Assembly (NCBI GenBank): GCA_963704165.1
Contig: CAVPHD010000005.1
Span: 224,001-288,000, forward strand
Direction: 5' to 3'
Source: an uncultured delta proteobacterium
GTDB lineage: Bacteria; Myxococcota_A; UBA9160; SZUA-336
DNA length: 64,000 nt
The position numbers were made by a program, and so were the translations under genes. Position 1 is the stretch's first letter; the number at the start of each line of letters is the position of its first letter. Shown here piece by piece: positions 1 to 64,000 of this stretch. The notes under the pieces were generated by a model that saw only the letters and a list, made by a program, of their open reading frames with translations, had not been told where the DNA came from and searched no databases.

Positions 1-2052
1 ATGCTGACGGGCCTGGAGGTGAACGACGACGTCTACATCGCGATGAAGTCGTACGACCAGGAAGGGGAGGAGTCGGTCCTCTCGAACGAGATCCGACTGC
101 CGGCCCAACCGCTCTGCGAGACGAGCGGCTGCAACGACGGCAATCCGTGCACGGTCGACACCTGCACCGCGAACGGCTGCACGTTCGACGCGTCCGCCCT
201 GCGCGGAACGGTCTGCAACGACGGCAACGCGAGCACGTACGGCGATGTCTGCGGCGCGAGCGGGATCTGCTCCGGCACGACCGGCCAGTGCAACATCGAC
301 GCGGACTGCGGCGCGTCGAGCAATGCCTGCGCAGGGCCGCGCGTCTGTTCGAATCACGTCTGCGTCGATGGCGCTCCGCGCGCGAACGGCACGAGCTGCA
401 GCGATGGGAGTGCGAGTACACGCTACGACGTCTGTGAGTCGGGAACGTGCCGCGGGTACGCCTGTGGAAGCGACTCCCACTGTTCCGACTCGGAGGGCTG
501 CAATGGCGTCGAGCGTTGCGTGAATCGAGTCTGCGTCGCCGGAACTCCGATGGTCTGCGGCGACGGAAACGTCTGCAATGGCACCGAGTCCTGCAGCCTA
601 TCGACCTGCGTCTCGGGCCAGGCGATGCAATGCCCGCTCGAAGGGGGCCCCTGCTTCGACTCCTTCTGCGATCCCGCCGAGGGATGCAGCGTCGAGGCCC
701 ATCCCGACGGGTCCACGTGCACGACCTCGGCGTCGAGTCTCGCGGGTCGGTGCGCGAGCGGACTCTGCATCGCCGACGTGTCTCCGCCCCCGGGCGGCGG
801 CGATCCGGTGGATTGTGACGCGGCGTATGGCCCGCCCACCGATGTCTACCAGGCGCTCGCCGGGTCGTCCGAAAGCACGCGCAGGATCGTCTGGTCCGCG
901 CCGCTGCACCCGATGGGCGCGCAGATCGACTACCGGGCGGAATTCGAGAACCGCTGGACGACGCTGCGAGCCTACCCGGATTCGTCGGACGGCTGCGAAG
1001 CGGTGTGGTCCGCGACTCTCACCGGACTCAAGTCGCGCGTGCGCTACGTCTACCGGGTGAGCGGCGCGTCCCCCGAGGGCCGTGTCTTCAGCGACTCGTT
1101 CGCACTCCGAGGCGGCCCCGCGTCGTCGCGCGATTCGGTCAAGTTCGCGTTCTTCGCCTCGAACGGTCTCGCCGCGAGCGCGCAATCGACTCGAGCGGCG
1201 AGCGTGCTCGCGCAGATTCGAAGCGGTGGCTACCCGCTCGTGCTCGGCGGCGGCGGTTTCGCGCTCTCGAACGAGGCGATCGCGTCCGGAGCCGCTTCCG
1301 ACGCGGACTCGGCGATTCGCGCCTGGAAGCAGCAGGCGAGCGCGGTCAGCGCGAACTCGATCTTCGCGCCGGTACTCGGCGACACCGAGGTCGAGAGCTA
1401 CGCGCACTCGGAGGACGCGGCTGACTACGCGGAGTTCATGTCCGCCGTCGGAAACGCCTCGCCGCCGGATCCGAGCTACTCGTACGACTTCGGCGGCGTT
1501 CATTTCGTCGCGCTGCATGCTCCGAATCTGGGCAGCCTGTACTCGCGTACGAGCGCCGGAGCCGCGAAGCTCGCCTGGCTCGACGCCGATCTCGCTGCGG
1601 CGCGGGCGAGCGGCGCGCGCTGGATCGTCGTCTACATGCACGTCGATCTGCTCTCGAGCGAGCGCATCGACGCGCTGTCGATCTCGGTTCGCAAGTCGCT
1701 CGGTGCGATCCTGGAGCGCCACGGTGTGAATCTCGTCCTGTCCGGCGAGGGCAACAGCTACGAGCGATCCAATGCGCTGCGCGGTCCGCTCGAGAGCCCG
1801 GTCGTCGGCCCCAAGTCCCGCCGGGTCGTGACCGCCCGAGACGGGATCGTTCTCGTGCGCGCGGGCTCCGGTGGTCGAACCGAGTTCGGCCGCTGGATCT
1901 TCGAGACCCCCCCCGACTGGTCGGCCGTGCGCAACAACGCGACGGCGGTGTACCTGGGCGTGACGGCCAACGGCAACTCGCTGGGCGTGGTCGCCTACGC
2001 CGTCGACGAGAACGGCTTGCGAAGCGTGATCGACGCCGTCGAGATGCGCTGA
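1..2052 (+). CDS. Secreted-type multidomain protein (probably 5'-truncated by the window): FN3-like end, Cys-rich repeats, purple acid phosphatase N-terminal domain and a degenerate metallophosphoesterase domain
   Basis: 683-aa ORF; repeats such as CNDGNPCTVDTC and CGDGNVCNGTESC; ATLTGLKSRVRYVYRV (PAP N-terminal domain); YSYDFGGVHFVAL, WLDADL, WIVVYMH and VNLVLSGEGNSYER follow the PAP layout. Confidence 0.75.
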   Translation: MLTGLEVNDDVYIAMKSYDQEGEESVLSNEIRLPAQPLCETSGCNDGNPCTVDTCTANGCTFDASALRGTVCNDGNASTYGDVCGASGICSGTTGQCNIDADCGASSNACAGPRVCSNHVCVDGAPRANGTSCSDGSASTRYDVCESGTCRGYACGSDSHCSDSEGCNGVERCVNRVCVAGTPMVCGDGNVCNGTESCSLSTCVSGQAMQCPLEGGPCFDSFCDPAEGCSVEAHPDGSTCTTSASSLAGRCASGLCIADVSPPPGGGDPVDCDAAYGPPTDVYQALAGSSESTRRIVWSAPLHPMGAQIDYRAEFENRWTTLRAYPDSSDGCEAVWSATLTGLKSRVRYVYRVSGASPEGRVFSDSFALRGGPASSRDSVKFAFFASNGLAASAQSTRAASVLAQIRSGGYPLVLGGGGFALSNEAIASGAASDADSAIRAWKQQASAVSANSIFAPVLGDTEVESYAHSEDAADYAEFMSAVGNASPPDPSYSYDFGGVHFVALHAPNLGSLYSRTSAGAAKLAWLDADLAAARASGARWIVVYMHVDLLSSERIDALSISVRKSLGAILERHGVNLVLSGEGNSYERSNALRGPLESPVVGPKSRRVVTARDGIVLVRAGSGGRTEFGRWIFETPPDWSAVRNNATAVYLGVTANGNSLGVVAYAVDENGLRSVIDAVEMR

Positions 2053-2192
2053 CGTATCCCTGTTCCGCTCCTCGGATTCCGCGAGGGGGAAACAGGCTTC
2101 CACTCCACCCTCGAGGCCAGGAGGTCCGCCGGCGCGCAGGCGTACGGGCGTGTGTCCGCCGCTGCACGGAATCCGGGGCCGGCGGCTTCCGC

Positions 2193-2208
2193 TGGCACGG
2201 ATTCTGCT
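2193..2208 (+). promoter_or_regulatory. Putative sigma-54 (-24/-12) promoter
   Basis: TGGCACG-GATT-CTGCT matches TGGCACG-N4-TTGC with one mismatch; intergenic, about 180 nt upstream of acnA. Confidence 0.55.
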
Positions 2209-2384
2209 CGACCCCGAGGCACGACCGCTGATCGGACGTGCACCGGGGTCGGAGCGCAGCAGGCACTCCCAACTCTTCTCTCCCCCACAGAGAACTGCCG
2301 GAAAGCCGGCCGAGCCGAGCCGCCCGGCCCCGGATGCACGACCGAGTTGCTATCGTCGCCCTCGAGGTCACAGGAGGGCGAGCG

Positions 2385-5066
2385 ATGGCGGGTTTCGCGG
2401 AGGGCACACTTCGAGTCGGGACGAAGTCCTATCGAATCCACCGACTCGCGGCCGTCGAGGACGCCGGACTCGGCAAGCTCGCGCGGCTTCCCCGCTCGAT
2501 CCGAGTCCTGCTCGAGAATCTGCTCCGCCACGAGGACGGCGTCACGGTCGTGCGCGAGGACATCGCGGCGCTCGCGGCCTGGCGGAGCGACGGCAAGAAC
2601 ACGCGCGAGATCGCGTATCGACCCGCTCGTGTCGTCCTGCAGGACCTGACGGGTGTGCCCGCGGTCGTCGATCTCGCCGTCATGCGCGATGCGATGACGG
2701 ATCTCGGCGGAGACCCCAAGCGCATCAATCCTCTGTGTCCCGCGGACCTGGTGATCGACCACTCGGTGCACGTCGATTTCTACGGCACGGCGGACGCGCT
2801 CGAGAAGAACTCGAAGCTCGAGTTCGAACGCAATATCGAGCGCTTCGAGTTCCTGCGCTGGGGACAGTCCGCGTTCTCGTCGTTTCGGGTCGTTCCGCCG
2901 GCGACCGGGATCGTTCACCAGGTGAACCTCGAATATCTCGCCCCGGTGGTGTTTGCGGACCCATCCGGCGACGTGCCGCTCGCCTACCCGGACACGGTCG
3001 TCGGCACCGACTCGCACACGACGATGATCGGTGCCGTGGGCGTGGTCGGCTGGGGCGTCGGCGGGATCGAGGCCGAGGCGTGCCTGCTCGGTCAACCTCT
3101 CACGATGTTGATTCCGGACGTCGTCGGCTTCGAGCTCACGGGTCAGCTTCCGGCGGGCGCGACGGCGACGGATCTCGTTCTGACGATCACGCAGACCCTG
3201 CGCAAGCACGGAGTGGTCGAGAAGTTCGTCGAGTTCTTCGGCCCCGGCATGCGTTCACTCGCCGTCGCCGACCGCGCGACGATCGCGAACATGGCACCGG
3301 AATACGGCGCCACCATCGGCTTCTTCCCTGTCGACGAGAAGACGCTCGAGTATCTGCGACTCACCGGCCGCAGTGAGGAATCGATCGCGCTCGTCGAGGC
3401 GTACTGGCGCGCCCAGGGGATCTTCGCCGAGGCGGATTCTCCCGATCCGGAGTTCGGCGCCAGGCTCAAGCTCGACCTGTCCACGGTGGTGCCGTGCCTT
3501 GCCGGCCCGTCTCGCCCGCAGGATCGCGTCGCACTCGGCGACGTCGCGTCCGATTTCGCGCGACAGCTTCCGAAGCTCGTCGGCGGAAAGACCGAGCCCG
3601 ATCCTGCGGCGCTCGCAAAGAGAGTGCGCGTCGGCGAGGGATCGGGCGGCTACGAGCTCGGTCACGGCAGCGTCGTGATCGCGGCGATCACGAGCTGCAC
3701 GAACACGTCGAACCCGAGCGTTCTCACCGCGGCCGGGCTCCTGGCGCGCAACGCGATCGCCCGCGGCCTCGACGTGAAGCCGTGGGTGAAGACCAGTCTC
3801 GCACCCGGCTCGCGTGTCGTCGCCGACTACCTCGCGCATTCGGGATTGCTCGCGCACCTCGAGAAGCTCGGCTTCAACGTGGTCGGTTACGGCTGCACGA
3901 CTTGCATCGGCAACAGCGGACCCCTGCCGAAGCCGGTCGCGGACGCGATCGGAGAGGGAAACCTCGTCGCTGCGGCGGTGCTCTCCGGCAACCGGAACTT
4001 CGAGGGACGGATCAGCGCGCTCGTGCGCGCGAACTACCTGGCTTCACCGCCGCTCGTGGTCGCCTACGCGCTCGCGGGGCGCATCGATGTCGACCTCTCG
4101 CGCGAGCCGATCGGGACCGACGAGGCCGGCAAGCCCGTGCTCCTCTCCGACATCTGGCCGAGCGCGGAAGAGGTCGCGCGCACCGTCGCGAGCTCGGTGA
4201 AATCCGAGATGTTCCGCAAGCGCTATGCGGACGTCTTCGAGGGTGACGCGGCCTGGCGCGCGATCGAAGCGCCGGAAGGGGATCGCTACGCGTGGTCGAA
4301 GAGCTCGACCTACATCCGAAAACCGCCGTTCTTCGACGGGATCAAGCGCGAGCCCGACGCCCGCGAGGACGTTCACGGTGCGCGCGTGCTCGCGCTGCTC
4401 GGAGACTCGGTCACGACCGACCACATCTCGCCCGCGGGCTCGATCGCGGTCAAGAGCCCGGCGGGACGCTGGCTCGTCGAGCAGGGAGTCGCGCCCGCGG
4501 ACTTCAATTCCTACGGCGCGCGGCGCGGGAACTACGAGGTCATGGTGCGCGGAACGTTCGCGAATACCCGCATCAAGAATCTGCTGGCGCCTGGAACCGA
4601 GGGGGGAGTCACGACCTATCTGCCCGACGGCGACGTGACGACGATCTTCGAGGCGGCCGAGCGCTACGCTCGCGCGGGAACGCCCCTGATCGTGCTCGCG
4701 GGCGCCGAGTACGGCACGGGCTCGTCGCGGGACTGGGCCGCCAAGGGCACGATGCTGCTCGGTGTTCGCGCCGTGATCGCGACGAGCTTCGAGCGCATCC
4801 ACCGCAGCAACCTCGTGGGCATGGGCGTGCTGCCGCTCGAGTTCGCGGAAGGCGGGAATCCGGCATCGCTCGGACTCACCGGCCGCGAGCTCTTCGACAT
4901 CGAGGGGCTCTCCCGCCTTCGGCCGCGCGCCGAGATCTCGGTGCGGGCGCGGCTCGACGGGGGCGAGCGCAGCTTCCCCGTCGTCGTACGCATCGACACC
5001 CCACGCGAGCTCGAGTACTTCGAGCACGGCGGCATCCTGCCCTACGTCCTGAGACAGCTCGTCTGA
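2385..5066 (+). CDS. acnA: Aconitate hydratase AcnA
   Basis: DLVIDHSV, GIVHQVNLE, GTDSHT, AITSCTNTSNP, GYGCTTCIGNSG, TTDHISPAG, GSSRDWAAKG; ATG at 2385 with GGAGG at 2373-2377. Confidence 0.97.
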   Translation: MAGFAEGTLRVGTKSYRIHRLAAVEDAGLGKLARLPRSIRVLLENLLRHEDGVTVVREDIAALAAWRSDGKNTREIAYRPARVVLQDLTGVPAVVDLAVMRDAMTDLGGDPKRINPLCPADLVIDHSVHVDFYGTADALEKNSKLEFERNIERFEFLRWGQSAFSSFRVVPPATGIVHQVNLEYLAPVVFADPSGDVPLAYPDTVVGTDSHTTMIGAVGVVGWGVGGIEAEACLLGQPLTMLIPDVVGFELTGQLPAGATATDLVLTITQTLRKHGVVEKFVEFFGPGMRSLAVADRATIANMAPEYGATIGFFPVDEKTLEYLRLTGRSEESIALVEAYWRAQGIFAEADSPDPEFGARLKLDLSTVVPCLAGPSRPQDRVALGDVASDFARQLPKLVGGKTEPDPAALAKRVRVGEGSGGYELGHGSVVIAAITSCTNTSNPSVLTAAGLLARNAIARGLDVKPWVKTSLAPGSRVVADYLAHSGLLAHLEKLGFNVVGYGCTTCIGNSGPLPKPVADAIGEGNLVAAAVLSGNRNFEGRISALVRANYLASPPLVVAYALAGRIDVDLSREPIGTDEAGKPVLLSDIWPSAEEVARTVASSVKSEMFRKRYADVFEGDAAWRAIEAPEGDRYAWSKSSTYIRKPPFFDGIKREPDAREDVHGARVLALLGDSVTTDHISPAGSIAVKSPAGRWLVEQGVAPADFNSYGARRGNYEVMVRGTFANTRIKNLLAPGTEGGVTTYLPDGDVTTIFEAAERYARAGTPLIVLAGAEYGTGSSRDWAAKGTMLLGVRAVIATSFERIHRSNLVGMGVLPLEFAEGGNPASLGLTGRELFDIEGLSRLRPRAEISVRARLDGGERSFPVVVRIDTPRELEYFEHGGILPYVLRQLV

Positions 5067-5212
5067 CCTCTCCCGTCCGCGCGCGTCCGGTCTGACATCG
5101 TCCGAGCGCCCCCGGCCCTGGTCGAGTTCGAGTTCGCACGCGCCGATCCACAGGAAGGCTGCGTTACGGATTCGTTCGTATCCGTATCGATGCGTGCCGT
5201 GCGAGGGAAGAA

Positions 5213-7885
5213 TTGCTCTCTGATCCGAATTTGATCGCCGAGTTCGTGGTCGAGTCGCTCGAGCATCTCGAAGCGATCGAACCCCTCCTGCTCGAACTCG
5301 AGAAGCGCGGCGCGGCGGATGACGCGTCGTTGAACGAGGTCTTTCGCGCGATTCACAGCATCAAGGGAGCCGCGGGCTTCCTCGGGCTCGAGAACGTCTG
5401 CTCGCTCTCGCACGCCGGCGAGAGCCTGCTCATGAAGCTCCGCGACGGTCAGTGTCCGTTCCGCGCCGAGATGGCGGAGCCGCTCCTGCGCGCCGTCGAT
5501 GCGCTGCGCACGTTGTTGCGTGGCCTTCCGGAGTCGCAAGGCGAGCGCGCGAGCGAGCTGATCGCGAAGCTCGAGGCGCTGCTCGAGCCGGCGACCGACG
5601 TGCACGCGGTTGGCGCAGAGTCGGAGGGATTCGCCGGGGATTGTGAGGCGCAGCGGAGCAAGGGGCACCATCTCGTGCGCATCGCGCTTCCGGCGCGCAA
5701 GCGCGAGCGAACCAAGCTCGTCGCGAAGCTCGAGCGCTACGGCGAGCTCGTTCCCGAGCCGACAGGGGATGGCAAGAGCGTCGTCGTCGGCTCGCCGCTC
5801 GAGCCGGACCTTCTGGCCGAGGCGATCGAGCTCGATCCGTCGCTTCTCGAGCCGGTCGGCGCGAGTGCCCCCGTGGGAGCCCAGGAATTCGGGCTTCCCG
5901 ATTCGACCCGGCCGCTCGCGTTCTATACCGGCCAGATCGCCGTCGATCTCGGCTTCATCACCGACGAGAACCGTCGCGAGATCCTGCGCGCGCAGCAGCG
6001 ATCCTTGCTGCGCCGCTCCTTCGGCGAGACGGCGATCGAGCTCGGTCTGCTGTCCGCGTCGGGTGTCGAGACGATCGTGAGCACGCAGGCGCGGCTTCTC
6101 GCCGAAGCGGGCCTCGAGGCACTCCCCTCCGAGGATGCGGAGCTCGAATCCGATGCCGCGACCGACGCGAAGGGCGCCATCGGACGCGGCCCGCGCAACG
6201 ATGCGACCGGAACGCTCGAGAAGCGGGCCGACACGATCCGTGTCTCGCTCGCGCGGCTCGACAAGCTCATGAACCTGGCCGGCGAGCTCGTTCTCGCTCG
6301 GAATCAGATGAGACAGCTGCTCGAAGCCTCCAAGCACGCGGGTGTCAAGGAGGTTCTGCAGAGTCTCGACCTCGTCACGAGCGAGCTGCAAGAGAACATC
6401 ATGAACACGCGGATGCAGCCGATTCGAGTGCTCTTCGACCGGATGCCGCGGCTCGTGCGCGATCTGGCGCAGAAGCTCGGCAAGAAGGTCGAGCTCGAGA
6501 TCGGCGGAGCCGACGTCGAGCTCGACCGGTCGATCATCGAAGCGCTCGCGGATCCGATGACGCACATGCTGCGCAACGCGCTCGACCATGGCCTCGAGGA
6601 CCCGCAGGGCCGCGCCGTGCTGGGAAAGCCCGAGACCGGCCGGGTGTGGGTGCGCGCATTCCACGAATGCGGTCGCGTCATGATCGAGGTTCGCGACGAC
6701 GGGCGCGGCATCGATCCCGAAAGGGTGAAGGATTTCGCGATCGCGCGCGGCGCGATCAGCGAGGAGCAGGGCGCGACGATCTCCGAGAAGGACGCGATCT
6801 CGCTGATCTTCGAGCCGGGCCTGTCTACGGCACCCGAGATCTCCAATCTCTCGGGGCGCGGCGTCGGCATGGACGTGGTGCGTACGAACATCTCGAACCT
6901 GGGCGGCCAGATCGACGTCGTGACCGCGATCGGCGAGGGCACCACGCTGCGCGTGCACCTGCCGCTCACGCTGGCGATCATCCCATCGTTGATCGTCTCG
7001 GTCGCGGGCGAGCGTTTCGCGGTTCCGCAGGTCAACGTCGTCGAGGTCGTGCGCCTGAAATCCGAGGCGCAACAGATCGAACGCATCCGTTCGACCGAGG
7101 TGCTGCGCCTTCGCGGAGAGCTGCTGCCGCTGGTCCGGCTCGCAGACTGCCTCGAGATTCCGATGTCGGAGGGTGTGAAGCGACCGCGGTCGAACGTGGT
7201 CGTGGTCCGAAGCGGCTCGCACCTGTTCGGATTGGTCGTCGACGAGCTGCACGATCACGAAGAGATCGTCGTGAAGCCGGTCTCGTCCCACCTCGCCGAC
7301 TGCGGCTGGTACGCGGGTGCGACGATCCTGGGCGACGGGCGAGTGGCGATGATTCTCGACACGATCGGGATCGCGCGGCGCTCGGGGACTCGCTTCGAGC
7401 AGGTCGTCGAGGCGTCCAAACGGGGCTCGCGCGCCGGATCGGCGCCGGAGACTCCGGGTGCGGAGCGCCGGTCCCTGGTCCTGTTCGCGAACACCGCCGA
7501 CGAACGCTTCGCGGTTCCGCTCAGCGATCTGCTGCGGCTCGAGCGTGTCGACAAGACGCAGGTGGAGTGGATCGGCGACAAGCCGTTCCTGAACCACCGG
7601 GGTCGGGCGATCCCACTCGTGAATCTCGAAGACGTGCTGCCGGTCGGTGGCAACTCGGGCGACAGCGACGAGTTCTTCGTTCTGATCCCGCGCATCGACG
7701 GGTACGAGGCCGGGATCATCGCCTCGCGAATCGTCGACACGCTCGAGAGCGACGCGCAGCCGGAATCCGCGCAGATCCACGCGCGCGGATTGCTCGGATC
7801 CGCGATCGTCGATGATCGCCTCACGCTCTTCCTCGACGCGCGTCAGCTGCTCGAAGCGGCGGGGATCGAGAGGATGGGCGTATGA
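5213..7885 (+). CDS. cheA: Chemotaxis histidine kinase CheA (HPt, MshEN-like insert, dimerization, HATPase, two CheW domains)
   Basis: FRAIHSIKGAAG (HPt); LDKLMNLAGELVLARN; HMLRNALDHG; DDGRG; SGRGVGMDVV; two CheW-like C-terminal domains. Confidence 0.95.
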   Translation: MLSDPNLIAEFVVESLEHLEAIEPLLLELEKRGAADDASLNEVFRAIHSIKGAAGFLGLENVCSLSHAGESLLMKLRDGQCPFRAEMAEPLLRAVDALRTLLRGLPESQGERASELIAKLEALLEPATDVHAVGAESEGFAGDCEAQRSKGHHLVRIALPARKRERTKLVAKLERYGELVPEPTGDGKSVVVGSPLEPDLLAEAIELDPSLLEPVGASAPVGAQEFGLPDSTRPLAFYTGQIAVDLGFITDENRREILRAQQRSLLRRSFGETAIELGLLSASGVETIVSTQARLLAEAGLEALPSEDAELESDAATDAKGAIGRGPRNDATGTLEKRADTIRVSLARLDKLMNLAGELVLARNQMRQLLEASKHAGVKEVLQSLDLVTSELQENIMNTRMQPIRVLFDRMPRLVRDLAQKLGKKVELEIGGADVELDRSIIEALADPMTHMLRNALDHGLEDPQGRAVLGKPETGRVWVRAFHECGRVMIEVRDDGRGIDPERVKDFAIARGAISEEQGATISEKDAISLIFEPGLSTAPEISNLSGRGVGMDVVRTNISNLGGQIDVVTAIGEGTTLRVHLPLTLAIIPSLIVSVAGERFAVPQVNVVEVVRLKSEAQQIERIRSTEVLRLRGELLPLVRLADCLEIPMSEGVKRPRSNVVVVRSGSHLFGLVVDELHDHEEIVVKPVSSHLADCGWYAGATILGDGRVAMILDTIGIARRSGTRFEQVVEASKRGSRAGSAPETPGAERRSLVLFANTADERFAVPLSDLLRLERVDKTQVEWIGDKPFLNHRGRAIPLVNLEDVLPVGGNSGDSDEFFVLIPRIDGYEAGIIASRIVDTLESDAQPESAQIHARGLLGSAIVDDRLTLFLDARQLLEAAGIERMGV

Positions 7886-8376
7886 CGACACCCGTCGCGG
7901 GCGCGCCGAAGCGCCTCTGCACGTTCTACCTCGGCGAGGAACGCTACGGGATCGACATCCTCACGGTGCGCGAGATCAACCGCCAGGTGGAGATCACGCC
8001 CGCGCGCGGAGGGCCGAAGGCCGTGCGAGGCTTCGTGAACCTGCGCGGCCAGATCGTGACCGTGATCGATCCGGCGGTGCGGCTCGGATACCCGCCGCGC
8101 GAGCTGCTCCGGACCAGCCGACTGGTCATTCTGAAGACGAATGCAGATCTTCAGAGACTCGGCCTGGCCGACCTCGAAACCGACGATGAGCTCGCAGGGC
8201 TGTGGATCGATCGCATCGCGGACGTCGTCACCGTCGAAGCCGATCAGATCAGTCCGGCGCCACCCGATCAGTCCAACGACGGTCGTTCGTCGATCTCTGC
8301 CGTCGTGCAGCAGAACGAACAGGTCATCCGTCTGGTCGACCCGAGTGCTCTCCTGCACCCGGGCGAGTCGGGATAG
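7882..8376 (+). CDS. cheW: Chemotaxis coupling protein CheW
   Basis: TFYLGEERYGIDILTVREI, VRGFVNLRGQIVTVID; ATGA overlap with cheA. Confidence 0.93.
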   Translation: MTTPVAGAPKRLCTFYLGEERYGIDILTVREINRQVEITPARGGPKAVRGFVNLRGQIVTVIDPAVRLGYPPRELLRTSRLVILKTNADLQRLGLADLETDDELAGLWIDRIADVVTVEADQISPAPPDQSNDGRSSISAVVQQNEQVIRLVDPSALLHPGESG

Positions 8377-8379
8377 CTC

Positions 8380-9426
8380 ATGTCCGCGCAACTGAAGATA
8401 CTGATCGTCGATGACAGCGCGATCTATCGCAGCCTGATCGCCGGCTGCGTGCGCGAAATCCCGGACCTCCACTGCGTGGGTCTCGCTCACGAGGGTCGCG
8501 AGGCGGTCGCCAAGGCGAGGTTGCTCCGTCCGGATCTGATCCTGCTCGACGTCGAGATGCCCGTGCTGAGTGGCCTCGAGGCGATCCCGCAGCTTCGCGC
8601 GGTCGCCCCCGACGCGGGCATCATCATGATTTCGAGCCTGACCACGGAAGGCGCGAACGTGACGATGGAGGCGCTCCAGGCCGGCGCATTCGACTTCGTC
8701 ACCAAGCCGCGCGTGAAGGCGGGAGAAGACGGATTCGCCGCACTGCGCGAGCCGCTCCGCGCGGTCGTCGCGGCATTCCGCGAGGGACGCCTGCAGCGAT
8801 CCCGGCCCGCGAAGCTCCCGCCGCGCCCACGCGAGCGGTGCAAGACTCCCGTGATCGACGTCGTCGCGATCGGGGTTTCGACTGGCGGGCCGAGCGCGCT
8901 CGCCGAGCTGATTCCGAACCTCCCTCCCGATCTTCGGGTGCCGGTGCTGGTCGTGCAGCACATGCCGGCGCGATTCACGCCGTCGCTCGCGGCCTCTCTC
9001 GCCAGGCGATCGAAGTTGCGGGTCCTCGAGGCGGAGGACGGCCGACCGCTGCGCGCGGGCGAGGTGCTCGTGGCGCCCGGGGGCCGGCACCTGACGATCT
9101 CCGCCGCGAACTCGGAGCCGTTCGTCCGACTCACCCAGTCCGAGCCCGTGAATTCATTTCGCCCTTCGGTGGACGTGCTCTTCGCCTCGCTCGCCGACTC
9201 GCATCCCGGGCGTTCCCTGTGTCTGGTGATGACCGGCATGGGTGCCGACGGTCTTGCCGGCGTGAAGAAGGTCCGCGCACGCGGCGGATGGTGCATCGCA
9301 CAGGACCAGGCGAGCTGCGCGGTCTACGGCATGCCGCGCTCCGTGGTCGAAGCCGGTCAGGCCGACGAGGTGCTCGGCCTCGCAGATCTGCCGGCACGCG
9401 TGGCGGAGATCGCGAGCACACGATGA
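8380..9426 (+). CDS. cheB: Chemotaxis methylesterase CheB (receiver plus esterase)
   Basis: VDDS...LLDVEMP receiver; GVSTGGP, QHMP, FRPSVD, MTGMGADG, YGMP. Confidence 0.96.
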   Translation: MSAQLKILIVDDSAIYRSLIAGCVREIPDLHCVGLAHEGREAVAKARLLRPDLILLDVEMPVLSGLEAIPQLRAVAPDAGIIMISSLTTEGANVTMEALQAGAFDFVTKPRVKAGEDGFAALREPLRAVVAAFREGRLQRSRPAKLPPRPRERCKTPVIDVVAIGVSTGGPSALAELIPNLPPDLRVPVLVVQHMPARFTPSLAASLARRSKLRVLEAEDGRPLRAGEVLVAPGGRHLTISAANSEPFVRLTQSEPVNSFRPSVDVLFASLADSHPGRSLCLVMTGMGADGLAGVKKVRARGGWCIAQDQASCAVYGMPRSVVEAGQADEVLGLADLPARVAEIASTR

Positions 9427-10274
9427 ACGTCCCCATCCTCGAAGACGACGAGTTCAAGCTGCTCCGCGACCTGATCCGGACGTGGTGCGGAATCGCGCTC
9501 GAGGACTCGAAGAAGTACCTCGTCGAATCGCGGCTTCGCGATCTCGTCCGTGAGACCGAATGTCCGACCTTCGGCGACTTCTACGCGAAGGCGCGGAAGG
9601 GAGACCTCCGGCTCCGGGACCGGATCATCGACCACATGACCACGAACGAAACTTCGTGGTTTCGCGATGGGACGCTCTGGGAGACGGTGCGCAAGGTGGT
9701 CATTCCCGACGCGATCGAAACTGCGCGGGCCGAGGGCCGGCCGCACATCTCGATCTGGTCGTCGGCCTGCTCGACGGGACAGGAGCCGTACACGATCGGG
9801 ATCCTGCTTCGCGAGATGGAAGCGGCGCGCGAGCTCGGCGGCTATCGCGCAGAGAGCTTCGACATCCTCGCCACGGACATCAGCCGTGCCGCCGTCTCGA
9901 TTGCCGAGGCTGGACGCTACGACCCGATCTCGATGTCGCGCGGGCTCGCGCCTGCGTACCGCGAACGCTGGTTCGAGAAAGCCGGCCGGATCTCCTGCCT
10001 GAGCGGCGACGTGAGGAAGCTCGTGCGGTTCGAGCGCATGAACCTCCTCGACGCGTTCGGCGGGCTGGGTCCGTTCGACGTGGTGTTCATGCGCAACGTG
10101 CTGATCTACTTCTCGGGCGAGTGCAAGAACTCGATCCTGTCGAAGGCAAGCCGCTCGCTGCACGCGGGCGGTGCGGTCCTCGTCGGCGCGACCGAGACAC
10201 CCGAGTTGTACTCCGACAGTTTCGAAGTCGTCCGGCACGGCCGGTCGACGATCTACCGAGTGAAGGAAGCGTGA
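9423..10274 (+). CDS. cheR: Chemotaxis methyltransferase CheR
   Basis: TTNETSWFRD, WSSACSTGQEPY, ATDIS, RNVLIYF; ATGA overlap with cheB. Confidence 0.95.
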   Translation: MNVPILEDDEFKLLRDLIRTWCGIALEDSKKYLVESRLRDLVRETECPTFGDFYAKARKGDLRLRDRIIDHMTTNETSWFRDGTLWETVRKVVIPDAIETARAEGRPHISIWSSACSTGQEPYTIGILLREMEAARELGGYRAESFDILATDISRAAVSIAEAGRYDPISMSRGLAPAYRERWFEKAGRISCLSGDVRKLVRFERMNLLDAFGGLGPFDVVFMRNVLIYFSGECKNSILSKASRSLHAGGAVLVGATETPELYSDSFEVVRHGRSTIYRVKEA

Positions 10275-10275
10275 G

Positions 10276-10647
10276 ATGAAGGTCCTGGTCGTCGATGACT
10301 CCGCGATCATGCGAAAGGTGATCGCACAGATCCTGGAGATGCTTGGTCACGACTCCGTGCCCGCTTCGAACGGAATCGATGCGTTCGATCGTCTCAAGGA
10401 GCACGAGGATGTCCGCCTGATCCTCCTGGATTGGAACATGCCCGAGATGAACGGAATCGAGTTCCTGCGCGAGATCAAGGGCCGGCAGAAGCTCTCCGAG
10501 ATCCCGGTGATCATGCTCACCACCGAGTCGGAACGCCGGAAGATGATCGAGGCGATCGAGGCCGGGGCGAAGCACTACCTGACCAAACCCTTCCAGCCCG
10601 AGACGCTGGCGACCAAGATCCTGCAGTGCGCGGGAGGTGGCGCATGA
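10276..10647 (+). CDS. cheY: Chemotaxis response regulator CheY
   Basis: Single receiver domain: VVDDS, LLDWNMP, MLTT, KPF; inside the che operon. Confidence 0.9.
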
Positions 10648-11921
10648 CGACGAGCCTGGATTCCTCGAATCGGACGTGCGCGGCGGCTGTGATCGTCGCT
10701 CTGGCCGCGGTCCTCGGGCTTGCCGGGCTCGGCCACGTCTGGAGTTCGGCCCTCGTCGCCTGCTTCGCGCTCGCGGCACTCTGGACCTTCACGACGCTGG
10801 TCCTCCTGCCGCCGCTCGTCCGCGCGGCCGAGGAGCGAGACGCGCGGATCGCGGAGCTCGAGTCCAACGCTTCCGAGATCGGGCTCGCCGTCGATACGCT
10901 CTCGAAGCTCGCGGCTTCGCTCGCGCCGTCGACCGAGACGCTGGACCACGCCACGGCCACCCTGCTTCGCGACACCGAGGAGATGAGCGAGGCCAGCGAG
11001 ACGACGATTGCCGCGATCTCGGCGGTCGCGGCCGCCGTCGAGGAGTCGAGCGTGAACGTGCGCGACGTCGCGAACGGCGCGGGTTCGGTCTCGCAGCACA
11101 TGAGCGCCGCCGTTTCCGCCAGCGACATCTTCAACGACTCGATTCGATCCGTGAATGCGGCCGTGGAGGAGATGAGCGCATCGCTGCACGACGTCTCGGT
11201 GAGCTGTCAGCACTCCGCCGACGTCGCGGCCCAGGCAGCAACGCTCGCCGACGAGACCAATCAGACCGTGGCCGTCCTCGGCACCGCGGCTCGCGAGATC
11301 GGTCGCGTCGTCGACGTGATCAACGACATCGCCGACCAGACGAATCTGCTGGCGCTCAACGCCACGATCGAAGCCGCGAGCGCGGGTGACGCCGGACGCG
11401 GTTTCGCGGTCGTCGCGAACGAGGTGAAGGAGCTCGCGCGCCAGACGGGCGCCGCCACCGACGAGATCGTGAGCAAGGTCGATGGAATTCGCCGGACCAC
11501 CGAGGCCGCGGTCGCGTCGATCGAGAAGATCGGAGGGATCATCCAGTCCATGCGCGAGGCGACCCAGACGATCGCGACCGCGGTCGAAGAGCAGACCGCG
11601 ACGAGCAGCGAGATCTCGTCGAGCGTCAACACCGCGGCCGGTCGCGCCGAGGACATCTTCGGCTCCGTCCAGCGTGCGGCCTCCACGACCCAGAACGTGG
11701 CTCGAACGACCGACGAACTCTCGTCGGGCACGAACGAGATCGCGATGAACGCCGCCCAGGCCTCGGGTGGCGCGGGCGCGCTGCGCCGCAAGGTCGAATC
11801 CGTGCGGGCGACCGCGCAGAAGACGCGCGAGCTCGGGACCGAGACGCTCACCGCGATCCACGAGATCAACGACCAGAGCGATCGGATTCGCGCGCTGCTC
11901 TCGAAGTCTCGGCGCCGCTAG
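10644..11921 (+). CDS. Methyl-accepting chemotaxis protein with two N-terminal TM helices and no sizeable periplasmic sensor
   Basis: [37 protein letters not shown] hairpin tip; ATGA overlap with cheY. Confidence 0.93.
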
Positions 11922-11941
11922 CGGATAATCCCGGCGTGGAC

Positions 11942-12229
11942 ATGCGGGGGCGCATCGAGGCGCGGCTTCGGGAGGCGTTCGCGCCTCTCGTGCTCGAGGT
12001 TCGAGACGACAGCGCCCGCCATCGCGGACATGCCGGCGCTCGCTCCGGGGCGGGGCACTACCGCGTCGTCCTGGTCTCGGATCGCTTTCGCGGCGTTCCC
12101 CGCCTGGCTCGTCACCGGATGGTGTACGAGACTCTCTCCGATGGCCTCCGGCGGGAGATCCACGCACTCGAGCTCTACGTGCGGAGCCCGGACGAGCCGA
12201 TGGACGAATCCCAGAGAGAGAGCGGATGA
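11942..12229 (+). CDS. bolA: BolA family protein
   Basis: [38 protein letters not shown]. Confidence 0.9.
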
Positions 12230-13836
12230 CCCCGGAGTGGAAGGCGCTCGAGACCCACTACGCGCGGATCGAGCCGGCGCATCTGCGTGATCTCTTCGCG
12301 GGCGACCCCCGCCGCGGCGAACGGTTCCGTGCCGAGGCGTGCGGGATCCATCTCGACTACTCGAAGAACCGGATCGACGACGAGACGATCTCGCTTCTGA
12401 TCCGTCTGGCCGAAGCCTGCGGTCTGCGGTCGCGAATCGACGCGATGTTCCGCGGCGAGAAGATCAACGTTTCGGAGAACCGCGCCGTCCTCCACGTGGC
12501 GTTGCGGGCGCCGAAGTCGGCCCGGATCGTCGTCGACGGTGTGGACGTGGTGTCATCCGTTCACGCGGTGCTCGACCGGATGGCGGCATTCGCCGCACGC
12601 GTCCGCGCGGGCGAGTGGAAGGGACACACGGGCCGGCGCATTCGCAACGTGGTCAACATCGGGATCGGCGGCTCGGATCTCGGACCGGCGATGGCCTACG
12701 AGGCGCTGCGAAGCCACAGCCTTCGTGAGCTCTCCTTCCGCTTCGTCTCCAACATCGACGGGAGCGATTTCGCGGAATCCGTTCGCGATCTCGATCCGGC
12801 GGAGACGCTGTTCATCGTCGCCTCGAAGACCTTCACGACCCTCGAGACGATGACCAACGCGCGCAGTGCGCGGCTGTGGTTGCTGGCTGCACGGGGCTTC
12901 GATGCGACCTCGATCGCGAAGCACTTCGTCGCGGTCTCCGCGAACCGACGGGAAGTCGCCGGCTTCGGAATCGACCCCGCGAACATGTTCGAGTTCTGGG
13001 ACTGGGTCGGAGGACGGTACTCGCTCGGCTCCGCGGTCGGGCTCTCGACGATGCTCGCGATCGGACCGGAGAACTTCCGCGCAATGCTGCGCGGATTCCA
13101 CGAGATGGACGAGCACTTCCGGACCGCGGCCTTCGAGCGCAACCTACCGGTGCTGATGGGCCTGCTCTCGGTCTGGCACGTGAACTTCTTCGGGTCCGAA
13201 ACCGCGGCGGTCCTGCCCTACGCGCAGAACCTGCGGCGCTTTCCCGCGTATCTTCAACAGCTCTCGATGGAGAGCAACGGGAAGCGCGTGGAGGTCGATG
13301 GGAGCGAGGTCGGCCATGCCACCGCGCCGGTCTGGTTCGGTGAACCCGGAACCAACGGCCAGCACTCCTTCCATCAGCTCCTCCATCAGGGGACTCCGCT
13401 GATTCCCTGCGACTTCATCGTCTTCGCGAAGACAGAGCACCCGCTCGGCCGACACCACGACATGCTCGTCGCAAATGCGCTCGCGCAGTCCGAGGCGCTG
13501 GCGTTCGGCAAGACACTCGCGCAGGTCCTCGCCGAAGGGACACCCGAGTCACTCGCGCCCCATCGCGTGTTCGAGGGAAATCGGCCCTCCAACACGATCC
13601 TCGCAGAGCAGCTCTCGCCCGAGACGCTGGGCAAGCTGATCGCGCTCTACGAGCACAGCGTCTTCACGCAGGGCGCGATCTGGAACATCGACTCGTTCGA
13701 CCAGTGGGGCGTCGAGCTGGGCAAGGCGCTGGCCGAATTCATCCTCCCGGAACTCGAGAGCGGGGTCGAGCCGGTGCTCGAGCACGACAGCTCGACCAAC
13801 GCGCTGGTTCGCCTCTACCGGAAGCTTCGCGGCTAG
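12226..13836 (+). CDS. pgi: Glucose-6-phosphate isomerase
   Basis: [46 protein letters not shown]. Confidence 0.97.
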
Positions 13837-14657
13837 TTCGTTGCGGGAAGCTCGACGCGGAAGACCGTCCCCGGACCGGCACCCCGCACGAGTTCGAGCG
13901 CACCGCCGTGCTCTTCCGCGATTCTCCGGCTGATGTAGAGCCCGAGGCCGGTGCCCGCTCCCGATGCCTTGGTCGTGAAGAATGGCGCGAAGATCTTCTC
14001 CTCGAGCTCGCCGGAGATGCCGGGGCCGGTGTCTTCGATCTCGATTCGGACTCCGTCGGGAAGGTCGCGCGTGCGCACCGCGATCCGATGCGACCGGCCG
14101 GGCAGGGCGGCGCAGGCGTCGATCGAGTTCTGGAGCAGGTTGAGGAAGACCTGGCCGAGCCGCGTCCGGTCGCCTTCGATCGCACGCGTCGCCTGGAGAT
14201 CGCGCACCAGCTCGGCTCGCGCGGAGAGCGAGCGGGAGACGAGCCGCAGCGTCTGGTCGAGCACGTCGGAGATCGAAAGGGTCGAAATCACGCGCTCGCC
14301 GCTGCGAGAGAGCGAGAGCAGGTCGCGTACGAGGTCGCGGATCCGCTGCGCGCCTTCGGTCGCGTCAGCGAGCAGTTCCGCGGCCAGATCGAGCCCTCCG
14401 CACTCGTCGAGCTTCCACTCGAGGTCCGAGATCCGGGACTCCGCGTTCGCGAGGCCGGAGCCCCGGATCGCGTCGCGATAGCCATCGAGGGTCTCTTTGA
14501 TCGCCGCGCAGGAACGCGCCAGCTCGCCGAGATTCGCGAGGACGTACGTGATCGGGTTGTTGATCTCGTGCGCCACGCCCGCCACGAGCGCCGCGGTCTC
14601 GCCCGAGCTTCGTACGTCGCTACTCCGAACCGGCATCTCTCGATACATCGGACGCAT
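13833..14657 (-). CDS. Sensor-type histidine kinase (HisKA plus HATPase, no evident input domain)
   Basis: [37 protein letters not shown]; start uncertain (ATG 14657, 14648 or 14636). Confidence 0.85.
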
Positions 14658-14712
14658 CGGGGCGGCACTTTCGGGCTCGACGCGGGCGCAGCCGCGAGCC
14701 AAGCTTCCCGAC

Positions 14713-15966
14713 GTGGACGGAGCGCCCCTCGCGCGCGCGATTCTGCACGCGGACATGGACGCGTTCTTCGCGGCCATCGAGCAACGCGACGATCCGCGCC
14801 TGCGCGGCCGGCCCGTCGTCGTCGGCGGAGCGACGGCGCGAGGCGTCGTGGCGGCCGCGAGCTACGAGGCGCGCCTCTTCGGCATTCACTCCGCGATGCC
14901 TTCGGCACAGGCGCGCAAGCTCTGTCCACACGCCGTCTTCGTCCGCGGACGCATGCCGGTGTACCGTCGGGAGAGCCGCAGGATCTTCGAGATCTTTCGC
15001 AGGTTCACGCCCTCGGTCGAGGGGATCTCGCTCGACGAGGCGTTCCTCGATCTGACGGGAACCGAGCAGCTCTTCGGCCCACCCGAGCGAACCGCCGTGC
15101 GCCTTCGCGCCGAGGTCCGAAGCGAGACCGGCCTCGCCGTCTCGGCCGGGCTCGCGCAGGTGAAGCTCGTCGCGAAGATCGCGAGCGATCTCGCCAAGCC
15201 CGATGGTCTCTTGATCGTTCGCCCCGGGGAGGAGCGAGCCTTCCTCGAGAAGCTCCCGGTCGGACGCATCTGGGGCGTCGGGCCGGTCACGCGCGCGCGA
15301 CTCGAGCGGGTCGGGATCCGCACGATCGGCCAGCTCGCGGCTCGGCCGGATGCGGAGCTCCTCGCCCTGCTCGGCAGCTTCGGTCCCGCGGCCGCGCGAC
15401 TCGCGCGCGGAGAGGACGCGCGCGAGGTCGAGACGTATCGCGAGGCGAAGTCCTACTCGGAGGAGAGCACGTTCGAATCCGACATCGCGTCCCGTGTCGC
15501 GCTCGAGCGGGCGATTCGTGCCCACGCAGAGGCCGTCGCGCGACGGCTTCGGAACGACGGTCTGCGCGCGCGCGGCGTCGCGCTCAAGCTGAAGCTCGCC
15601 CGTCCCCTCGGCGGTGGCCGCTTTCCGATCCTCGCGCGCTCGTGCACGCTCGAGCGCGCGAGCGACGACGGTGCCGATCTCGCGGCCGCGGGCTGCGCGC
15701 TGCTCGCGCGAGCCGGGCTGACGGAGCCGGTGCGACTGCTCGGGCTCGCGGCGGAACGGCTCCTGGCCGAAGCACCGGAGCAGCTCTCGCTTCTCGACGA
15801 GACCGCCGAGTCCCGCGCGCGGCGCACGAGGCTGAATCGCACGCTCGACGCGATCCGCGAGCGGTTCGGTCCGACCGCGCTCGATCGGGCCGAGGGTGGA
15901 GTCGAGCGCGACGGTCTCTCGTTCCAGATCAAGAGAGGCGAGGACCCGGACGAACGCGTCGAGTGA
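14713..15966 (+). CDS. dinB: DNA polymerase IV (Y family)
   Basis: ILHADMDAFFA, AASYEAR, SLDEAFLD, AKIASDLAKPDG, WGVGP; GTG start inferred. Confidence 0.93.
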   Translation: MDGAPLARAILHADMDAFFAAIEQRDDPRLRGRPVVVGGATARGVVAAASYEARLFGIHSAMPSAQARKLCPHAVFVRGRMPVYRRESRRIFEIFRRFTPSVEGISLDEAFLDLTGTEQLFGPPERTAVRLRAEVRSETGLAVSAGLAQVKLVAKIASDLAKPDGLLIVRPGEERAFLEKLPVGRIWGVGPVTRARLERVGIRTIGQLAARPDAELLALLGSFGPAAARLARGEDAREVETYREAKSYSEESTFESDIASRVALERAIRAHAEAVARRLRNDGLRARGVALKLKLARPLGGGRFPILARSCTLERASDDGADLAAAGCALLARAGLTEPVRLLGLAAERLLAEAPEQLSLLDETAESRARRTRLNRTLDAIRERFGPTALDRAEGGVERDGLSFQIKRGEDPDERVE

Positions 15967-15979
15967 TATCCTCGCACTC

Positions 15980-17179
15980 ATGCTGGACCCACGACACGTC
16001 GCCCCTACACCGGAATCCGTTGGCCTCGACTCGGCCCTGGTCGAAGCCCTCTTCGCGCGGGCCGCCAAGGAAGTCGATCTGGGCCTGCTTCCCTCCGCGC
16101 AGATCGCCATCGCCCGAAACGGCAAGGTCGCGGCGATGCGCACGTTCGGCACCGCGCGCCACGAGGGTGTGGATTCGCCCGCGACGAACGAGACGCTGTA
16201 CTGCGTGTTCTCGTCGACGAAGGCGATCACGTCGGCGGCGGCATGGCTCCTGATCCAGGAAGGATTGCTCGACATCCGCGCGCGCGTTGCCGATCTCGTT
16301 CCCGAGTTCGCGCAGAACGGAAAGCACGAGGTCACGGTCGAGCAGCTCTTCACGCATACCGCCGGTTTTCCGCAGGCCCCGTTCATTCCGAGTCACTTTC
16401 TCGACCGCGAGAAACGGCTCGCGCGCTTCGCGAGCTGGAAGCTGAATACGAAGCCGGGCGAGCGTTTCGAGTACCACCCATCGTCGTCGATGTACGTGAT
16501 CGCGGAGCTGATCGAGCGGATCTCGGGCAAGAGCTACGGCGCCTTCGTGCGCGAGCGGATTGCCGAACCGCTCGGACTCGACGACCTCTGGGTCGGGCTT
16601 CCGACGGCCCTGCACGGCCGGCTCGCCGACTGCGTTCACGTCGGCGAGGCGCTCACCGACGAGGATTACCGCAAGCTCGGCATGCCGAAGCCGCCCGTCA
16701 CCGAGGTGACCGAGGACGCGATCTCGGCCTTCAACCGCGCAGACTTCCGCATCGCGGGAATTCCCGGTGGCGGCGGCACGATGACCGCCGCGGATCTCGC
16801 GCTCTTCTACCAGGCGCTGCTCGACGGTGGACGCGCGATGGCGGGGTGCGAGCTCTGGAAGCCCGAGATGCTCGTGCGCGCGAAGGAGATCCGTTCGGGG
16901 TCGCTCCGCGATCTGCTCTTCGGGAAGGCCGCGAATCGCTCGCTCGGCCTGATCATCGCCGGCGACGACGAACGGACGTATCGCGGATTCGGCCACACCA
17001 ACTCGGAGCTCGCGTTCGGTCACGGCGGCGCGGGCGGCCAGATCGGCTGGGCCGATCCGAGCACAGGCATCTCGATCGGCTACTGCACCAACGGCCACGA
17101 CCGCAACACGATCCGCCAGGCGCGCCGCGGCGTGGGGATCTCGAGCCGCGCGGCCAGCTGCGCACGCCACGCGAGTTGA
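15980..17179 (+). CDS. Serine hydrolase, beta-lactamase/esterase family
   Basis: FSSTK (SxxK), FTHTAG, PGERFEYH, FGHGGAGG. Confidence 0.88.
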   Translation: MLDPRHVAPTPESVGLDSALVEALFARAAKEVDLGLLPSAQIAIARNGKVAAMRTFGTARHEGVDSPATNETLYCVFSSTKAITSAAAWLLIQEGLLDIRARVADLVPEFAQNGKHEVTVEQLFTHTAGFPQAPFIPSHFLDREKRLARFASWKLNTKPGERFEYHPSSSMYVIAELIERISGKSYGAFVRERIAEPLGLDDLWVGLPTALHGRLADCVHVGEALTDEDYRKLGMPKPPVTEVTEDAISAFNRADFRIAGIPGGGGTMTAADLALFYQALLDGGRAMAGCELWKPEMLVRAKEIRSGSLRDLLFGKAANRSLGLIIAGDDERTYRGFGHTNSELAFGHGGAGGQIGWADPSTGISIGYCTNGHDRNTIRQARRGVGISSRAASCARHAS

Positions 17180-18405
17180 AGAAGAGCGAGTTCTTCCGCC
17201 GCGCGCGCACGGACCTTCCCGGTCCACTCGCGGGCTTGAGCGTTCTCGAGGCGACGACGACATGGGCCGGGCCGATGTGCGCATGCGTGCTCGCCGACTT
17301 CGGCGCCGATGTGATCAAGGTCGAGCTTCCGGGGGGTGAGGTCGCGAGACGGCTTCCGCCGACGCTGCCGGACGGCGAGCCGCCGCTCTCGTTCATGCAC
17401 GTGACCGCGAATCGAAACAAGCGCAGCCTGACACTCGATCTGCGCCGACCCGAGGGACGCGACGTCTTCCTCGCGTTGGCTGCGCGTGCGGACGTGGTGG
17501 TCGAGAACTTCCGCCCCGGAACGATGGCTGGATGGGGACTCGGCTACGAGCACGTGCGGACGGTTCGACCCGATACGGTGTACGTCTCGATCAGCGGATA
17601 CGGGCAGTTCGGTCGCGACAGCGAGCGCGCCGGGTACGACCCGATGGCGCAGGCCTCGAGTGGCTGGCTGTCGTTGAATGGCGAGCCGGACGGAGCGCCG
17701 GTGAAGGCACCGACCTTCATCGGCGACGACCTCGCGGGTCTGCACGGCGCGCTCGCGGCGATGGCCGCCCTTCGTCACCGTGATCGCACCGGTGAAGGAC
17801 AACACTGCGATGTGGCGTTGCAGGACGCGCTCCTCTTCCAGTCGAATGGCTACCCGATGCTCGCCGCGCTCGGCGTGCCGCTCCCGCGCATGGGCAGTCA
17901 GTTCGTAGTCGCGGCACCGGCGGGCGTGTACGCGTGCAGCGACGGATTCGTCATGCTCGGAGTCCTGCTCGATGCGCACTGGAGGACTCTCGCGGGCTTG
18001 CTCGGTCATCCCGAGCTGGCGACGCACGCCGACTACGCCACCACCATGGGCCGAGTCGCGCACCGCGCCGAGTTGAACGCCCTGGTCTCGGAGTGGGTCG
18101 CGGAGCTTCCGGTCGCGGACGTCGTTGCTCGCCTCGAGGTCGAGGGCCTTCCCGCATCACCCGTGCGCAGCTTCGCCGAGTCCGCAAGCGATCCGCACGT
18201 GCTCGAGCGCGACATGCTGCAGACGGTCGTGCTCGAGAACGGCCGACCGGCGCCCGTCGTCGGGCCGGCGACCAAGTTCTCTCGAACGCCGGTGCGCGTG
18301 CGTTCGGCTGCGCCGGCACTCGGAGCACACAACGACGAGATCCTGGCCGAGATCGGACTCGACGAGGCCGCGCGCGCGCGACTTCGCGACGACGGGATCG
18401 TCTAG
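17176..18405 (+). CDS. CaiB/BaiF family (class III) CoA transferase
   Basis: GPLAGLSVLE, ADFGADVIKVE, NRNKRS, ENFRPG, ISGYGQ, GYD; TTGA overlap with the upstream stop. Confidence 0.9.
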   Translation: MKKSEFFRRARTDLPGPLAGLSVLEATTTWAGPMCACVLADFGADVIKVELPGGEVARRLPPTLPDGEPPLSFMHVTANRNKRSLTLDLRRPEGRDVFLALAARADVVVENFRPGTMAGWGLGYEHVRTVRPDTVYVSISGYGQFGRDSERAGYDPMAQASSGWLSLNGEPDGAPVKAPTFIGDDLAGLHGALAAMAALRHRDRTGEGQHCDVALQDALLFQSNGYPMLAALGVPLPRMGSQFVVAAPAGVYACSDGFVMLGVLLDAHWRTLAGLLGHPELATHADYATTMGRVAHRAELNALVSEWVAELPVADVVARLEVEGLPASPVRSFAESASDPHVLERDMLQTVVLENGRPAPVVGPATKFSRTPVRVRSAAPALGAHNDEILAEIGLDEAARARLRDDGIV

Positions 18406-19199
18406 TCCCGCGCTCTCGTTCGGGTGAGGACGAGAGCCAACGCGGCGACACCAATCAGCGTCGTGGCCGGAGCCTCCGGCACGGCGACGATGGCGTCGAT
18501 CTCCGAGGCGTACGTGTCGTCCGCGGGCTGCCAGATCCGCACGTACTCGATCCAGGGCAGGTCGAAGTCCGCGAGGTCGATCCCGACGCCGCCGCCGGCA
18601 CCGGCGTACAGCGCCGCGATCTGCGCGGTGTCGAGCCCGACGAAGTCGGAGGCGTCGAGCGACGGATCGACCGGAAGCGTGAAGCGGGTCGGAATCGTTC
18701 CTCCCGCCGAGAACGGCCCCGTCGGGTCGCGATACGCGAGCGTCGGGAAGAGTGTGTCCGCGAAGATCCCGATGGCGTCGATCCAGAAGACGCCATCCTG
18801 ACTGAGCGAGATCCGCGCCGGCTCGCCGAAGACCACGCCGTCGGCGAGCCCGGTCTCGAAATCGATGCCGAGGAACGCGTTTCCGTAGATCAAGAGATCG
18901 ATCCCGAACGGATTTGCGGGATCGTCCTCGACGAGTCGGTCGAAGCGAACGATCAATTCGCCGCCGGCTCCGATCGCGACGACCTGCTCCGGGAGATAAG
19001 CTGCGTTGAACGGCGTGACGTCGCCGTCGTAGGGACCGTTCCCCGTCGAGCGCGCGGGCGCGCCGAGGGAGCTGAGCGGATCGTCCCACCCGAAGGGCAC
19101 GTTGCTGCCGGGCGTGTAGCTGACGACCTGCGTCGCGAACGACGAGGCGAACGCGGGATGCGCCAGTACGCAGAGCAATGAGAGGACGAGCATTCGCAT
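18402..19199 (-). CDS. Cobalamin-riboswitch-controlled PEP-CTERM-type surface protein, putative B12-binding
   Basis: Signal peptide MRMLVLSLLCVLAHPAFA; C-terminal VPEA, TM helix and basic tail (TRTRARD); AAAGGA RBS; lies downstream of the riboswitch. Confidence 0.8.
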   Translation of the reverse strand: MRMLVLSLLCVLAHPAFASSFATQVVSYTPGSNVPFGWDDPLSSLGAPARSTGNGPYDGDVTPFNAAYLPEQVVAIGAGGELIVRFDRLVEDDPANPFGIDLLIYGNAFLGIDFETGLADGVVFGEPARISLSQDGVFWIDAIGIFADTLFPTLAYRDPTGPFSAGGTIPTRFTLPVDPSLDASDFVGLDTAQIAALYAGAGGGVGIDLADFDLPWIEYVRIWQPADDTYASEIDAIVAVPEAPATTLIGVAALALVLTRTRARD

Positions 19200-19238
19200 G
19201 TGGATTCCTTTCTCGCGGCCGGAGAAGTTCATACCCAC

Positions 19239-19388
19239 GTGGAAGGCCGGTCTTCTGGCTCCCGGATCACTCTCACGCCGCGCCTTCCCAGGATCTCGCG
19301 ATCCCAGTGGCTTGCTCATGCGGCGCTCGTCCCCGGATACAGCGACGGGCTCGCGCCGGATTCCCACCGGCTTCCCGACACCTTCCAC
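19239..19388 (-). ncRNA. Cobalamin riboswitch (left-facing)
   Basis: Minus strand: GGGAAgccGGTGggAATCCGGC...CCC...CTGTA...GCCACTGGG...GGGAAGG...GAGCCAGAAGACCGGCC; closing pairing GTGGAAGG/CCTTCCAC. Confidence 0.9.
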
Positions 19389-19427
19389 GACTCTTGTCGG
19401 GCGAGTACTACGCCGTCGTCGACGGCG

Positions 19428-19450
19428 GGTCAAGCGTGTCGCGGTTGACA
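19428..19450. promoter_or_regulatory. Back-to-back sigma-70-like -35 hexamers for the divergent riboswitch leaders
   Basis: TTGACA (+, 19445-19450) and TTGACC (-, 19433-19428); the matching -10 elements are weak (GATAAC, TAGTAC). Confidence 0.45.
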
Positions 19451-19481
19451 CGCGAGCGCGGCGGGTGATAACGATTCGCCC

Positions 19482-19640
19482 ACTCGGTGTCCGCGATGCG
19501 GACCAATGAGGGAAGGCCGTGAGAATCGGCCGCGGTCCCGCCACTGTGATGGGGAAGTCAGACCGAACGAAGCCACTGGGGAATGCCCTGGGAAGGCTCG
19601 GATCCGACGCTCGACCCCTGAGCCAGGAGACCTGCCGAGT
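19482..19640 (+). ncRNA. Cobalamin riboswitch (right-facing)
   Basis: AGGGAAggccGTGAgAATcggcc...CCCGCCACTGTGA...GCCACTGGG...GGGAAGG...GAGCCAGGAGACCTGCC; closing pairing ACTCGG/CCGAGT. Confidence 0.92.
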
Positions 19641-19682
19641 TTTCGGGACGATCGTCCCGCTCTCCGCGGAGGGAGTCACTCG

Positions 19683-21776
19683 GTGCAGAAGAGTCACTGG
19701 CGAATCGCGTGTGCTCCGGCGCTCGCACTCCTATTAGCGACGGCTTCGCGCGCTCCGGCCGGTGAGCTGTCGGAATCTCCCGACGATCCGTCCGCCTTCA
19801 CCACGGTGATCGATGCACGCGCGTTCGACGAGCGGTTCGCGACCGTCGAGGAGGTTCTCGGTCAGGTTCCCGGCGTGCGCGTGCGCCGTTTCGGCGGGCT
19901 CGGTTCCTCGAGCACGGCCTCGATCCGAGGGTCGAAGTCGGAGCAGGTTCTCGTCCTGCTCGACGGTGTACGGCTGAACAGCGCGCAGCTCGGATCGGTG
20001 GACCTCTCGACGATTCCGCTTCGCCAGGTCGAGCGAATCGAGGTGATCCGCGGCGGTGGCTCCGCGCGCTACGGCAGTGACGCCGAGGGGGGTGTCATCG
20101 CGATCACGACGCGCAAGCCCGAGAGCGAGGCGCTCGGAGCCGACGCTTCGTTCAGTGCCGGATCCCAGTCGACGCTGGGCGGAGACCTCGCGATCTCCGG
20201 GGGCGGTGAGCGGGCACGCGGGCTCGTGACCTACTCGCGCCTGCGCAGCGAGAACGACTACCGCTTCGAGATCGAGCCACCTCCACGCGGTGGTGGCGGC
20301 CGTCCGGGCACGGGAAGCGCCGCGGGTGGTGCGGCGACGCACACGAGGCTCAATGCGGACTTCGTCGAGAATGCGGGGCTCATGCGCGGGTCGCTCGAGA
20401 CCGGCCGTCACTCCAGCCTCGACGCCACGCTCGACCTCTACGAGAAGGACGGTGGCGAGCCCGGTGGAACCTGGGGCAAGCCGGTCGTCGACGTTCCCGA
20501 CGACGTGGTCTCGTGCGTCACGGCCGACGAGTCGTACCGCCGCGGCGTCGGACGTCTGGCGTGGAGTCACTCGCGCGCATTCGGAGGCTCGCTCTCGATT
20601 GCCGGCGCGCTCCGTTCCGAGGACTCGGAGCTCGACGATCCGGGCGGCGCGTGCGGATTCGTGTCGCCGATCGTGACCGGCGGACGCGATCAGGCCCACT
20701 CGAGCGAATCCGAATCGTCTCTCGAGGCGCGCTGGGTTTCGGGTTCGAAGCTCTTCGGTCCGCTCGAGCTCGGCGCGCGTGCCGGGTCGGGCATCCGATA
20801 CGCACGTGTCGATGCGTCGGAGTCGGACGTTCACCGCCGCACGACGGTGTTGATCTCGATCCAGCCCGAGCTCGCGCTCTTCGATCGAGAGCTTCGGCTG
20901 TTCCCGGCGCTCGGCTTCGAGCGCGCGGACACGAGCGAAGGCGAGGCTCGCAGGTCGGCCTCCCAGCCGATGGTGCCGGTCTCGCCGCGCGACGAGAACG
21001 CGTGGTTGCCCTCGGTCGGCGCGATCTGGCAGGTGGCGCCGGGACTGCGCGCGAAGGCGAACTGGAAGCGCGTGCTTCGCCGTCCGACCTTCACGGATCT
21101 TTTCCATCCCGACTGGGGGTTCATCCGCGGAAACCCCGAGCTGCTCTCGGAGCGCGGCTGGAACGCGGACGTCGGATTCGAGCTCGCGGGTCGCGGCTCC
21201 GGACCCCTCGGAGATCTGCGACTCGAGGCGGACGTGTTCCAGCGTGAGCTCGACGAGGGAATCGAGTGGGTGCTGAACGTGAACAACGCGTACATGCCCT
21301 TGAATACCGGCCCGTCGCGCGCGCGCGGCGTCGAGGTCGGGCTCGGCGCGACGCTCTTCGAACGCCTGCAGATCGGCGCGTCCTACACCTACACCGACGC
21401 ACGCTATCTCGGTGGTGGCAGCGACGCCGCCTACGAGAGCGGCGTCGAGCGGATCTTCCCGCACGTTCCCGAGCACGCGTACTCGCTGAATGCCGCAGTC
21501 GACCTCGGCGCGCTCGAGCCTTGGACGGAGCTGCGCTACGAGAGCGAGGTCTCCTACCAGGTCGGGCGCGCGACACTCTCCGACGACGCGCTTCAGATCG
21601 ATGCCGGCGTGATCCTCCGGCCGGAGCGCATGCGCGGCCTCGCGTTCCTGCCGTCGGGCGTGACGCTCTCGGTCGAGGCTTCGAACCTGACGGGCGAGCA
21701 GCGCAGTGACTCCCTCGGGCAGCCCCTACCGAATCAGACGCTCTGGCTGGTTCGTGTTCGCGGTGCGACGAGATGA
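19683..21776 (+). CDS. TonB-dependent receptor, BtuB-like (cobalamin uptake)
   Basis: Plug motifs QVPGV, SIRGSKSEQVLVLLDGVRLN, VERIEVIRGGGSARYGSDAEGGVIAITT; RRPTFTDLF, GNPELLSERG; GTG start after GAGGGAG; directly downstream of the B12 riboswitch. Confidence 0.88.
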   Translation: MQKSHWRIACAPALALLLATASRAPAGELSESPDDPSAFTTVIDARAFDERFATVEEVLGQVPGVRVRRFGGLGSSSTASIRGSKSEQVLVLLDGVRLNSAQLGSVDLSTIPLRQVERIEVIRGGGSARYGSDAEGGVIAITTRKPESEALGADASFSAGSQSTLGGDLAISGGGERARGLVTYSRLRSENDYRFEIEPPPRGGGGRPGTGSAAGGAATHTRLNADFVENAGLMRGSLETGRHSSLDATLDLYEKDGGEPGGTWGKPVVDVPDDVVSCVTADESYRRGVGRLAWSHSRAFGGSLSIAGALRSEDSELDDPGGACGFVSPIVTGGRDQAHSSESESSLEARWVSGSKLFGPLELGARAGSGIRYARVDASESDVHRRTTVLISIQPELALFDRELRLFPALGFERADTSEGEARRSASQPMVPVSPRDENAWLPSVGAIWQVAPGLRAKANWKRVLRRPTFTDLFHPDWGFIRGNPELLSERGWNADVGFELAGRGSGPLGDLRLEADVFQRELDEGIEWVLNVNNAYMPLNTGPSRARGVEVGLGATLFERLQIGASYTYTDARYLGGGSDAAYESGVERIFPHVPEHAYSLNAAVDLGALEPWTELRYESEVSYQVGRATLSDDALQIDAGVILRPERMRGLAFLPSGVTLSVEASNLTGEQRSDSLGQPLPNQTLWLVRVRGATR

Positions 21777-23545
21777 GTGCTGCAGCCGTCCTGCTCGCCG
21801 CGACGCTCAGCGTCGGCTCGGCCTCGACCGACACGCTGCTCGTCGATGCGTTCGCGCCCCCGGCACTGGAGTCACACCCGACCGACGCCGACCGCGCGTT
21901 CGTCGCCGCGTCGAGCAATGGCCCGGGCGTCTTCGAGCTGCGGATCGCGCCGGGGCAGTCGCTCGCCTACGTGGGCGCGTCGTATCTGCTCCCGGGGAAC
22001 CTGAACTGCACGGAGTCGGCGCCCTTCACGGTTCCGACGCTCGGAAACGTGACGCTCGAGCGCGGGACCGGCGCGAGCCGGGGCTGGATCACGACTTCGG
22101 GCTGCGAGCTCGCTTTGCCGTTCAACTGGGCGACCGGCGCCGGATGGCCGTTGCTCTACTCGTCGCAGAGCCGCACGTCGGTTCCGACCCGGCACACGAT
22201 CGCAGGCGCCTTCACGCGCTATCAGAACGGCGGCGGCGGCGCCTCGATCAGCTCGTTCAAGACCAACTTCACGAGCGCGGCGCTTCGGATCGGGAGCCGG
22301 CTGGTGGTCGCGACCTCGAACATCCATCAGGCGGGGTCGAATCCGGTCTGGAACCCCGGCACGGTGCTCTTCTTCGCGATCGACGATTCCGGGCCGACGA
22401 CGACCGTCGCGCCGGCGAGCCCGTTCTTCGCGATCACCTCGGAGCCGAACCCGGTCGCGCTGACCGAGCTCCCCGGTGGGCGCGTTGCGGTGACCAACGC
22501 GGGGATCTTCGATGCCGGCTTTCCTCCGCAGCTCACCGGCCGGGGCAGCATCGACGTGCTCGACGCGCAGACAGGACTCTTCGTCGGCTCGATTCCACTC
22601 GGAGCCGGCAATCCGGCGGGCCGTGGGCTCGCGCTCGATCCGACGAGTTCGGTCGCGGTCGCGGGTTCTGCGACGTTGCGCCAGCTGGTCGCGATCGACA
22701 TTCGCGGCATCGCGGCGCTTTCGACGGTCGCGGTCGATGCGCGCCTGCAGCGACCGTCGTGCAATGACGGCACGCCCGCGACCGCCGGGGGCGTCCCGTG
22801 TCTGCGTGAACGGGTGATCCGCGACGGCGCGAATCCGATCGTACTCCCGCCGCCACCGGGATCGAGCGGTCTCTACTCGTACGTCTCGCAGGTGCGCTTC
22901 GGCGCCTCGGGGGACTTCCTCGCCGCCACGTCGTACAACGACGGAGGCCTCGCGCTGCTCGCCTTCGACCCCCGGAACCTCTCGACGCCGCACCCGCTGC
23001 TCGCGTCGCGTTTCGGTGTAGCCCAGACGCTCGCCGCCACGGGCCCCGCCGGCGTGATCGGCGAGGAGTGCTGTCCGGGTCCGATGATCCTGCACGCGAA
23101 CAGCGGGGGAGGACTCGCTGGCGCGGATCTCCTGCTCGCGACCGCGAGCCCCAACGGCATCGTCGTTCGCGGGCACCTCGCCGGAGCCGTCACGTCCGCG
23201 ACCGGTGATCACGATGGCGACGGCGTCGAGGACGCGCTCGACGACTGCCCGGTCACTTCGAACGCCGCACAGACCGACTCGGGTGGACTCGCGACCCCGG
23301 TCCCCGATGGAATCGGCGACGCGTGTCAGTGCGGCGACTCGAGCGGCAACGGCATCGTCGATCTCGCGGACGTGGGCGCGCTGCGCTCGTTCCTGGCCGG
23401 CTCTCTGGGCGCGCTTCCCGCGCCGGAGAAGTGCGACGTCGGAGGCAGCATCGGCTGCGATCTCGAGGACTTCGTCCGGCTGAGTCGGGCGCTCGGGGGA
23501 CTCGCGCCCGGGATCGCGCATGTCTGCGGGCCGTTTCTCCCGTAA
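21773..23545 (+). CDS. Secreted beta-propeller-like protein with C-terminal TSP3-type repeat and dockerin-like domain
   Basis: Hydrophobic N-terminus; YncE-like NPVALTE...VAVTNAG...GSIDVLDAQT; DHDGDGVEDALDDCP...DGIGDAC; CGDSSGNGIVDLADV; ATGA overlap with the receptor gene. Confidence 0.65.
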   Translation: MSAAAVLLAATLSVGSASTDTLLVDAFAPPALESHPTDADRAFVAASSNGPGVFELRIAPGQSLAYVGASYLLPGNLNCTESAPFTVPTLGNVTLERGTGASRGWITTSGCELALPFNWATGAGWPLLYSSQSRTSVPTRHTIAGAFTRYQNGGGGASISSFKTNFTSAALRIGSRLVVATSNIHQAGSNPVWNPGTVLFFAIDDSGPTTTVAPASPFFAITSEPNPVALTELPGGRVAVTNAGIFDAGFPPQLTGRGSIDVLDAQTGLFVGSIPLGAGNPAGRGLALDPTSSVAVAGSATLRQLVAIDIRGIAALSTVAVDARLQRPSCNDGTPATAGGVPCLRERVIRDGANPIVLPPPPGSSGLYSYVSQVRFGASGDFLAATSYNDGGLALLAFDPRNLSTPHPLLASRFGVAQTLAATGPAGVIGEECCPGPMILHANSGGGLAGADLLLATASPNGIVVRGHLAGAVTSATGDHDGDGVEDALDDCPVTSNAAQTDSGGLATPVPDGIGDACQCGDSSGNGIVDLADVGALRSFLAGSLGALPAPEKCDVGGSIGCDLEDFVRLSRALGGLAPGIAHVCGPFLP

Positions 23546-23557
23546 GCTCCGCCGGCG

Positions 23558-24289
23558 ATGAAGAACGAAGAGGTGCGGCAGCTCGCCGGTCCCGTCGAGA
23601 TCGACGAAGCGCTGCGCGAAGGCCGGGACGTGCGACTTCTGCTCGTGCAGGAGGATGCGCGCCACGAGGACGTGGTGAAGCTCGTCGCGCGCGCGCAGGA
23701 ACTCGGGATTCCCGTACGCACGGCGACGCGCAACGTCGTGTCACGGCTGTGCAGGGTGAGGCCGGCGGAGGAGGTCCTCGCGCTCGTCGGTCGCGATCCG
23801 GACGCGGACCTCGCCGCGTCATTGGCGCGTCGCGGCGCGTTCTGGCTGCTCGTCGGCGTCGTCTACCCCGGGAACATCGGCATGGTGATTCGGACCGCCG
23901 AAGTGTCCGGCGCCGACGCGATCGCCATCGACGGCGAGTTCGACCACGAAGCCAAGCGCGCCGCACTTCGCGCGGCGATGCGAGCCGACAAGTTCATGCC
24001 CGTGTTCTGGCGGCGCGCCGGGGAGGTCCTCGACGCTGCGCGCGCGACGGGGCACTCGGTGCTCGCGCTCGACGAGTCCGCCGATCGCGCGCCGTGGCAG
24101 ATCGATCTCCTGGGGCCGAAGGTCTTCGTCGTGGGTGGCGAAAACGGTGGGATCCCGCCCGAGATCCTCGCGCGCTGCGACTCCGCGATCCGCGTGCCGA
24201 TGGGCGGCTTCATTCCCTGCTACAACCTGCAGGCGGCGGTGTCTGCGATCGCGACGGAACGGTTGCGGCAGCTCTCGAACGCGGACTGA
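23558..24289 (+). CDS. TrmH/SpoU family RNA methyltransferase
   Basis: PGNIGMVIRTAE, VVGGENGGIP, RVPMGG...YNLQAA. Confidence 0.87.
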   Translation: MKNEEVRQLAGPVEIDEALREGRDVRLLLVQEDARHEDVVKLVARAQELGIPVRTATRNVVSRLCRVRPAEEVLALVGRDPDADLAASLARRGAFWLLVGVVYPGNIGMVIRTAEVSGADAIAIDGEFDHEAKRAALRAAMRADKFMPVFWRRAGEVLDAARATGHSVLALDESADRAPWQIDLLGPKVFVVGGENGGIPPEILARCDSAIRVPMGGFIPCYNLQAAVSAIATERLRQLSNAD

Positions 24290-24300
24290 TTCGCGCCCGC

Positions 24301-24546
24301 TCAGTCGTCGGTGTCGTCGTCTACGTCGGATTCCCGAGACGGGTCCATGGCGTCATCGACGTCCACCTCGCGGCTCTCGTCGTCGAGGTCGTCTACGTCG
24401 AACTCCCGCGAGGGATCCATCGCGTCGTCCACGTCCACCACTCGGCGCTCGTTCGGCTCCTCATCGGCGAGCGACGTTTGCGCCAGGAGCAGGCCCGACA
24501 TCAGCCCGACGGCAATCAGCGTGCGTACGGTCGTCATGCCGGACAT
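24301..24546 (-). CDS. Small secreted Asp-rich repeat protein
   Basis: Signal peptide MTTVRTLIAVGLMSGLLLAQTSLA followed by four ~12-aa acidic repeats; start 24546 or 24537. Confidence 0.65.
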   Translation of the reverse strand: MSGMTTVRTLIAVGLMSGLLLAQTSLADEEPNERRVVDVDDAMDPSREFDVDDLDDESREVDVDDAMDPSRESDVDDDTDD

Positions 24547-24584
24547 GATCGGCAGGGAGCCGGCAGCTTTGTAGCGACGAATGA

Positions 24585-26945
24585 CTACGCCGCCGCCGGG
24601 TCTTCGGGTACGAACCGGAAGAAGCCGGCGCACTCGAGCACGGCCGTTTCGGCCACCTCTTGCTCGCACATCGAGCCGAGTTCGCGGATCCCGTCCGCCG
24701 CGCGGGCGTCGAGCTTCAGCTCCTCCGGCTTGGCGGGGCGGGCCCTCGGAAGCAGCTCGATGATCTTTCTGGCCCATTCGGGGCGATGCTCGCCCTTGGT
24801 GTCGAAGACGACTGGCTGCACGGACGCGCCGTCCTTGAAGATGCAGATCACGCCCGCGCCGCGGTGATCGGAAGACGGCACGGTGAACATCGCGGTACGG
24901 CCGCGCGTGCCGTCCTCGAGCTCGAGCAGCAGGCCCTCGACGAGCGGGTGGCCACTCGCGAAGAAATCGAACTCGTCCTTCTGCAGCGCCTCGACACGCT
25001 CGAAGGTGCCGAGCCAGCGGCTCTCGTCGGGCACACCCGGGATCGACTCGACGGTGAGCGAGGTGCCGAGCTCGAGGTAGTAGAGCGCCGTGCCTCCCTT
25101 GTCGACGATCTTCAGGCCGAGGTCGTTCGCGGCGCCGAGCGTGTAACGCCGCGTCAGGGACTCGAGCTCGGGGGGCACGAGTGCGAGCAGCTTCTCGGCC
25201 TGTGACTCGTCGTAGGCGTCCTGGTAGATCACGCGCGGGATGTCGGCGATCGTTCGCGCGCGCGCGGCGTCGATCGACGCGCAGAGCGCGTCCGCGTCGA
25301 GATCGCTCCCCTCTCGCTCCGACCGTTCGAGCGCTTCGCGCACGCCCGAGAGCGCGAGATCGAGGCCCGCCGACGGTCGGCCGAACAGATCGAGCCGCTC
25401 GTAGAGTCCGGCCGTATCCGGCTGCGATTTCTCGCAACGGAAGTAGACGATCTCGACGTCCTTCGTGCGGCCGATCCGATCGAGGCGGCCGATGCGCTGC
25501 TCGAGCGTGACCGGATCCAACGGGAGATCGAAGTGCACCATCCGGTCGCAGAACTGGAAATTGCGTCCCTCGGTCGCCGCCTCGGTGCAGAGAAGTACGG
25601 GCAGATTCGTCTCGCGAAAGCGCGCGACCTCGAGGTCGCGCTGTGCGGGAGTGAGCGCCTCGTGAAACGTCGCCATGTGCGTGTGCGTCGTCGTCTCGAG
25701 GTGCTTGCGCAGCTTCTCGAGTCGCTCGAGGTCGTGCACGAAGACGAGCGCCTTCTCCTTCCGCTTGTGCCAGCCGCGGACGTTCTTCGCGAGCCACTCC
25801 GCGCGCGGATCCTTCTTCAAGTCCTTCGTCGTCGGGCCGAGATCGATCCGGATCGGTTTCCTCGGCGGGAGTCCGCCGAGATCGCTGCGGCGCACGGCGC
25901 TCGTGCACGGAAAGACCGCCCGACCTTCGGACACCGATGCGTCGAACGCATTGAACTCGCTGAACCGATCCGGGTGAAGGAGCTGCAAGAGGTGGAAGAA
26001 GCCGCGCCGATCCGCCTGCAGCGGCGTTGCCGAGAGCAGGATCGCGTGCTTCGACTCTCGGATGATCGGCGCCACCGCGGCATCGACGTCCTCGAGCGCG
26101 AGGCGATGGGCTTCGTCGACGACGACGAGGTCGAGATCGGCGTTCCGCGCCATCCGCGCCAGAGCCGGATCGGTGGCGAGATCCTCCATCGAGATCACCC
26201 CGAAGGGGTGCACGTCGAAGGGATTGTTTCCTTCACCGTAGTCGCGTTCGACGCTCTCGATGCGCGCCTCGTCGAGCAGCACGAAGACCTGATGGAATTT
26301 TCGGTAGAGCTCGCCCAGCCACTGCACCGTCAGCGTCGAAGGTGCGATCACCAGCGCGCGCTTCGCGCGTCCGGTGCGAACCAGAGCCGAGAGCACGAGA
26401 CAGGCCATGATCGTCTTGCCGAGCCCGACCTCGTCCGCGAGCAACCAGCGGACGGAGTCCATCCGAACCGCCGCGAGTGCCGTGTGGAGCTGGTGCGGAA
26501 AGAGGGCGATGCGTCCGCCGAGGAAGCTGCCGAGTCCTCCGGCTTCGCGGATCGTTCGCAGCGAGAACCCATCCACGCGATTTCGGAACGATCCGAGGCG
26601 ATCGAGCTTGAACAGCGCGAGTCGCTCGATCGGGCCCGGACTGCCCTCGACGGGCCACAGGTCGGCATCCTCGACGCGCCGTCCGTCCGCGAGCAGGTAC
26701 GCGTCACCGTCCCAACGGTCGATGCGCACTTCGCGTTCGGCCGTGAGCTCGATCGCGATCGACCCCGGCGCCATGATCAGCGGCGTCAGGCCCGCGCCCT
26801 GCGCCGCGAGCGTGACCTCGCGTTCGACGGCCGGGAAGTACACCACGAGATACCGGCCGTCGACACGACGAACGAGACCCACCCCAAGCTCGGGATTGAA
26901 GGGGTGGACGAGCTTGCTGCCTTCCCGCCAGGCTGGGGTCGCCAT
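24585..26945 (-). CDS. rapA: RapA/HepA-like SNF2 family helicase
   Basis: N-terminal PELGVG; FPHQ, LLADEVGLGKTI, DEAH, SATP, EGRNFQ, LEQRIGRLDRIG. Confidence 0.85.
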   Translation of the reverse strand: MATPAWREGSKLVHPFNPELGVGLVRRVDGRYLVVYFPAVEREVTLAAQGAGLTPLIMAPGSIAIELTAEREVRIDRWDGDAYLLADGRRVEDADLWPVEGSPGPIERLALFKLDRLGSFRNRVDGFSLRTIREAGGLGSFLGGRIALFPHQLHTALAAVRMDSVRWLLADEVGLGKTIMACLVLSALVRTGRAKRALVIAPSTLTVQWLGELYRKFHQVFVLLDEARIESVERDYGEGNNPFDVHPFGVISMEDLATDPALARMARNADLDLVVVDEAHRLALEDVDAAVAPIIRESKHAILLSATPLQADRRGFFHLLQLLHPDRFSEFNAFDASVSEGRAVFPCTSAVRRSDLGGLPPRKPIRIDLGPTTKDLKKDPRAEWLAKNVRGWHKRKEKALVFVHDLERLEKLRKHLETTTHTHMATFHEALTPAQRDLEVARFRETNLPVLLCTEAATEGRNFQFCDRMVHFDLPLDPVTLEQRIGRLDRIGRTKDVEIVYFRCEKSQPDTAGLYERLDLFGRPSAGLDLALSGVREALERSEREGSDLDADALCASIDAARARTIADIPRVIYQDAYDESQAEKLLALVPPELESLTRRYTLGAANDLGLKIVDKGGTALYYLELGTSLTVESIPGVPDESRWLGTFERVEALQKDEFDFFASGHPLVEGLLLELEDGTRGRTAMFTVPSSDHRGAGVICIFKDGASVQPVVFDTKGEHRPEWARKIIELLPRARPAKPEELKLDARAADGIRELGSMCEQEVAETAVLECAGFFRFVPEDPAAA

Positions 26946-27187
26946 GCGACGCGTTGGGTAGCCCAGCCCGCGTCGCTTGCAAAGCCCCGTGCGCGCAGGT
27001 CCCGCGCAGCTTCCCTGCCCGAGTGGCGGCAGGCGCAGGTCGATCGCTCGAAGGACCCGCCGATGCTACGGGATCGGACTCGGCTCGGCACCGAAGTTCG
27101 CGCTTGACCCGGCTCGGTACGGCCGCGTATTCATGCGGATCAGAACCGGAATTCTCATTCCGGCAACTCGATGACGGGAGATTCGCA

Positions 27188-27862
27188 ATGGCCGCCCCCC
27201 AGCTACAGCCCCAGGCGCTCGAATGGGTCCGCCCACCCCGCCAGGCGCGCAGCCATCTGACGCTCGGTCGGATTCTCGATGCCGCGGAGTCGCTGCTCCG
27301 AGAGAAGTGCTGGGAGGACGCCTCGGTGGCGGAGATCGCCCGCTGCGCCGGATCGTCCGTGGGAGCGTTCTACTCGCGATTCCGGGACAAGGATGCGCTG
27401 CTCACGGCGCTCCACGAGCGCTTCGTCGAGGAGGCCATCGCGACGGCCGAGCACGCGATGAGCGAGCAGCGCTGGGCGGGCTCGTCGATCTGCGAGATCG
27501 TCCGCGAGCTCGTGGCGTTTCAGGTTCGCATCCAGGATCAGAACGCGGGGCTCGGGCGGGCGATCGTTCGACGCGCCTCGGTGAACCCGGATTACCAAGC
27601 GCGAAGTCTGCGGCTGGCCAGACACATCGAAGAGCTCTTCGCTCGCCTCGTCGTCGCGCGTCGTCACGAGATCCTGCACCCGGTCCCGGTCGTCGCGGCC
27701 GCATTCGCGAGCCGTCTGATCTCGGGCGTGATGCTGCACCGGCTGGTCTTTCCCCTGACGGCCAGCATCGGCAGCCCCGGCGCCTCGCTCGTCGAAGAGC
27801 TGACACACGCTGCGCTTGCCTACCTCGGTGTCTTCCCCGAGGACGCGATCGACGCCTACTGA
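27188..27862 (+). CDS. TetR/AcrR family transcriptional regulator
   Basis: PRQARS...ILDAAESLL...SVAEIARCAGSSVGAFYSRFRDKDALL; GGGAG RBS. Confidence 0.92.
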   Translation: MAAPQLQPQALEWVRPPRQARSHLTLGRILDAAESLLREKCWEDASVAEIARCAGSSVGAFYSRFRDKDALLTALHERFVEEAIATAEHAMSEQRWAGSSICEIVRELVAFQVRIQDQNAGLGRAIVRRASVNPDYQARSLRLARHIEELFARLVVARRHEILHPVPVVAAAFASRLISGVMLHRLVFPLTASIGSPGASLVEELTHAALAYLGVFPEDAIDAY

Positions 27863-27869
27863 GCCGACG

Positions 27870-28309
27870 ATGCGTGCGTCCTTGTGGGTCGCCTGCGTCG
27901 CGCTCGTGTTCGCCTGCGGGCGCGAGGAGCGGGTGTCGGTCCCCGAGGCCGCCCCGGTCGCGAGCGCGCCCGTGGACCCGCTCGGCCGCCTCGATCCGGC
28001 CCCGTACCGCCCGGAGATCGAGGCGGCGGAGAACTTCTCTACGCCGGGGAGGGACTCTCGGCCGACGGCTGGAAGGCGCTGTCGAAGGCACTGCTCGAGC
28101 TGCACAACGAGATCGTCTTTCGCGACGAGTCCGCGAACGCCCGAGACACGAGCGCGAAGCTCTTCTTCCTCTCCGCCCGCGCGGAGGCCACGAACAGCCG
28201 GGACGACGGCGATGCCGAGCTCGCCGAGCTACGCGAGCTCTGGAAGCAGCTCAGCGCGGAGGGATTCGCGCCAGCGGATTGGATGCGCGCAAAGGCGGCC
28301 GCCCCCTAG
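27870..28309 (+). CDS. Hypothetical lipoprotein (single frameshift near 28031)
   Basis: Lipobox-like LVFAC; reading continues in another frame as LLYAGEGLSADGWKAL...AAAP. Confidence 0.55.
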
Positions 28310-28342
28310 CCTCGACAGCGACGCGGACCTGCAGTCCGATTC

Positions 28343-28957
28343 TCAGCGCGCGAGCTCGCCGAGTCGCTTCTGGATCCAACGCCGATACAGCTCGGCGGGA
28401 TGTGCGCCGGTGATCGCGGTATCCGTGCCGGCCATCTGCACGGCCGGAACTCCGCCCACGCCGAGCTCGACGGCCTGGTTGTGCTCCTCGCTCACCTGCT
28501 GGAGCAACGCGGGATCCGCCGCGCGCGCGAACTCCCGCTCCGGCAGGCCCGACTCGAGCCAGATCGCACGCAGCGTCGCCTCGTTCGAGATGTCGCGGTT
28601 GCGCGCGAAGTAGGCGTGAAGGAGGGCTCCGTGAACGCGCTCGAAGGATTCGCGGCCGAGCGAAGCCGCAGCCTTCGCGACGAGGTGCGGCGGAAGGCTG
28701 TGAGACGGCGGCCCCTCGTCGCTCTGCCAGACCTGGAATACCGCTTCCGGCTCCTCCTCCGACGCGCGGCGCCACGATTCGGTGTAGCGACGGAACTTCT
28801 CGAGGCTGCGGCCCGGCTCGGGATGCGGGCGGAGCAGAAAGCTCTTCCACCGCAGCTCGATCGCGTCGCCGAACTCGCTCTCGATCTCTCGCAGCCGGAC
28901 CGCCGCGACGTTGCACCATGGTCAGAGGTAGTCGGACCAGACGTTCAGAACGACCAT
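28343..28957 (-). CDS. DsbA/FrnE family thiol-disulfide oxidoreductase, predicted selenoprotein (UPWC)
   Basis: Manual translation MVVLNVWSDYL-TGA-PWCNVAAVRL...LRWKSFLLRP...LLHAYF...RDIS...GVGGVPAV...ITGA; TGA at 28924-28922 sits at the first Cys of CPWC; 204 aa with read-through. Confidence 0.85.
28889..28908 (-). promoter_or_regulatory. Putative bacterial SECIS hairpin
   Basis: UCGCGGC-GGUCCG-GCUGCGA: 7-bp stem with a G-first apical loop 20 nt after the in-frame UGA. Confidence 0.65.
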
Positions 28958-28987
28958 GCTCGCGAGCCTAGCACGTGCCCGGCGGGT

Positions 28988-30052
28988 TCATTCCTTCGGC
29001 AACAGGGCTTCGAAGCGCGCCTTCTCGGTGGCCTTCAGGTAGGCGTCGTGCGGGGTGACGCGCTTGCTCTGCACGAGCTCGAAGAGCGCGTCGTCCATCA
29101 GCTGCATGCCGTCCTGTTTGCCCTGCTGGATGAACGAGCCGAGCATCGAGACGTTCGCCTCGCGGATGATGTTCGGCAGCGCCTTCGTCTTCAGCATGAT
29201 CTCGTTCGCGGGGACGCGATCCTTGCCGTCGGCGGCGGGCAGCAGTAGCTGCGAGACGACGGCGGCCAGGGAGTCGGCGAGCGAGAGGCGCGCTTGCGCC
29301 TGCTCGTCGGCGGGAAACGTGTCGATGATGCGGTCGATCGTCTTGGGGGCGCTGTTCGTGTGCAGCGTTCCGAAGACGAGCAGGCCCATTTCGGCTGCGG
29401 TCAACGCCAGTGAGATCGTCTCGTAGTCGCGCATCTCGCCGACGAGGACCACGTCGGCGTCCTGGCGGATCGCGGCGCGAAGACCCGGGCCGAAGCCCTT
29501 CGTGTGCGAGCCGATCTCGCGATGCGAGAAGATGCTCTTCTGGTTCTGGTGCACGAACTCGATCGGCTCCTCGAGCGTGAGGATGTGTCTCGAGCGGGTG
29601 CGGTTGATTCGATCGATGATGGCTGCCAGCGTCGTCGACTTCCCCGAGCCCGTCGGTCCGGTCACGACGACCAGGCCCTTGCGGAGCTCGGCGAGCGACT
29701 CGATCGCCTTCGGCAGCTTAAGATCCTCGAGCGGGACGATCTTCTCGGGGATCATTCGGAGAACGGCCCCCGCGCCGCGCTCCTGCACGAAGAAGTTCGC
29801 GCGAAAGCGCGCCACGCTCTCGAGCCCATAGGCGAAGTCGAGGTCGTGGCATTCCGTGTAGCTGGCCCACTGCGCTTCGGTCGTGATCTCGCGCATCAGC
29901 TTGCGCAGGCCCGCGTCGTCGAGTGGCGTCGCCCCTGCGACCGGACGCAGCTCGCCGTTCACGCGCACGCGAGGATCGATCCCCGCGGCCAGATGCAGGT
30001 CGGACCCGCCGTGCTGCTTCAAGTACCGAAGAAGGTCGTCGATCTGCGCCAA
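28988..30052 (-). CDS. pilT: Type IV pilus retraction ATPase PilT
   Basis: SDLHL, GPTGSGKSTT, LEEPIE, LVGEMRD, GTLHT, GMQLMD. Confidence 0.92.
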   Translation of the reverse strand: MAQIDDLLRYLKQHGGSDLHLAAGIDPRVRVNGELRPVAGATPLDDAGLRKLMREITTEAQWASYTECHDLDFAYGLESVARFRANFFVQERGAGAVLRMIPEKIVPLEDLKLPKAIESLAELRKGLVVVTGPTGSGKSTTLAAIIDRINRTRSRHILTLEEPIEFVHQNQKSIFSHREIGSHTKGFGPGLRAAIRQDADVVLVGEMRDYETISLALTAAEMGLLVFGTLHTNSAPKTIDRIIDTFPADEQAQARLSLADSLAAVVSQLLLPAADGKDRVPANEIMLKTKALPNIIREANVSMLGSFIQQGKQDGMQLMDDALFELVQSKRVTPHDAYLKATEKARFEALLPKE

Positions 30053-30068
30053 CCCGTTCCCCTCGTTC

Positions 30069-31565
30069 CTACGTGCTCGGGATCAGTTTCGGATCGTCGG
30101 CGTGCAGAAGGGCGTCTTCGCGCGTCACGTCTCCCGACTTCACGAGCTGCATCAGCGACGTGTCGAGCAGGTTCATTCCCTGAGCGCTGCCCGTCTGCAT
30201 CATCGATCGGATCTGGATCGTTTCGTTCTTCCGGATCAGATTTCCGACGGCGCGGTTCATGGTCAGAACCTCGACCGCAGGGGTCATGCCCTTTCCATTG
30301 GCGCGCGGCAGCAGGCGCTGCGAGACGACCGCGCGCAGCGACTCCGAGAGCATCGCGCGGGCCTGTTCCTGTTGGTCGGGCGGGAACGATCCGATCATCC
30401 GATTCACGGTGCGCAGCGCGTTGTCGGTGTGCAGCGTCGCGAGCACGAGGTGCCCGGTCTCCGCGGCGGTCATGGCGAGCGAGATCGTCTCGCGGTCACG
30501 CAACTCCCCGATCACGATCACGTCGGGATCTTCGCGGAGTGCAGCTCGAAGCGCGCGCGCGAAGGACTCGGTGTGCCGCTTCACGTGGCGCTGATTCACG
30601 ATGCAGCGCTTCGAGGGGTGGAGGTACTCGATCGGGTCCTCGACCGTCAGGATGTGCTCGGCGCGCTCCTCGTTGATCAGATTCACGAGCGCGGCCATCG
30701 TCGAGGACTTCCCGCACGCCGAAGGACCGGTGATCAGCACCATGCCTTGGTGGAAGTTCACGAACTTCGCGAACGCCGACGGCAGCCGCAGATCCGCCAA
30801 CGTCGGCGGTTGGAGGGAGATGCGCCGCAGGGTCGCATCGAGCCCGCGGAGCTGGCGATAGACGTTCAAGCGGAAACGCGCGAGACCCTTGACGGTGTAG
30901 CTGAGGTCGATCTCGCCGTCGGACTCGAGTACCGCGCGCTCGTCCGCCGACAGAATCGGAAGGATCAGTCGCTCCGCATCGGCCTGCGTGACCTTCGTGT
31001 CGGGCACCTCACACAACGCGCCTCGCACTCGCACGTGCATCGTCGCGCCGCTGTGCAGGTGAACGTCGCTCGCGCCCCGGCCGGCGGCTTCGATCAACAG
31101 CGTGTCGAGACCGCGATCGAGAGCAATCGCGCCCATCGCGCTCGTCGTCGGGTTCGGGCGCGCGGGAATCGGGCTCACCTCGCGTGCCGTCGCCGGGGCG
31201 GGGACGGCCTTCCGCGCATGCTCGCGGGCGGCCTGACCGTCCGTTTCCGTCCCGATCTCGACGGCGGGGCGCGCGACCGGCGGGGTCTGCGCAGCGACTC
31301 GAGGCTTCACCGCCGATTCGCCCGCGGCGGCCTTCTTCTGCTCGGCTCGCTCCAGGACGGCCTTCTGCAGATCGAGCGCCCGCTGGAGCTGCGTCGGGGA
31401 GAGAAATCCGAGCTCGACGAGCACTTCGCCCAACCGTTTCTCGACTCCACTGCGGCCCTGCTCGCGTGTCGCCTGCGCGAGCTGATCGACCGTGATCAGC
31501 TTCGCCGACAGCGCCACGCGGCCGAGCAGCTGGTCGGACGCGTCGGTGGTCGGGGAGTTGGGCAT
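30069..31565 (-). CDS. PilT/PilU family ATPase with N-terminal MshEN-like domain
   Basis: RLGEVLVELGFLSPTQLQRALDLQ; ASDVHL, GPSACGKSST, EDPIE, REDPDVIVIGELRD, AAETGHLVLATLHT. Confidence 0.9.
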   Translation of the reverse strand: MPNSPTTDASDQLLGRVALSAKLITVDQLAQATREQGRSGVEKRLGEVLVELGFLSPTQLQRALDLQKAVLERAEQKKAAAGESAVKPRVAAQTPPVARPAVEIGTETDGQAAREHARKAVPAPATAREVSPIPARPNPTTSAMGAIALDRGLDTLLIEAAGRGASDVHLHSGATMHVRVRGALCEVPDTKVTQADAERLILPILSADERAVLESDGEIDLSYTVKGLARFRLNVYRQLRGLDATLRRISLQPPTLADLRLPSAFAKFVNFHQGMVLITGPSACGKSSTMAALVNLINEERAEHILTVEDPIEYLHPSKRCIVNQRHVKRHTESFARALRAALREDPDVIVIGELRDRETISLAMTAAETGHLVLATLHTDNALRTVNRMIGSFPPDQQEQARAMLSESLRAVVSQRLLPRANGKGMTPAVEVLTMNRAVGNLIRKNETIQIRSMMQTGSAQGMNLLDTSLMQLVKSGDVTREDALLHADDPKLIPST

Positions 31566-31626
31566 GGGCGGCTGAGGTATCGGCAGCCGTTCGGTGCGTT
31601 GTGAGGGACGGGGGGCCTGCGATTGG

Positions 31627-31741
31627 ATGTGGCGAACACCCCACGATCCGACTCCAGGGTCGGGGCGAATGTGGCGAAAACCCTGCAGCGTGCAGCAGAT
31701 CGGCAAGCCAGCGCATTTAGATCAGATATTTCAACTAGTTA
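31627..31741. promoter_or_regulatory. Tandem activator-like sites plus IHF-like site in the divergent pilT / PEP-CTERM intergenic region
   Basis: ATGTGGCGAACACCC (31627) and ATGTGGCGAAAACCC (31669), 42 bp apart; TTTCAACTAGTTA (31729-31741) is one mismatch from WATCAAN4TTR. Confidence 0.5.
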
Positions 31742-31880
31742 GACGAGATCGGCGACACCGGGGAAGGCGTTTCCGGAGCGCGGGGATCGACACGAAGAGC
31801 CGCTGGCGCGTCACGCGACGCTGTAGTTTCCCACTCTCATGCGGTAGGCTGGTGAAATCGCCTCGGAGGGACCCCCCGTA

Positions 31881-32576
31881 ATGCTCATGCGGAAGTTGCT
31901 CGGATTCTGTACCCGGGCGCCAGCAGCGTTCGTCGCCTTGGCGCTGGGATTGGTCGCCCAGCCAAGCTTCGCATTGCCCGTCGTGTGCGAGCCGCCGGCT
32001 TGCGTCACCTGGGACTCCGGTACGAACGCCACCGGCAACAAGTACAGCTTCATCGCGTTGACCTACACGACGACGTGGACCGAAGCGGATGCGCTCGCGA
32101 AGGCGTCGCGTCTCTCCGACGGAAGCATCGGCCAGCTGGCGACGATCGCTTCCCAGGAGGAGCAGGACTTCATCAAGAACGCGGTGCTTCCGCCTACGGG
32201 AATCGGCGTGAACAAGAATCAGGTCTGGCTCGGCGGCAAGCAGGACGAGAATCAGTCCCCCTCCGCCGGCTGGAAGTGGCTGGTGAATTCCGAAGTGGCG
32301 CCGGAGGGTTGGGACTACCAGAACTGGACCTCGCCGGACGAGCCGAACGACGAGGGCGGCATCAACGAACGATTCCTCACGATGTGGGTTCACTACTACA
32401 AGAACGGTGGGGATTGGCGCGGCACCTGGAACGACGAGCGAGACGTCGCGAATCCCGCGTCGCGAATCATTGGAATGATCGTCGAGTGGTGCCAGCCGAG
32501 CGTTCCCGAACCTGGGACCGCGGCGCTCGTCATCGCCGGCCTGGGTCTGCTCTCGCTACGCCGCCGGATTCGCTGA
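31881..32576 (+). CDS. PEP-CTERM protein with C-type lectin-like domain
   Basis: Signal peptide; TWTEA...LATIASQEEQDFI...WLGG...YQNW...EPN...WND; C-terminal VPEPGTAALVIAGLGLLSLRRRIR. Confidence 0.88.
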   Translation: MLMRKLLGFCTRAPAAFVALALGLVAQPSFALPVVCEPPACVTWDSGTNATGNKYSFIALTYTTTWTEADALAKASRLSDGSIGQLATIASQEEQDFIKNAVLPPTGIGVNKNQVWLGGKQDENQSPSAGWKWLVNSEVAPEGWDYQNWTSPDEPNDEGGINERFLTMWVHYYKNGGDWRGTWNDERDVANPASRIIGMIVEWCQPSVPEPGTAALVIAGLGLLSLRRRIR

Positions 32577-32625
32577 AGACGCCTGCGCACTGCGCCCCGC
32601 TGTAGACTCGATTCGAGGAGCTTCG

Positions 32626-33477
32626 ATGTCGGAGGCCCCGATCGACCGGCGCGTGCGCGCCCATGGGCTAGAGCTGCACTATCTGGACTGGGCGGGAACG
32701 GCCGGCCCGCCCGCGATCGCTTTGCACGGCTTCGCGCTGAACTGTCACTCGTGGGACGAGGTGGCCCCTAGGCTGCGCTCGCGCCTCCATCTGCTCGCGT
32801 TCGACCAACGCGGACACGGTCTGTCGGATCGCGCGCCGCACGTCGAGGACTACACGCGAGAGAACATGGTCGCGGATCTCGAGTGCGCGACGCGTGAGCT
32901 CGGCCTGGCACCTGCGGTCGTGATCGGTCACAGCATGGGCGGCATGAACGCAATGACGTTCGCGGCGCGCAATCCCGACCGCGTTCGCGCGCTCGTGCTC
33001 GTGGACGTCGGGCCCGAGGTGAGCGTCGATGGCGCTCGTGAAGTCGGCCGCTTCGTCGCCGGACCCTATGAGCTCGACTCACTCGACGCTTGGGTCGAGC
33101 ACACCCACCGCTACTACCCGTGGCGCTCGAAGGAGCGCATTCGGTCGCGTCTTGCCGTCTCGCTCCGCGAGACACCGGACGGCCGACTGGCGAAGCAATA
33201 CGACGCGCGCTTTCGGGACGGATTCCGAGGCATCACCGAGTCGCGCACCGATCCATACGAGGTCGCGCGCGCCCTTCGCTGCCCGACCCTGCTCGTGCAC
33301 GGCGCGTCGAGCCCGGTATTGACGCGCGAGATGGCGGAGCGTTTCGCTGCCGCCGTGGACTGCGTCGAACTCGTGAGCATTCCGGGTGCGAGCCACTCCG
33401 TCGCCGGCGATGAGCCCGAGGCGTTCGTAGCGGCCGTGGAAGCCTTCCTCGACTCGGCTCTTGGCACTTCCGCGTGA
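32626..33477 (+). CDS. Alpha/beta fold hydrolase
   Basis: LHGF, DQRGHGLS, GHSMGG, SH near the C-terminus. Confidence 0.9.
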   Translation: MSEAPIDRRVRAHGLELHYLDWAGTAGPPAIALHGFALNCHSWDEVAPRLRSRLHLLAFDQRGHGLSDRAPHVEDYTRENMVADLECATRELGLAPAVVIGHSMGGMNAMTFAARNPDRVRALVLVDVGPEVSVDGAREVGRFVAGPYELDSLDAWVEHTHRYYPWRSKERIRSRLAVSLRETPDGRLAKQYDARFRDGFRGITESRTDPYEVARALRCPTLLVHGASSPVLTREMAERFAAAVDCVELVSIPGASHSVAGDEPEAFVAAVEAFLDSALGTSA

Positions 33478-33752
33478 GCGATCTGCACGCGCTCTTCGAT
33501 CCGGTCTGGGTTCGGATCGAGGCGCACGCGGGTGGCTTCTTCAAGACCGACGGGGGCCGCTGGTTCACGTACAAGATCGATGGCTCATTCGTCCTGCCGA
33601 GCCAGACGGAGGTGCGCATTCCGCGCTCGGACTTCGAGTTGGCGTTCCCGCTTCTGCCCGTGCGCGCGGCGAAGCTGAACAAGTTCGTGAAGGGCCCCGC
33701 GTACGTCTGGGCGATCCTGCACGACCCTCGGATCTCGAACGGGGAGTGGTGA
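33474..33752 (+). CDS. Hypothetical protein (92 aa)
   Basis: GTGA overlap with the upstream stop; protein-like composition, ends GPAYVWAILHDPRI. Confidence 0.65.
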   Translation: MSDLHALFDPVWVRIEAHAGGFFKTDGGRWFTYKIDGSFVLPSQTEVRIPRSDFELAFPLLPVRAAKLNKFVKGPAYVWAILHDPRISNGEW

Positions 33753-33763
33753 GGACGAGCGGA

Positions 33764-34570
33764 TCAGCCGCCTCGCAGCCAGCCGCACCCGTGCAGCGTC
33801 CGTCGGATCTCGTCGCCGAACACCGCCGGCGGATCCATCTCCTGCGTCATCACCGCGACGCCGTCCGCGAGCCCCGACGCCCGTAGCGCGTCGAGGGTCG
33901 CTTCGAAGAGCGCAAAGCCGCTCGCCGTGCCGCCTCGCACGAGCTTCGCGACGAAGGCGTCGGGAAGCGGTACACGCAGGCGAAGCGCGAGCTTCTCCGC
34001 GGACGCGGCCGAGACGACCGGAATCACCATCGGCACGATCGAGACGTCGGGCGCGCGTGCCCGGATCCGTTCTGCGACACGTTGAAGTGTCGAGACCTCG
34101 AAGATCGGCTGGGTCTGTACGAACGTCGCACCCGCGTCCAGCTTCGGCCAGAGATTGGCGAGCGAACGCTCCGGATCGAGATACGGATTCAGCGTGACGC
34201 CGACTCGGGCGAAGGGAAGCGCGGTGCGAATGCGCCCGGCGATCGTTCGGAGCGTGGGGGTGTCGGTCCCGTCCGGAGGACCGGCCTCGCCTCGAACGAC
34301 GAGCGCGGCCTTCACGCCGGACTCGGCGGCGCGCGCGATCTCGGCATCGATCTCGGCGGATGCGCGGCCGCGATTGGTGACGTGCCAGACGGCGGAGACC
34401 CCCGCGTCTTCGAGCTCGATCGAGGCGTCGAGGCTCGTCTGCCGCCCGGGGCGCTGAATCACGTGCACGGTCGAAGCGGAGCTTCCGAGCAGGCGCGCCC
34501 GGCGCAGCAGGACTTCCGCCCGCTGCCGCGCGGGCGGCGTGATCTCCAGAGCGACACCGTACGGCGTCAC
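33764..34570 (-). CDS. Methylenetetrahydrofolate reductase (MetF)-like protein
   Basis: ALEITPP, WHVTNRGR, ALVVRGE, KLDAGATFVQTQPIF; GTGA overlap with the LysR stop. Confidence 0.72.
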   Translation of the reverse strand: MTPYGVALEITPPARQRAEVLLRRARLLGSSASTVHVIQRPGRQTSLDASIELEDAGVSAVWHVTNRGRASAEIDAEIARAAESGVKAALVVRGEAGPPDGTDTPTLRTIAGRIRTALPFARVGVTLNPYLDPERSLANLWPKLDAGATFVQTQPIFEVSTLQRVAERIRARAPDVSIVPMVIPVVSAASAEKLALRLRVPLPDAFVAKLVRGGTASGFALFEATLDALRASGLADGVAVMTQEMDPPAVFGDEIRRTLHGCGWLRGG

Positions 34571-35475
34571 TCGGAGTCCCCGAGCTCGGAGACCAGCGTC
34601 TCGCGGAAGGCCTCGAGCGTCGCGTTTCTCCAGGCGCCCGCCGATTCCTCGAGCCAGACCGCATCGTCGAGGTCGGTGCGCGGACCGCGGATCTCGTGCA
34701 GGTCGCCGGCACGGATGTGCGGTTCTGCGAGCGATCGAGGCAGGACGGCCGCGCCCGCACCGAGCAGCGCGAGTTCGAGGGCCATGTCCGTCGTCGCTGC
34801 CCAGACCTTCACGTCGGCCGAGACGCGGCGACGCGGGAAGTGGTGCGCGAGCCAACGCCCGATCAGCGGGGTCGCGGGGTAGTAATCGACGACGGCGCGA
34901 CCGCGGATCCACTCGGAATCGATCCGCCCGCGCGGTGGCCGCTCGTTCGAGACGAGAACGAGCTTCTGGCGAAAAAGGACGCTCGAGCGGATGCGCTTCG
35001 AGGCGAATCGGCCTCCCCGCAAACTCAACGCGAAGTCGAGGCGATTGCCGACGAGAAGCTCGCGAAGCTCCGCGTGCGATCCGAAACCGAGCTTCACGGT
35101 CGCCTCTGGATACCGCGACGTGAAGGCGGCGACGATTCGCGCGACTTGCGCCCGAGACGCGCCGAGGAAGAGGCCGAGCCGGGCGACGCCGCGCACCGCT
35201 CGCTCCTCGTTCACGACCTGTGCGAGCGCGTGGCGAAGCTCCTCGTTCACGGGGCCGAAGAGCCGCGCCAGCGTGCGGCCCTCGCCGGTCAGGACCAGCC
35301 GCCGGCCGACGCGGTCGAAGAGGCGAACTCCCAGCGATGCCTCGAGCGCAGCGAGGCTCTGGCTCACCGCGGAGCGCGTGAGCGAGAGCTGGCGCGCGGC
35401 GCTGCTGACGCCACCGCGCTCCGCGACCGCGGCGAACGTCCGCAGCTTGTTGAGGTCGATCCTGTCAAGATCCAC
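34567..35475 (-). CDS. LysR family transcriptional regulator
   Basis: DLNKLRTFAAVAERGGVSSAARQLSLTRSAVSQ...LFDRVGRRLVLTGEG. Confidence 0.93.
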   Translation of the reverse strand: MDLDRIDLNKLRTFAAVAERGGVSSAARQLSLTRSAVSQSLAALEASLGVRLFDRVGRRLVLTGEGRTLARLFGPVNEELRHALAQVVNEERAVRGVARLGLFLGASRAQVARIVAAFTSRYPEATVKLGFGSHAELRELLVGNRLDFALSLRGGRFASKRIRSSVLFRQKLVLVSNERPPRGRIDSEWIRGRAVVDYYPATPLIGRWLAHHFPRRRVSADVKVWAATTDMALELALLGAGAAVLPRSLAEPHIRAGDLHEIRGPRTDLDDAVWLEESAGAWRNATLEAFRETLVSELGDSE

Positions 35476-35558
35476 TGGACGAACCTGGCTGACAATTCAG
35501 CTCGCCTAATCTACCAGAATCCCGCTACGATCCCCGGCGAGCACCGATCGGAGACGAG

Positions 35559-35933
35559 TTGGCCGTTCTCGAGTTCAGGGGAGCGCGATTGGAGGTGCAG
35601 CTCGGCTGCACGGATTCCGAGCGAGCGCGGCCGCAGGCGGTCGATCTCGATCTCGCGATCCGCTTTGCCGAGCTGCCGAGCGCCTGCACGAGCGACAAGC
35701 TCGCGGACACGGTCTGCTACGCCGAGCTGATCGAGGTCGCGCGGTCGCTCTGCGCGGGGCGCGAGTTCCATCTGGTGGAGCGCCTTGCCCACGAGCTCTT
35801 CGGCCGTCTGCGCGTCCTCGTTCCGCCCGGTGCCGATCTCTGGCTCCGGGTGACGAAGCTCCACCCGCCGGTCGACGGGCTCGCGGGCGGGGTGGCCTTC
35901 TCGCTCGGCGAATTCGACGGATCCACCCGCTAG
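35559..35933 (+). CDS. folB: Dihydroneopterin aldolase
   Basis: [35 protein letters not shown]. Confidence 0.85.
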
Positions 35934-35943
35934 AATCACGTCC

Positions 35944-37302
35944 GTGGCCCAGTACGACTTCGACCTGTTCACCATCGGCGCGGGCTCCGGCGGCGTGCGT
36001 GCGAGCCGGATGTCCGCTGGCTACGGCGCACGGGTCGCGGTGGCCGAGGAAAGCCATCTCGGCGGGACGTGCGTCAACGTCGGCTGCATCCCGAAAAAGC
36101 TCCTCGTCTACGCATCGGAGTACGCGGAGCACTTTGCGGACGCCGCAGGCTTCGGTTGGAGCGTGGGCGAGAGCACGTTCGATTGGGCCCGCCTGATCGA
36201 GAACAAGGATCGGGAGATCGCTCGGCTGAATTCGGTGTACGCGCGCCTGCTCGACGAAGCGGGGGTGAAGCGGGTCGAAGGCCGCGCGCGCATCGTCGAT
36301 CCCCACACCGTAGAAGTCTCGGGACGCACCTACACCGCGGCAAACCTGCTGGTCGCGACGGGAGGCTGGCCCTCGCTTCCCGCGATTCCCGGAATCGAGC
36401 ACGCGATCACCTCGAACGAGGCGTTCCACCTGAAGGAGCTTCCGCGGAGCGTCGTCGTGGTCGGCGGTGGCTACATCGCCGTCGAGTTCGCCGGTATCTT
36501 CAATGGCCTCGGCTCTCTCACCACCGAGCTGTATCGCGGTGAGCTCTTCATGCGTGGATTCGACGAGGACCTTCGGCGCGCACTGGCGGAAGAGATGAGG
36601 AGGAAGGGCGTCGATCTTCGCTTCGGCGCCAACGTCGCTCGAATCGAGAAGCGAGGCGGAGCGCTTCGGGTTCGGCTCGAAGACGAGTCCGTGATCGAAG
36701 CCGAGCAGGTCCTCTACGCGACCGGACGCGTTCCCAAGGTCGCCGGGCTCGGCCTGGAGCAGGCCGGCGTGGCGCTCGACCGCGTCGGCGCCGTCATCGT
36801 CGATGCCTTCATGCGCACGTCCGTGCCGAGCATCTGGGCGATCGGGGACGTCACCAACCGGTTGAACCTGACGCCGGTTGCGATTCACGAAGGCATGGCG
36901 GTCGCAGCCACGCTCTTCGCGGGCCGTCCCACGCCGCCCGATCACGACGACGTCCCCACGGCCGTGTTCAGCCAGCCGTCGATCGGAACCGTCGGATTGA
37001 CCGAGTCCGCCGCACGCGAGACGTTGGGCGAGGTCGACATCTACCGCACGAGCTTTCGATCGCTGCGAAACACGCTGACCGGGAGCGAGGAGAAGACGCT
37101 GATGAAGCTCGTGGTCGATCGCGCGAGCCAGCGCGTCGTCGGCGCGCACATGCTCGGACCCGAGGCTGGCGAGATCATTCAGGGTGTCGCGATCGCGATG
37201 AAGTGCCGCGCGACCAAGGCCATCTTCGATTCCACGCTCGGAATCCATCCGACCGCGGCGGAGGAGTTCGTGACCATGCGAACCCCGGTCGCGAACGCGT
37301 GA
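35944..37302 (+). CDS. gor: Glutathione-disulfide reductase
   Basis: [44 protein letters not shown]. Confidence 0.93.
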
Positions 37303-37353
37303 GAGCGGGCGCGCAGCGTTACACGGAACGGTGGAAGGATCTGCCGATGCACG

Positions 37354-37383
37354 TTGACACGCCGGAGTTGGTTCGGATAGCGT
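37354..37383 (+). promoter_or_regulatory. Putative sigma-70 promoter of the metal uptake operon
   Basis: TTGACA-N18-TAGCGT. Confidence 0.45.
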
Positions 37384-37391
37384 CGCCGCAG

Positions 37392-37715
37392 GTGGTCGGG
37401 ATCATTCGGACGGACGGGCGACCGCGACGCGCAGCGCAGCTCCGCAGCATTGCGCTCGTCGCCCTGCTCGCCATCGCATCGACCGCGCTGCTACCCCTCG
37501 TGCACGCTTCATTCGACCACGCAGGCGATTGCGGTGTCTGCAGCGTCTTCGCGCACGATGCGAGCAGCGTCGCCGACGTCGGTCCGAATCCCGGGCTTGC
37601 GCCGACCTCCGTCGGCCCCGAGGTCGACGCATGCGAACCCGAGGCGGCTCTCCCGCGCCTCTCGGTCGACCGTCACGGCGCGCGCGCACCTCCCGCGATC
37701 TTCGTCGCCGTCTGA
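37392..37715 (+). CDS. DUF2946/CruR-like leader protein (TM helix, CxxC, C-terminal RAPP)
   Basis: IALVALLAIASTALLPLVH...DHAGDCGVC...HGARAPPAIFVAV; start uncertain (GTG 37392 or ATG 37347). Confidence 0.7.
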   Translation: MVGIIRTDGRPRRAAQLRSIALVALLAIASTALLPLVHASFDHAGDCGVCSVFAHDASSVADVGPNPGLAPTSVGPEVDACEPEAALPRLSVDRHGARAPPAIFVAV

Positions 37716-37793
37716 GTCGAACTCCACGACCGTTGCCCAGCGCCCGCGCCGCGCGGACGGCTCTTCGGGCAAGCTCTACCCGACGGAGGATGC

Positions 37794-39050
37794 ATGACCC
37801 ACGCCCGAACTCACGTATGCGTTGCCGCATTCGCACTCGCGATCTCACTCGCACCGGAAAACGCCTCGAGCGCGGAGAGCGAGGTCGACCTGCTCCGAAG
37901 CGAACTCTCGACGACGAAGAGGGACCTCGCGGAGACGCGAGAAGTGCTCGCGCGCACGATCCAGCTCGTTGACGACCTCTCGCGCAAGGTCGACGACGTC
38001 GCCTCTCGCGCGAAGTCCGAGGACGAATCGCGCGTGCCGAAAGCCGACGAGACCGCGCGATTGCCGCCGGTGAATGCGAACAACCCGGCGATCAGCTTCG
38101 TGGTCGATGGCAAGGCGCGATCGGACACCTCGGGCGATGGGGGCGTCGGCTTCCTGCTCGGATCCGCGGAGCTCTTCATCTCCGCGCCGATCGATCCCTG
38201 GCTGCGCGGCTACATCAGCATCAACGCGACGAGCGACGATTCGTTCGACGTCGAGGAGGCCGCGCTCGTGACGACCGCGCTCCCGTGGAATCTCGAAGTG
38301 AAGGGTGGCCGGCTCTTCGCGGACGTCGGCCGATTTCCACACTGGCACGACGAGGCGCTGCCGTTCGCGGAGCGACCCCAATCGATCGATCGCATCTTCG
38401 GGGGCGAGACGGGCGCGGAGGGAGTCGAGATCTCGTGGCTCGCACCGATCGACCACTTCGTCGCGCTGAAGGCGGGCGTCTACAATTCGATCGGGGAGCT
38501 TCCGGAGGGGTTCGAGAGCTTCGTCGGGCAGCCGTCGTACAGCGAGCTCACGTATCTGCTCCGCCCCCACACCTACGTCGACCTCACCGACAGCCTCAAC
38601 GCGGAATTCGGCGGCAGCTACGTCGCGGCTCCGAGCGAAACGCGAAGGCGGCTCTACGGCGTCGACGTCGTACTTCGGCACCAGCCCGGCTCGAGCTCGT
38701 TCTACCAGGGAACCGCCGTCGGTTCGGAGTGGTACTGGAACGATCAGGAGTTCCTCGACGCGGGGGGCGGCTCGAGTCGCTTCCGACGCAACGGCGGCTA
38801 CGCGTATTTCGAGAGCTTCTTCGGACGCTCGTTCTCGGCTGGTCTTCTCTTCGATCACGCCGAGGAGATCGCCGACGACACGCTCCGTGAGAACACCTAC
38901 GCCGGATTCGTCACGTGGAAGCCCTCGGAGTTCCAGCGCCTGCGCTTCCAACTCGGCGAGATCGACCAACCCGGGCCCAACGATCTGCGCTTCTGGCTGC
39001 AGTGGACCGCCTTCATCGGGAGTCACACGCATGGCTTCGCCAATCGCTAG
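37794..39050 (+). CDS. Outer-membrane beta-barrel protein associated with a metal ABC transporter
   Basis: Signal peptide, coiled coil, NPAISFVVD, APIDPW, VEEAAL, WKPSEFQRLRFQ, C-terminal IGSHTHGF. Confidence 0.7.
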   Translation: MTHARTHVCVAAFALAISLAPENASSAESEVDLLRSELSTTKRDLAETREVLARTIQLVDDLSRKVDDVASRAKSEDESRVPKADETARLPPVNANNPAISFVVDGKARSDTSGDGGVGFLLGSAELFISAPIDPWLRGYISINATSDDSFDVEEAALVTTALPWNLEVKGGRLFADVGRFPHWHDEALPFAERPQSIDRIFGGETGAEGVEISWLAPIDHFVALKAGVYNSIGELPEGFESFVGQPSYSELTYLLRPHTYVDLTDSLNAEFGGSYVAAPSETRRRLYGVDVVLRHQPGSSSFYQGTAVGSEWYWNDQEFLDAGGGSSRFRRNGGYAYFESFFGRSFSAGLLFDHAEEIADDTLRENTYAGFVTWKPSEFQRLRFQLGEIDQPGPNDLRFWLQWTAFIGSHTHGFANR

Positions 39051-39948
39051 CACGCTCTTCGCTCTCGCGGTCACGCTGCGCGTGGTCGCCAGCACGCCGG
39101 ACGTCGCCGACATGACGCGTCAGATCGGAGGCGATCGCGTCGAGGTCACGACGATCGCGGAAGGCAGGCAGGATCCTCACAAGGTCCCCGTGAAGCCGAG
39201 CTTCGTCACGAAGCTGAACCGCGCCGACATCCTGGTCGTGCACGGACTCGGACTCGAGGACGCGTTCCTCCCCGCACTGCTCGAGGCTTCGCGAAACCCG
39301 CGGATCGCACCGGGAATGCCGGCGTACATCGACAGTTCGCTCTACGTCGAGGCACTCGAGGTTCCGAGCAGTACCGACCGCAGTCAGGGCGAGCTGCACC
39401 CGCTCGGCAATCCGCACTTCAACATGGATCCCGCACAGGGCAAGCGGATGGCCCGCGCGATCGCGGAGGGACTGGAGCGCGTGGATCCGGCCGGAGCCAC
39501 CGTCTACCGCGAGGGCCTGGCCAGATTCACCGCGCAGATCGACGAGAAGATCCCTGTCTGGCTCGAGCTCGCGGAGCCGCTTCGGGGAACGAGGGCGGTC
39601 TCCTACCATCGGGATCTGGTCTACTTCGCGCGGTTCTTCGGGCTCGTTCTCGCGGGAACGATCGAAACCCGACCCGGTGTGCCCGCGACACCTCGGCACG
39701 TCGCGCAGCTGATCGCGCGGATGAAGGCCGACGGGGTCCGGCTCGTGATCCGGGAGGTCGCGTACGAGATGCCGCTCGCCGAAGCCGTTGCCGCGAAGTC
39801 CGGCGCGCGGGTCGCGACCGTGGCCACGCTGACCGGCGGGCTTCCGGGCGCGGACACCTACATCGCCTTCGTCGAAGCGAACCTGCGCGCGGTGCTCGCG
39901 GCGGCCGCGCCCGCGGAGCCCCGCGAGCCGGTCGGCGGCGACGAATGA
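39031..39948 (+). CDS. Metal (Zn/Mn-type, ZnuA/TroA family) ABC transporter substrate-binding protein
   Basis: QDPHKV, HGLGLE, HPLGNPHF, SYH. Confidence 0.88.
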   Translation: MASPIASTLFALAVTLRVVASTPDVADMTRQIGGDRVEVTTIAEGRQDPHKVPVKPSFVTKLNRADILVVHGLGLEDAFLPALLEASRNPRIAPGMPAYIDSSLYVEALEVPSSTDRSQGELHPLGNPHFNMDPAQGKRMARAIAEGLERVDPAGATVYREGLARFTAQIDEKIPVWLELAEPLRGTRAVSYHRDLVYFARFFGLVLAGTIETRPGVPATPRHVAQLIARMKADGVRLVIREVAYEMPLAEAVAAKSGARVATVATLTGGLPGADTYIAFVEANLRAVLAAAAPAEPREPVGGDE

Positions 39949-40598
39949 GCGACACGCAGATCTCGGTCGAGCACGCCGATCTCGGCCATCGCGGACAGCC
40001 GGTGCTGCGGCAGGTCTCGCTCTCGATCCGAAAGGACGAGTTCGTCGCGGTGCTCGGACCGAACGGCTCCGGGAAGACCACGCTTCTTCGCAGCCTGCTC
40101 GGATTTCTCCCACCGCTCTCGGGAAGGATCTCTCGCGAGCCGGCCCTGCGAGTCGGGTACGTGCCACAGCGCGAGACGCTCGACCCGAACTACCCGCTCT
40201 CGGGTGCGCAGGTCGCGCTCTTCGGCACCTACGGCGATCTGCCGTTCTGGCGCCCTTTGGGACGCTCCGCGCGGGAACGGGCGCGCTCGGCGCTCGAGGC
40301 TTGCGACGCGCTCGATTTCGCGAGCCGGCGCTACTCGGAGCTGTCGGGCGGACAGCGCCAGCGCATTCTGATCGCGCGGGCCCTTGCGACTTCGCCGACC
40401 CTGCTCCTGCTCGACGAGCCGACCGCCCTCGTGGATCGGGAATCCGAGATCGCGATCCTCGACGCGCTCGCCGAGCTGCGTCGCGAGCGGTCGCTCTCGA
40501 TCTGGCTCGTCACGCACCACGAGGAAGCACTGCGCGATCGCGTCGATCGGATCGCGCGCGTCGAGGACGGCACGGTCACTGTGGAGGCGCCGTCGTGA
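39945..40598 (+). CDS. Metal ABC transporter ATP-binding protein (ZnuC-like)
   Basis: GPNGSGKTT, GYVPQ, LSGGQRQR, LLLDEP, VTHH. Confidence 0.92.
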   Translation: MSDTQISVEHADLGHRGQPVLRQVSLSIRKDEFVAVLGPNGSGKTTLLRSLLGFLPPLSGRISREPALRVGYVPQRETLDPNYPLSGAQVALFGTYGDLPFWRPLGRSARERARSALEACDALDFASRRYSELSGGQRQRILIARALATSPTLLLLDEPTALVDRESEIAILDALAELRRERSLSIWLVTHHEEALRDRVDRIARVEDGTVTVEAPS

Positions 40599-41443
40599 TC
40601 GAGGTCTTCTCCCCCGATTTCCTGTTCCGCAACGCGATCGTCGGCGGCGCGATCGTCTGCGTGCTCTGCTCCGTACTCGGCGTCTACGTCGTCCTCCGGC
40701 GCATGGTCCTGCTCGGCATGGCCCTGCCGCAAGCGGGCGCGGCCGGGATCGCCGCCGTCTTCTTCGCCACCGGCCACTCGCACGGCGATCCCGGACAGGC
40801 GCACGCGCTCGCGCTCGTCGGATCACTCGCCGCCACCTTCAGTGCGCTCGGTGCGCTCGTGCTCTCGGGACGCAACGCGGCGCAGCCGGTCGAGTGGCGA
40901 ATCGGCGCGGTGCTCGCGATCGCCACCGCGGCGACGCTCTTCTTCGTCGCCCTGTCGCCGACCGGAGATCTCGAGATGACGAGCCTGCTTCGCGGAGAGC
41001 TGCTGGCGATCTCCGATCGCGACCTCGGGGTGCTCGTGTCGGTCGCGTCGCTGATCGCACTGGTCTTCGCGATCTTCCGACGCGAGCTCCTGCTCGTCTC
41101 GTTCGACCCCGAGTTCGCACACACGATCGGGCTCGATCCGGTGCGCTACGACCTCGTGCTCCACCTGATGCTCGGCGCGACGATCTCGATCGGCGTGATG
41201 ACGGCGGGGCCGATGGTGGTCTTCGCATTCCTCGTGCTGCCCGCGCTCGCGGCCCTTCGACTCGGACGCTCGATGCCGATGACGTTCGCCGTCGCTGCAG
41301 GAGTCGCTCTCGTCTCGTCGGTCGGAGGCTTTGCGGTTTCGTACCGTGCCGACCTTCCGACGGGCCCGGTCTACGTCCTGATCGCGGCGTCGATCTGGCT
41401 GCTCACCGACCTGGGGATGCGCTTTCGCGGGCGCTCCACCTGA
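40595..41443 (+). CDS. Metal ABC transporter permease (ZnuB/ABC-3 family)
   Basis: LGVYVVLRRM, SFDPEFA, DLPTGP; multiple TM helices; GTGA overlap. Confidence 0.9.
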   Translation: MIEVFSPDFLFRNAIVGGAIVCVLCSVLGVYVVLRRMVLLGMALPQAGAAGIAAVFFATGHSHGDPGQAHALALVGSLAATFSALGALVLSGRNAAQPVEWRIGAVLAIATAATLFFVALSPTGDLEMTSLLRGELLAISDRDLGVLVSVASLIALVFAIFRRELLLVSFDPEFAHTIGLDPVRYDLVLHLMLGATISIGVMTAGPMVVFAFLVLPALAALRLGRSMPMTFAVAAGVALVSSVGGFAVSYRADLPTGPVYVLIAASIWLLTDLGMRFRGRST

Positions 41444-41483
41444 TCGTTGCCGCGCCCGGGTCGCTGTGACAGGCTCGAGCGCG

Positions 41484-42100
41484 ATGGATCCGCAGCATCC
41501 GAGTGCGGAGCTCCTGCTGCGCTCTATGCGCGCGGGATCTTTCCGATGGTCGATCCGCGCACCGGAGAGATCGAGTACTTCAGCCCGGATCCGCGCACCG
41601 TGATTCCGCTCGATCGCTTCCACGTACCGCGGAGCCTCGCGCGCGTACGGGCGAAACAGCCGTTCGAGATCCGGACCGACACCGCGTTCGAGCGCGTGAT
41701 TCGCGCCTGTGCGGAGCCGCGACCCGGACGGCGCGAGACGTGGATCGACGAGCGGCTGATCGGGGCGTACGTGGATCTGCACGCCCACGGACTCGCGCAC
41801 AGCGTCGAGGCGTTCCTGGACGAGCGACTCGTCGGAGGCTTGTACGGCGTGCACATCGGGGCGGCGTTCTTCGGCGAGAGCATGTTCAGCCGACCGGAGC
41901 AGGGGGGCACCGATGCCTCGAAGATCTGCCTGGTCGAGCTGGTGGAAGGGCTGCGCGCCGGTGGATTCACGCTGCTCGACATCCAGTTCTCGACGCCGCA
42001 CCTCGCGCGCTTCGGATGCGTCGAGATCCCGCGCGCCCGGTACCTCTCGATGCTCGAGGATGCAATCGAGCGCCGGGGGAACTGGCCGCGCGCCGGGTGA
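41484..42100 (+). CDS. aat: Leucyl/phenylalanyl-tRNA--protein transferase (probable frameshift near 41520)
   Basis: YARGIFPM, SPDPR, TWI, AHSVE, GGLYGV, FFGESMFS, DASK; the likely N-terminus MDPQHPSAELLL (ATG 41484) is in a different frame. Confidence 0.9.
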
Positions 42101-42109
42101 GGGGTCCGC

Positions 42110-43323
42110 TCAGGCGCGTTCGGGGTCGAACGCGATGCGCATCTCCTTCACCCCGTTCACGAAGTTCGAGCGCAGGCGTCGCGGTTTCGTGACGAGGCGC
42201 GGGTTCCGGAGGCGCCCGAGCATCTCCTGGAAGATCACCGTGAGCTCGAGTCGCGCCAGGTTCGCGCCGAGGCAGTAGTGCTCTCCGATCCCGAACGCGA
42301 GGTGTTGATTGTCCGTCCGGCCGACGTCGAAGCGGTCCGGATCGACGAAGATCTCCTCGTCGCGATTCGCCGACGGGTACCACATGACGACCTTCTCGCC
42401 CTTCTTGATTCTCCGTCCCGCGGAGCTCCGTGTCGTCGGTCGCGGTGCGTCGGAAGTAGTGCACGGCCGGATCGAAGCGGACGAACTCCTCGACGGCTTG
42501 CGGCACGAGCGCCGGATTCGCGACCAGCCGCCGGAGCTGTTCGGGATGGTCGAGCAGTGCCTTCATGCCGTTCGTCGTCACGGTGCGCGTCGTCTCGTTG
42601 CCGGCGACGAGCAACAACAGGAAGAACGAGCAGTACTCGAGCTCGTTCAGCTTCTCGCCGTCGATCTCGTGGAAGAGCAGTGCCGTGGTCAGGTTGTCGA
42701 CCGGTTCCCGCCGGTACTTCTCGGCGAGCTTCATCGCGTAGCCGAACATCTGAATCGAGGCGTTTCGCGCGTCCTCCGGCGTGTTCTGGAACTCCGGGTC
42801 GTCGAAGCCGATCAGCTTGTTCGAGAGCTCGAAGATCAGCTTACGGTCGTCTTGCGGCACACCCATCAGCTCGCAGATGACCTGGAGCGGCAGCTCCGCG
42901 CGCGAGCTCCTCGACGAACTCGCACTCGCCCTTGGGAGCGACCGCGTCGACGATGCGCGTCGAGAGCGCGCGAAGATAGGGCTCCTGCTTCGCGACCATC
43001 TGCGGCGTGAAGCCGCGCTGCACGATCCGCCGGAACTTCACGTGCTGCGGTGGGTCCATGTTCAGCATGATCATCCGCAGGCCCGCGAGCCCGGTCTCGT
43101 CGCGGTCCTCGATGTTCGTTCCGCCGAGCCAGGACGAGAAGAGCAGCGGGTTGCGCGAGACCGTCTTCACGTCCTCGTACTTGGTCACGCACCAGAACCC
43201 GGGACCGTTCTTCTCGCGGTGCCAGTGGACCGGATCCTCGCTGCGTAGCACCTTCAGCCAGTGGTGCGGAGTTCCCGGCACGAAGTTGTCGGGGTCTCCG
43301 AGGTCGATGTCGTCGAGGTTCAT
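42110..43323 (-). CDS. Cytochrome P450, CYP125/CYP142-like (frameshifts near 42901 and 42417)
   Basis: GFWCVTKYEDV, NMDPPQH, VAGNETT, EFVR, WYPSANRDE, HLAFGIGEHYCLG spread over three frames. Confidence 0.88.
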
Positions 43324-43331
43324 CTCGCGAT

Positions 43332-43345
43332 TGGAACAGCTTCCA
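43332..43345. promoter_or_regulatory. KstR-like operator (one mismatch)
   Basis: TGGAACAGCTTCCA, 8 nt upstream of the P450 start. Confidence 0.6.
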
Positions 43346-43369
43346 TTCGGGGTCGCAAGAAGGTTGAGG

Positions 43370-43397
43370 CGCCGATTGGAACGTGTTCCAATCGGCG
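43370..43397. promoter_or_regulatory. KstR-like operator within a palindrome with 13-bp arms
   Basis: CGCCGATTGGAAC-GT-GTTCCAATCGGCG; core TGGAACGTGTTCCA fits TnnAACnnGTTnnA. Confidence 0.8.
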
Positions 43398-43398
43398 A

Positions 43399-44195
43399 AT
43401 GAGTTCACCTCACGCGCTGGTCGAGAAGGAAGGTCACGTTCTGGTCGTGACGATGAATCGCCCCGAGGCGAAGAACGCCCTCTCGCCCGACATGCTCTGG
43501 CGCATGTACGAGGCGTGGCGTCGGCTCGACGCGGACGCGGATCTTCGCTGCGCGATCCTCACCGGTGCGGGCGGGACGTTCTGCGCGGGCGCCGACCTGA
43601 AGACGATGGGCCGCGAGAAGCCCGACGAAGAGATGCAGAGGCGCATGAAGGAGGTGCCGGACCTGCACTGGCAGGCGCTGCTCCGACACAACCGGCCGAT
43701 GAAGCCGATCATCGCGGCCGTCGAGGGATACGCCGTGGCGGGTGGCACGGAGATCCTGCAGGGCACCGACATCCGCGTGGCCGGTGAGTCGGCGGTGTTC
43801 GGAGTCACGGAGGCGAAGCGCGGGCTCTTTCCGCTCGGCGGCTCGACGATCCGCCTGCGCCGGCAGATCCCGTACACGCTCGCCGCCGAGATCCTGCTGA
43901 CCGCGCGCCACGTCAGCGCGAGCGAAGCCAAGCAGTTCGGTTGATCGGCCGTGTCGTGCCGACGGGAGCCGCGCTCGCGGAGGCGCGGACGATCGCCGAG
44001 ACGATCTGCGAGAACGGCCCGCTCTCGGTGCAGGCGATCCTCAAGGCGCTGCGTCTCTACGACGAGAGCATGCCCGAGTCCGAGGCGCTCGAGAAGGAGC
44101 TCGAGCTCGGCTGGCCGATCTTCGCCAGCGAGGACGCGAAGGAGGGCCCGCGCGCCTTCGCGGAGAAGCGCAAGCCGGTCTTCAAGGGACGCTAG
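43399..44195 (+). CDS. Enoyl-CoA hydratase, EchA19-like (frameshift near 43940)
   Basis: [52 protein letters not shown]; continues as LIGRVVP...[14 protein letters not shown] in the next frame. Confidence 0.88.
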
Positions 44196-44198
44196 CGA

Positions 44199-45317
44199 TC
44201 AGGATTCGGCGAGCGCGTCGCCGAGCCGCTCGAGGTGTCGGGACGCGGAGCCGAGCGTGAGTTCGATCTGTCGCGTCCAGAGATACGAGCGGTGCAGCGG
44301 ATAGTCGTTGTCCATGCCGATGCCGCCGTGCAGGTGCTGCGCCGCGTAGGTCGCGTGGTTGCCGCCGTCGGCCGCCCAGATCTTGGCGACCGAGACCGCG
44401 AGCGTCGCAGGCCGGCGCTCCGCGAGCAGGAACGCCGCCTGGATCGTCGTGAGGCGCATCACTTCGAGGTGGATGAAGGCGTCGGCGGCGCGCTGGTGCA
44501 CGGCCTGAAAGCTTCCGATCGGGCGATCGAACTGTTTGCGTTCGCTCGTGTAGCTCGCGGTCATGCGAAGCGCGCGCTCCGCGACGCCGACCTGCAGCGC
44601 ACAGAGCCCCGTGATCGCGCGCTCGGTGATCCATGCGAGCATTTCCTTGCCGCGCGCGAGCGTGCCGAGTACGTCGTGTGCCCGGACCCGCGTGCGCTGG
44701 AGCCGGAGCGTCGCGACCGGCTCGCGGTTCGTCGCGTGCTGCATCTCGAGCTTCACACCCGGACCCTTCGGATCGACCAGGAACAGACCGACGCGTCCAC
44801 CGCCGACGCTGGCCGGAACCAGGATCCGCGCAGCGAGGTGGGCCGCCGGAACGCAGACCTTGGTGCCGGAAAGCCTCCATGAGGTGCCATCGCGCGTAGC
44901 CTTCGTCGACGGCCGCGCCGGATCGTCCGAGTCGGCTTCCTCGAACGCGCCGCTGAGCACGGTCTGGCCCGCGACGACACCGGGAAGAAACTCGGCCTTC
45001 TGCGAAGCGGATCCGAATTCAGCGATCGGCAGCGCGCCGAGCACGAGCGTGCTCCAGAACGGAACCGGAGCGACGGCGCGGCCGATCTCCTCGAGCAGGC
45101 AGCAGAGCTCGATCATCCCGAGGCCGCTCCCGCCGAACTCCTCGGGTAGACACGCGCCGATCAGGTTCGCCTTCGCGAGCTCGCTCCAGAGCTCGCGGTC
45201 GTGCCCGCTCCCGGTCTTCTCGATCTCGCCGATGCGCTCGTGCGTCGCCTTGTCGCCGAGGATCTTGCGTGCGAGTTCGGAGAGCGCCTTCTGGTCGTCG
45301 CTGTAGGCGAAGTTCAT
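44199..45317 (-). CDS. Acyl-CoA dehydrogenase beta-type subunit (FadE27-like)
   Basis: LPEEFGGSG, RKQFDRPIGSFQAV, QHLHGGIG; follows the FadE26-like gene. Confidence 0.88.
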   Translation of the reverse strand: MNFAYSDDQKALSELARKILGDKATHERIGEIEKTGSGHDRELWSELAKANLIGACLPEEFGGSGLGMIELCCLLEEIGRAVAPVPFWSTLVLGALPIAEFGSASQKAEFLPGVVAGQTVLSGAFEEADSDDPARPSTKATRDGTSWRLSGTKVCVPAAHLAARILVPASVGGGRVGLFLVDPKGPGVKLEMQHATNREPVATLRLQRTRVRAHDVLGTLARGKEMLAWITERAITGLCALQVGVAERALRMTASYTSERKQFDRPIGSFQAVHQRAADAFIHLEVMRLTTIQAAFLLAERRPATLAVSVAKIWAADGGNHATYAAQHLHGGIGMDNDYPLHRSYLWTRQIELTLGSASRHLERLGDALAES

Positions 45318-45324
45318 CTCGACA

Positions 45325-46503
45325 CTATGCCTTGTAGTTCGGCATCTGCAGGCCGGCCATCGCGATGATGTCGCGCTGGACTTCGTTGGTGCCGCCGCCG
45401 AAGGTGAGGATCAACGCCGTGCGGTACATGCGCTCGACGCGACCCGCGAGAATCGCGCCTGGTGAACGGGGGCCGAGCTTCCCGACCGACCCGAAGATCT
45501 CCATGAACGCGCGGTAGGCGTCGATGAAGAACTCCGACGCATAGACCTTCACCGTCGACGCATCGGCCGGGTGCAGCCGCGAATGGGTGAGCGTCCAGGC
45601 CTGCTTCCAGAGCATCAGCTTCAGCGCTTCGCCGCCGGCGTAGCACTTCGCGAGGTTTCGGCGCACGAAGGGCTGGTCGATCACGCGCCGGCCGTCGGCG
45701 AGCTTGGTCTTCCGCGCCCAGCCGAGAACGTCGTTCTGCAGCTTTTCGAACGGTCCGATCGGAAAGAGCGAGACACGCTCGTGGTTCAGCTGACTCGTGA
45801 TCAATCCCCAGCCGTTGTTCTCGCCGCCGATCAGGTACCGAGCCGGTACGCGCACGTTGTCGAAGTAGGTCGCGTTCGTGCGCACGTCGGCCATGGTCCA
45901 GATCGGCGTCAGCTTGAAGCCCGGCGCGGTGGTGGGGACGATGAAGATCGAGATCCCGCGGTGCTTCTTGGCCTCGGGATCGGTGCGCGCGGCGAGCCAG
46001 ATGTAGTCCGCGAAATCCGCGAGGCTCGTGAACGTCTTCTGGCCGTTGATCACCCACTCGTCGCCGTCGCGCACGGCGCTCGTCGTGAGCGAGGCGAGAT
46101 CGGTGCCGGCCCCGGGTTCCGAGTAGCCGATCGCGAAGTGCAGGTCGCCGGTGAGGATTCGCGGCAGGATCTCCGCCTTCACCTCGTCACCGCCGTACGC
46201 CATCAGCGTCGGTCCGACCGTGCCCAGCGTGAGGAAAGGCAGCGGGAAGCCGGCGCGCTGAACCTCGTCTGCGAACAGGAACTGCTCGAGCGGCGTCCGG
46301 TCCTGTCCGCCGTATTCTTTCGGCCAGCCGATTCCGAGCCAGCCGTCGCGGCCCATCTTCTTCAACGCCTTGCGGTACTCGGGTCCACCGCCTTCACCGC
46401 CCGACGCGAGCTCCGCCAGAAGCTCTTTCGTCATCAGCTTCGCGAAGTAGCCGCGCAGCTCATCGCGCAGCCGCTTCAGTTCGGGCGTCAGATCGATGTA
46501 CAT
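45325..46503 (-). CDS. Acyl-CoA dehydrogenase alpha-type subunit (FadE26/FadE29-like)
   Basis: GWPKEYGGQ, IGYSEPGAGTDLA, NGQK, KKHRGIS, QLNHER, TFGGGTNEVQRDIIA. Confidence 0.9.
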   Translation of the reverse strand: MYIDLTPELKRLRDELRGYFAKLMTKELLAELASGGEGGGPEYRKALKKMGRDGWLGIGWPKEYGGQDRTPLEQFLFADEVQRAGFPLPFLTLGTVGPTLMAYGGDEVKAEILPRILTGDLHFAIGYSEPGAGTDLASLTTSAVRDGDEWVINGQKTFTSLADFADYIWLAARTDPEAKKHRGISIFIVPTTAPGFKLTPIWTMADVRTNATYFDNVRVPARYLIGGENNGWGLITSQLNHERVSLFPIGPFEKLQNDVLGWARKTKLADGRRVIDQPFVRRNLAKCYAGGEALKLMLWKQAWTLTHSRLHPADASTVKVYASEFFIDAYRAFMEIFGSVGKLGPRSPGAILAGRVERMYRTALILTFGGGTNEVQRDIIAMAGLQMPNYKA

Positions 46504-46531
46504 CCGGGCTTCTCCTCGAGAAGACCCGCAT

Positions 46532-46545
46532 TAGAACGCGTTCCA
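46532..46545. promoter_or_regulatory. KstR-like operator
   Basis: TAGAACGCGTTCCA, 28 nt upstream of the fadE26-like start. Confidence 0.75.
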
Positions 46546-46555
46546 ATCCGGGCGG

Positions 46556-48013
46556 TCAACCCGCCGAGATCGCACCGCCGCGGCGAGGATCGAAGGCGCG
46601 CAAGGCCAACGCCTCGAGGATCACGCCCTCGCGCAGACCCCAGTCGCAGATCATGAGCCCGGGCAGCGAGAGGCGCGTGAGCACGCTCGCGATCACCAGC
46701 GCACCGGTGGGCAGGAGATCCGCGCGCTTCTCGTCCACGCCCGGCAGCGCCAGGCGTTGCGCGTGACTGGATCTCGAGAGGCGGCGCGCGAGCGAGTCGA
46801 AGTCGTCGGTGGAGACGAGCAGGCCGCGCAGCTCCGCGGTCGGCGTATCGTCGGCGATGCCGAGCAGAATCCGCGCGAGTGCGCGCACCGTCCCACCCGC
46901 CGCGATGCAGCGTGCGGGACCGAGCGCGCGAACCCGGCCCGCGAACGGATCGAGTGCGTCCTCGACGCGCGCACGGATCGCCTTCACTTCGGCGGCCGAC
47001 ATGGGATCGGAGCGGACCAGTTCCCCGTGCAGACGCGTGACTCCCAGACGAAGGGTCGCCTCGAAGCGCAGTCCAGCGGCATTCCCGACGGCGAGCTCGA
47101 GGCTTCCGCCGCCGAGGTCGAGACCGAGCGCGTTCTCGTCTCCGAGTCCGACGCGCCGGCGGAACGCCGAGAAGATCAGACGAGCCTCGTCTTCGCCCGA
47201 CAGGATGCGAACTTCGCTGCCGAGCGCGCGTCCGAGCCGTTCGGCGAGCTTGCGGCCGTTCTTCGCATCGCGGATCGCGGACGTCGCGACCGCGACCAGC
47301 TCCTGCGCGCCCGTGCGGTCCGCGGCGCGTCCGAGCCTTCGCCCCGCCTCCACCGCCTTGTCGCAGATCTCGTCGGACAGCTTCGAGTCCAGCGCGACGG
47401 CCGCGCCGAGGCGCAGCATCTCGCGCTCGCGCGCGACTCGCACGATGTGACCATCGGCCGTGAAATCCGCGACGAGCAGCGTGAACGAGGTGCTGCCCAG
47501 ATCGACGACGCCGATACGCCGAACGGTGTCGAGGTCGGGTGTGGCGGCGCCGGCGCGCGCCGGCGGAAGATACGAGGCGCGCGCGGGTCCGCTCGCGCCG
47601 TTCTGCAGAAACCAGGTCGATCCCTTCGGACAGCCGGCGCCGCCTTCCATCGCGAGCGCTCCCGGAACCAGCTTCTCGACGAGCGCCGGGATCAGATCGC
47701 CGTGAGCCGCGAGCATCGCAGGCTCGGAGCCGAGCGAGCGCACGAGCGCAATGGCTCCCGTCAGGCTTGCACCTTCGCTGAGCCGGGCGTCGACCTCGAC
47801 GGGAAGGCCGAAGCGCGCGGCCACGGGCTCTGCCGTCTGGCGGCAGCGCAGGGCCGGACTCGAGAGCACGCGCGCGAGGGAGACACCTTCGAACCGCTCG
47901 ACCAGACCCATGGCCTGGTCGTGTCCGGCCGGCGAGAGGGGCCGCATGCCGTCGGACGACTCCCAGCCCGTGCGGCGCTGCGCCTTCGCGTGCCGAACCA
48001 GATAGATCTTCAC
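46556..48013 (-). CDS. SixA-like histidine phosphatase fused to Ppx/GppA exopolyphosphatase
   Basis: YLVRHAKA, SSPALRCRQT, HGD; then VDLGSTS, ATSAIRDAKN, ILSGEDEARL, DLGGGSLE, GLREG in one frame. Confidence 0.85.
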   Translation of the reverse strand: MKIYLVRHAKAQRRTGWESSDGMRPLSPAGHDQAMGLVERFEGVSLARVLSSPALRCRQTAEPVAARFGLPVEVDARLSEGASLTGAIALVRSLGSEPAMLAAHGDLIPALVEKLVPGALAMEGGAGCPKGSTWFLQNGASGPARASYLPPARAGAATPDLDTVRRIGVVDLGSTSFTLLVADFTADGHIVRVAREREMLRLGAAVALDSKLSDEICDKAVEAGRRLGRAADRTGAQELVAVATSAIRDAKNGRKLAERLGRALGSEVRILSGEDEARLIFSAFRRRVGLGDENALGLDLGGGSLELAVGNAAGLRFEATLRLGVTRLHGELVRSDPMSAAEVKAIRARVEDALDPFAGRVRALGPARCIAAGGTVRALARILLGIADDTPTAELRGLLVSTDDFDSLARRLSRSSHAQRLALPGVDEKRADLLPTGALVIASVLTRLSLPGLMICDWGLREGVILEALALRAFDPRRGGAISAG

Positions 48014-48024
48014 TCCCGTCCCTT

Positions 48025-50106
48025 CTACGAAGCCGTACGCGGCAGGTTCTTGTCCTCGGGTAGAACTCGCTGGCGAGCGAGGTCTCGGAAGCGCGCGTGC
48101 GAATCGGGAACGCCCGTCGCCGCTTCGCGCCGCCAGACCCCGTCGGGATCGAGCGACCAGGAAAGTGGATTCGGCTCGAGGTTCACCGTCACGATCTCCT
48201 CCAGACGCGCCTGTAGCGCCGGGTCGTCGATCTGGGCCAGCGTCTCGACGCGCCGGTCGAGGTTGCGCGTCATCAGGTCGGCGGAGCCGACGAAATACCG
48301 CGGCGTTCGATCCGGGTGACCGAATCGGAAGATGCGGGAGTGCTCGAGGAAGCGTCCAAGCGTCGAGTGCACGCGAATCCGTCCCTCGACGCCCTCGGCG
48401 TCGGGCCGCAGGCAGCAGATGCTGCGGACGATCAGGTCGATCTCGGTTCCGGCGCGCGCTGCCGCATAGAGCGCGTCGATGATTCCTTCGTCGGAAAGGT
48501 TGTTCACCTTGATCACGATCCGACCCGCATCGGACTCCGTCTCGCGCCGGATCTCGTCGAGCAATCGCGAGCGCAGCGTCGCCGGAGCGACGAGCAGTCG
48601 CCGGTACCCGCCCGGCCGACCGCAGCCTGTCAGATAGTTGAAGACCTCGGAGATGTCGGCGCCGAGCTCGGGATTCGCGGAGAGCACGCCGACGTCCTCG
48701 TAGGTATCGGCGGTCGTCGCGTTGTAGTTCCCCGTGCCGATGTGGCAGTAGCGCCGGATCTCGTTGCCCTCGCGCCGCACCACCAGCGCGATCTTCGCGT
48801 GGGTCTTCAGGCCGACGATGCCGTAGACGACGTGCACGCCCGCCTGCTCGAGTCGCCGCGCCCATTCGATGTTCGAGCTCTCGTCGAAGCGCGCTTTGAG
48901 CTCGATCAGCGCGACGACTTCCTTGCCCGTCTGCGCACCGCGCATCAGCGCACGCACGATCGGGTTGTCGCGACCCGATGTCCGGTACAAGGTGTGCTTG
49001 ATCGCGAGCACGTCGGGATCCGTCGCGGCTTGCGTGAGGAAGGCCTCCACCGAGCTCCGGAACGAGTCATACGGGTGGTGAACGAGCACGTCGCCGTCGC
49101 GAATCACGCGAAACAGGTCGGGTGGGCCATCGCTGGGCAGCAGGCGAGGAGGCGTCTGCGGCAACCACGGTTCGTCCTTCAAATCGGAGCGATCGAGCGC
49201 ATACAGCGACCAGAGACTCCGCAACCCGAGTGGCCCGTCGAGCACGTAGACCTCGTCGTGCTCGAGCTCGAGCTCGGCGATGAGCAGATCGCGAACGCGC
49301 GTGGACATGCTTCGGTCGATCTCGAGCCGGACGGCGTCGTTCATGCGCAATCGACGTTGAAGCCCGGACTGGATGGCTTCGAGAAGGTCGTCGGCGTCGT
49401 CCTCGTCGAGCGAGAGCTCGGCGTCGAGCGTCAGGCGGAACGGGTGGTTCGAGACGATCTCCATGCCGCGGAAGAGCGCATCGAGATGAGCGGCGATCAG
49501 CTGCTCGATCGGGAGGAATCGTTCGCCGTCGGGAAGCGCGTAGAAGCGCGGCAGCAGGCCAGGCACCTTCACGCGCGCGAAGTGGCTCTCTCCGGAACCC
49601 GTTTCGCGCACGATCACGGCGAGGTTCAGCGACAGGTTCGACACGTACGGAAACGGGTGCGCCCGATCGACGGCCTGGGGCGTGAGAACCGGCAGGATCT
49701 GTTCCTCGAAGACACTTCGGAGTCGGTCGCGTTCGATCTGATCGAGCTCTGCCCATCCGACGAGACGAATTCGATTCTCGGCGAGCGCCGGCAGGATCTC
49801 CTTGTGAAGGACGCCTTCCTGCACACGAAGCTGATCGAGGACCTGCTTGCGGATCTCCGCGAGTTGCTCGCGCGGCGTTCGGCCATCCGAGGCGGGCCGG
49901 GTCACGCCAGCATCGACTTGCGCGCGCAAGCCCGCCACGCGCACTTGGAAGAACTCGTCGAGGTTCGAGCCCACGATCGCGAGGTACTTCACGCGCTCGA
50001 GCAGCTTCTGCCCGGGATCCTCGGCCAGAGCCAGCACGCGGCGGTTCCAGTCGAGCCAGGAGAGCTCGCGGTTGAGGAATCGCGCCTGATCTGGAGCCGT
50101 CGGCAT
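48025..50106 (-). CDS. ppk1: Polyphosphate kinase 1
   Basis: NRELSWL, SNLDEFF, HPFP, HHPYDSF, ELKARFDE, KTHAK, GTGNYN, RFLEH, SADLMTRNLDRRVE. Confidence 0.96.
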   Translation of the reverse strand: MPTAPDQARFLNRELSWLDWNRRVLALAEDPGQKLLERVKYLAIVGSNLDEFFQVRVAGLRAQVDAGVTRPASDGRTPREQLAEIRKQVLDQLRVQEGVLHKEILPALAENRIRLVGWAELDQIERDRLRSVFEEQILPVLTPQAVDRAHPFPYVSNLSLNLAVIVRETGSGESHFARVKVPGLLPRFYALPDGERFLPIEQLIAAHLDALFRGMEIVSNHPFRLTLDAELSLDEDDADDLLEAIQSGLQRRLRMNDAVRLEIDRSMSTRVRDLLIAELELEHDEVYVLDGPLGLRSLWSLYALDRSDLKDEPWLPQTPPRLLPSDGPPDLFRVIRDGDVLVHHPYDSFRSSVEAFLTQAATDPDVLAIKHTLYRTSGRDNPIVRALMRGAQTGKEVVALIELKARFDESSNIEWARRLEQAGVHVVYGIVGLKTHAKIALVVRREGNEIRRYCHIGTGNYNATTADTYEDVGVLSANPELGADISEVFNYLTGCGRPGGYRRLLVAPATLRSRLLDEIRRETESDAGRIVIKVNNLSDEGIIDALYAAARAGTEIDLIVRSICCLRPDAEGVEGRIRVHSTLGRFLEHSRIFRFGHPDRTPRYFVGSADLMTRNLDRRVETLAQIDDPALQARLEEIVTVNLEPNPLSWSLDPDGVWRREAATGVPDSHARFRDLARQRVLPEDKNLPRTAS

Positions 50107-50308
50107 TCTGGTCACACCGGGGGGCAACGAGGTTCGGATGCGACGTGTCGCACGTCGCGGGAAACGCAGAATACGATATCTGCAGGAGATATCTCGGCAG
50201 CTTCGATCTCGGCTTGAAGTCGCGTGCGGATCACGACCGGATTTTCGGGCCCGCGAGGTCGATGCACGGGTTTCCGAAACGGCCCGGTCTGACGTACCGT
50301 CGGCGGTC

Positions 50309-51463
50309 GTGAGGCTTCGCCAGGGCGCGCAGAACTTCGAAGTCACGGAGCTGCCGATCTACGAGCCCGAGGGCGCGGGTGAGCACCTGTACGCGTGGAT
50401 CGAGAAGGAAGGCGTGGATTCGGAGCAGGTGGTCGATGCGCTCCGCGCTGCAACGGGACGGCCGGCGCGCGACATCGGCTATGCGGGACGGAAGGACCGC
50501 TCGGCGATCACGCGTCAGTGGTTCAGCATCCGGCTCGCGACCGAAGGGGCGCTGCAGCGACTCGAAGCGCCCGCGGGTGGACGGATCTCGGTGCTCGAGG
50601 TCTCGCGTGACCGCAGCAAGCTCCGGCTCGGACAGCTGCGCGGGAACCGATTTCGGCTCGGAATCGACACGGAGGGCGACGAGGGAGCGCTGGCCACGTC
50701 GCGGGCCCGCCTCGCGCACATGACCGAGTTCGGTGTAGTCAACCGATTCGGCGCGCAGCGTTTTGGCATCGGCTCCGCGAACATCGAGATCGCGATCGCC
50801 TGGGGTCGGGGCGATGCCGCGCGCGCTGCATCGCTGTGCATCGACCCGACCGGAGCGTGGAAGCTCGGAGAGCCGCTGCCCTCGGGCTTCCGTCCGGGTC
50901 CCTCCGGACGCGTGCTCGGGGCGCTTCGACGCGCACCCGGGGACCCGAGTCTCGCACTCCGCGCCGCGGGGACGCGCTTCGCGAAGCTGATCGCATCTGC
51001 GGCGCAGAGCGCAGTCTTCAACGCGGTGCTCGAGGCGCGCCGCGGCGCCGGCTTGCTTCACACGCTGCGTGTCGGCGACGTCGCCCGCCGCCGCGAGGGC
51101 GGACTGTTCCGCTGTCTTCCGGAAGACCTCGAGACCCTGAACGCGAGTGCGGCGCCGGGTACGCTCGCGATCGCCGCGACGGGTCCGCTTCCGGGGTCCG
51201 AGATGTACGCGCCGGGTCCCGGAGTCGGCAACGAGGAGCGGGCCTGGAGCGAAGCGACCGGCGTGGATTGGAGCATCTTCGACTCCGGTTCCGTGCTCGC
51301 GAGCCCCGGCGATCGCCGCGCGTTGATCGTGCCCTTTCTCGAGCCTCCGAGGCTCGACGCCGATCGAGACGTCGTCTGGATCGACTTCGCGCTCCCCTCC
51401 GGCAGCTATGCGACCGAAGTGATGACTCAACTCGGTGTAGAGCTCCCCGAGCGTCGCGCCTAG
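50309..51463 (+). CDS. truD: tRNA pseudouridine(13) synthase TruD
   Basis: GAGEH, YAGRKDRSAITRQWFS, GNRF, NRFGAQRFG, FALPSGSYAT; start uncertain (frame open from 50138). Confidence 0.9.
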   Translation: MRLRQGAQNFEVTELPIYEPEGAGEHLYAWIEKEGVDSEQVVDALRAATGRPARDIGYAGRKDRSAITRQWFSIRLATEGALQRLEAPAGGRISVLEVSRDRSKLRLGQLRGNRFRLGIDTEGDEGALATSRARLAHMTEFGVVNRFGAQRFGIGSANIEIAIAWGRGDAARAASLCIDPTGAWKLGEPLPSGFRPGPSGRVLGALRRAPGDPSLALRAAGTRFAKLIASAAQSAVFNAVLEARRGAGLLHTLRVGDVARRREGGLFRCLPEDLETLNASAAPGTLAIAATGPLPGSEMYAPGPGVGNEERAWSEATGVDWSIFDSGSVLASPGDRRALIVPFLEPPRLDADRDVVWIDFALPSGSYATEVMTQLGVELPERRA

Positions 51464-51638
51464 GACCTCGCAGGCGATCCTGGTCATCAGCGTCGGATGC
51501 GTCCTGCGCCGAACGGACGCAAGGCCGGCACGCCTCGCTCCGATAGTCCGGAAGACGCCGGGCGATCAGGGAGTGCCCGACGAATTGCCGCATCTCCGCA
51601 CTCGAACTCGAGTGAATCGGGAGCCGAGCGACCTGACG

Positions 51639-52466
51639 ATGCCCGACGCGCTCACGATGTCGATCGCTCTCGCGCGAGGGCTCGCCACGGCGCACGAGGT
51701 GCTCCACGTCGAGGGAATGCGCGCGGCCGCGGCGCTCGAGGGAAACCCGTTCGAGGTCGAGGTCCGGCGCTTCGGCCGCGCGACCGCGACGCTCTCGGCG
51801 AAGCTGGGGCTCGTGGAATCGTACAACCGTGTCGTCGGCCTCGAGCTCCAGGACGCGCGCGCGATTCCCGAGATGCTCGCGTTCTTCCGCACTCGAGGCA
51901 TCCGCGCGCGCTTCGAGATCGGCCCGGCGGAGCTGACCTCGGCGCTCGCACTCCAGCTCGCGATCGAGAGGGTCGGAGTCGAACGGATCGAGACGGTGGT
52001 TCACGCACCGATCGCCGCCCTGGTGCCCCCGCGCGCGAGTCGCGTGCGGGTGAGACCGTCGCCGTTCGAGGAGCTCGATACGTTTCTCGAGATCTGGGCG
52101 CGCGGCTTCGCGCTGCCGGAGTTCCTCTGGGCGGACGTGAAGCGGATGCGCGCGGCCTGGTTCAGCATCCCGACGCTCGAGCGCTACGTGGCGATCATCG
52201 ATGGTGAGCCGATCGCCTGCGCTGGCCTCTACGTCCACGGTGACGTCGGCTACCTGTGCGAATCGGCGACGCTCCCCGAGGCGCGTGGCCGTGGCGCGCA
52301 GGCCGCGTTGATCGCCCGACGCTGGCGCGACGCCGCTGCTTCGGGATGTCGACACGTGATGAGCACGACCTCGTTTGGCGGAACGAGCCAGAGCAACATG
52401 GAGCGCGCGGGAATGCGGACCGCACACTCCATGTGCATCTGGCTCGACTACGGCCTGGGATTCTGA
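51639..52466 (+). CDS. GNAT family N-acetyltransferase
   Basis: ATLPEARGRGAQAALIARR, SQSNMERAG. Confidence 0.82.
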   Translation: MPDALTMSIALARGLATAHEVLHVEGMRAAAALEGNPFEVEVRRFGRATATLSAKLGLVESYNRVVGLELQDARAIPEMLAFFRTRGIRARFEIGPAELTSALALQLAIERVGVERIETVVHAPIAALVPPRASRVRVRPSPFEELDTFLEIWARGFALPEFLWADVKRMRAAWFSIPTLERYVAIIDGEPIACAGLYVHGDVGYLCESATLPEARGRGAQAALIARRWRDAAASGCRHVMSTTSFGGTSQSNMERAGMRTAHSMCIWLDYGLGF

Positions 52467-52502
52467 CCCGACCGACGCTGCCAAACGGCTTGTCGCCCGA
52501 AC

Positions 52503-52516
52503 TGGAACGTGTTCCA
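52503..52516. promoter_or_regulatory. KstR-like operator
   Basis: TGGAACGTGTTCCA, identical to the core at 43377-43390. Confidence 0.75.
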
Positions 52517-52612
52517 ATTGCCTCGACGAAGGCGCAGGCACGGCACGGGAAGGGCGGAGTCGAGGAGGACGCCGAGTCGGTCGTCGGAGCTGCTCCGGGA
52601 GGGAGTTTCTCA

Positions 52613-53248
52613 TTGAGGCATCCTCTTCGGTTGCATCCCGCGATGACGGCTTCTGGAGTCGTGGCGATCGTCCTCGCTCTGGCGGTGCCCGCGTCTTCGT
52701 CATCGACCGCTCCCCAACCCGGGTGGGCGGGCGTACCGGCCGGCGGCGGCTTCGAGGCGGAACCGAGCTGCACTTCGTGCCACACGGGCTTTCCGCTGAA
52801 CTCCGACGGGCGAGGAGCTCTGACGCTTTCTGGTGTTCCCACCCATTACGCTCCGGGAAAGCGCTATCCGCTCGTGCTCGAGCTGCGGCATCCCGACGAA
52901 GAGCTCCGCCGCTGGGGCTTTCAGCTCACCGCGGTTCGTGCCCAGACGCTCTCGGGCGCGGGATCGTTCATCGTGACCGACGCTCCGAACACGGAGCTCA
53001 TCCGCGGAACCGTCGGAGATCGCGAATACATGAGCCACTCCTACTACGGCACCGGCGTCGGCGAGGCGGGCGGCTACCACTGGGGTTTCGACTGGATCGC
53101 TCCCGAGCGTGGAGCCGGTCGGGTCGAGTTCTACGGGGTCGGGAGCGCCGCGAATCTGGACGGCTCGCAGGAGGGCGACCGGATCTACGGTCCGGGGCCG
53201 AAGCCGCTCGCGATCACAGACCCCAAGCCGGACGCGGCGAAGGAGTAG
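52613..53248 (+). CDS. Secreted Reeler-like domain protein with CxxCH motif
   Basis: Signal peptide; SCTSCHTG; YAPGKRY, WGFQLTA, FDWIAP, VEFYGVG; TTG after GGAGGGAG (alternative ATG 52643). Confidence 0.7.
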   Translation: MRHPLRLHPAMTASGVVAIVLALAVPASSSSTAPQPGWAGVPAGGGFEAEPSCTSCHTGFPLNSDGRGALTLSGVPTHYAPGKRYPLVLELRHPDEELRRWGFQLTAVRAQTLSGAGSFIVTDAPNTELIRGTVGDREYMSHSYYGTGVGEAGGYHWGFDWIAPERGAGRVEFYGVGSAANLDGSQEGDRIYGPGPKPLAITDPKPDAAKE

Positions 53249-53252
53249 CGGC

Positions 53253-54125
53253 ATGAGATTCTGGCAGTCCGTATCGCTCACCGAACCCGACCAGGTCGTC
53301 GAGATCGCGAAGATCTCCGAAGAGGTCGGGTTCGACGGGATCCTCGTGTCCGACCATCTGTTCTTTCCCGAGAAGCTCACGTCGAAGTATCCCTACTCGC
53401 CGGATGGCGTTCCCGGTTTCACGGCGGAGACGGCGTGGCCCGAGCCGTTTGCGCTGATCGCCGCGATGAGCGCGGTCACGCGACGCGTGCGCTTCGCGAC
53501 GATGGTCTACATCCTTCCGCTTCGAAATCCGCTCGAGGTCGCGAAGGCGACGGCCACGCTCGACGTGCTCTCGGGTGGGCGATTCGTTCTCGGCGTCGGC
53601 GCGGGCTGGATGAAAGAGGAGTTCGACCAGCTCGGAGTGGACTTCCACACGCGCGGCGCGCGCCTCGACGAGTCGATCGACGTCCTGCGAACGATCTGGT
53701 CCGGCGGCATGGTCGAGCACCACGGGCGCTTCTTCGATTTCCCGCGTCTGCAGATGAGCCCGAAGCCGACGCAGGACGTGCCGATCTACGTCGGCGGCGC
53801 GAGCCCTGCGGCCCTGCGTCGCACGGCGCTCCGCGGCGATGGCTGGCTCGGAAACGGGTCGGACCCGGAAGAGGCATCGCGCGTACTCGCCGAGTTGAAG
53901 CGTCTGCGCCACGAAGCGGGTCGCGAGAATTCGCCGTTCGAGGCCGTCGTTCCGCTCACGACGCCGGCCGACGCCGACGTGCTGCGCAGGCTCGAGGACC
54001 AGGGCGCGCACGGCACCGTCAGCTACCCGATCCTGTACGCGCTCGGGCCGACGTCGACGCTCTCCGAGAAGCGCCGCTACCTCGAGAACTACGCGGAAAC
54101 GGTGATCCGAAAAGTGCCGAGCTGA
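53253..54125 (+). CDS. LLM-class (probably F420-dependent) oxidoreductase, Rv2161c-like
   Basis: VSDHL, LPLRNP, TLDVLSGGRFVLGVGAGWMKEEF, PIYVGG, GDGW. Confidence 0.88.
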   Translation: MRFWQSVSLTEPDQVVEIAKISEEVGFDGILVSDHLFFPEKLTSKYPYSPDGVPGFTAETAWPEPFALIAAMSAVTRRVRFATMVYILPLRNPLEVAKATATLDVLSGGRFVLGVGAGWMKEEFDQLGVDFHTRGARLDESIDVLRTIWSGGMVEHHGRFFDFPRLQMSPKPTQDVPIYVGGASPAALRRTALRGDGWLGNGSDPEEASRVLAELKRLRHEAGRENSPFEAVVPLTTPADADVLRRLEDQGAHGTVSYPILYALGPTSTLSEKRRYLENYAETVIRKVPS

Positions 54126-55798
54126 TGGCCGACCTCGAGGCCATTGCCGCCAAGCTCACGGGTCCGGGCGGCCCGTTCGAGATCGTCGTCGAGGACGTGC
54201 TCGGCACGCGCATGCCGGTTTTCAAGAATCGACTGCGCTCGCTGCGGGCGCTTCTCGAGCAATCGGCCGCCCACGACGACAAGGAGTACCTCGTCTGCGA
54301 GGGCCGACGCATTTCCTATGCGGAGCACCTGCGCCGGGTCGCACACGTGGCGGTCGCGCTTCGCGAGCGCTTCGGCGTCGGCAAGGGGGATCGCGTCGCG
54401 ATCCTCGCCGCGAACTGCCCGGAGTGGATCATCGCGTTCTGGGCGGCGCAGGCGCTCGGCGCGATCGCCGTGGGATTGAACGGCTGGTGGGCGGGCGACG
54501 AGATCATCTTCGGGATTCGCGATTGCGACCCGAAGGTCCTGATCGCGGATCGCCGCCGACTCGAGCGCGTGCCGGGGTCCGCGCTCGGGATCCCGATCGT
54601 CGAGATCGAGTCCGATTTCGAGAAGCTCGCCTCGGGCGATGGCGAAGCGGTGCTTCCCGACGCCGCGATCTCCGAGGACGATCCCGCCGCGATCCTCTAC
54701 ACGAGCGGCACGACCGGACGACCCAAGGGCGCGATCAACACGCAGCGCAACATCCTCGCACTGCTCGGGATCCAATTCTTCCACGGCGTGCGACTGATGA
54801 TGGCTGCCGCCGCCGACGGGCGCGTGGCGTCCGGTCCGCCGCGACCGACCTGTGCTCTCGTCACGACACCGCTCTTCCACGTCTCGGGTCTGTACACCGG
54901 AGCGATCGTGATGCTCGCCAGCGGTGCGAAGACGGTCTGGCGTACGGGTCGCTTCGACGCCGAAGACGTCATGCGCCTGATTGCGCGCGAGCAGATCACT
55001 TCGTGGGCGCCGATGGGCACGATGGCCCACCGCGTCGTCCACCACCCAAGCGTCGGCAAGTACGATCTATCGAGCATCGTCAGCATCGGCTCGGGCGGCG
55101 CTCCGACGAGTCCCGAGCTGCAGGCGAAGATCCGAGACGCATTTCCATCCGCGCGCGCGAGCTTCGGGCTCGGTTACGGCCTCACCGAGTGCACCGCGCT
55201 GGCGACGATCTCGTTCGGCGAGGACCTCGCGCGCCATCCGCACTCCGTCGGACAGCCGCTACCGACCGTAGAGATCGAGATCCGCGACGGCGGCGGCCGC
55301 GCGCTGCCCGAGGGCGAGACCGGCGAGATCTGCATCCGGAGCCCGCTCGTGATGGCCGGGTACTGGCGCAACCCGCGCGCCAGCGCCGAGTCGATCGTCG
55401 CCGATCGCTGGCTTCGCAGCGGCGACGTCGGACGGATCGAGGACGGCCGGCTGTACGTCGATTCGCGCGCGCGCGATCTGATCCTGCGCGGCTCCGAGAA
55501 CATCTACCCGGTCGAGATCGAGCAGCGCCTCGAAGCGCATCCCGACGTGCTCGAGGCGGCGGTGGTCGGCGTCGATCACGACGAGCTGGGCCAGGAGGTG
55601 AAGGCGATCGTCGTCGTCCGCTCCGGAGCGCGCCCGACGCCATCTCTGCTCGCCGCGTGGGTGGCCGACACGCTCGCCGCCTTCAAGGTTCCCGCGCATT
55701 GGCAGCTCGGCGAAGAACCGCTGCCGCGAAACGCCACCGGCAAGATCCTGAAGGACGTCCTCACGGGAGCGAGTGCGAATCCGTTCGTCGCCGAGTAG
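54125..55798 (+). CDS. Class I adenylate-forming enzyme (acyl-CoA synthetase)
   Basis: YTSGTTGRPKG, PLFH, GYGLTE, SGD, ENIYP, PRNATGK. Confidence 0.92.
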   Translation: MADLEAIAAKLTGPGGPFEIVVEDVLGTRMPVFKNRLRSLRALLEQSAAHDDKEYLVCEGRRISYAEHLRRVAHVAVALRERFGVGKGDRVAILAANCPEWIIAFWAAQALGAIAVGLNGWWAGDEIIFGIRDCDPKVLIADRRRLERVPGSALGIPIVEIESDFEKLASGDGEAVLPDAAISEDDPAAILYTSGTTGRPKGAINTQRNILALLGIQFFHGVRLMMAAAADGRVASGPPRPTCALVTTPLFHVSGLYTGAIVMLASGAKTVWRTGRFDAEDVMRLIAREQITSWAPMGTMAHRVVHHPSVGKYDLSSIVSIGSGGAPTSPELQAKIRDAFPSARASFGLGYGLTECTALATISFGEDLARHPHSVGQPLPTVEIEIRDGGGRALPEGETGEICIRSPLVMAGYWRNPRASAESIVADRWLRSGDVGRIEDGRLYVDSRARDLILRGSENIYPVEIEQRLEAHPDVLEAAVVGVDHDELGQEVKAIVVVRSGARPTPSLLAAWVADTLAAFKVPAHWQLGEEPLPRNATGKILKDVLTGASANPFVAE

Positions 55799-55802
55799 CC
55801 GG

Positions 55803-56606
55803 TTACGCTGGACTCCCGGGCGGGCGAGGCAGACCGACGAGGAAGGTCGCGTGCACCGGTGGGCCGACGAGGCGAATGCGCCCGATCTCCCAGATGTACG
55901 CATCACGGTGTCGCGGCTCGAGCGATTCGACGAGCGCGCGGAGCTCCGGTGGCGAGTAGACGCGGAAGCAGGACACGAGCCCGTCCCAGAGCACGAAGAG
56001 CGGCAGGATCGGCACCAGGTACGTGAACGGGATCCACGACCAACGGAACGGGCGCAGGAACGGCAAGGAGAGCGCGAAGAAGATCGGCGCGAAGAGGATG
56101 CCGACGATCGAGAGCGGTTCGCGCCCGATCGCCTCGAAGATCGCGATCGGGCGACCGCGGTCCGCCGCGTCCGCGAGGATCCGCCGTGCGGCCTCCGGGC
56201 GGAAGTGGTGCAGCGCGTTGAAGATCGTGCGAACTCCAGCCAGCTCGGGTGGCACGCGTGTCGCGTCGACGGGCTCGCGGTGCCAGTCGATGCGTCCCGA
56301 AGAGCCCGCCGCGACGCGCGAGAGCGCAGCTTCGTTCGGGTAGAAGTCCGTGAGTAGGGCGCGGACCTCGATGCCCTCGCACGCAAGCCGATCGATGATC
56401 CCCGCGATCGGCCCCGCGCCTCCGGAACACAGATCGACGACGCGTTTCTCGCCGACCGCCGCGAGCGTCGCGCCGAGCTTGGGTGCGAGGGCTTCCGGAT
56501 GTCCGGCAAGGCGCGACGCGAACTCCAGGTACGCGGTTCCGGCGTCGCGCAGGACCGACGGGAACCATGGCTGGTCCTCGAGTTCGAACAGGTGCAATCG
56601 GTTCAT
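55803..56606 (-). CDS. Class I SAM-dependent methyltransferase-like protein
   Basis: VDLCSGGAGP, TDFYPN, PVDAT, ALHHF. Confidence 0.7.
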   Translation of the reverse strand: MNRLHLFELEDQPWFPSVLRDAGTAYLEFASRLAGHPEALAPKLGATLAAVGEKRVVDLCSGGAGPIAGIIDRLACEGIEVRALLTDFYPNEAALSRVAAGSSGRIDWHREPVDATRVPPELAGVRTIFNALHHFRPEAARRILADAADRGRPIAIFEAIGREPLSIVGILFAPIFFALSLPFLRPFRWSWIPFTYLVPILPLFVLWDGLVSCFRVYSPPELRALVESLEPRHRDAYIWEIGRIRLVGPPVHATFLVGLPRPPGSPA

Positions 56607-56635
56607 CGCGCGCGCTCTTGTACCATGAGCGGCGC

Positions 56636-57103
56636 ATGGCTCAGTGGATCCCGATCGGCCGCTTCGCGCAGCTCTCCGGCTTCACGGTTCGAGCGCTGCG
56701 GCACTACGAGAGCCTCGGCCTGCTCGTGCCGGGGCGCGTCGATCCCGCCAGCGGCTACCGATTCTATCGTCCCGAGCAGCTGCCCGACGCGCTGCGCGTT
56801 CGACTGCTGCGCGCGCTCGAGATGCCGCTGCCCGACGTCGAGGCGGTGATGCGCGATCCCGAGAGCCCGGGCGCGCTCGAACAGCTCCGCGCGCACCGCG
56901 TCCGAGTCGCCTCGCGACTCGGTGAGCTCGAGCAGCAGCTTGCTCGGCTCGACGAATGGATTCACGGAGCGCTGCAAGAGCTCGACGCCGAGCTGCCCGC
57001 TCTCGACGAGGGCTCCGCAGATCCGTCCGGCGAGGAAGACCGCCCGGCCGAACCGTTGGAGCGGGCGTTCCTCGAGCTTTTCGGTCCGCCCGAGAAGCCC
57101 TGA
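56636..57103 (+). CDS. MerR family transcriptional regulator
   Basis: IGRFAQLSGFTVRALRHYESLGLL...DPASGYRFY. Confidence 0.92.
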   Translation: MAQWIPIGRFAQLSGFTVRALRHYESLGLLVPGRVDPASGYRFYRPEQLPDALRVRLLRALEMPLPDVEAVMRDPESPGALEQLRAHRVRVASRLGELEQQLARLDEWIHGALQELDAELPALDEGSADPSGEEDRPAEPLERAFLELFGPPEKP

Positions 57104-57253
57104 CCGTCCACTCCGAGGCTCCTTCCCGATGGGCATTCCCGACGGGAAATCGATGGTGAATGGCCACGATTGTGACCCAGCGTACGGTGCCGGATCTGGC
57201 CCTCTGCGATCGTCGCGCTCGCAAAGCAGTCCTGCACCGCGCTGGGGGGCCTC

Positions 57254-58234
57254 GTGTCGATCTCAATTCTGCGTCCGATCTGCTTTCTCCTCGTTTTCGC
57301 CGCGCTCGCCGGATCCGCGGCCGCGCAGGACGTCACGGTCCGCTGGATTCCGCAGCCCGCGCCCGGCATCGTCGGATACAACGTCTACATCGCGCGCATG
57401 AGTGCGGGGGCGCTCGTCGCCGTGCCGATCGACGTCGGGCGGCCGCAACCCGACTCCCAGGGAATTGCGAGCGTGCGCCTGATCGGCATCGATCGGACGG
57501 CGCCGCTGCTCTCGATCGAGATGACGTCCTACGATTCGCTCGGTCGGGAATCGCCGCGTTCCAATCGCGTGCTCCTCGTCGGGGACGGCGAGACGGTTGC
57601 AGAGCCCTCTTGGTCTGCCGACTTCGAGTTCGCGACCATTGGCAACCGGGCCCCCGGATTCATCGACTGGGGCGGGGCGTTCGCGGTCGGCCAGCTCGGC
57701 GACGGGAACCTGGTTTTCGGCTCGACGATTCAGAGCCAGGGTGGACTGAGTGTGTCGCGTCAGATCGGGTGGATGAGCGCGTCGTGGGCACCGTACGAGT
57801 TGGAGGGGCGCATGTCCGTGCTGCTCGGCTCGACGGCTGCGGGCGTGGGGGTGCGCGTCGGAGCCTGGGACCTGAGCTCGGCTTTCCTGCTCGGGGGCGA
57901 CGCGTCGGGCGAGTTCGCGCTCGATCAGATCGGAAAGCCGAGCCTGCGCTGCGCGGTTTCGCCGTCGACGGGAGTTCGGATCTCGAGGGGACGCTGGTTC
58001 CGCTTCCGACTGCGCCACACGGCACCGGACGGCCGCGCGCGCCTGCGCGCGAAGATCTGGCGTCCGGGCGACATCGAGCCGAGCCTGTGGCAGGCGGACT
58101 GTTGGACCGACGTTCCTCCGACGAGCGACAACGGCACGTTCGCCCTCTACCAGGCGGGAAACGGAATCACGTACTGGGACGATCTCGTCGTTCGTCCGGT
58201 GACGGGCACGTTCAGTCGTCCGCCGTCCCCGTGA
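57254..58234 (+). CDS. Secreted protein: FN3-like N-terminal domain plus concanavalin/LamG-like beta-sandwich
   Basis: Signal peptide; VTVRW...IVGYNVY...MTSYDSLGRESPRSN; WFRFRL...RAKIW...YWDDLVV. Confidence 0.6.
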   Translation: MSISILRPICFLLVFAALAGSAAAQDVTVRWIPQPAPGIVGYNVYIARMSAGALVAVPIDVGRPQPDSQGIASVRLIGIDRTAPLLSIEMTSYDSLGRESPRSNRVLLVGDGETVAEPSWSADFEFATIGNRAPGFIDWGGAFAVGQLGDGNLVFGSTIQSQGGLSVSRQIGWMSASWAPYELEGRMSVLLGSTAAGVGVRVGAWDLSSAFLLGGDASGEFALDQIGKPSLRCAVSPSTGVRISRGRWFRFRLRHTAPDGRARLRAKIWRPGDIEPSLWQADCWTDVPPTSDNGTFALYQAGNGITYWDDLVVRPVTGTFSRPPSP

Positions 58235-58260
58235 GCCACGCGGACGGGTAAGATCGGCGC

Positions 58261-59142
58261 ATGCCCGACGCCAGCCCGGACTTCGAGCCGCGGAGCTTCG
58301 TCTGCAGGGATGGGCTGCGCTTGTTCTACCGCGACCATCCCGGACCGACACGCCCGGGTGTCACCGCGCTCTGCCTCCACGGCCTGACCCGGAACTCGTG
58401 TGACTTCGAGGAGCTCGCTCCGCATCTCTCGCGCTCGCGGAGGGTGCTCTGCCTCGATGTCCGCGGCCGCGGTCGCTCGGAGTCCGATGCGCAGCCGTCG
58501 CGCTACCTGCCGACGACGTACGCGCAGGACGTGATCGAGCTACTCGATCACGCACGCGTCTCGCGCGTGGCCATCATCGGCACGTCGATGGGGGGGATCC
58601 TCGCGCTCTTGCTCGCGACCCTCCGGCCCGAGGCGGTGGCTGCGGTAGTGCTGAACGACATCGGTCCGGTCGTCGATCCGGTCGGCATTGCGCGCATTGC
58701 CGGCTACGTCGGCAAGGGCTCGGAGGCCTCGAGCTGGGAAGAAGCTGCCGGTGCGGTGCAAGCGCTGAACGCCGACTTCTTCCCCGAGTTCGGCCCGTCG
58801 GACTGGCTGCGATTCGCACGCCGCACCTTCCGCGAGGATCCCGATGGAAGACTGCGGCCCGCCTACGATCCCGAGATCGCCCAGGCGACTCGGACGGGCG
58901 GCGCGGTTCCGCCGGATCTCTGGGCACTGTGGTCGGGGCTCGCGTCGATTCCGGCGCTCTCGATCCGAGGTGAGCTCTCCGACATCCTCTCGAACGACAC
59001 GCTCGCCGAGATGGCGAGACGCAAGCCGGACCTCGAGATCCTGCGAGTCGCGAATCGCGGCCACGCTCCGACGCTCGACGAGCCCGAGTGCGTCGCGTCG
59101 ATCGAGAGCTTTCTCGAGCGAATTCCGGAAGGCGCGGCCTGA
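58261..59142 (+). CDS. Alpha/beta fold hydrolase
   Basis: LHGLTRN, DVRGRGRS, GTSMGG, LNDIGP, GHAP. Confidence 0.9.
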   Translation: MPDASPDFEPRSFVCRDGLRLFYRDHPGPTRPGVTALCLHGLTRNSCDFEELAPHLSRSRRVLCLDVRGRGRSESDAQPSRYLPTTYAQDVIELLDHARVSRVAIIGTSMGGILALLLATLRPEAVAAVVLNDIGPVVDPVGIARIAGYVGKGSEASSWEEAAGAVQALNADFFPEFGPSDWLRFARRTFREDPDGRLRPAYDPEIAQATRTGGAVPPDLWALWSGLASIPALSIRGELSDILSNDTLAEMARRKPDLEILRVANRGHAPTLDEPECVASIESFLERIPEGAA

Positions 59143-59275
59143 GCTTCGAGAACAACGAGGTCGCGACTCAGCGTATGATCCCCCGGGCCATTCTCTACCG
59201 GGGCTCCATGCCGCGCCGAGAACCAGATCGGCGGGTCGCGCTCCTCTTCACCCAGATCACGTCGGAGTTCTGCTG

Positions 59276-60058
59276 ATGCCTTTCGCGAGCGTCAATCGTC
59301 ACGACCTGTACTTCGAGGATTCCGGCGGCAATCGCCCTGCGGTGATCTTCAGCCACGGCTTCCTGCTCGATCACTCGATGTGGAGCGCGCAGGTCGAGGC
59401 CCTGTCCGGGCAGTTCCGCTGCGTCACCTGGGACGAACGCGGCCATGGCATGAGCGACTGCCTGGGGCCGTTCGACTACTACGACTCGGCCTCCGACGCG
59501 ATCGGCATCCTCGACCACCTCGGCATCGAGAAGGCGACCTTCGTCGGCATGTCGCAGGGAGGATTCCTGTCGATGCGCGCGGCCGTGAAGTTCGCACCGC
59601 GCGTGAAGTCGCTCGTGCTGATCGACACCGCCGCGGCGTTGTTCTCCGAGGAAGTCCTCGACGGCTACCGTACGATGGCGGACGCGTGGCTCTCGCAGGG
59701 GCCGGTCGGCGAGATCGCGACGAACATGGCGGCACTGATCTTCGGGCCCAAGTACAAGGCGGAGCCGTGGATCGGGAAGTGGCAGTCGAAGCCGCCCTGC
59801 GAGTCCGCGCACCCTTGGGAAACGATGCTGAGTCGCGACGACTTCGTGCCCTATCTGAAGGAAGTCCGCTGCCCGACCCTGGTGATCCACGGGAGCAAGG
59901 ACGCCGTCTTCGATCCGGCGACGGCCAAGGGCCTTCGCGACGAGCTCCCCGACTGCAAGGGACTCGTCGTCGTGCGCGGCGCCGCGCACGCTCCGAATAT
60001 CACCAACGCGAAGGCCGTGAACGCGGCGCTTCACGAGTTCCTGCGCAAGCACGGCTGA
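59276..60058 (+). CDS. Alpha/beta fold hydrolase
   Basis: SHGF, DERGHG, GMSQGG, HGSKD, AAHA. Confidence 0.9.
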   Translation: MPFASVNRHDLYFEDSGGNRPAVIFSHGFLLDHSMWSAQVEALSGQFRCVTWDERGHGMSDCLGPFDYYDSASDAIGILDHLGIEKATFVGMSQGGFLSMRAAVKFAPRVKSLVLIDTAAALFSEEVLDGYRTMADAWLSQGPVGEIATNMAALIFGPKYKAEPWIGKWQSKPPCESAHPWETMLSRDDFVPYLKEVRCPTLVIHGSKDAVFDPATAKGLRDELPDCKGLVVVRGAAHAPNITNAKAVNAALHEFLRKHG

Positions 60059-60143
60059 TCGTCGCCGCAACTTCCGGGGGGCTCCCCGGTTCTTCCTCTC
60101 GAGCCGGAAGCCGTGCTTCCGAGCGTGATGAAGGAGATCCCCG

Positions 60144-60521
60144 ATGCGCCTTGGCAAATCCACCCTCGCACTCGCGACGATCGCGGGCCTGTTGCTCATC
60201 ATTGGACCTGCGCTCGCGGAGGACGCGCCGCCCCCGAGCGAGGAGTCGCCTCGAAAGCGCGAGCGCGCCGAGTTCTGCAAGCAGAACCCGGACCGTTGCG
60301 AAGAGGCGCGGGCCAAGCGCAAGGCGTTCTGCGCCGAGAATCCCGCGAAGTGCGAGCAGCAACGCGAGCAGATGAAGCAGCGGCGGGCGGAATTCAAGGC
60401 GAAGTGCGAAGCCGATCCCGAGAAGTGCAAGCAGATGAAGCAGCAGCGCCGGGAGCGCTTCAAGAAGAGACAGGGCGCGGGGAATCCTCCTGGCGAAGGG
60501 GCGAAGCCACTTCCCGAATGA
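60144..60521 (+). CDS. Small secreted protein with three C-x2-[ND]P-x2-C helical repeats
   Basis: AAGGAG RBS; signal peptide; CKQNPDRC, CAENPAKC, CEADPEKC. Confidence 0.72.
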   Translation: MRLGKSTLALATIAGLLLIIGPALAEDAPPPSEESPRKRERAEFCKQNPDRCEEARAKRKAFCAENPAKCEQQREQMKQRRAEFKAKCEADPEKCKQMKQQRRERFKKRQGAGNPPGEGAKPLPE

Positions 60522-61392
60522 ACCGATCGAGCGTCGCGAGCTTCTGCGCTCTCGGACCGAGCGTGAAGTCGGGAACGATCAGCTCGTCGACACCCGAGTC
60601 GCGATAGGCGCGCACGGTCTCGCGTACCTCGTCGGCGTTTCCGATGATCGCCGGCCGGCCGATCGGTCGGCTCCGCATCTTCTCGACGAGCGCGCGATCG
60701 TCGGTCAGGAAGAGCAGGGCGACGGCCGATCGCTGGATCGCGCGCGGGGGCCGGCCGAGGTCGGCGCAGTAGCCGTCGAGGATCGCCATCTTGCGGCGCA
60801 GGGTCGCGACGTCACCCCAGACGTTCCACTCGTCGGCGAATCGCGCGGCGATCCGCAGCGTGACCTTCTCACCGCCGCCACCGATCAGGAGAGGGAGCGG
60901 ACTCTGACGCGGCTTCGGTTCGAGCACCGCGTTCTCGAGCGCGTAGTGCTTGCCGCGAAACGTCGTCGTCTCGTTCGCGAACAGGCTCTTGATCAGCTCG
61001 CATGTCTCGGCCAGGCGTTCGAGCCGCTCCTTCACGGTGTAGAACGGAATCCCGTACTGGCGATGCTCGTTCTCCTGCCAGCCCGCGCCGAGTCCGAGCA
61101 CGAGGCGTCCGCCGCAGAGGTGATCGACGGTCGAAGCCATCTTCGCGAGCACGGCGGGATGGCGATAGGTATTGCCGGTGACGAGCGGGCCAAGGCGGAT
61201 CCGCGGCACCGATGCCGCGAGGGCGGCCAAGGTCGTCCACGCTTCGGGCCACGGGACGCGCGTGGCGTCGCCATCGGGCATGAAGTGGTCGGCGCACCAG
61301 AGTCCGTCCCAGCCGGTGGATTCCGCGTGGCGCGCGATCTCGAGCACATCGGGAAACGACTGTGCGGGGCTCGGCCAGACGCTGAATCGCAT
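60460..61392 (-). CDS. LLM-class (probably F420-dependent) oxidoreductase, Rv1855c-like
   Basis: ADHFMP, EAWTTL, LVTGNTYRHPAVLAKMA, LGLGAGWQENEH, IGGGGE. Confidence 0.9.
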   Translation of the reverse strand: MRFSVWPSPAQSFPDVLEIARHAESTGWDGLWCADHFMPDGDATRVPWPEAWTTLAALAASVPRIRLGPLVTGNTYRHPAVLAKMASTVDHLCGGRLVLGLGAGWQENEHRQYGIPFYTVKERLERLAETCELIKSLFANETTTFRGKHYALENAVLEPKPRQSPLPLLIGGGGEKVTLRIAARFADEWNVWGDVATLRRKMAILDGYCADLGRPPRAIQRSAVALLFLTDDRALVEKMRSRPIGRPAIIGNADEVRETVRAYRDSGVDELIVPDFTLGPRAQKLATLDRFIREVASPLRQEDSPRPVSS

Positions 61393-61406
61393 GAGGGCCT
61401 CCGTCT

Positions 61407-61952
61407 TCAGGTTCCAGGGAACTTGGCGTGATGGGCACCGACGATGAAGACCGCGATGCGTGCGGGTACGTGGCCGCGATTGTGCCAGGCGTGGCGTGTG
61501 CCGTTCTGCACGACCGTGTCGCCCGCGCGAAGATGTGCCACGACACCGTCGTCGAGCTCGAGCCAGACTTCTCCCTCGAGCACGACCTCGAAATCGATCG
61601 TCGCAGTCGTGTGCATGCCGGGCGCGTCGGCCTCCATGTGGCTCGAGAGTCCGGGAAGCGCCGACTCGAGCTCCTTCACCGCGGCGGGAAGATCCGCGAC
61701 CGCTGGCCGGGACTGCGAATCGGGCGGGAGCGTGAACATTCCGAAGCGGAAGCCGCCGACCGGCGGAAAGTACGGGTTCTGCGCCGGGGGCGAGCCATCG
61801 TCGGGAAAGGACGGTTCGCGGTTCCCGCCCCAGAGTCGATGAAACTCGGAGCCCGGCAGGAGCTCCGGCGTGATCGGAGCGACCTGAGCATCCGAGGCGA
61901 TGATCGCCTTTCCGAAGCGGTCATGTCCGGTGACGACGCGGCGGACCTTCAT
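61407..61952 (-). CDS. Cupin domain protein
   Basis: VRRVVTGHD, GMHTTATIDF, GDTVVQNGTRHAWHN. Confidence 0.88.
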   Translation of the reverse strand: MKVRRVVTGHDRFGKAIIASDAQVAPITPELLPGSEFHRLWGGNREPSFPDDGSPPAQNPYFPPVGGFRFGMFTLPPDSQSRPAVADLPAAVKELESALPGLSSHMEADAPGMHTTATIDFEVVLEGEVWLELDDGVVAHLRAGDTVVQNGTRHAWHNRGHVPARIAVFIVGAHHAKFPGT

Positions 61953-62030
61953 CTTCGCCCTCCTCTCCGGCTAGTATGGCGCGATTCCAGGCCGAGTGAG
62001 CCCTTCTGTTCGACTCTGCGAGGGGGTGCG

Positions 62031-62951
62031 ATGACGATCGGAAGCGAGCGATTCCGCGGCGCGCTTCTCGGATTGGCCTGCGGCGACGCCGTCGGTACGA
62101 CGGTCGAGTTCCGCGAGCGCGGAAGCTTCGCGAGGCTCGAGGACATGACCGGGGGCGGGCCGTTTGCGCTCCGCCCCGGGGACTGGACCGACGACACCTC
62201 GATGGCGCTCTGCCTGGCACGAAGCCTGGTCGAGACCGGGCGCTTCGACGCGCTCGACCAGATGCAGCGCTACTTACGCTGGTGGCACGAGGGCTATCTC
62301 TCGAGCACGGGCCGGTGCTTCGACATCGGCGTCACCGTCCGCGACGCGCTCGGCCGCTTCCGCGCGACCGGCGATCCGTTCAGCGGTTCGACCGATCCGA
62401 GGTCGTCGGGGAACGGATCGCTGATGCGGCTCGCGCCCGTGCCGATGTTCTACGCGCCCGACGCCTCGCGGGCGATCCACTTCTCGGCCGAGAGTTCGCG
62501 GACGACACACGGAAGTGACGAGGCGGTCGATGCCTGCCGGCTCTTCGCGGCGATGCTCGTTCGCGCGCTCTCCGGCTCCGATCGCGAGGCCGTGCTCGCC
62601 GCGGGCGAGGATCTCGGCGACGGGTCTCGCCCGCTCGCGCCGAAGATCGCTTCGATCGCGGGCGGCGCGTACCAGGCGAAGCGCGAGCGCGACGTCCGCG
62701 GCACCGGCTACGTCGTCGCGTCGCTCGAGGCCGCCCTCTGGAGCTTCGCGACAACGACGAGCTATCGCGACGCGATCCTGCGCGCGGCGAATCTGGGCGA
62801 CGACGCCGACACGACCGCGGCGATCTGCGGCCAGATCGCGGGTGCCTTCTACGGCGAGTCGGGGATTCCCGAGGCCTGGCGTGAGAAGATCGCGATGCGC
62901 GAGCTGATCGGGGAAACCGCGGATGCCCTTCACCAAGCGAGACCTGCCTGA
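62031..62951 (+). CDS. ADP-ribosylglycohydrolase (DraG/ARH family)
   Basis: GLACGDAVG, WTDDTSM, GNGSLMR, TTH, NLGDDADTTAA. Confidence 0.93.
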   Translation: MTIGSERFRGALLGLACGDAVGTTVEFRERGSFARLEDMTGGGPFALRPGDWTDDTSMALCLARSLVETGRFDALDQMQRYLRWWHEGYLSSTGRCFDIGVTVRDALGRFRATGDPFSGSTDPRSSGNGSLMRLAPVPMFYAPDASRAIHFSAESSRTTHGSDEAVDACRLFAAMLVRALSGSDREAVLAAGEDLGDGSRPLAPKIASIAGGAYQAKRERDVRGTGYVVASLEAALWSFATTTSYRDAILRAANLGDDADTTAAICGQIAGAFYGESGIPEAWREKIAMRELIGETADALHQARPA

Positions 62952-63473
62952 CCGGACCTGGTGGATCGAGCGCGGGCGCGTGCTCGGTGGCGCGTATCCC
63001 TTCGACCTCGATCCCGAGAAGGCGCGCGCGCGCCTCGAGGCGATCCTCGACGTCGGCATCTCCACCTTCGTGAACTTGATGGAGGAGAACGAGACGAACT
63101 ACGACGGGAAACCGTTCGCGAGCTACGCCGCGGACGCGGAGTCGCTCGCGCGGCGCGCGGGATCGAGCTCGAGATCGCGCGCTTCCCGATCGTCGATCTC
63201 GACGTTCCGAGGCTCGCGCGAATGCGCGAGATCCAGGCCTTCATCGACGGGCACCGCGAGCGCGGACGGCTCTGCTACGTGCACTGTTGGGGCGGGCGCG
63301 GTCGCACCGGAACGGTCGCCGGCGTGTACATGATTCGTCGCGACCTCGCGAAGCTCGACGACTTCGTCGACGTGATCCGCGAGCGGCGGCGCTTCGACTC
63401 CGGCGGTGGACGCTCGCCCGAAACCGACGAGCAGAGGGACTTCGTGCGGCGGTATCCGTTCAGCGATCGCTGA
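62923..63473 (+). CDS. Protein-tyrosine/dual-specificity phosphatase family protein (frameshift near 63150)
   Basis: N-terminal WIERGRVLGGAYP...FVNL in one frame; FPIVD...VHCWGGRGRTG...SPETDEQ in the other. Confidence 0.8.
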
Positions 63474-64000
63474 GCGCGCGCACCAGAGTCAGCGCCGAGC
63501 TCGCGAGCCCGTCGATCTGCGCACGGAACGCGTTCGTGTCGGCCTTCCCGCCCATCACGCCCTTCAGGTACCGCGCCATCACGCCCTCGACGATTGCGGC
63601 GAGGCGCCAGTACTGGAACGCGCGGTAGTAGTCGACGTTCGTGATCTGGCGTCCCGTCAGGTTCGAGTACATCGCGAGGACCTCGGATCGCGTCTGGAAT
63701 CCGCCCGCCGCCGATGGTGACGCCGCGGCCGCAGCGCTGCCGCCGACCTCGCCCGGCTCGGCCCAGTTGTTCATCAGGTATCCGAGATCGGCGAGCACGT
63801 CGCCGAGCGTGCAGAAGCTCCCAGTCGAGCACCGCCGCGATGCGCGCGTTCTCGCCCGTGATGCAGTTCCCGAGCCGGTAGTCTCCGTGCACGATTCCCG
63901 TGTACTTCTGCTCGGGCATCAGCGCGATCAGCGCCTCGTGCACCTCCTCCATCGCGGGAAGTTCGCGTGTCTTCGACTTCTCCCACTGCGTTCGCCAGCG
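63460..64000 (-). CDS. Aminoglycoside phosphotransferase-like (APH/ACAD10-type) protein, partial, frameshift near 63815
   Basis: VHGDYRLGN, AVLDWEL then (C)TLGDVLADLGY; runs off the window end. Confidence 0.82.

What the first reader, a model, noticed from the sequence alone, without database searches (positions are those of the whole stretch)
18402..19199. PEP-CTERM protein resembling a BtuH-type B12-binding domain
Seen: FATQVVSYTPG...VAIGAGGELIVRFD...DLLIYGNAF...EPARISLSQDG...GIDL...IEYVRI...EIDAI. From memory this pattern resembles the cell-surface proteins in Bacteroides btu loci (SLGxxGGxIxxxFD...DFxxxGNAF...EP). It has its own riboswitch. Inference: an exosortase-anchored corrinoid scavenger. 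The sorting motif is VPEA rather than VPEP.
Basis: inference. Interest (0 to 1): 0.7.

Follow-up and report, generated by a model that had tools for sequence, protein, structure and literature searches.

The report
B12-switched BtuH-like surface scavenger protein
A vitamin-B12-sensing RNA switch sits directly in front of a gene for a protein that is predicted to be exported and membrane-anchored and predicted to fold like BtuH, a B12-catching protein of gut Bacteroides, so it likely helps this bacterium and relatives in other phyla scavenge the vitamin, although binding is untested.

Summary
Observation confirmed. 18402-19199(-) encodes 265 aa: signal-peptide-like start, a ~220-aa beta-sandwich, and a VPEA-helix-basic tail. 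It has its own cobalamin riboswitch (99 bits), back to back with a second one ahead of a TonB receptor and a propeller gene. The AlphaFold model (pLDDT 93) ranks BtuH2 (7BIZ, Z 13.1) and the BtuG1 H-domain (8BLW, Z 12.5) first among 48,161 chains; the next hit is Z 9.8. Family profiles align to BtuH (hhalign E 1.6e-8); the single sequence does not. A same-strand cobalamin riboswitch lies upstream in 74 of 80 homologous loci and 11 of 12 distant ones. The genome has exosortases, 19 other PEP-CTERM-like genes and B12-dependent enzymes. Limits: three of BtuH2's five metal ligands align, but of nine other B12 contacts only F401 does, and the lipoprotein anchor is absent. It is therefore a BtuH-like sister family, not BtuH proper. 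VPEA is private to this copy (108 of 119 homologues have xPEP). Best reading: an exosortase-sorted cobamide catcher feeding the neighbouring receptor (0.72); binding and location are untested. This scan reported the same module earlier on other genomes; my paper searches found it nowhere in print.

The parts
18402..19199 (-). Gene for the 265-aa BtuH-like, PEP-CTERM-type protein (P0001); single-gene unit, its stop codon overlaps the end of a convergent ORF at 18402-18405
19146..19199 (-). Predicted Sec signal peptide, residues 1-18, ending A-F-A; no lipobox (only Cys is at position 10)
   Evidence: sequence and hydropathy; no signal-peptide predictor was available
18483..19145 (-). BtuH-like jelly-roll domain, residues 19-239, acidic (31 D/E against 7 K/R); keeps N107, F109, E126, E233 (BtuH2 N399, F401, E406, E584)
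18405..18482 (-). Degenerate PEP-CTERM-type tail: VPEA, predicted membrane helix 245-263, basic end
19228..19400 (-). Cobalamin riboswitch aptamer RF00174 (99.2 bits) heading the gene
19209..19226 (-). Short hairpin abutting the ribosome-binding site; candidate expression platform for translational shut-off (weak covariation support)
19468..19653 (+). Second, divergent cobalamin riboswitch aptamer RF00174 (124.1 bits)
19683..21776 (+). TonB-dependent receptor (plug and barrel); best NCBIfam model TIGR01779 TonB-B12 but below its cut-off; likely BtuB
21773..23545 (+). Secreted WD40/YncE-type beta-propeller with a C-terminal TSP3/dockerin-like region; occupies the place BtuG has in Bacteroides loci, no specific BtuG homology shown

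Best explanation
It is likely a cobamide-capturing protein of the cell envelope: predicted to be exported by Sec, predicted to be cut from its C-terminal membrane helix and re-anchored by an exosortase, and likely made only when B12 is scarce because its own cobalamin riboswitch would shut it off. Its single domain is a remote sister of the Bacteroides BtuH domain. It would grip the phosphate of the cobamide nucleotide loop through a Ca/Na site built from N107, E126, E233 and possibly D148, and would cradle the corrin ring with family-specific loops that differ from BtuH's. It would hold the vitamin as a reservoir and pass it, probably transiently, to the divergently encoded TonB receptor and propeller. 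Shown here: gene, tail anatomy, both riboswitch aptamers, neighbours, exosortases, conserved context. Predicted: fold. Inferred: export, exosortase processing, outer-surface location, repression by B12, binding, hand-over.
For: Fold: Foldseek's only three hits at E<=0.001 are 8blw_B, 7biz_B and 7biz_A. The wide search of 48,161 chains gives 7biz_B Z 13.1 (rmsd 2.5 A, 142 aligned, 22% identity) and 8blw_B Z 12.5, next 9.8 (similar, next 10.3). Sequence: the 101-sequence profile's only PDB hit is 8blw_B 434-499, E 3e-4, inside the BtuG1 H-domain (PMC10404256 passages). Family versus BtuH profile gives E 1.6e-8, probability 95.5; 30 column-shuffled controls give best E 0.043. Metal site: N107 96%, E126 E60/D17%, E233 E78/D10%, D148 80% in 212 non-redundant domains; ligands as listed in PMC13616437 section 5.2. 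Context: both divergent riboswitches in 16 of 17 close loci. Same-strand upstream riboswitch in 74 of 80 GTDB loci, including 58 of 61 Planctomycetota, with no hit downstream of the gene, and in 11 of 12 distant loci, at least 9 of which also hold a TonB receptor and 3 a BtuJ-like gene. Fusions of the domain to DUF4465/BtuJ (P0238) and to DUF4430 (P0257) occur. Need: 5 methylmalonyl-CoA-mutase-family matches and MetH, no CobS or CobN match in an 84%-complete genome. Sorting: two exosortases over the TIGR02602 cut-off, 19 other PEP-CTERM-like ORFs.
Against: Q333, F334, Y475, H476, Y510, W511, W577 and L578 of BtuH2 have no conserved counterpart. The three BtuH motifs that hold most of them or D522 occur in 0 of 212 family domains against 114, 106 and 112 of 115 BtuH domains. 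Only about 145 of 222 residues superpose; Foldseek TM-scores are 0.34-0.36. The single sequence finds no BtuH in the PDB, nor do profiles A1 and A4. A BtuH profile does not pick this ORF out of the genome (E 29, rank 5). The D148-D522 match is my inference from motif position, not from an alignment, and S582 aligns to A231. In B. thetaiotaomicron, BtuL and BtuK2 lie in the riboswitch operons yet showed no B12 binding (PMC12751083 passages). The proline-to-alanine change may impair exosortase processing in this copy. Where PEP-CTERM proteins end up is a proposal for most cases (PMC1569441 passages; bioRxiv 2023.06.07.544157 passages).
Confidence: 0.72

Rival explanations
1. A B12-regulated accessory protein that does not bind cobamide itself: a Ca-stabilised scaffold or docking partner for the receptor, the propeller or (in other phyla) the pilin-like protein, comparable to BtuL or BtuK2.
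For: Most corrin-contact residues are missing. Riboswitch-controlled non-binders exist (PMC12751083). 37 of 71 family ORFs in the non-Myxococcota loci end in a dockerin-like repeat and the neighbouring propeller has one too, which suggests protein-protein assembly.
Against: The residues retained are the ligands of the metals that bridge to the B12 phosphate in BtuH2. The closest folds are both proven binders. Here the gene has a riboswitch of its own, and the domain is kept whichever importer is next to it. BtuL shows no significant match to the family profile (E 0.14).
Confidence: 0.15
2. It binds cobamide but works in the periplasm, tethered to the inner membrane by the uncleaved helix, receiving the vitamin from the TonB receptor as a BtuF-like buffer rather than catching it outside. 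This rival concerns location only and is compatible with binding.
For: No ABC-transporter or BtuF gene was seen in the two riboswitch units. The PEP motif is placed at the periplasmic face of the inner membrane and onward transit is a proposal (PMC1569441). This copy has VPEA instead of VPEP.
Against: BtuH proteins are surface proteins (PMC8941943 sections 8 and 11). Relatives carry the domain on typical extracellular stalks: InlB-B repeats, RTX repeats, dockerin-like ends. Floc-formation data support surface display of PEP-CTERM proteins (bioRxiv 2023.06.07.544157).
Confidence: 0.2
3. A lectin (CBM32/F-type fold) that binds exopolysaccharide or glycans, for instance to attach to B12-producing partners.
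For: The next structural neighbours are fucose-, pectin- and galactose-binding modules at Z 9-9.8. PEP-CTERM systems are linked to exopolysaccharide.
Against: These hits are 3 Z units lower with 8-18% identity. No carbohydrate-binding Pfam family matches. The BtuH paper reports the same modest likeness of BtuH to AlyQ and judges it unrelated to B12 binding. The near-universal riboswitch link is not explained.
Confidence: 0.06
4. A cobalt-ion or general divalent-metal binder regulated by B12.
For: The conserved residues are acidic metal ligands and the domain is strongly acidic.
Against: No CobN or CobS match in the genome, so no evident use for free cobalt in B12 synthesis (genome 84% complete). 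No conserved His or Cys among the positions tabulated. In BtuH2 the same ligands hold Ca and Na.
Confidence: 0.04

Closest known systems
BtuH B12-binding domain of Bacteroides thetaiotaomicron: BtuH2 (BT1956, PDB 7BIZ), BtuH1 (BT1488), H-domain of BtuG1/BtuGH (BT1490, PDB 8BLW chain B)
   Same: Top fold match (Z 13.1 and 12.5); collinear profile alignment from first to last strand; N399, F401, E406, E584 positions kept; exported; in a cobalamin-riboswitch locus with a TonB receptor and a propeller.
   Different: Domain about 225 instead of 281 aa; lacks the PGQF loop, the His476 insert, the Trp511 region and the Trp577/Leu578 loop; has its own conserved motifs (TPF, DxxFPT, YxGxxGG); C-terminal PEP-CTERM-type helix instead of an N-terminal lipoprotein anchor; no PKD stalk; found in Myxococcota, Planctomycetota and other non-Bacteroidota genomes.
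PEP-CTERM / exosortase (EpsH, XrtA-type) protein sorting (PF07589, TIGR02595, TIGR02602)
   Same: Signal peptide, motif-helix-basic tail, many tagged proteins per genome, exosortases present, single-gene unit.
   Different: Motif is VPEA here and the models miss it; regulation is by a cobalamin riboswitch rather than the sigma-54 PrsR site described in PMC1569441 (that site was not searched for); inferred role is vitamin capture rather than floc structure.
BtuJ / DUF4465 (PF14717; PDB 9FCT, 9I2L, 9HMU)
   Same: Exported jelly-roll B12 binders shown to work outside Bacteroidota (bioRxiv 2025.08.21.671476); found fused to this domain (P0238) and in the same operons (3 of 12 distant loci).
   Different: No PF14717 match and no NTPAY-type motif in this protein; a separate family.
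CBM32 / F5-8 type C / F-type lectin galactose-binding-like domains
   Same: Shared beta-sandwich core, Z 8-9.8.
   Different: Lower scores, 8-18% identity, about 80 extra residues of loops here, no Pfam match.
LIC_13355 family lipoproteins (NF033170)
   Same: Weak match to one homologue (P0027, E 0.0086) and an Atlas cluster at 0.85: probably the same wider superfamily.
   Different: Far below the cut-off (15 against 120 bits); no match to this protein; not a lipoprotein.

Membership tests
BtuH | Globular jelly-roll domain of 7BIZ residues 314-593 | tested here: met
   Predicted model: Z 13.1, rmsd 2.5 A, 142 aligned; next unrelated Z 9.8; searches agree
BtuH | Detectable sequence homology | tested here: met
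   Profile level only: E 3e-4 to 8blw_B, hhalign E 1.6e-8, shuffles E>=0.043. Not by single sequence or two other profiles
BtuH | Two-metal site at the nucleotide-loop phosphate (N399, E406, D522, S582, E584) | tested here: inconclusive
   N107, E126, E233 align and are conserved; D522 has only a positional candidate (D148); S582 aligns to A231.
BtuH | Corrin and lower-ligand contacts (Q333, F334, F401, Y475, H476, Y510, W511, W577, L578) | tested here: not met
   Only F401 (F109, 60% of family) aligns; PGQF and YH motifs in 0 of 212 family domains
BtuH | N-terminal lipoprotein anchor | tested here: not met
   No lipobox; only Cys at position 10; C-terminal helix instead
BtuH | Encoded in a cobalamin-riboswitch locus with btuB | tested here: met
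   the receptor is below the TIGR01779 cut-off, so BtuB identity rests on the riboswitch
BtuH | Binds cobalamin | not testable with these tools
   No cobamide ligand offered; needs an assay
PEP-CTERM substrate | N-terminal signal peptide | tested here: met
   Hydrophobic N-terminus and A-x-A site; no dedicated predictor run
PEP-CTERM substrate | Near-invariant Pro-Glu-Pro motif / PF07589 or TIGR02595 hit | tested here: not met
   VPEA; no model hit. Met in the family: 108 of 119 homologues have xPEP, 7 of 119 carry a precomputed PF07589 hit
PEP-CTERM substrate | Membrane helix followed by basic residues at the C-terminus | tested here: met
PEP-CTERM substrate | Exosortase and multiple tagged proteins in the genome | tested here: met
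   3 PF09721 matches, 2 over the TIGR02602 cut-off, 19 other tagged ORFs by pattern
PEP-CTERM substrate | Cleavage and re-anchoring by exosortase | not testable with these tools
   Needs proteomics of the mature C-terminus
Cobalamin riboswitch RF00174 | Full-length aptamer above the gathering score, upstream on the gene's strand | tested here: met
   99.2 bits, model 1-189
Cobalamin riboswitch RF00174 | Expression platform | tested here: inconclusive
   5-pair hairpin at the ribosome site, 90% of cells paired in 12 sequences, one pair with two-sided change (G-U), 8 of 500 shuffles as high; no terminator found
DUF4465 / BtuJ | PF14717 match | tested here: not met
CBM32 / F5-8 type C lectins | Shared fold with a sugar-binding site | tested here: inconclusive
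   Fold shared at Z<=9.8; site residues not compared; no Pfam match
BtuG (for the neighbouring propeller) | Specific homology to BtuG | tested here: inconclusive
   Generic WD40/YncE propeller, Z about 30 to many chains; profile versus BtuG2 E 0.45

The most novel reading that the evidence does not exclude
This protein is the type member of a large, unnamed family of cobamide catchers (1,009 clusters at 50% identity with E<=1e-10) that kept BtuH's phosphate/metal clamp but built a different corrin cradle, possibly with another cobamide or cobinamide preference. The family is an interchangeable front end: sorted by exosortase or a dockerin-like tail, and coupled to a TonB receptor in Myxococcota but to a pilin-like protein in Planctomycetota (64 of 69 loci), where no receptor was seen nearby. 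That would give a PEP-CTERM family a defined small-molecule ligand and point to a BtuB-independent uptake route.
Probability: 0.4. Interest if true: 0.75.

Novelty: new variant of a known kind. Interest (0 to 1): 0.55.

Why it matters
The papers I read describe BtuH as a gut-Bacteroidota lipoprotein with three predicted Firmicutes homologues (PMC8941943 sections 9 and 11; PMC13616437 sections 5 and 10.2 passages). If this protein binds cobamide, surface capture by BtuH-like domains extends to environmental Myxococcota and Planctomycetota with a different anchor and a remodelled pocket. It would also give a concrete ligand to one family of PEP-CTERM proteins, most of which have no assigned function. 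The test is cheap: a 220-residue soluble domain and a colour assay already used on distant DUF4465 proteins. It extends a known scheme rather than revealing a new kind of system, hence a middle score.

Tried and rejected
No Pfam or NCBIfam family for the protein (one Pfam hit at E 0.057 dismissed as noise). Single-sequence and close-profile PDB searches found no BtuH; the 48-sequence profile A4 also found nothing, only A2 did. The reciprocal BtuH profile reached E<1e-3 for 7 family domains out of about 358 searched and missed this protein. 'VPEA is a new sorting motif' rejected. 'Member of BtuH proper' rejected on pocket residues and anchor. DUF4465 and DUF4430 probes found nothing in the 80 GTDB loci within 5 kb. 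The first look at the 12 distant loci (1.5 kb flanks) showed a riboswitch in only 1 and seemed to argue against a B12 link; longer stretches reversed this to 11 of 12. Two Ca. Omnitrophota loci had no riboswitch and their 1.7-Mb genome had no RF00174 match. BtuG was not listed among the propeller's top fold matches, and P0156 (N-terminal region plus this domain) gave no PDB match. The Atlas search gave unnamed clusters only (best 0.93). No promoter or terminator consensus. No sequencing run was listed, so neither expression nor the VPEA codons could be checked. A tree was not built. Of 51 class genomes with a match, several are weak tail-only hits and were not counted as homologues.
Full report
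Verdict. The protein is a remote sister of the Bacteroides BtuH B12-binding domain, not a member of BtuH proper. It most likely catches cobamides at the cell envelope (0.72). Binding and location are untested.

The gene. 18402-19199 on the minus strand encodes 265 aa, with GC3 of 0.87 and 463 homologues among 7,999 candidates scored. Named close homologues are from Myxococcota bins; the window's own taxon is inferred from them. Residues 1-18 look like a Sec signal peptide without a lipobox. Residues 240-265 read VPEA, a hydrophobic helix and a basic end. No Pfam or NCBIfam family describes the protein. It is single-copy in the genome and present in 11 of 11 other genomes of its genus searched.

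The tail. Among 119 listed homologues 94 have VPEP, 8 IPEP, 3 APEP, 3 LPEP and 11 none by my pattern; VPEA is unique to this copy. PF07589 and TIGR02595 miss it. They also miss most close homologues: only 7 of 119 carry a precomputed PF07589 hit. A profile of the genome's 19 other PEP-CTERM-like tails ranks this tail first among non-training ORFs, but at E 0.61. The genome has three PF09721 matches, two over the TIGR02602 exosortase cut-off and one XrtH-like below its cut-off. The tail is best read as a degenerate PEP-CTERM; whether it is still cleaved is open.

Regulation. RF00174 aptamers lie at 19228-19400(-) and 19468-19653(+), the only two in the genome. The first ends 28 nt before the ATG. 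A five-pair hairpin abuts the ribosome site in 12 related sequences (90% of cells paired; little covariation) and no terminator was found, so translational control is plausible but weakly supported. The second aptamer heads a TonB receptor (best model TIGR01779, 152 bits against a cut-off of 600) and a WD40/YncE-type propeller with a TSP3/dockerin-like end. The propeller sits where BtuG sits in Bacteroides, but no specific homology to BtuG was shown.

Fold. The model from a 96-sequence alignment has mean pLDDT 92.8. Foldseek's three hits at E<=0.001 are 8blw_B, 7biz_B and 7biz_A, with low TM-scores of 0.34-0.36. Full structural alignment gives 7biz_A Z 13.2 and 8blw_B Z 12.5, next PAPP-A 10.3. 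The independent search of 48,161 chains gives 7biz_B Z 13.1 (rmsd 2.5 A, 142 residues, 22% identity), 8blw_B 12.5, then lectin and CBM32 modules at 9.8 or less. 7BIZ is BtuH2 and the C-terminal part of 8BLW chain B is the BtuH domain of BtuG1 (PMC10404256, passages); both bind cobalamin (PMC8941943 section 8; PMC12751083 passages).

Sequence link and pocket. A 101-sequence profile hits one PDB sequence, 8blw_B 434-499, E 3e-4; the single sequence and two other profiles hit no BtuH. I obtained a BtuH2 sequence from a Bacteroides finegoldii record; it matches 7BIZ over 103-593 and all 14 published residue numbers. A profile of 212 non-redundant family domains aligns to 115 BtuH domains at E 1.6e-8, against E>=0.043 for 30 shuffles. 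The BtuH set is close relatives of BtuH2 only (58-100% identity). The BtuH profile alone does not find this ORF in the genome (E 29). Of five metal ligands listed for BtuH2 (PMC13616437 section 5.2), N399, E406 and E584 align to N107 (96%), E126 (E60/D17%) and E233 (E78/D10%); D522 has only a positional candidate, D148 (80%); S582 aligns to A231. Of nine corrin or lower-ligand contacts only F401 aligns (F109, 60%). The PGQF, YH and WGYxDN motifs occur in 0 of 212 family domains and 114, 106 and 112 of 115 BtuH domains. The phosphate side of the pocket looks kept and the corrin side rebuilt or lost. I could not inspect model coordinates.

Context across relatives. 16 of 17 close loci have both divergent aptamers; the seventeenth is cut by a contig end. 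In the 80 best of 254 GTDB loci (about ten overlap with those 17), a model built from 23 aptamers of the window and its close relatives finds a same-strand upstream hit in 74, 65 within 600 nt, 70 at 30 bits or more, none downstream of the gene and none in three exosortase control loci. The close relatives match by construction; the 58 of 61 Planctomycetota loci do not. Of the six misses four have under 500 nt upstream and two are Ca. Omnitrophota contigs. Twelve distant homologues (about 30% identity) have an Rfam cobalamin riboswitch 3.6-6.6 kb upstream on the same strand in 11 cases; my stretch of the twelfth ended inside the receptor gene. At least 9 of these 12 hold a TonB receptor and 3 a BtuJ-like gene (an ORF filter makes these lower bounds). 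Among 38 longer homologues scanned, one is fused to DUF4465 and one to DUF4430. Kin are not independent, but the link spans at least two phyla. Receptor and propeller appear in 10 of the 80 loci, none of them Planctomycetota. In 64 of the 69 loci without them that I clustered, a pilin-like gene is nearby on the same strand. I did not test genome-wide absence of BtuB in those.

Need. The genome has five methylmalonyl-CoA-mutase-family matches and MetH, and no CobS or CobN match. At 84% completeness this suggests, but does not show, dependence on imported B12.

Mechanism. Low B12 would switch on both units. The protein would be exported, re-anchored by an exosortase, bind cobamide through a Ca/Na-bridged phosphate clamp and its own loops, and release it to the receptor-propeller pair. 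BtuH2 forms no stable complex with BtuBG (PMC8941943 discussion), so a transient relay is the analogue. The main caution is that BtuL and BtuK2 are riboswitch-controlled yet did not bind B12. Rivals: non-binding accessory 0.15, lectin 0.06, metal binder 0.04; separately, a periplasmic location 0.2.

Literature. Searches for BtuH with B12 and Bacteroides, PEP-CTERM with cobalamin (13), PEP-CTERM with riboswitch (102), exosortase with vitamin B12 (103) and BtuH or cobamide from 2022 (104) listed no paper whose title or abstract describes BtuH-like PEP-CTERM proteins; most listed papers were seen as listings only, and the library lacks most subscription journals. Read: PMC8941943 abstract and sections 8, 9, 11; PMC13616437 passages and section 5; bioRxiv 2025.08.21.671476 parts 1-2 of 3; PMC10404256, PMC12751083, PMC1569441 and bioRxiv 2023.06.07.544157 passages. 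No supplements were read; Table S3 and Figures S3-S5 of PMC8941943 bear on the homologue list and the metal ligands.

Earlier scan notes. The same module was reported from another Myxococcota genome (e1-1156864) and the family with its pilin partner from several others. My BtuH reading was formed before I saw them; the pilin check was prompted by them.

Scores. New variant of a known kind; interest 0.55. Most novel open reading: a family-wide interchangeable cobamide catcher with a remodelled pocket, coupled to either a TonB receptor or a pilin; probability 0.4, interest 0.75.

Noticed in passing
L046-L115 (mostly Planctomycetota): A prepilin-type gene (H-X9-DG-like end in the one scored) lies near the family gene in 64 of 69 loci, where no TonB receptor was detected within 5 kb; in G000 the pilin profile matched little beyond N-terminal prepilin motifs.
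   Followed up: partly
window 21773-23545 (+): Unnamed propeller family (87 homologues) with many conserved cysteines and a TSP3/dockerin-like tail, always next to the receptor in the close loci; candidate BtuG analogue.
   Followed up: partly
P0238: 841-aa protein with this domain, a second related domain and a DUF4465/BtuJ domain in one chain.
   Followed up: partly
P0156 and P0243: This domain sits C-terminal to a propeller-like region (judged by eye), the architecture of BtuG1/BtuGH; no PDB sequence match for P0156.
   Followed up: partly
L122-L133: A second Myxococcota-class subgroup (EN instead of GN motif) ends riboswitch operons of the order BtuJ-like, receptor, propeller, BtuH-like, close to the B. 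thetaiotaomicron layout.
   Followed up: partly
L123:531-826 (-): A further cobalamin riboswitch just downstream of the family gene in one distant locus.
   Followed up: no
window 19228-19400 (-): This aptamer and its orthologues lack the first hairpin after the 5' stem (2 nt in place of 23 model positions), unlike the divergent one.
   Followed up: no
G000 C7:5577-6374 and C1:556062-556890: MetH and a FecCD permease match in two reading frames each, suggesting frameshifts or assembly indels; a partial second MetH-like match with stops lies at C7:1535-2160.
   Followed up: no
L116 (NZ_OY725920.1): A Bacteroides finegoldii record listed as a plasmid carries a full btu locus 2 next to integrases and tRNAs, with BtuH2 matching 7BIZ.
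   Followed up: no
L047, L048: Two Ca. Omnitrophota contigs from one bin encode the family without a detectable riboswitch.
   Followed up: partly
window 31848-32576 (+), G000 C5:255848-256576: Another PEP-CTERM-like ORF with canonical VPEP lies in the same window.
   Followed up: no

Follow-up and report, generated by a model that had tools for sequence, protein, structure and literature searches.

A predicted selenocysteine-containing FrnE/DsbA-like oxidoreductase in an uncultured Myxococcota-related bacterium

A gene with an in-frame TGA at its active site

We propose that the minus strand of the 64,000-nucleotide stretch of DNA analysed here (the window) encodes, at 28343..28957, a cytoplasmic FrnE/DsbA-like oxidoreductase in which the UGA at codon 12 is read as selenocysteine (Sec), guided by a downstream hairpin and by the Sec machinery of the genome. 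To this explanation as a whole we give a probability of about 0.93. Decoding of the UGA as Sec is in itself very probable, because the insertion machinery is present in the genome and the same UGA recurs in many relatives. The gene is likely to be real but of a kind that ORF callers easily miss.

The frame opens with the ATG at 28957, meets the TGA at codon 12 (28924-28922), continues for 192 sense codons and ends at a TGA stop (28345-28343), all on the minus strand. With the internal TGA written as U, the product is a protein of 204 residues carrying SDYL-U-PWC at residues 8-15 and GVGGVP at residues 166-171. The predicted Sec takes the first position of U-P-W-C. The second redox residue, Cys15 (28913..28915, minus strand), is invariant in all 40 rows of our alignment A1, as are G169, V170 and P171 (28445..28453, minus strand), which are predicted to form the cis-proline loop, the role that a GVP motif plays in the thioredoxin fold. 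A sequence-only reading of the window had described the start, the TGA in place of the first motif Cys, the 192 further sense codons and the GVP motif, all of which can be seen in the sequence, and had called the gene a hidden selenoprotein absent from the ORF track. The mechanical ORF list (at least 80 aa, positions 18000-40000) indeed has no entry in this frame, and the selenoprotein reading itself is supported by the sel genes, by the pairing of TGA with Cys codons in homologs and by the geometry of the hairpin.

Pairing of TGA and cysteine codons across homologs

Homologs were gathered from a genome scan, a class sample and a metagenome scan. One of the 205 loci was cut short, which left 204 that cover the motif, and 182 distinct homologs remained once 22 duplicates had been dropped; three distant partial matches (L045, L046 and L229) are excluded from every count. 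Codon 12 is TGA in 41 of the 182, TGC in 80 and TGT in 61, and no other codon occurs there, so that the TGA/Cys pairing for which the sequence-only reading had suggested looking is found without exception (41 TGA, 141 Cys, 0 other). No second internal stop was found in the 30 TGA loci examined. At least eight of the 120 listed database homologs, which are proteins only, start downstream of the motif, as would be expected if gene callers had cut the TGA forms.

The class sample shows how these forms are distributed relative to the Sec machinery. The gene occurs in 151 of its 201 genomes; in 26 a single TGA lies within the match, and in 24 this TGA is at codon 12. Four genomes with an internal TGA (G088, G138) or TAG (G079, G110) carry a Cys codon at position 12 and are not included among the Sec forms. 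The selA gene is present in 178 of the 201 genomes and in 23 of the 24 with a codon-12 TGA. The one exception (G200, 68% complete) has a TGA gene, no match to selA or tRNA-Sec, and a partial selB, under cut-off, at a contig end. However, selA is also found in 112 of the 127 gene-bearing genomes without a codon-12 TGA (codon 12 having been inspected in part of the 127), and thus Sec is not needed for the function of the family. Three selA-negative genomes were deduced by elimination from lists. All six TGA loci from the genome scan, which overlaps the class sample, lie in selA genomes.

The same association is seen within the genus, where the four TGA genes are all in selA genomes and the seven Cys genes are all in genomes where selA was not found, although kin are not independent and this pattern may amount to one event. 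Five of the seven Cys genomes are at least 90% complete, and in the four of the seven that were searched, neither selB nor tRNA-Sec gave a match over cut-off. A twelfth member of the genus has selA and no match to the gene.

Selenocysteine machinery and other predicted selenoproteins

The source genome (G000; 84% complete, 68% GC) contains selA, selB, selC and selD, the four genes whose presence the sequence-only reading had proposed as a check, and each exceeds its curated cut-off in profile searches: selA with 508.6 bits (cut-off 267.9), selB with 281.8 (242.25), selD with 334.3 (125) and the tRNA-Sec gene selC, anticodon TCA, with 72.9 (47). The selD gene has one in-frame TGA of its own, at its Sec site G-G-U-A-R-K. 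A thioredoxin reductase gene, trxB, is also found.

A codon-model scan of the genome returned 195 TGA read-through candidates, of which 13, picked by eye, were scanned against family models. Four proved to be ordinary two-gene junctions and were dropped, and nine match selenoprotein-type families. These nine further predicted selenoproteins are SelD, a TxxU peroxiredoxin, two AhpC/TSA proteins with UxxC, two AhpD-related proteins with CFYU, an ArsC-related protein, a protein with WAxxUGC and a SelW-like protein (loci L230, L231, L233-L238 and L240; sites C3:422180(-), C9:338700(-), C2:119981(-), C7:167372(+), C5:172728(+), C1:79703(+), C8:16655(+), C5:23912(-) and C3:189279(+)). Five exceed an NCBIfam cut-off and the others exceed the Pfam AhpC-TSA cut-off; SelD aside, all eight have the in-frame TGA at a redox-motif position in a selenoprotein-type family. 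Eight of the nine pass the rule for bacterial SECIS elements (bSECIS) as implemented in our own script, and SelW fails it. The read-through scan yielded no formate dehydrogenase. Counting the gene described here, the genome has at least ten predicted selenoproteins.

Elsewhere in the genome, at C4:403213-403765 on the plus strand, a 138-nt tandem repeat of about five copies gives the same TGA-containing reading in each copy. A repeat protein read on the wrong strand or in the wrong frame is the probable source of this reading.

A conserved hairpin downstream of the TGA

The predicted bacterial SECIS hairpin lies at 28889..28908 (minus strand) and has a stem of 7 bp, one of them a G-U pair, closed by the loop GGUCCG at 28901-28896. 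It folds as the sequence-only reading had claimed, with one correction: the 20 nt given there as its distance from the UGA is the distance to the loop, and the stem already starts after 13 nt. The published bSECIS model, as set out in the legend to Fig. 2 of PMC13188914, has a loop of 3-9 nt, a stem of 4-16 bp, a G in the first two loop positions, a spacing of 16-37 nt and a minimum free energy of -7.5 kcal/mol or lower. With its GGUCCG loop, 7 bp, spacing of 20 and -11.6 kcal/mol, the hairpin has this geometry when scored with our own script in place of bSECISearch. The script is unspecific, however: applied to 250 random TGA sites of this 68% GC genome it passes 121, and the hairpin by itself is therefore no more than would be expected by chance. 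Nor is its stability significant against dinucleotide shuffles (z +0.14 to +1.97). The rule is passed by 32 of the 41 TGA homologs, while 79 of the 141 Cys homologs pass somewhere, and the nine TGA homologs that fail belong mostly to a distant clade.

Support for the predicted element is found instead in the conservation of its position and pairing among TGA homologs, which exceeds chance. We defined its register as five fixed pairs, in which positions 16-20 downstream of the UGA pair with positions 31-27, together with G-U at 22-23, and set a threshold of at least four pairs. The register is kept in 27 of 41 TGA genes versus 7 of 141 Cys genes, a contrast to be read with the caution that it was defined from TGA genes, which it favours, and that kin are not independent. 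Among genes that encode the same AAVRL peptide, synonymous codons preserve the stem in 23 of 25 TGA genes versus 2 of 14 Cys genes, and the mean pairing probability is 0.63 versus 0.07 (0.999 in the window).

The distant TGA clade (L038, L041-L043, L207, L211-L213 and L222) reads SDVL-U-PWC followed by AAVCLE or VAVCLE, with a third Cys, and sits beside a PNPOx-like gene. It is mostly without the hairpin of the other Sec forms, and may have a SECIS of another type or one that the rule misses.

Other readings of the TGA

If the TGA were a nonsense mutation or an assembly error, the gene would be a pseudogene. We consider this scarcely credible. Across many genomes, 41 of the 182 distinct homologs share this TGA, in each case at the codon for the catalytic Cys, where neither TAA nor TAG occurs, and its recurrence makes a lesion unlikely; moreover, the downstream frame is intact and the Sec machinery complete. 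What can be said for a lesion is that the hairpin alone is at chance level and that a word search of read runs found no reads of the source organism (the best run matched at most 0.08 of words), while four runs followed up yielded only contigs of relatives, mostly of less than 95% likeness, leaving the TGA unconfirmed from reads. Just as improbable is that an altered code or leaky suppression causes the UGA to be read as Cys or Trp. The residue is Cys in 141 of the 182 homologs, as that idea would have it, but TGA is an ordinary stop at the end of both this gene and the pilT gene, the sole tRNA found with a TCA anticodon is tRNA-Sec, tRNA-Trp has CCA, and selA and selD are present.

Genomic neighbourhood and promoter

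The gene sits directly downstream of a pilT pair on the same strand, as had been noted from the sequence: two PilT/PilU-family genes, scoring over the TIGR01420 cut-off, lie upstream, the nearer of which ends 30 nt before the ATG. This nearer gene (28988..30052, minus strand; TIGR01420, 425 bits, cut-off 319) encodes a PilT/PilU-family ATPase and is probably not a functional part of the system. Its adjacency carries little weight, because a PilT match is found in only 24 of the 86 loci with at least 1200 nt upstream, nearly all of them in the nearest lineage; the link is one of local synteny. Of 95 loci, 31 have a flavin reductase gene directly upstream of the homolog and about 30 an EthD-domain cluster (some rows off-frame); a bactofilin or a PNPOx-like gene is a rarer neighbour. 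Neighbours vary between lineages, and in the sister lineage another gene sits between PilT and the homolog.

The 30-nt spacer contains TG-n-TAGGCT, 7 nt before the ATG, which we predict to be an extended -10 box of the form TGnTAnnnT (28965..28973, minus strand). Similar boxes with 5-8 nt to the start are present in 36 of 181 homolog loci, and across the genome the distance from TGnTAnnnT to an ATG is most often 6-7 nt (36 of 283 sites versus 0-9 at other spacings). For TAnnnT boxes genome-wide, ATG follows after 6-7 nt in 167 and 114 of 5506 sites versus about 30-65 at most other spacings. These patterns suggest that the lineage may have many leaderless genes. Because the box lies 7 nt before the ATG, we infer that this gene is likely expressed as a leaderless mRNA from its own extended -10 promoter; a scan for sigma-70 promoters and terminators found none at the locus. 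In nine of ten close loci the TGA that ends pilT shares the frame of the selenoprotein ATG across a 30-nt spacer that has no stop but varies in sequence (28958-28990, minus strand, in the window), which probably reflects promoter spacing or shared descent.

The first PilT-family ATPase of the pair (30069-31706, minus strand) carries near its N-terminus a c-di-GMP-binding motif related to MshE (NF053729, 43.9 bits, cut-off 38), and its ATPase domain is preceded by a long linker. Farther off, the region at about 18400-23545 contains PEP-CTERM-like ORFs and an ORF (19506-21776) resembling a TonB-dependent receptor, flanked by non-coding stretches that look by eye like cobalamin riboswitches.

Family, fold and proposed function

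Residues 4-192 match the Pfam DSBA family (PF01323; E 3.5e-22, 79.6 bits, cut-off 25.6), while no NCBIfam model scored above its cut-off for the 204-residue protein. The genome has nine PF01323 matches, and this gene is the sole one with an in-frame TGA. Among PDB sequences, Deinococcus FrnE (E 2e-9) and Streptomyces SCO1869 match best. An AlphaFold (AF2) model built from the 40-row alignment A1, with U entered as C, has a mean pLDDT of 95.8, and its top Foldseek ranks are VP2116, FrnE, 2in3, YjbH, SCO1869 and DsbM (TM 0.71-0.83), followed by HCCA isomerase and kappa-GST. Pseudomonas aeruginosa DsbM, YjbH, VP2116, kappa-class GST and HCCA isomerase, with functions as given in PDB titles or commonly ascribed to them, share the fold at TM 0.64-0.83 and only 15-21% identity; among these and 2in3, a sequence match was found for VP2116 and 2in3 alone.

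An N-terminal export signal like that of the periplasmic DsbA oxidases is absent before the motif. There is no room for a signal peptide ahead of UPWC at residues 12-15, and a first strand that begins at residue 2 in the fold model also argues against one; the closest homologs share the same start Met. We would narrow the DsbA/FrnE assignment of the sequence-only reading to a FrnE-like cytoplasmic protein, as opposed to a periplasmic DsbA, since a signal peptide is missing. The FrnE subfamily is marked by a CP(W/F)C-type motif within a DsbA-like domain and by a predicted cytoplasmic location, and this combination is found here.

FrnE of Deinococcus radiodurans (DR_0659; PDB 5cp1, 5cnw and 5xwh) and the protein described here have in common an N-terminal D-x-x-C-P-W-C, a DsbA fold with a helical insert, a GVP loop and no signal peptide. 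They differ in that our protein has a predicted Sec for the first Cys, is only about 22-23% identical and is without the C-terminal CxxxxC. This tail is absent in all 168 near-full-length homologous genes, which is why we write FrnE-like and do not speak of a D. radiodurans-type FrnE. PMC8945050 describes the D. radiodurans protein as a cytoplasmic disulfide reductase/isomerase whose C-terminal CxxxxC is proposed to regenerate the active site, and mentions that some FrnE proteins are also without the tail.

By extension of the established bacterial pathway, SelB-GTP-Sec-tRNA would bind the G-U of the hairpin loop and insert Sec at codon 12; with selenium absent, the ribosome would stop after 11 residues. 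Thioredoxin-fold chemistry and the example of FrnE suggest that the Sec12 selenolate would attack a substrate disulfide and that Cys15 would resolve the intermediate, leaving a selenenyl-sulfide. Deinococcus FrnE has a C-terminal CxxxxC tail that is missing here, so a separate, outside reductant would be needed to regenerate the active site, and the thioredoxin reductase of the genome is one candidate. The protein is likely to repair or reduce cytoplasmic thiols that become oxidised during oxidative or metal stress. We hypothesize, as reasonably probable, that it acts through Sec12 and Cys15 as a FrnE-like cytoplasmic disulfide reductase/isomerase. We treat this activity as inferred because FrnE is only about 22-23% identical in sequence and the folds of kappa-GST/HCCA isomerase, DsbM and YjbH are about as close.

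That closeness of fold (DsbM at TM 0.75, YjbH at 0.79-0.81, HCCA isomerase and kappa-GST at 0.64-0.69) would also suit a selenoprotein with a DsbM-like or kappa-class GST-like job, such as glutathione-linked deglutathionylation or isomerisation, but the CPWC motif is identical to that of FrnE as given in PMC8945050. A selenoprotein that serves neighbouring flavin-dependent enzymes would fit the upstream flavin reductases and EthD-domain clusters, yet these neighbours differ from lineage to lineage, and the sole long forms found, three matches that join flavin reductase or luciferase-like sequence, enter off-frame-looking sequence and were set aside as frameshift artefacts. We regard these two alternatives, taken together, as unlikely, although they deserve consideration. 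Much less likely still is a protein that works solely with the PilT pair, either through co-transcription or as a fusion made by read-through of the in-frame pilT stop. The uninterrupted frame after that stop was found in nine of the ten closest loci with a pilT end, but the tenth is out of frame, and in eight of the nine in-frame loci no bSECIS-type hairpin follows the pilT stop. A PilT fusion was not among the three longer matches of 5243 candidates, a weak search in itself. Against co-transcription or partnership stand the likely promoter in the spacer, the scarcity of PilT (near the gene in 24 of 86 loci alone) and the gene that intervenes in the sister lineage.

Relation to known selenoproteins

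By its Pfam domain and UxxC motif, the gene is probably a further member of the known family "DsbA-like form 1", whose published representative is NIP15863.1. Table 1 of PMC13188914 defines this form by PF01323, UxxC and one Sec (COG2761) and lists it as predicted with high confidence; this 2026 review counts it among the predicted, not experimentally verified, families. The gene has the PF01323 domain, U12-P-W-C15 and one predicted Sec. Among the earlier surveys, PMC1088965 has nine sequences of DsbA-like selenoproteins, PMC2398784 has 63 of DsbA 1, and PMC1794560 records them in four genomes, including that of Anaeromyxobacter dehalogenans. The likeness to form 1, as these sources portray it, further extends to a hairpin of the bacterial SECIS type and to Sec forms scattered among commoner Cys homologs. 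A literature search by class name found no paper pairing UBA9160 with selenocysteine, although some members of the lineage may already be catalogued in the supplements of the cited papers.

No new family or mechanism is added by this gene. It does correct an annotation gap, since the ORF list has no entry for it, and it points to an uncultured Myxococcota-related lineage that uses Sec widely, with selA in 178 of 201 genomes and at least ten predicted selenoproteins in the source genome. With Sec and Cys orthologs available as matched sets, testing the family would be straightforward.

Evolution of Sec and Cys forms

On a tree of 169 rows, the Sec/Cys label needs 14 changes, of which at least six are forced by strong branches. 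A more careful tree of 28 rows was built with the Sec and SECIS columns removed; on it, AU tests reject a single clade both for the seven nearest Sec rows (p 0.00015) and for all ten Sec rows (p 0.012), the groups having been named after the first tree was seen. At 96/93, two Sec genes group with a Cys gene (L157) that is 82% identical to the gene in the window. A change from Sec to Cys would be the simpler direction both for L157 and for the genus branch in which no sel genes were found.

We tentatively put forward a broader hypothesis, whose chances we place a little below even. A leaderless mRNA with its UGA 33 nt from the 5' end would make this a selenium-gated gene; Sec and Cys would have been switched repeatedly, with a switch to Cys in the sel-lacking genus branch; and the hairpin would have decayed at synonymous sites. 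If this is true, the pairs of Sec and Cys orthologs at about 80% identity are a natural experiment on the benefit of Sec in a FrnE-type enzyme. An excess of TGT among the Cys codons at position 12 (61 of 141, versus 20 of 141 at codon 15) was considered as a relic of TGA and rejected, as it equals the proportion seen in the Cys-Pro context of the genome (168 of 392, p 0.93).
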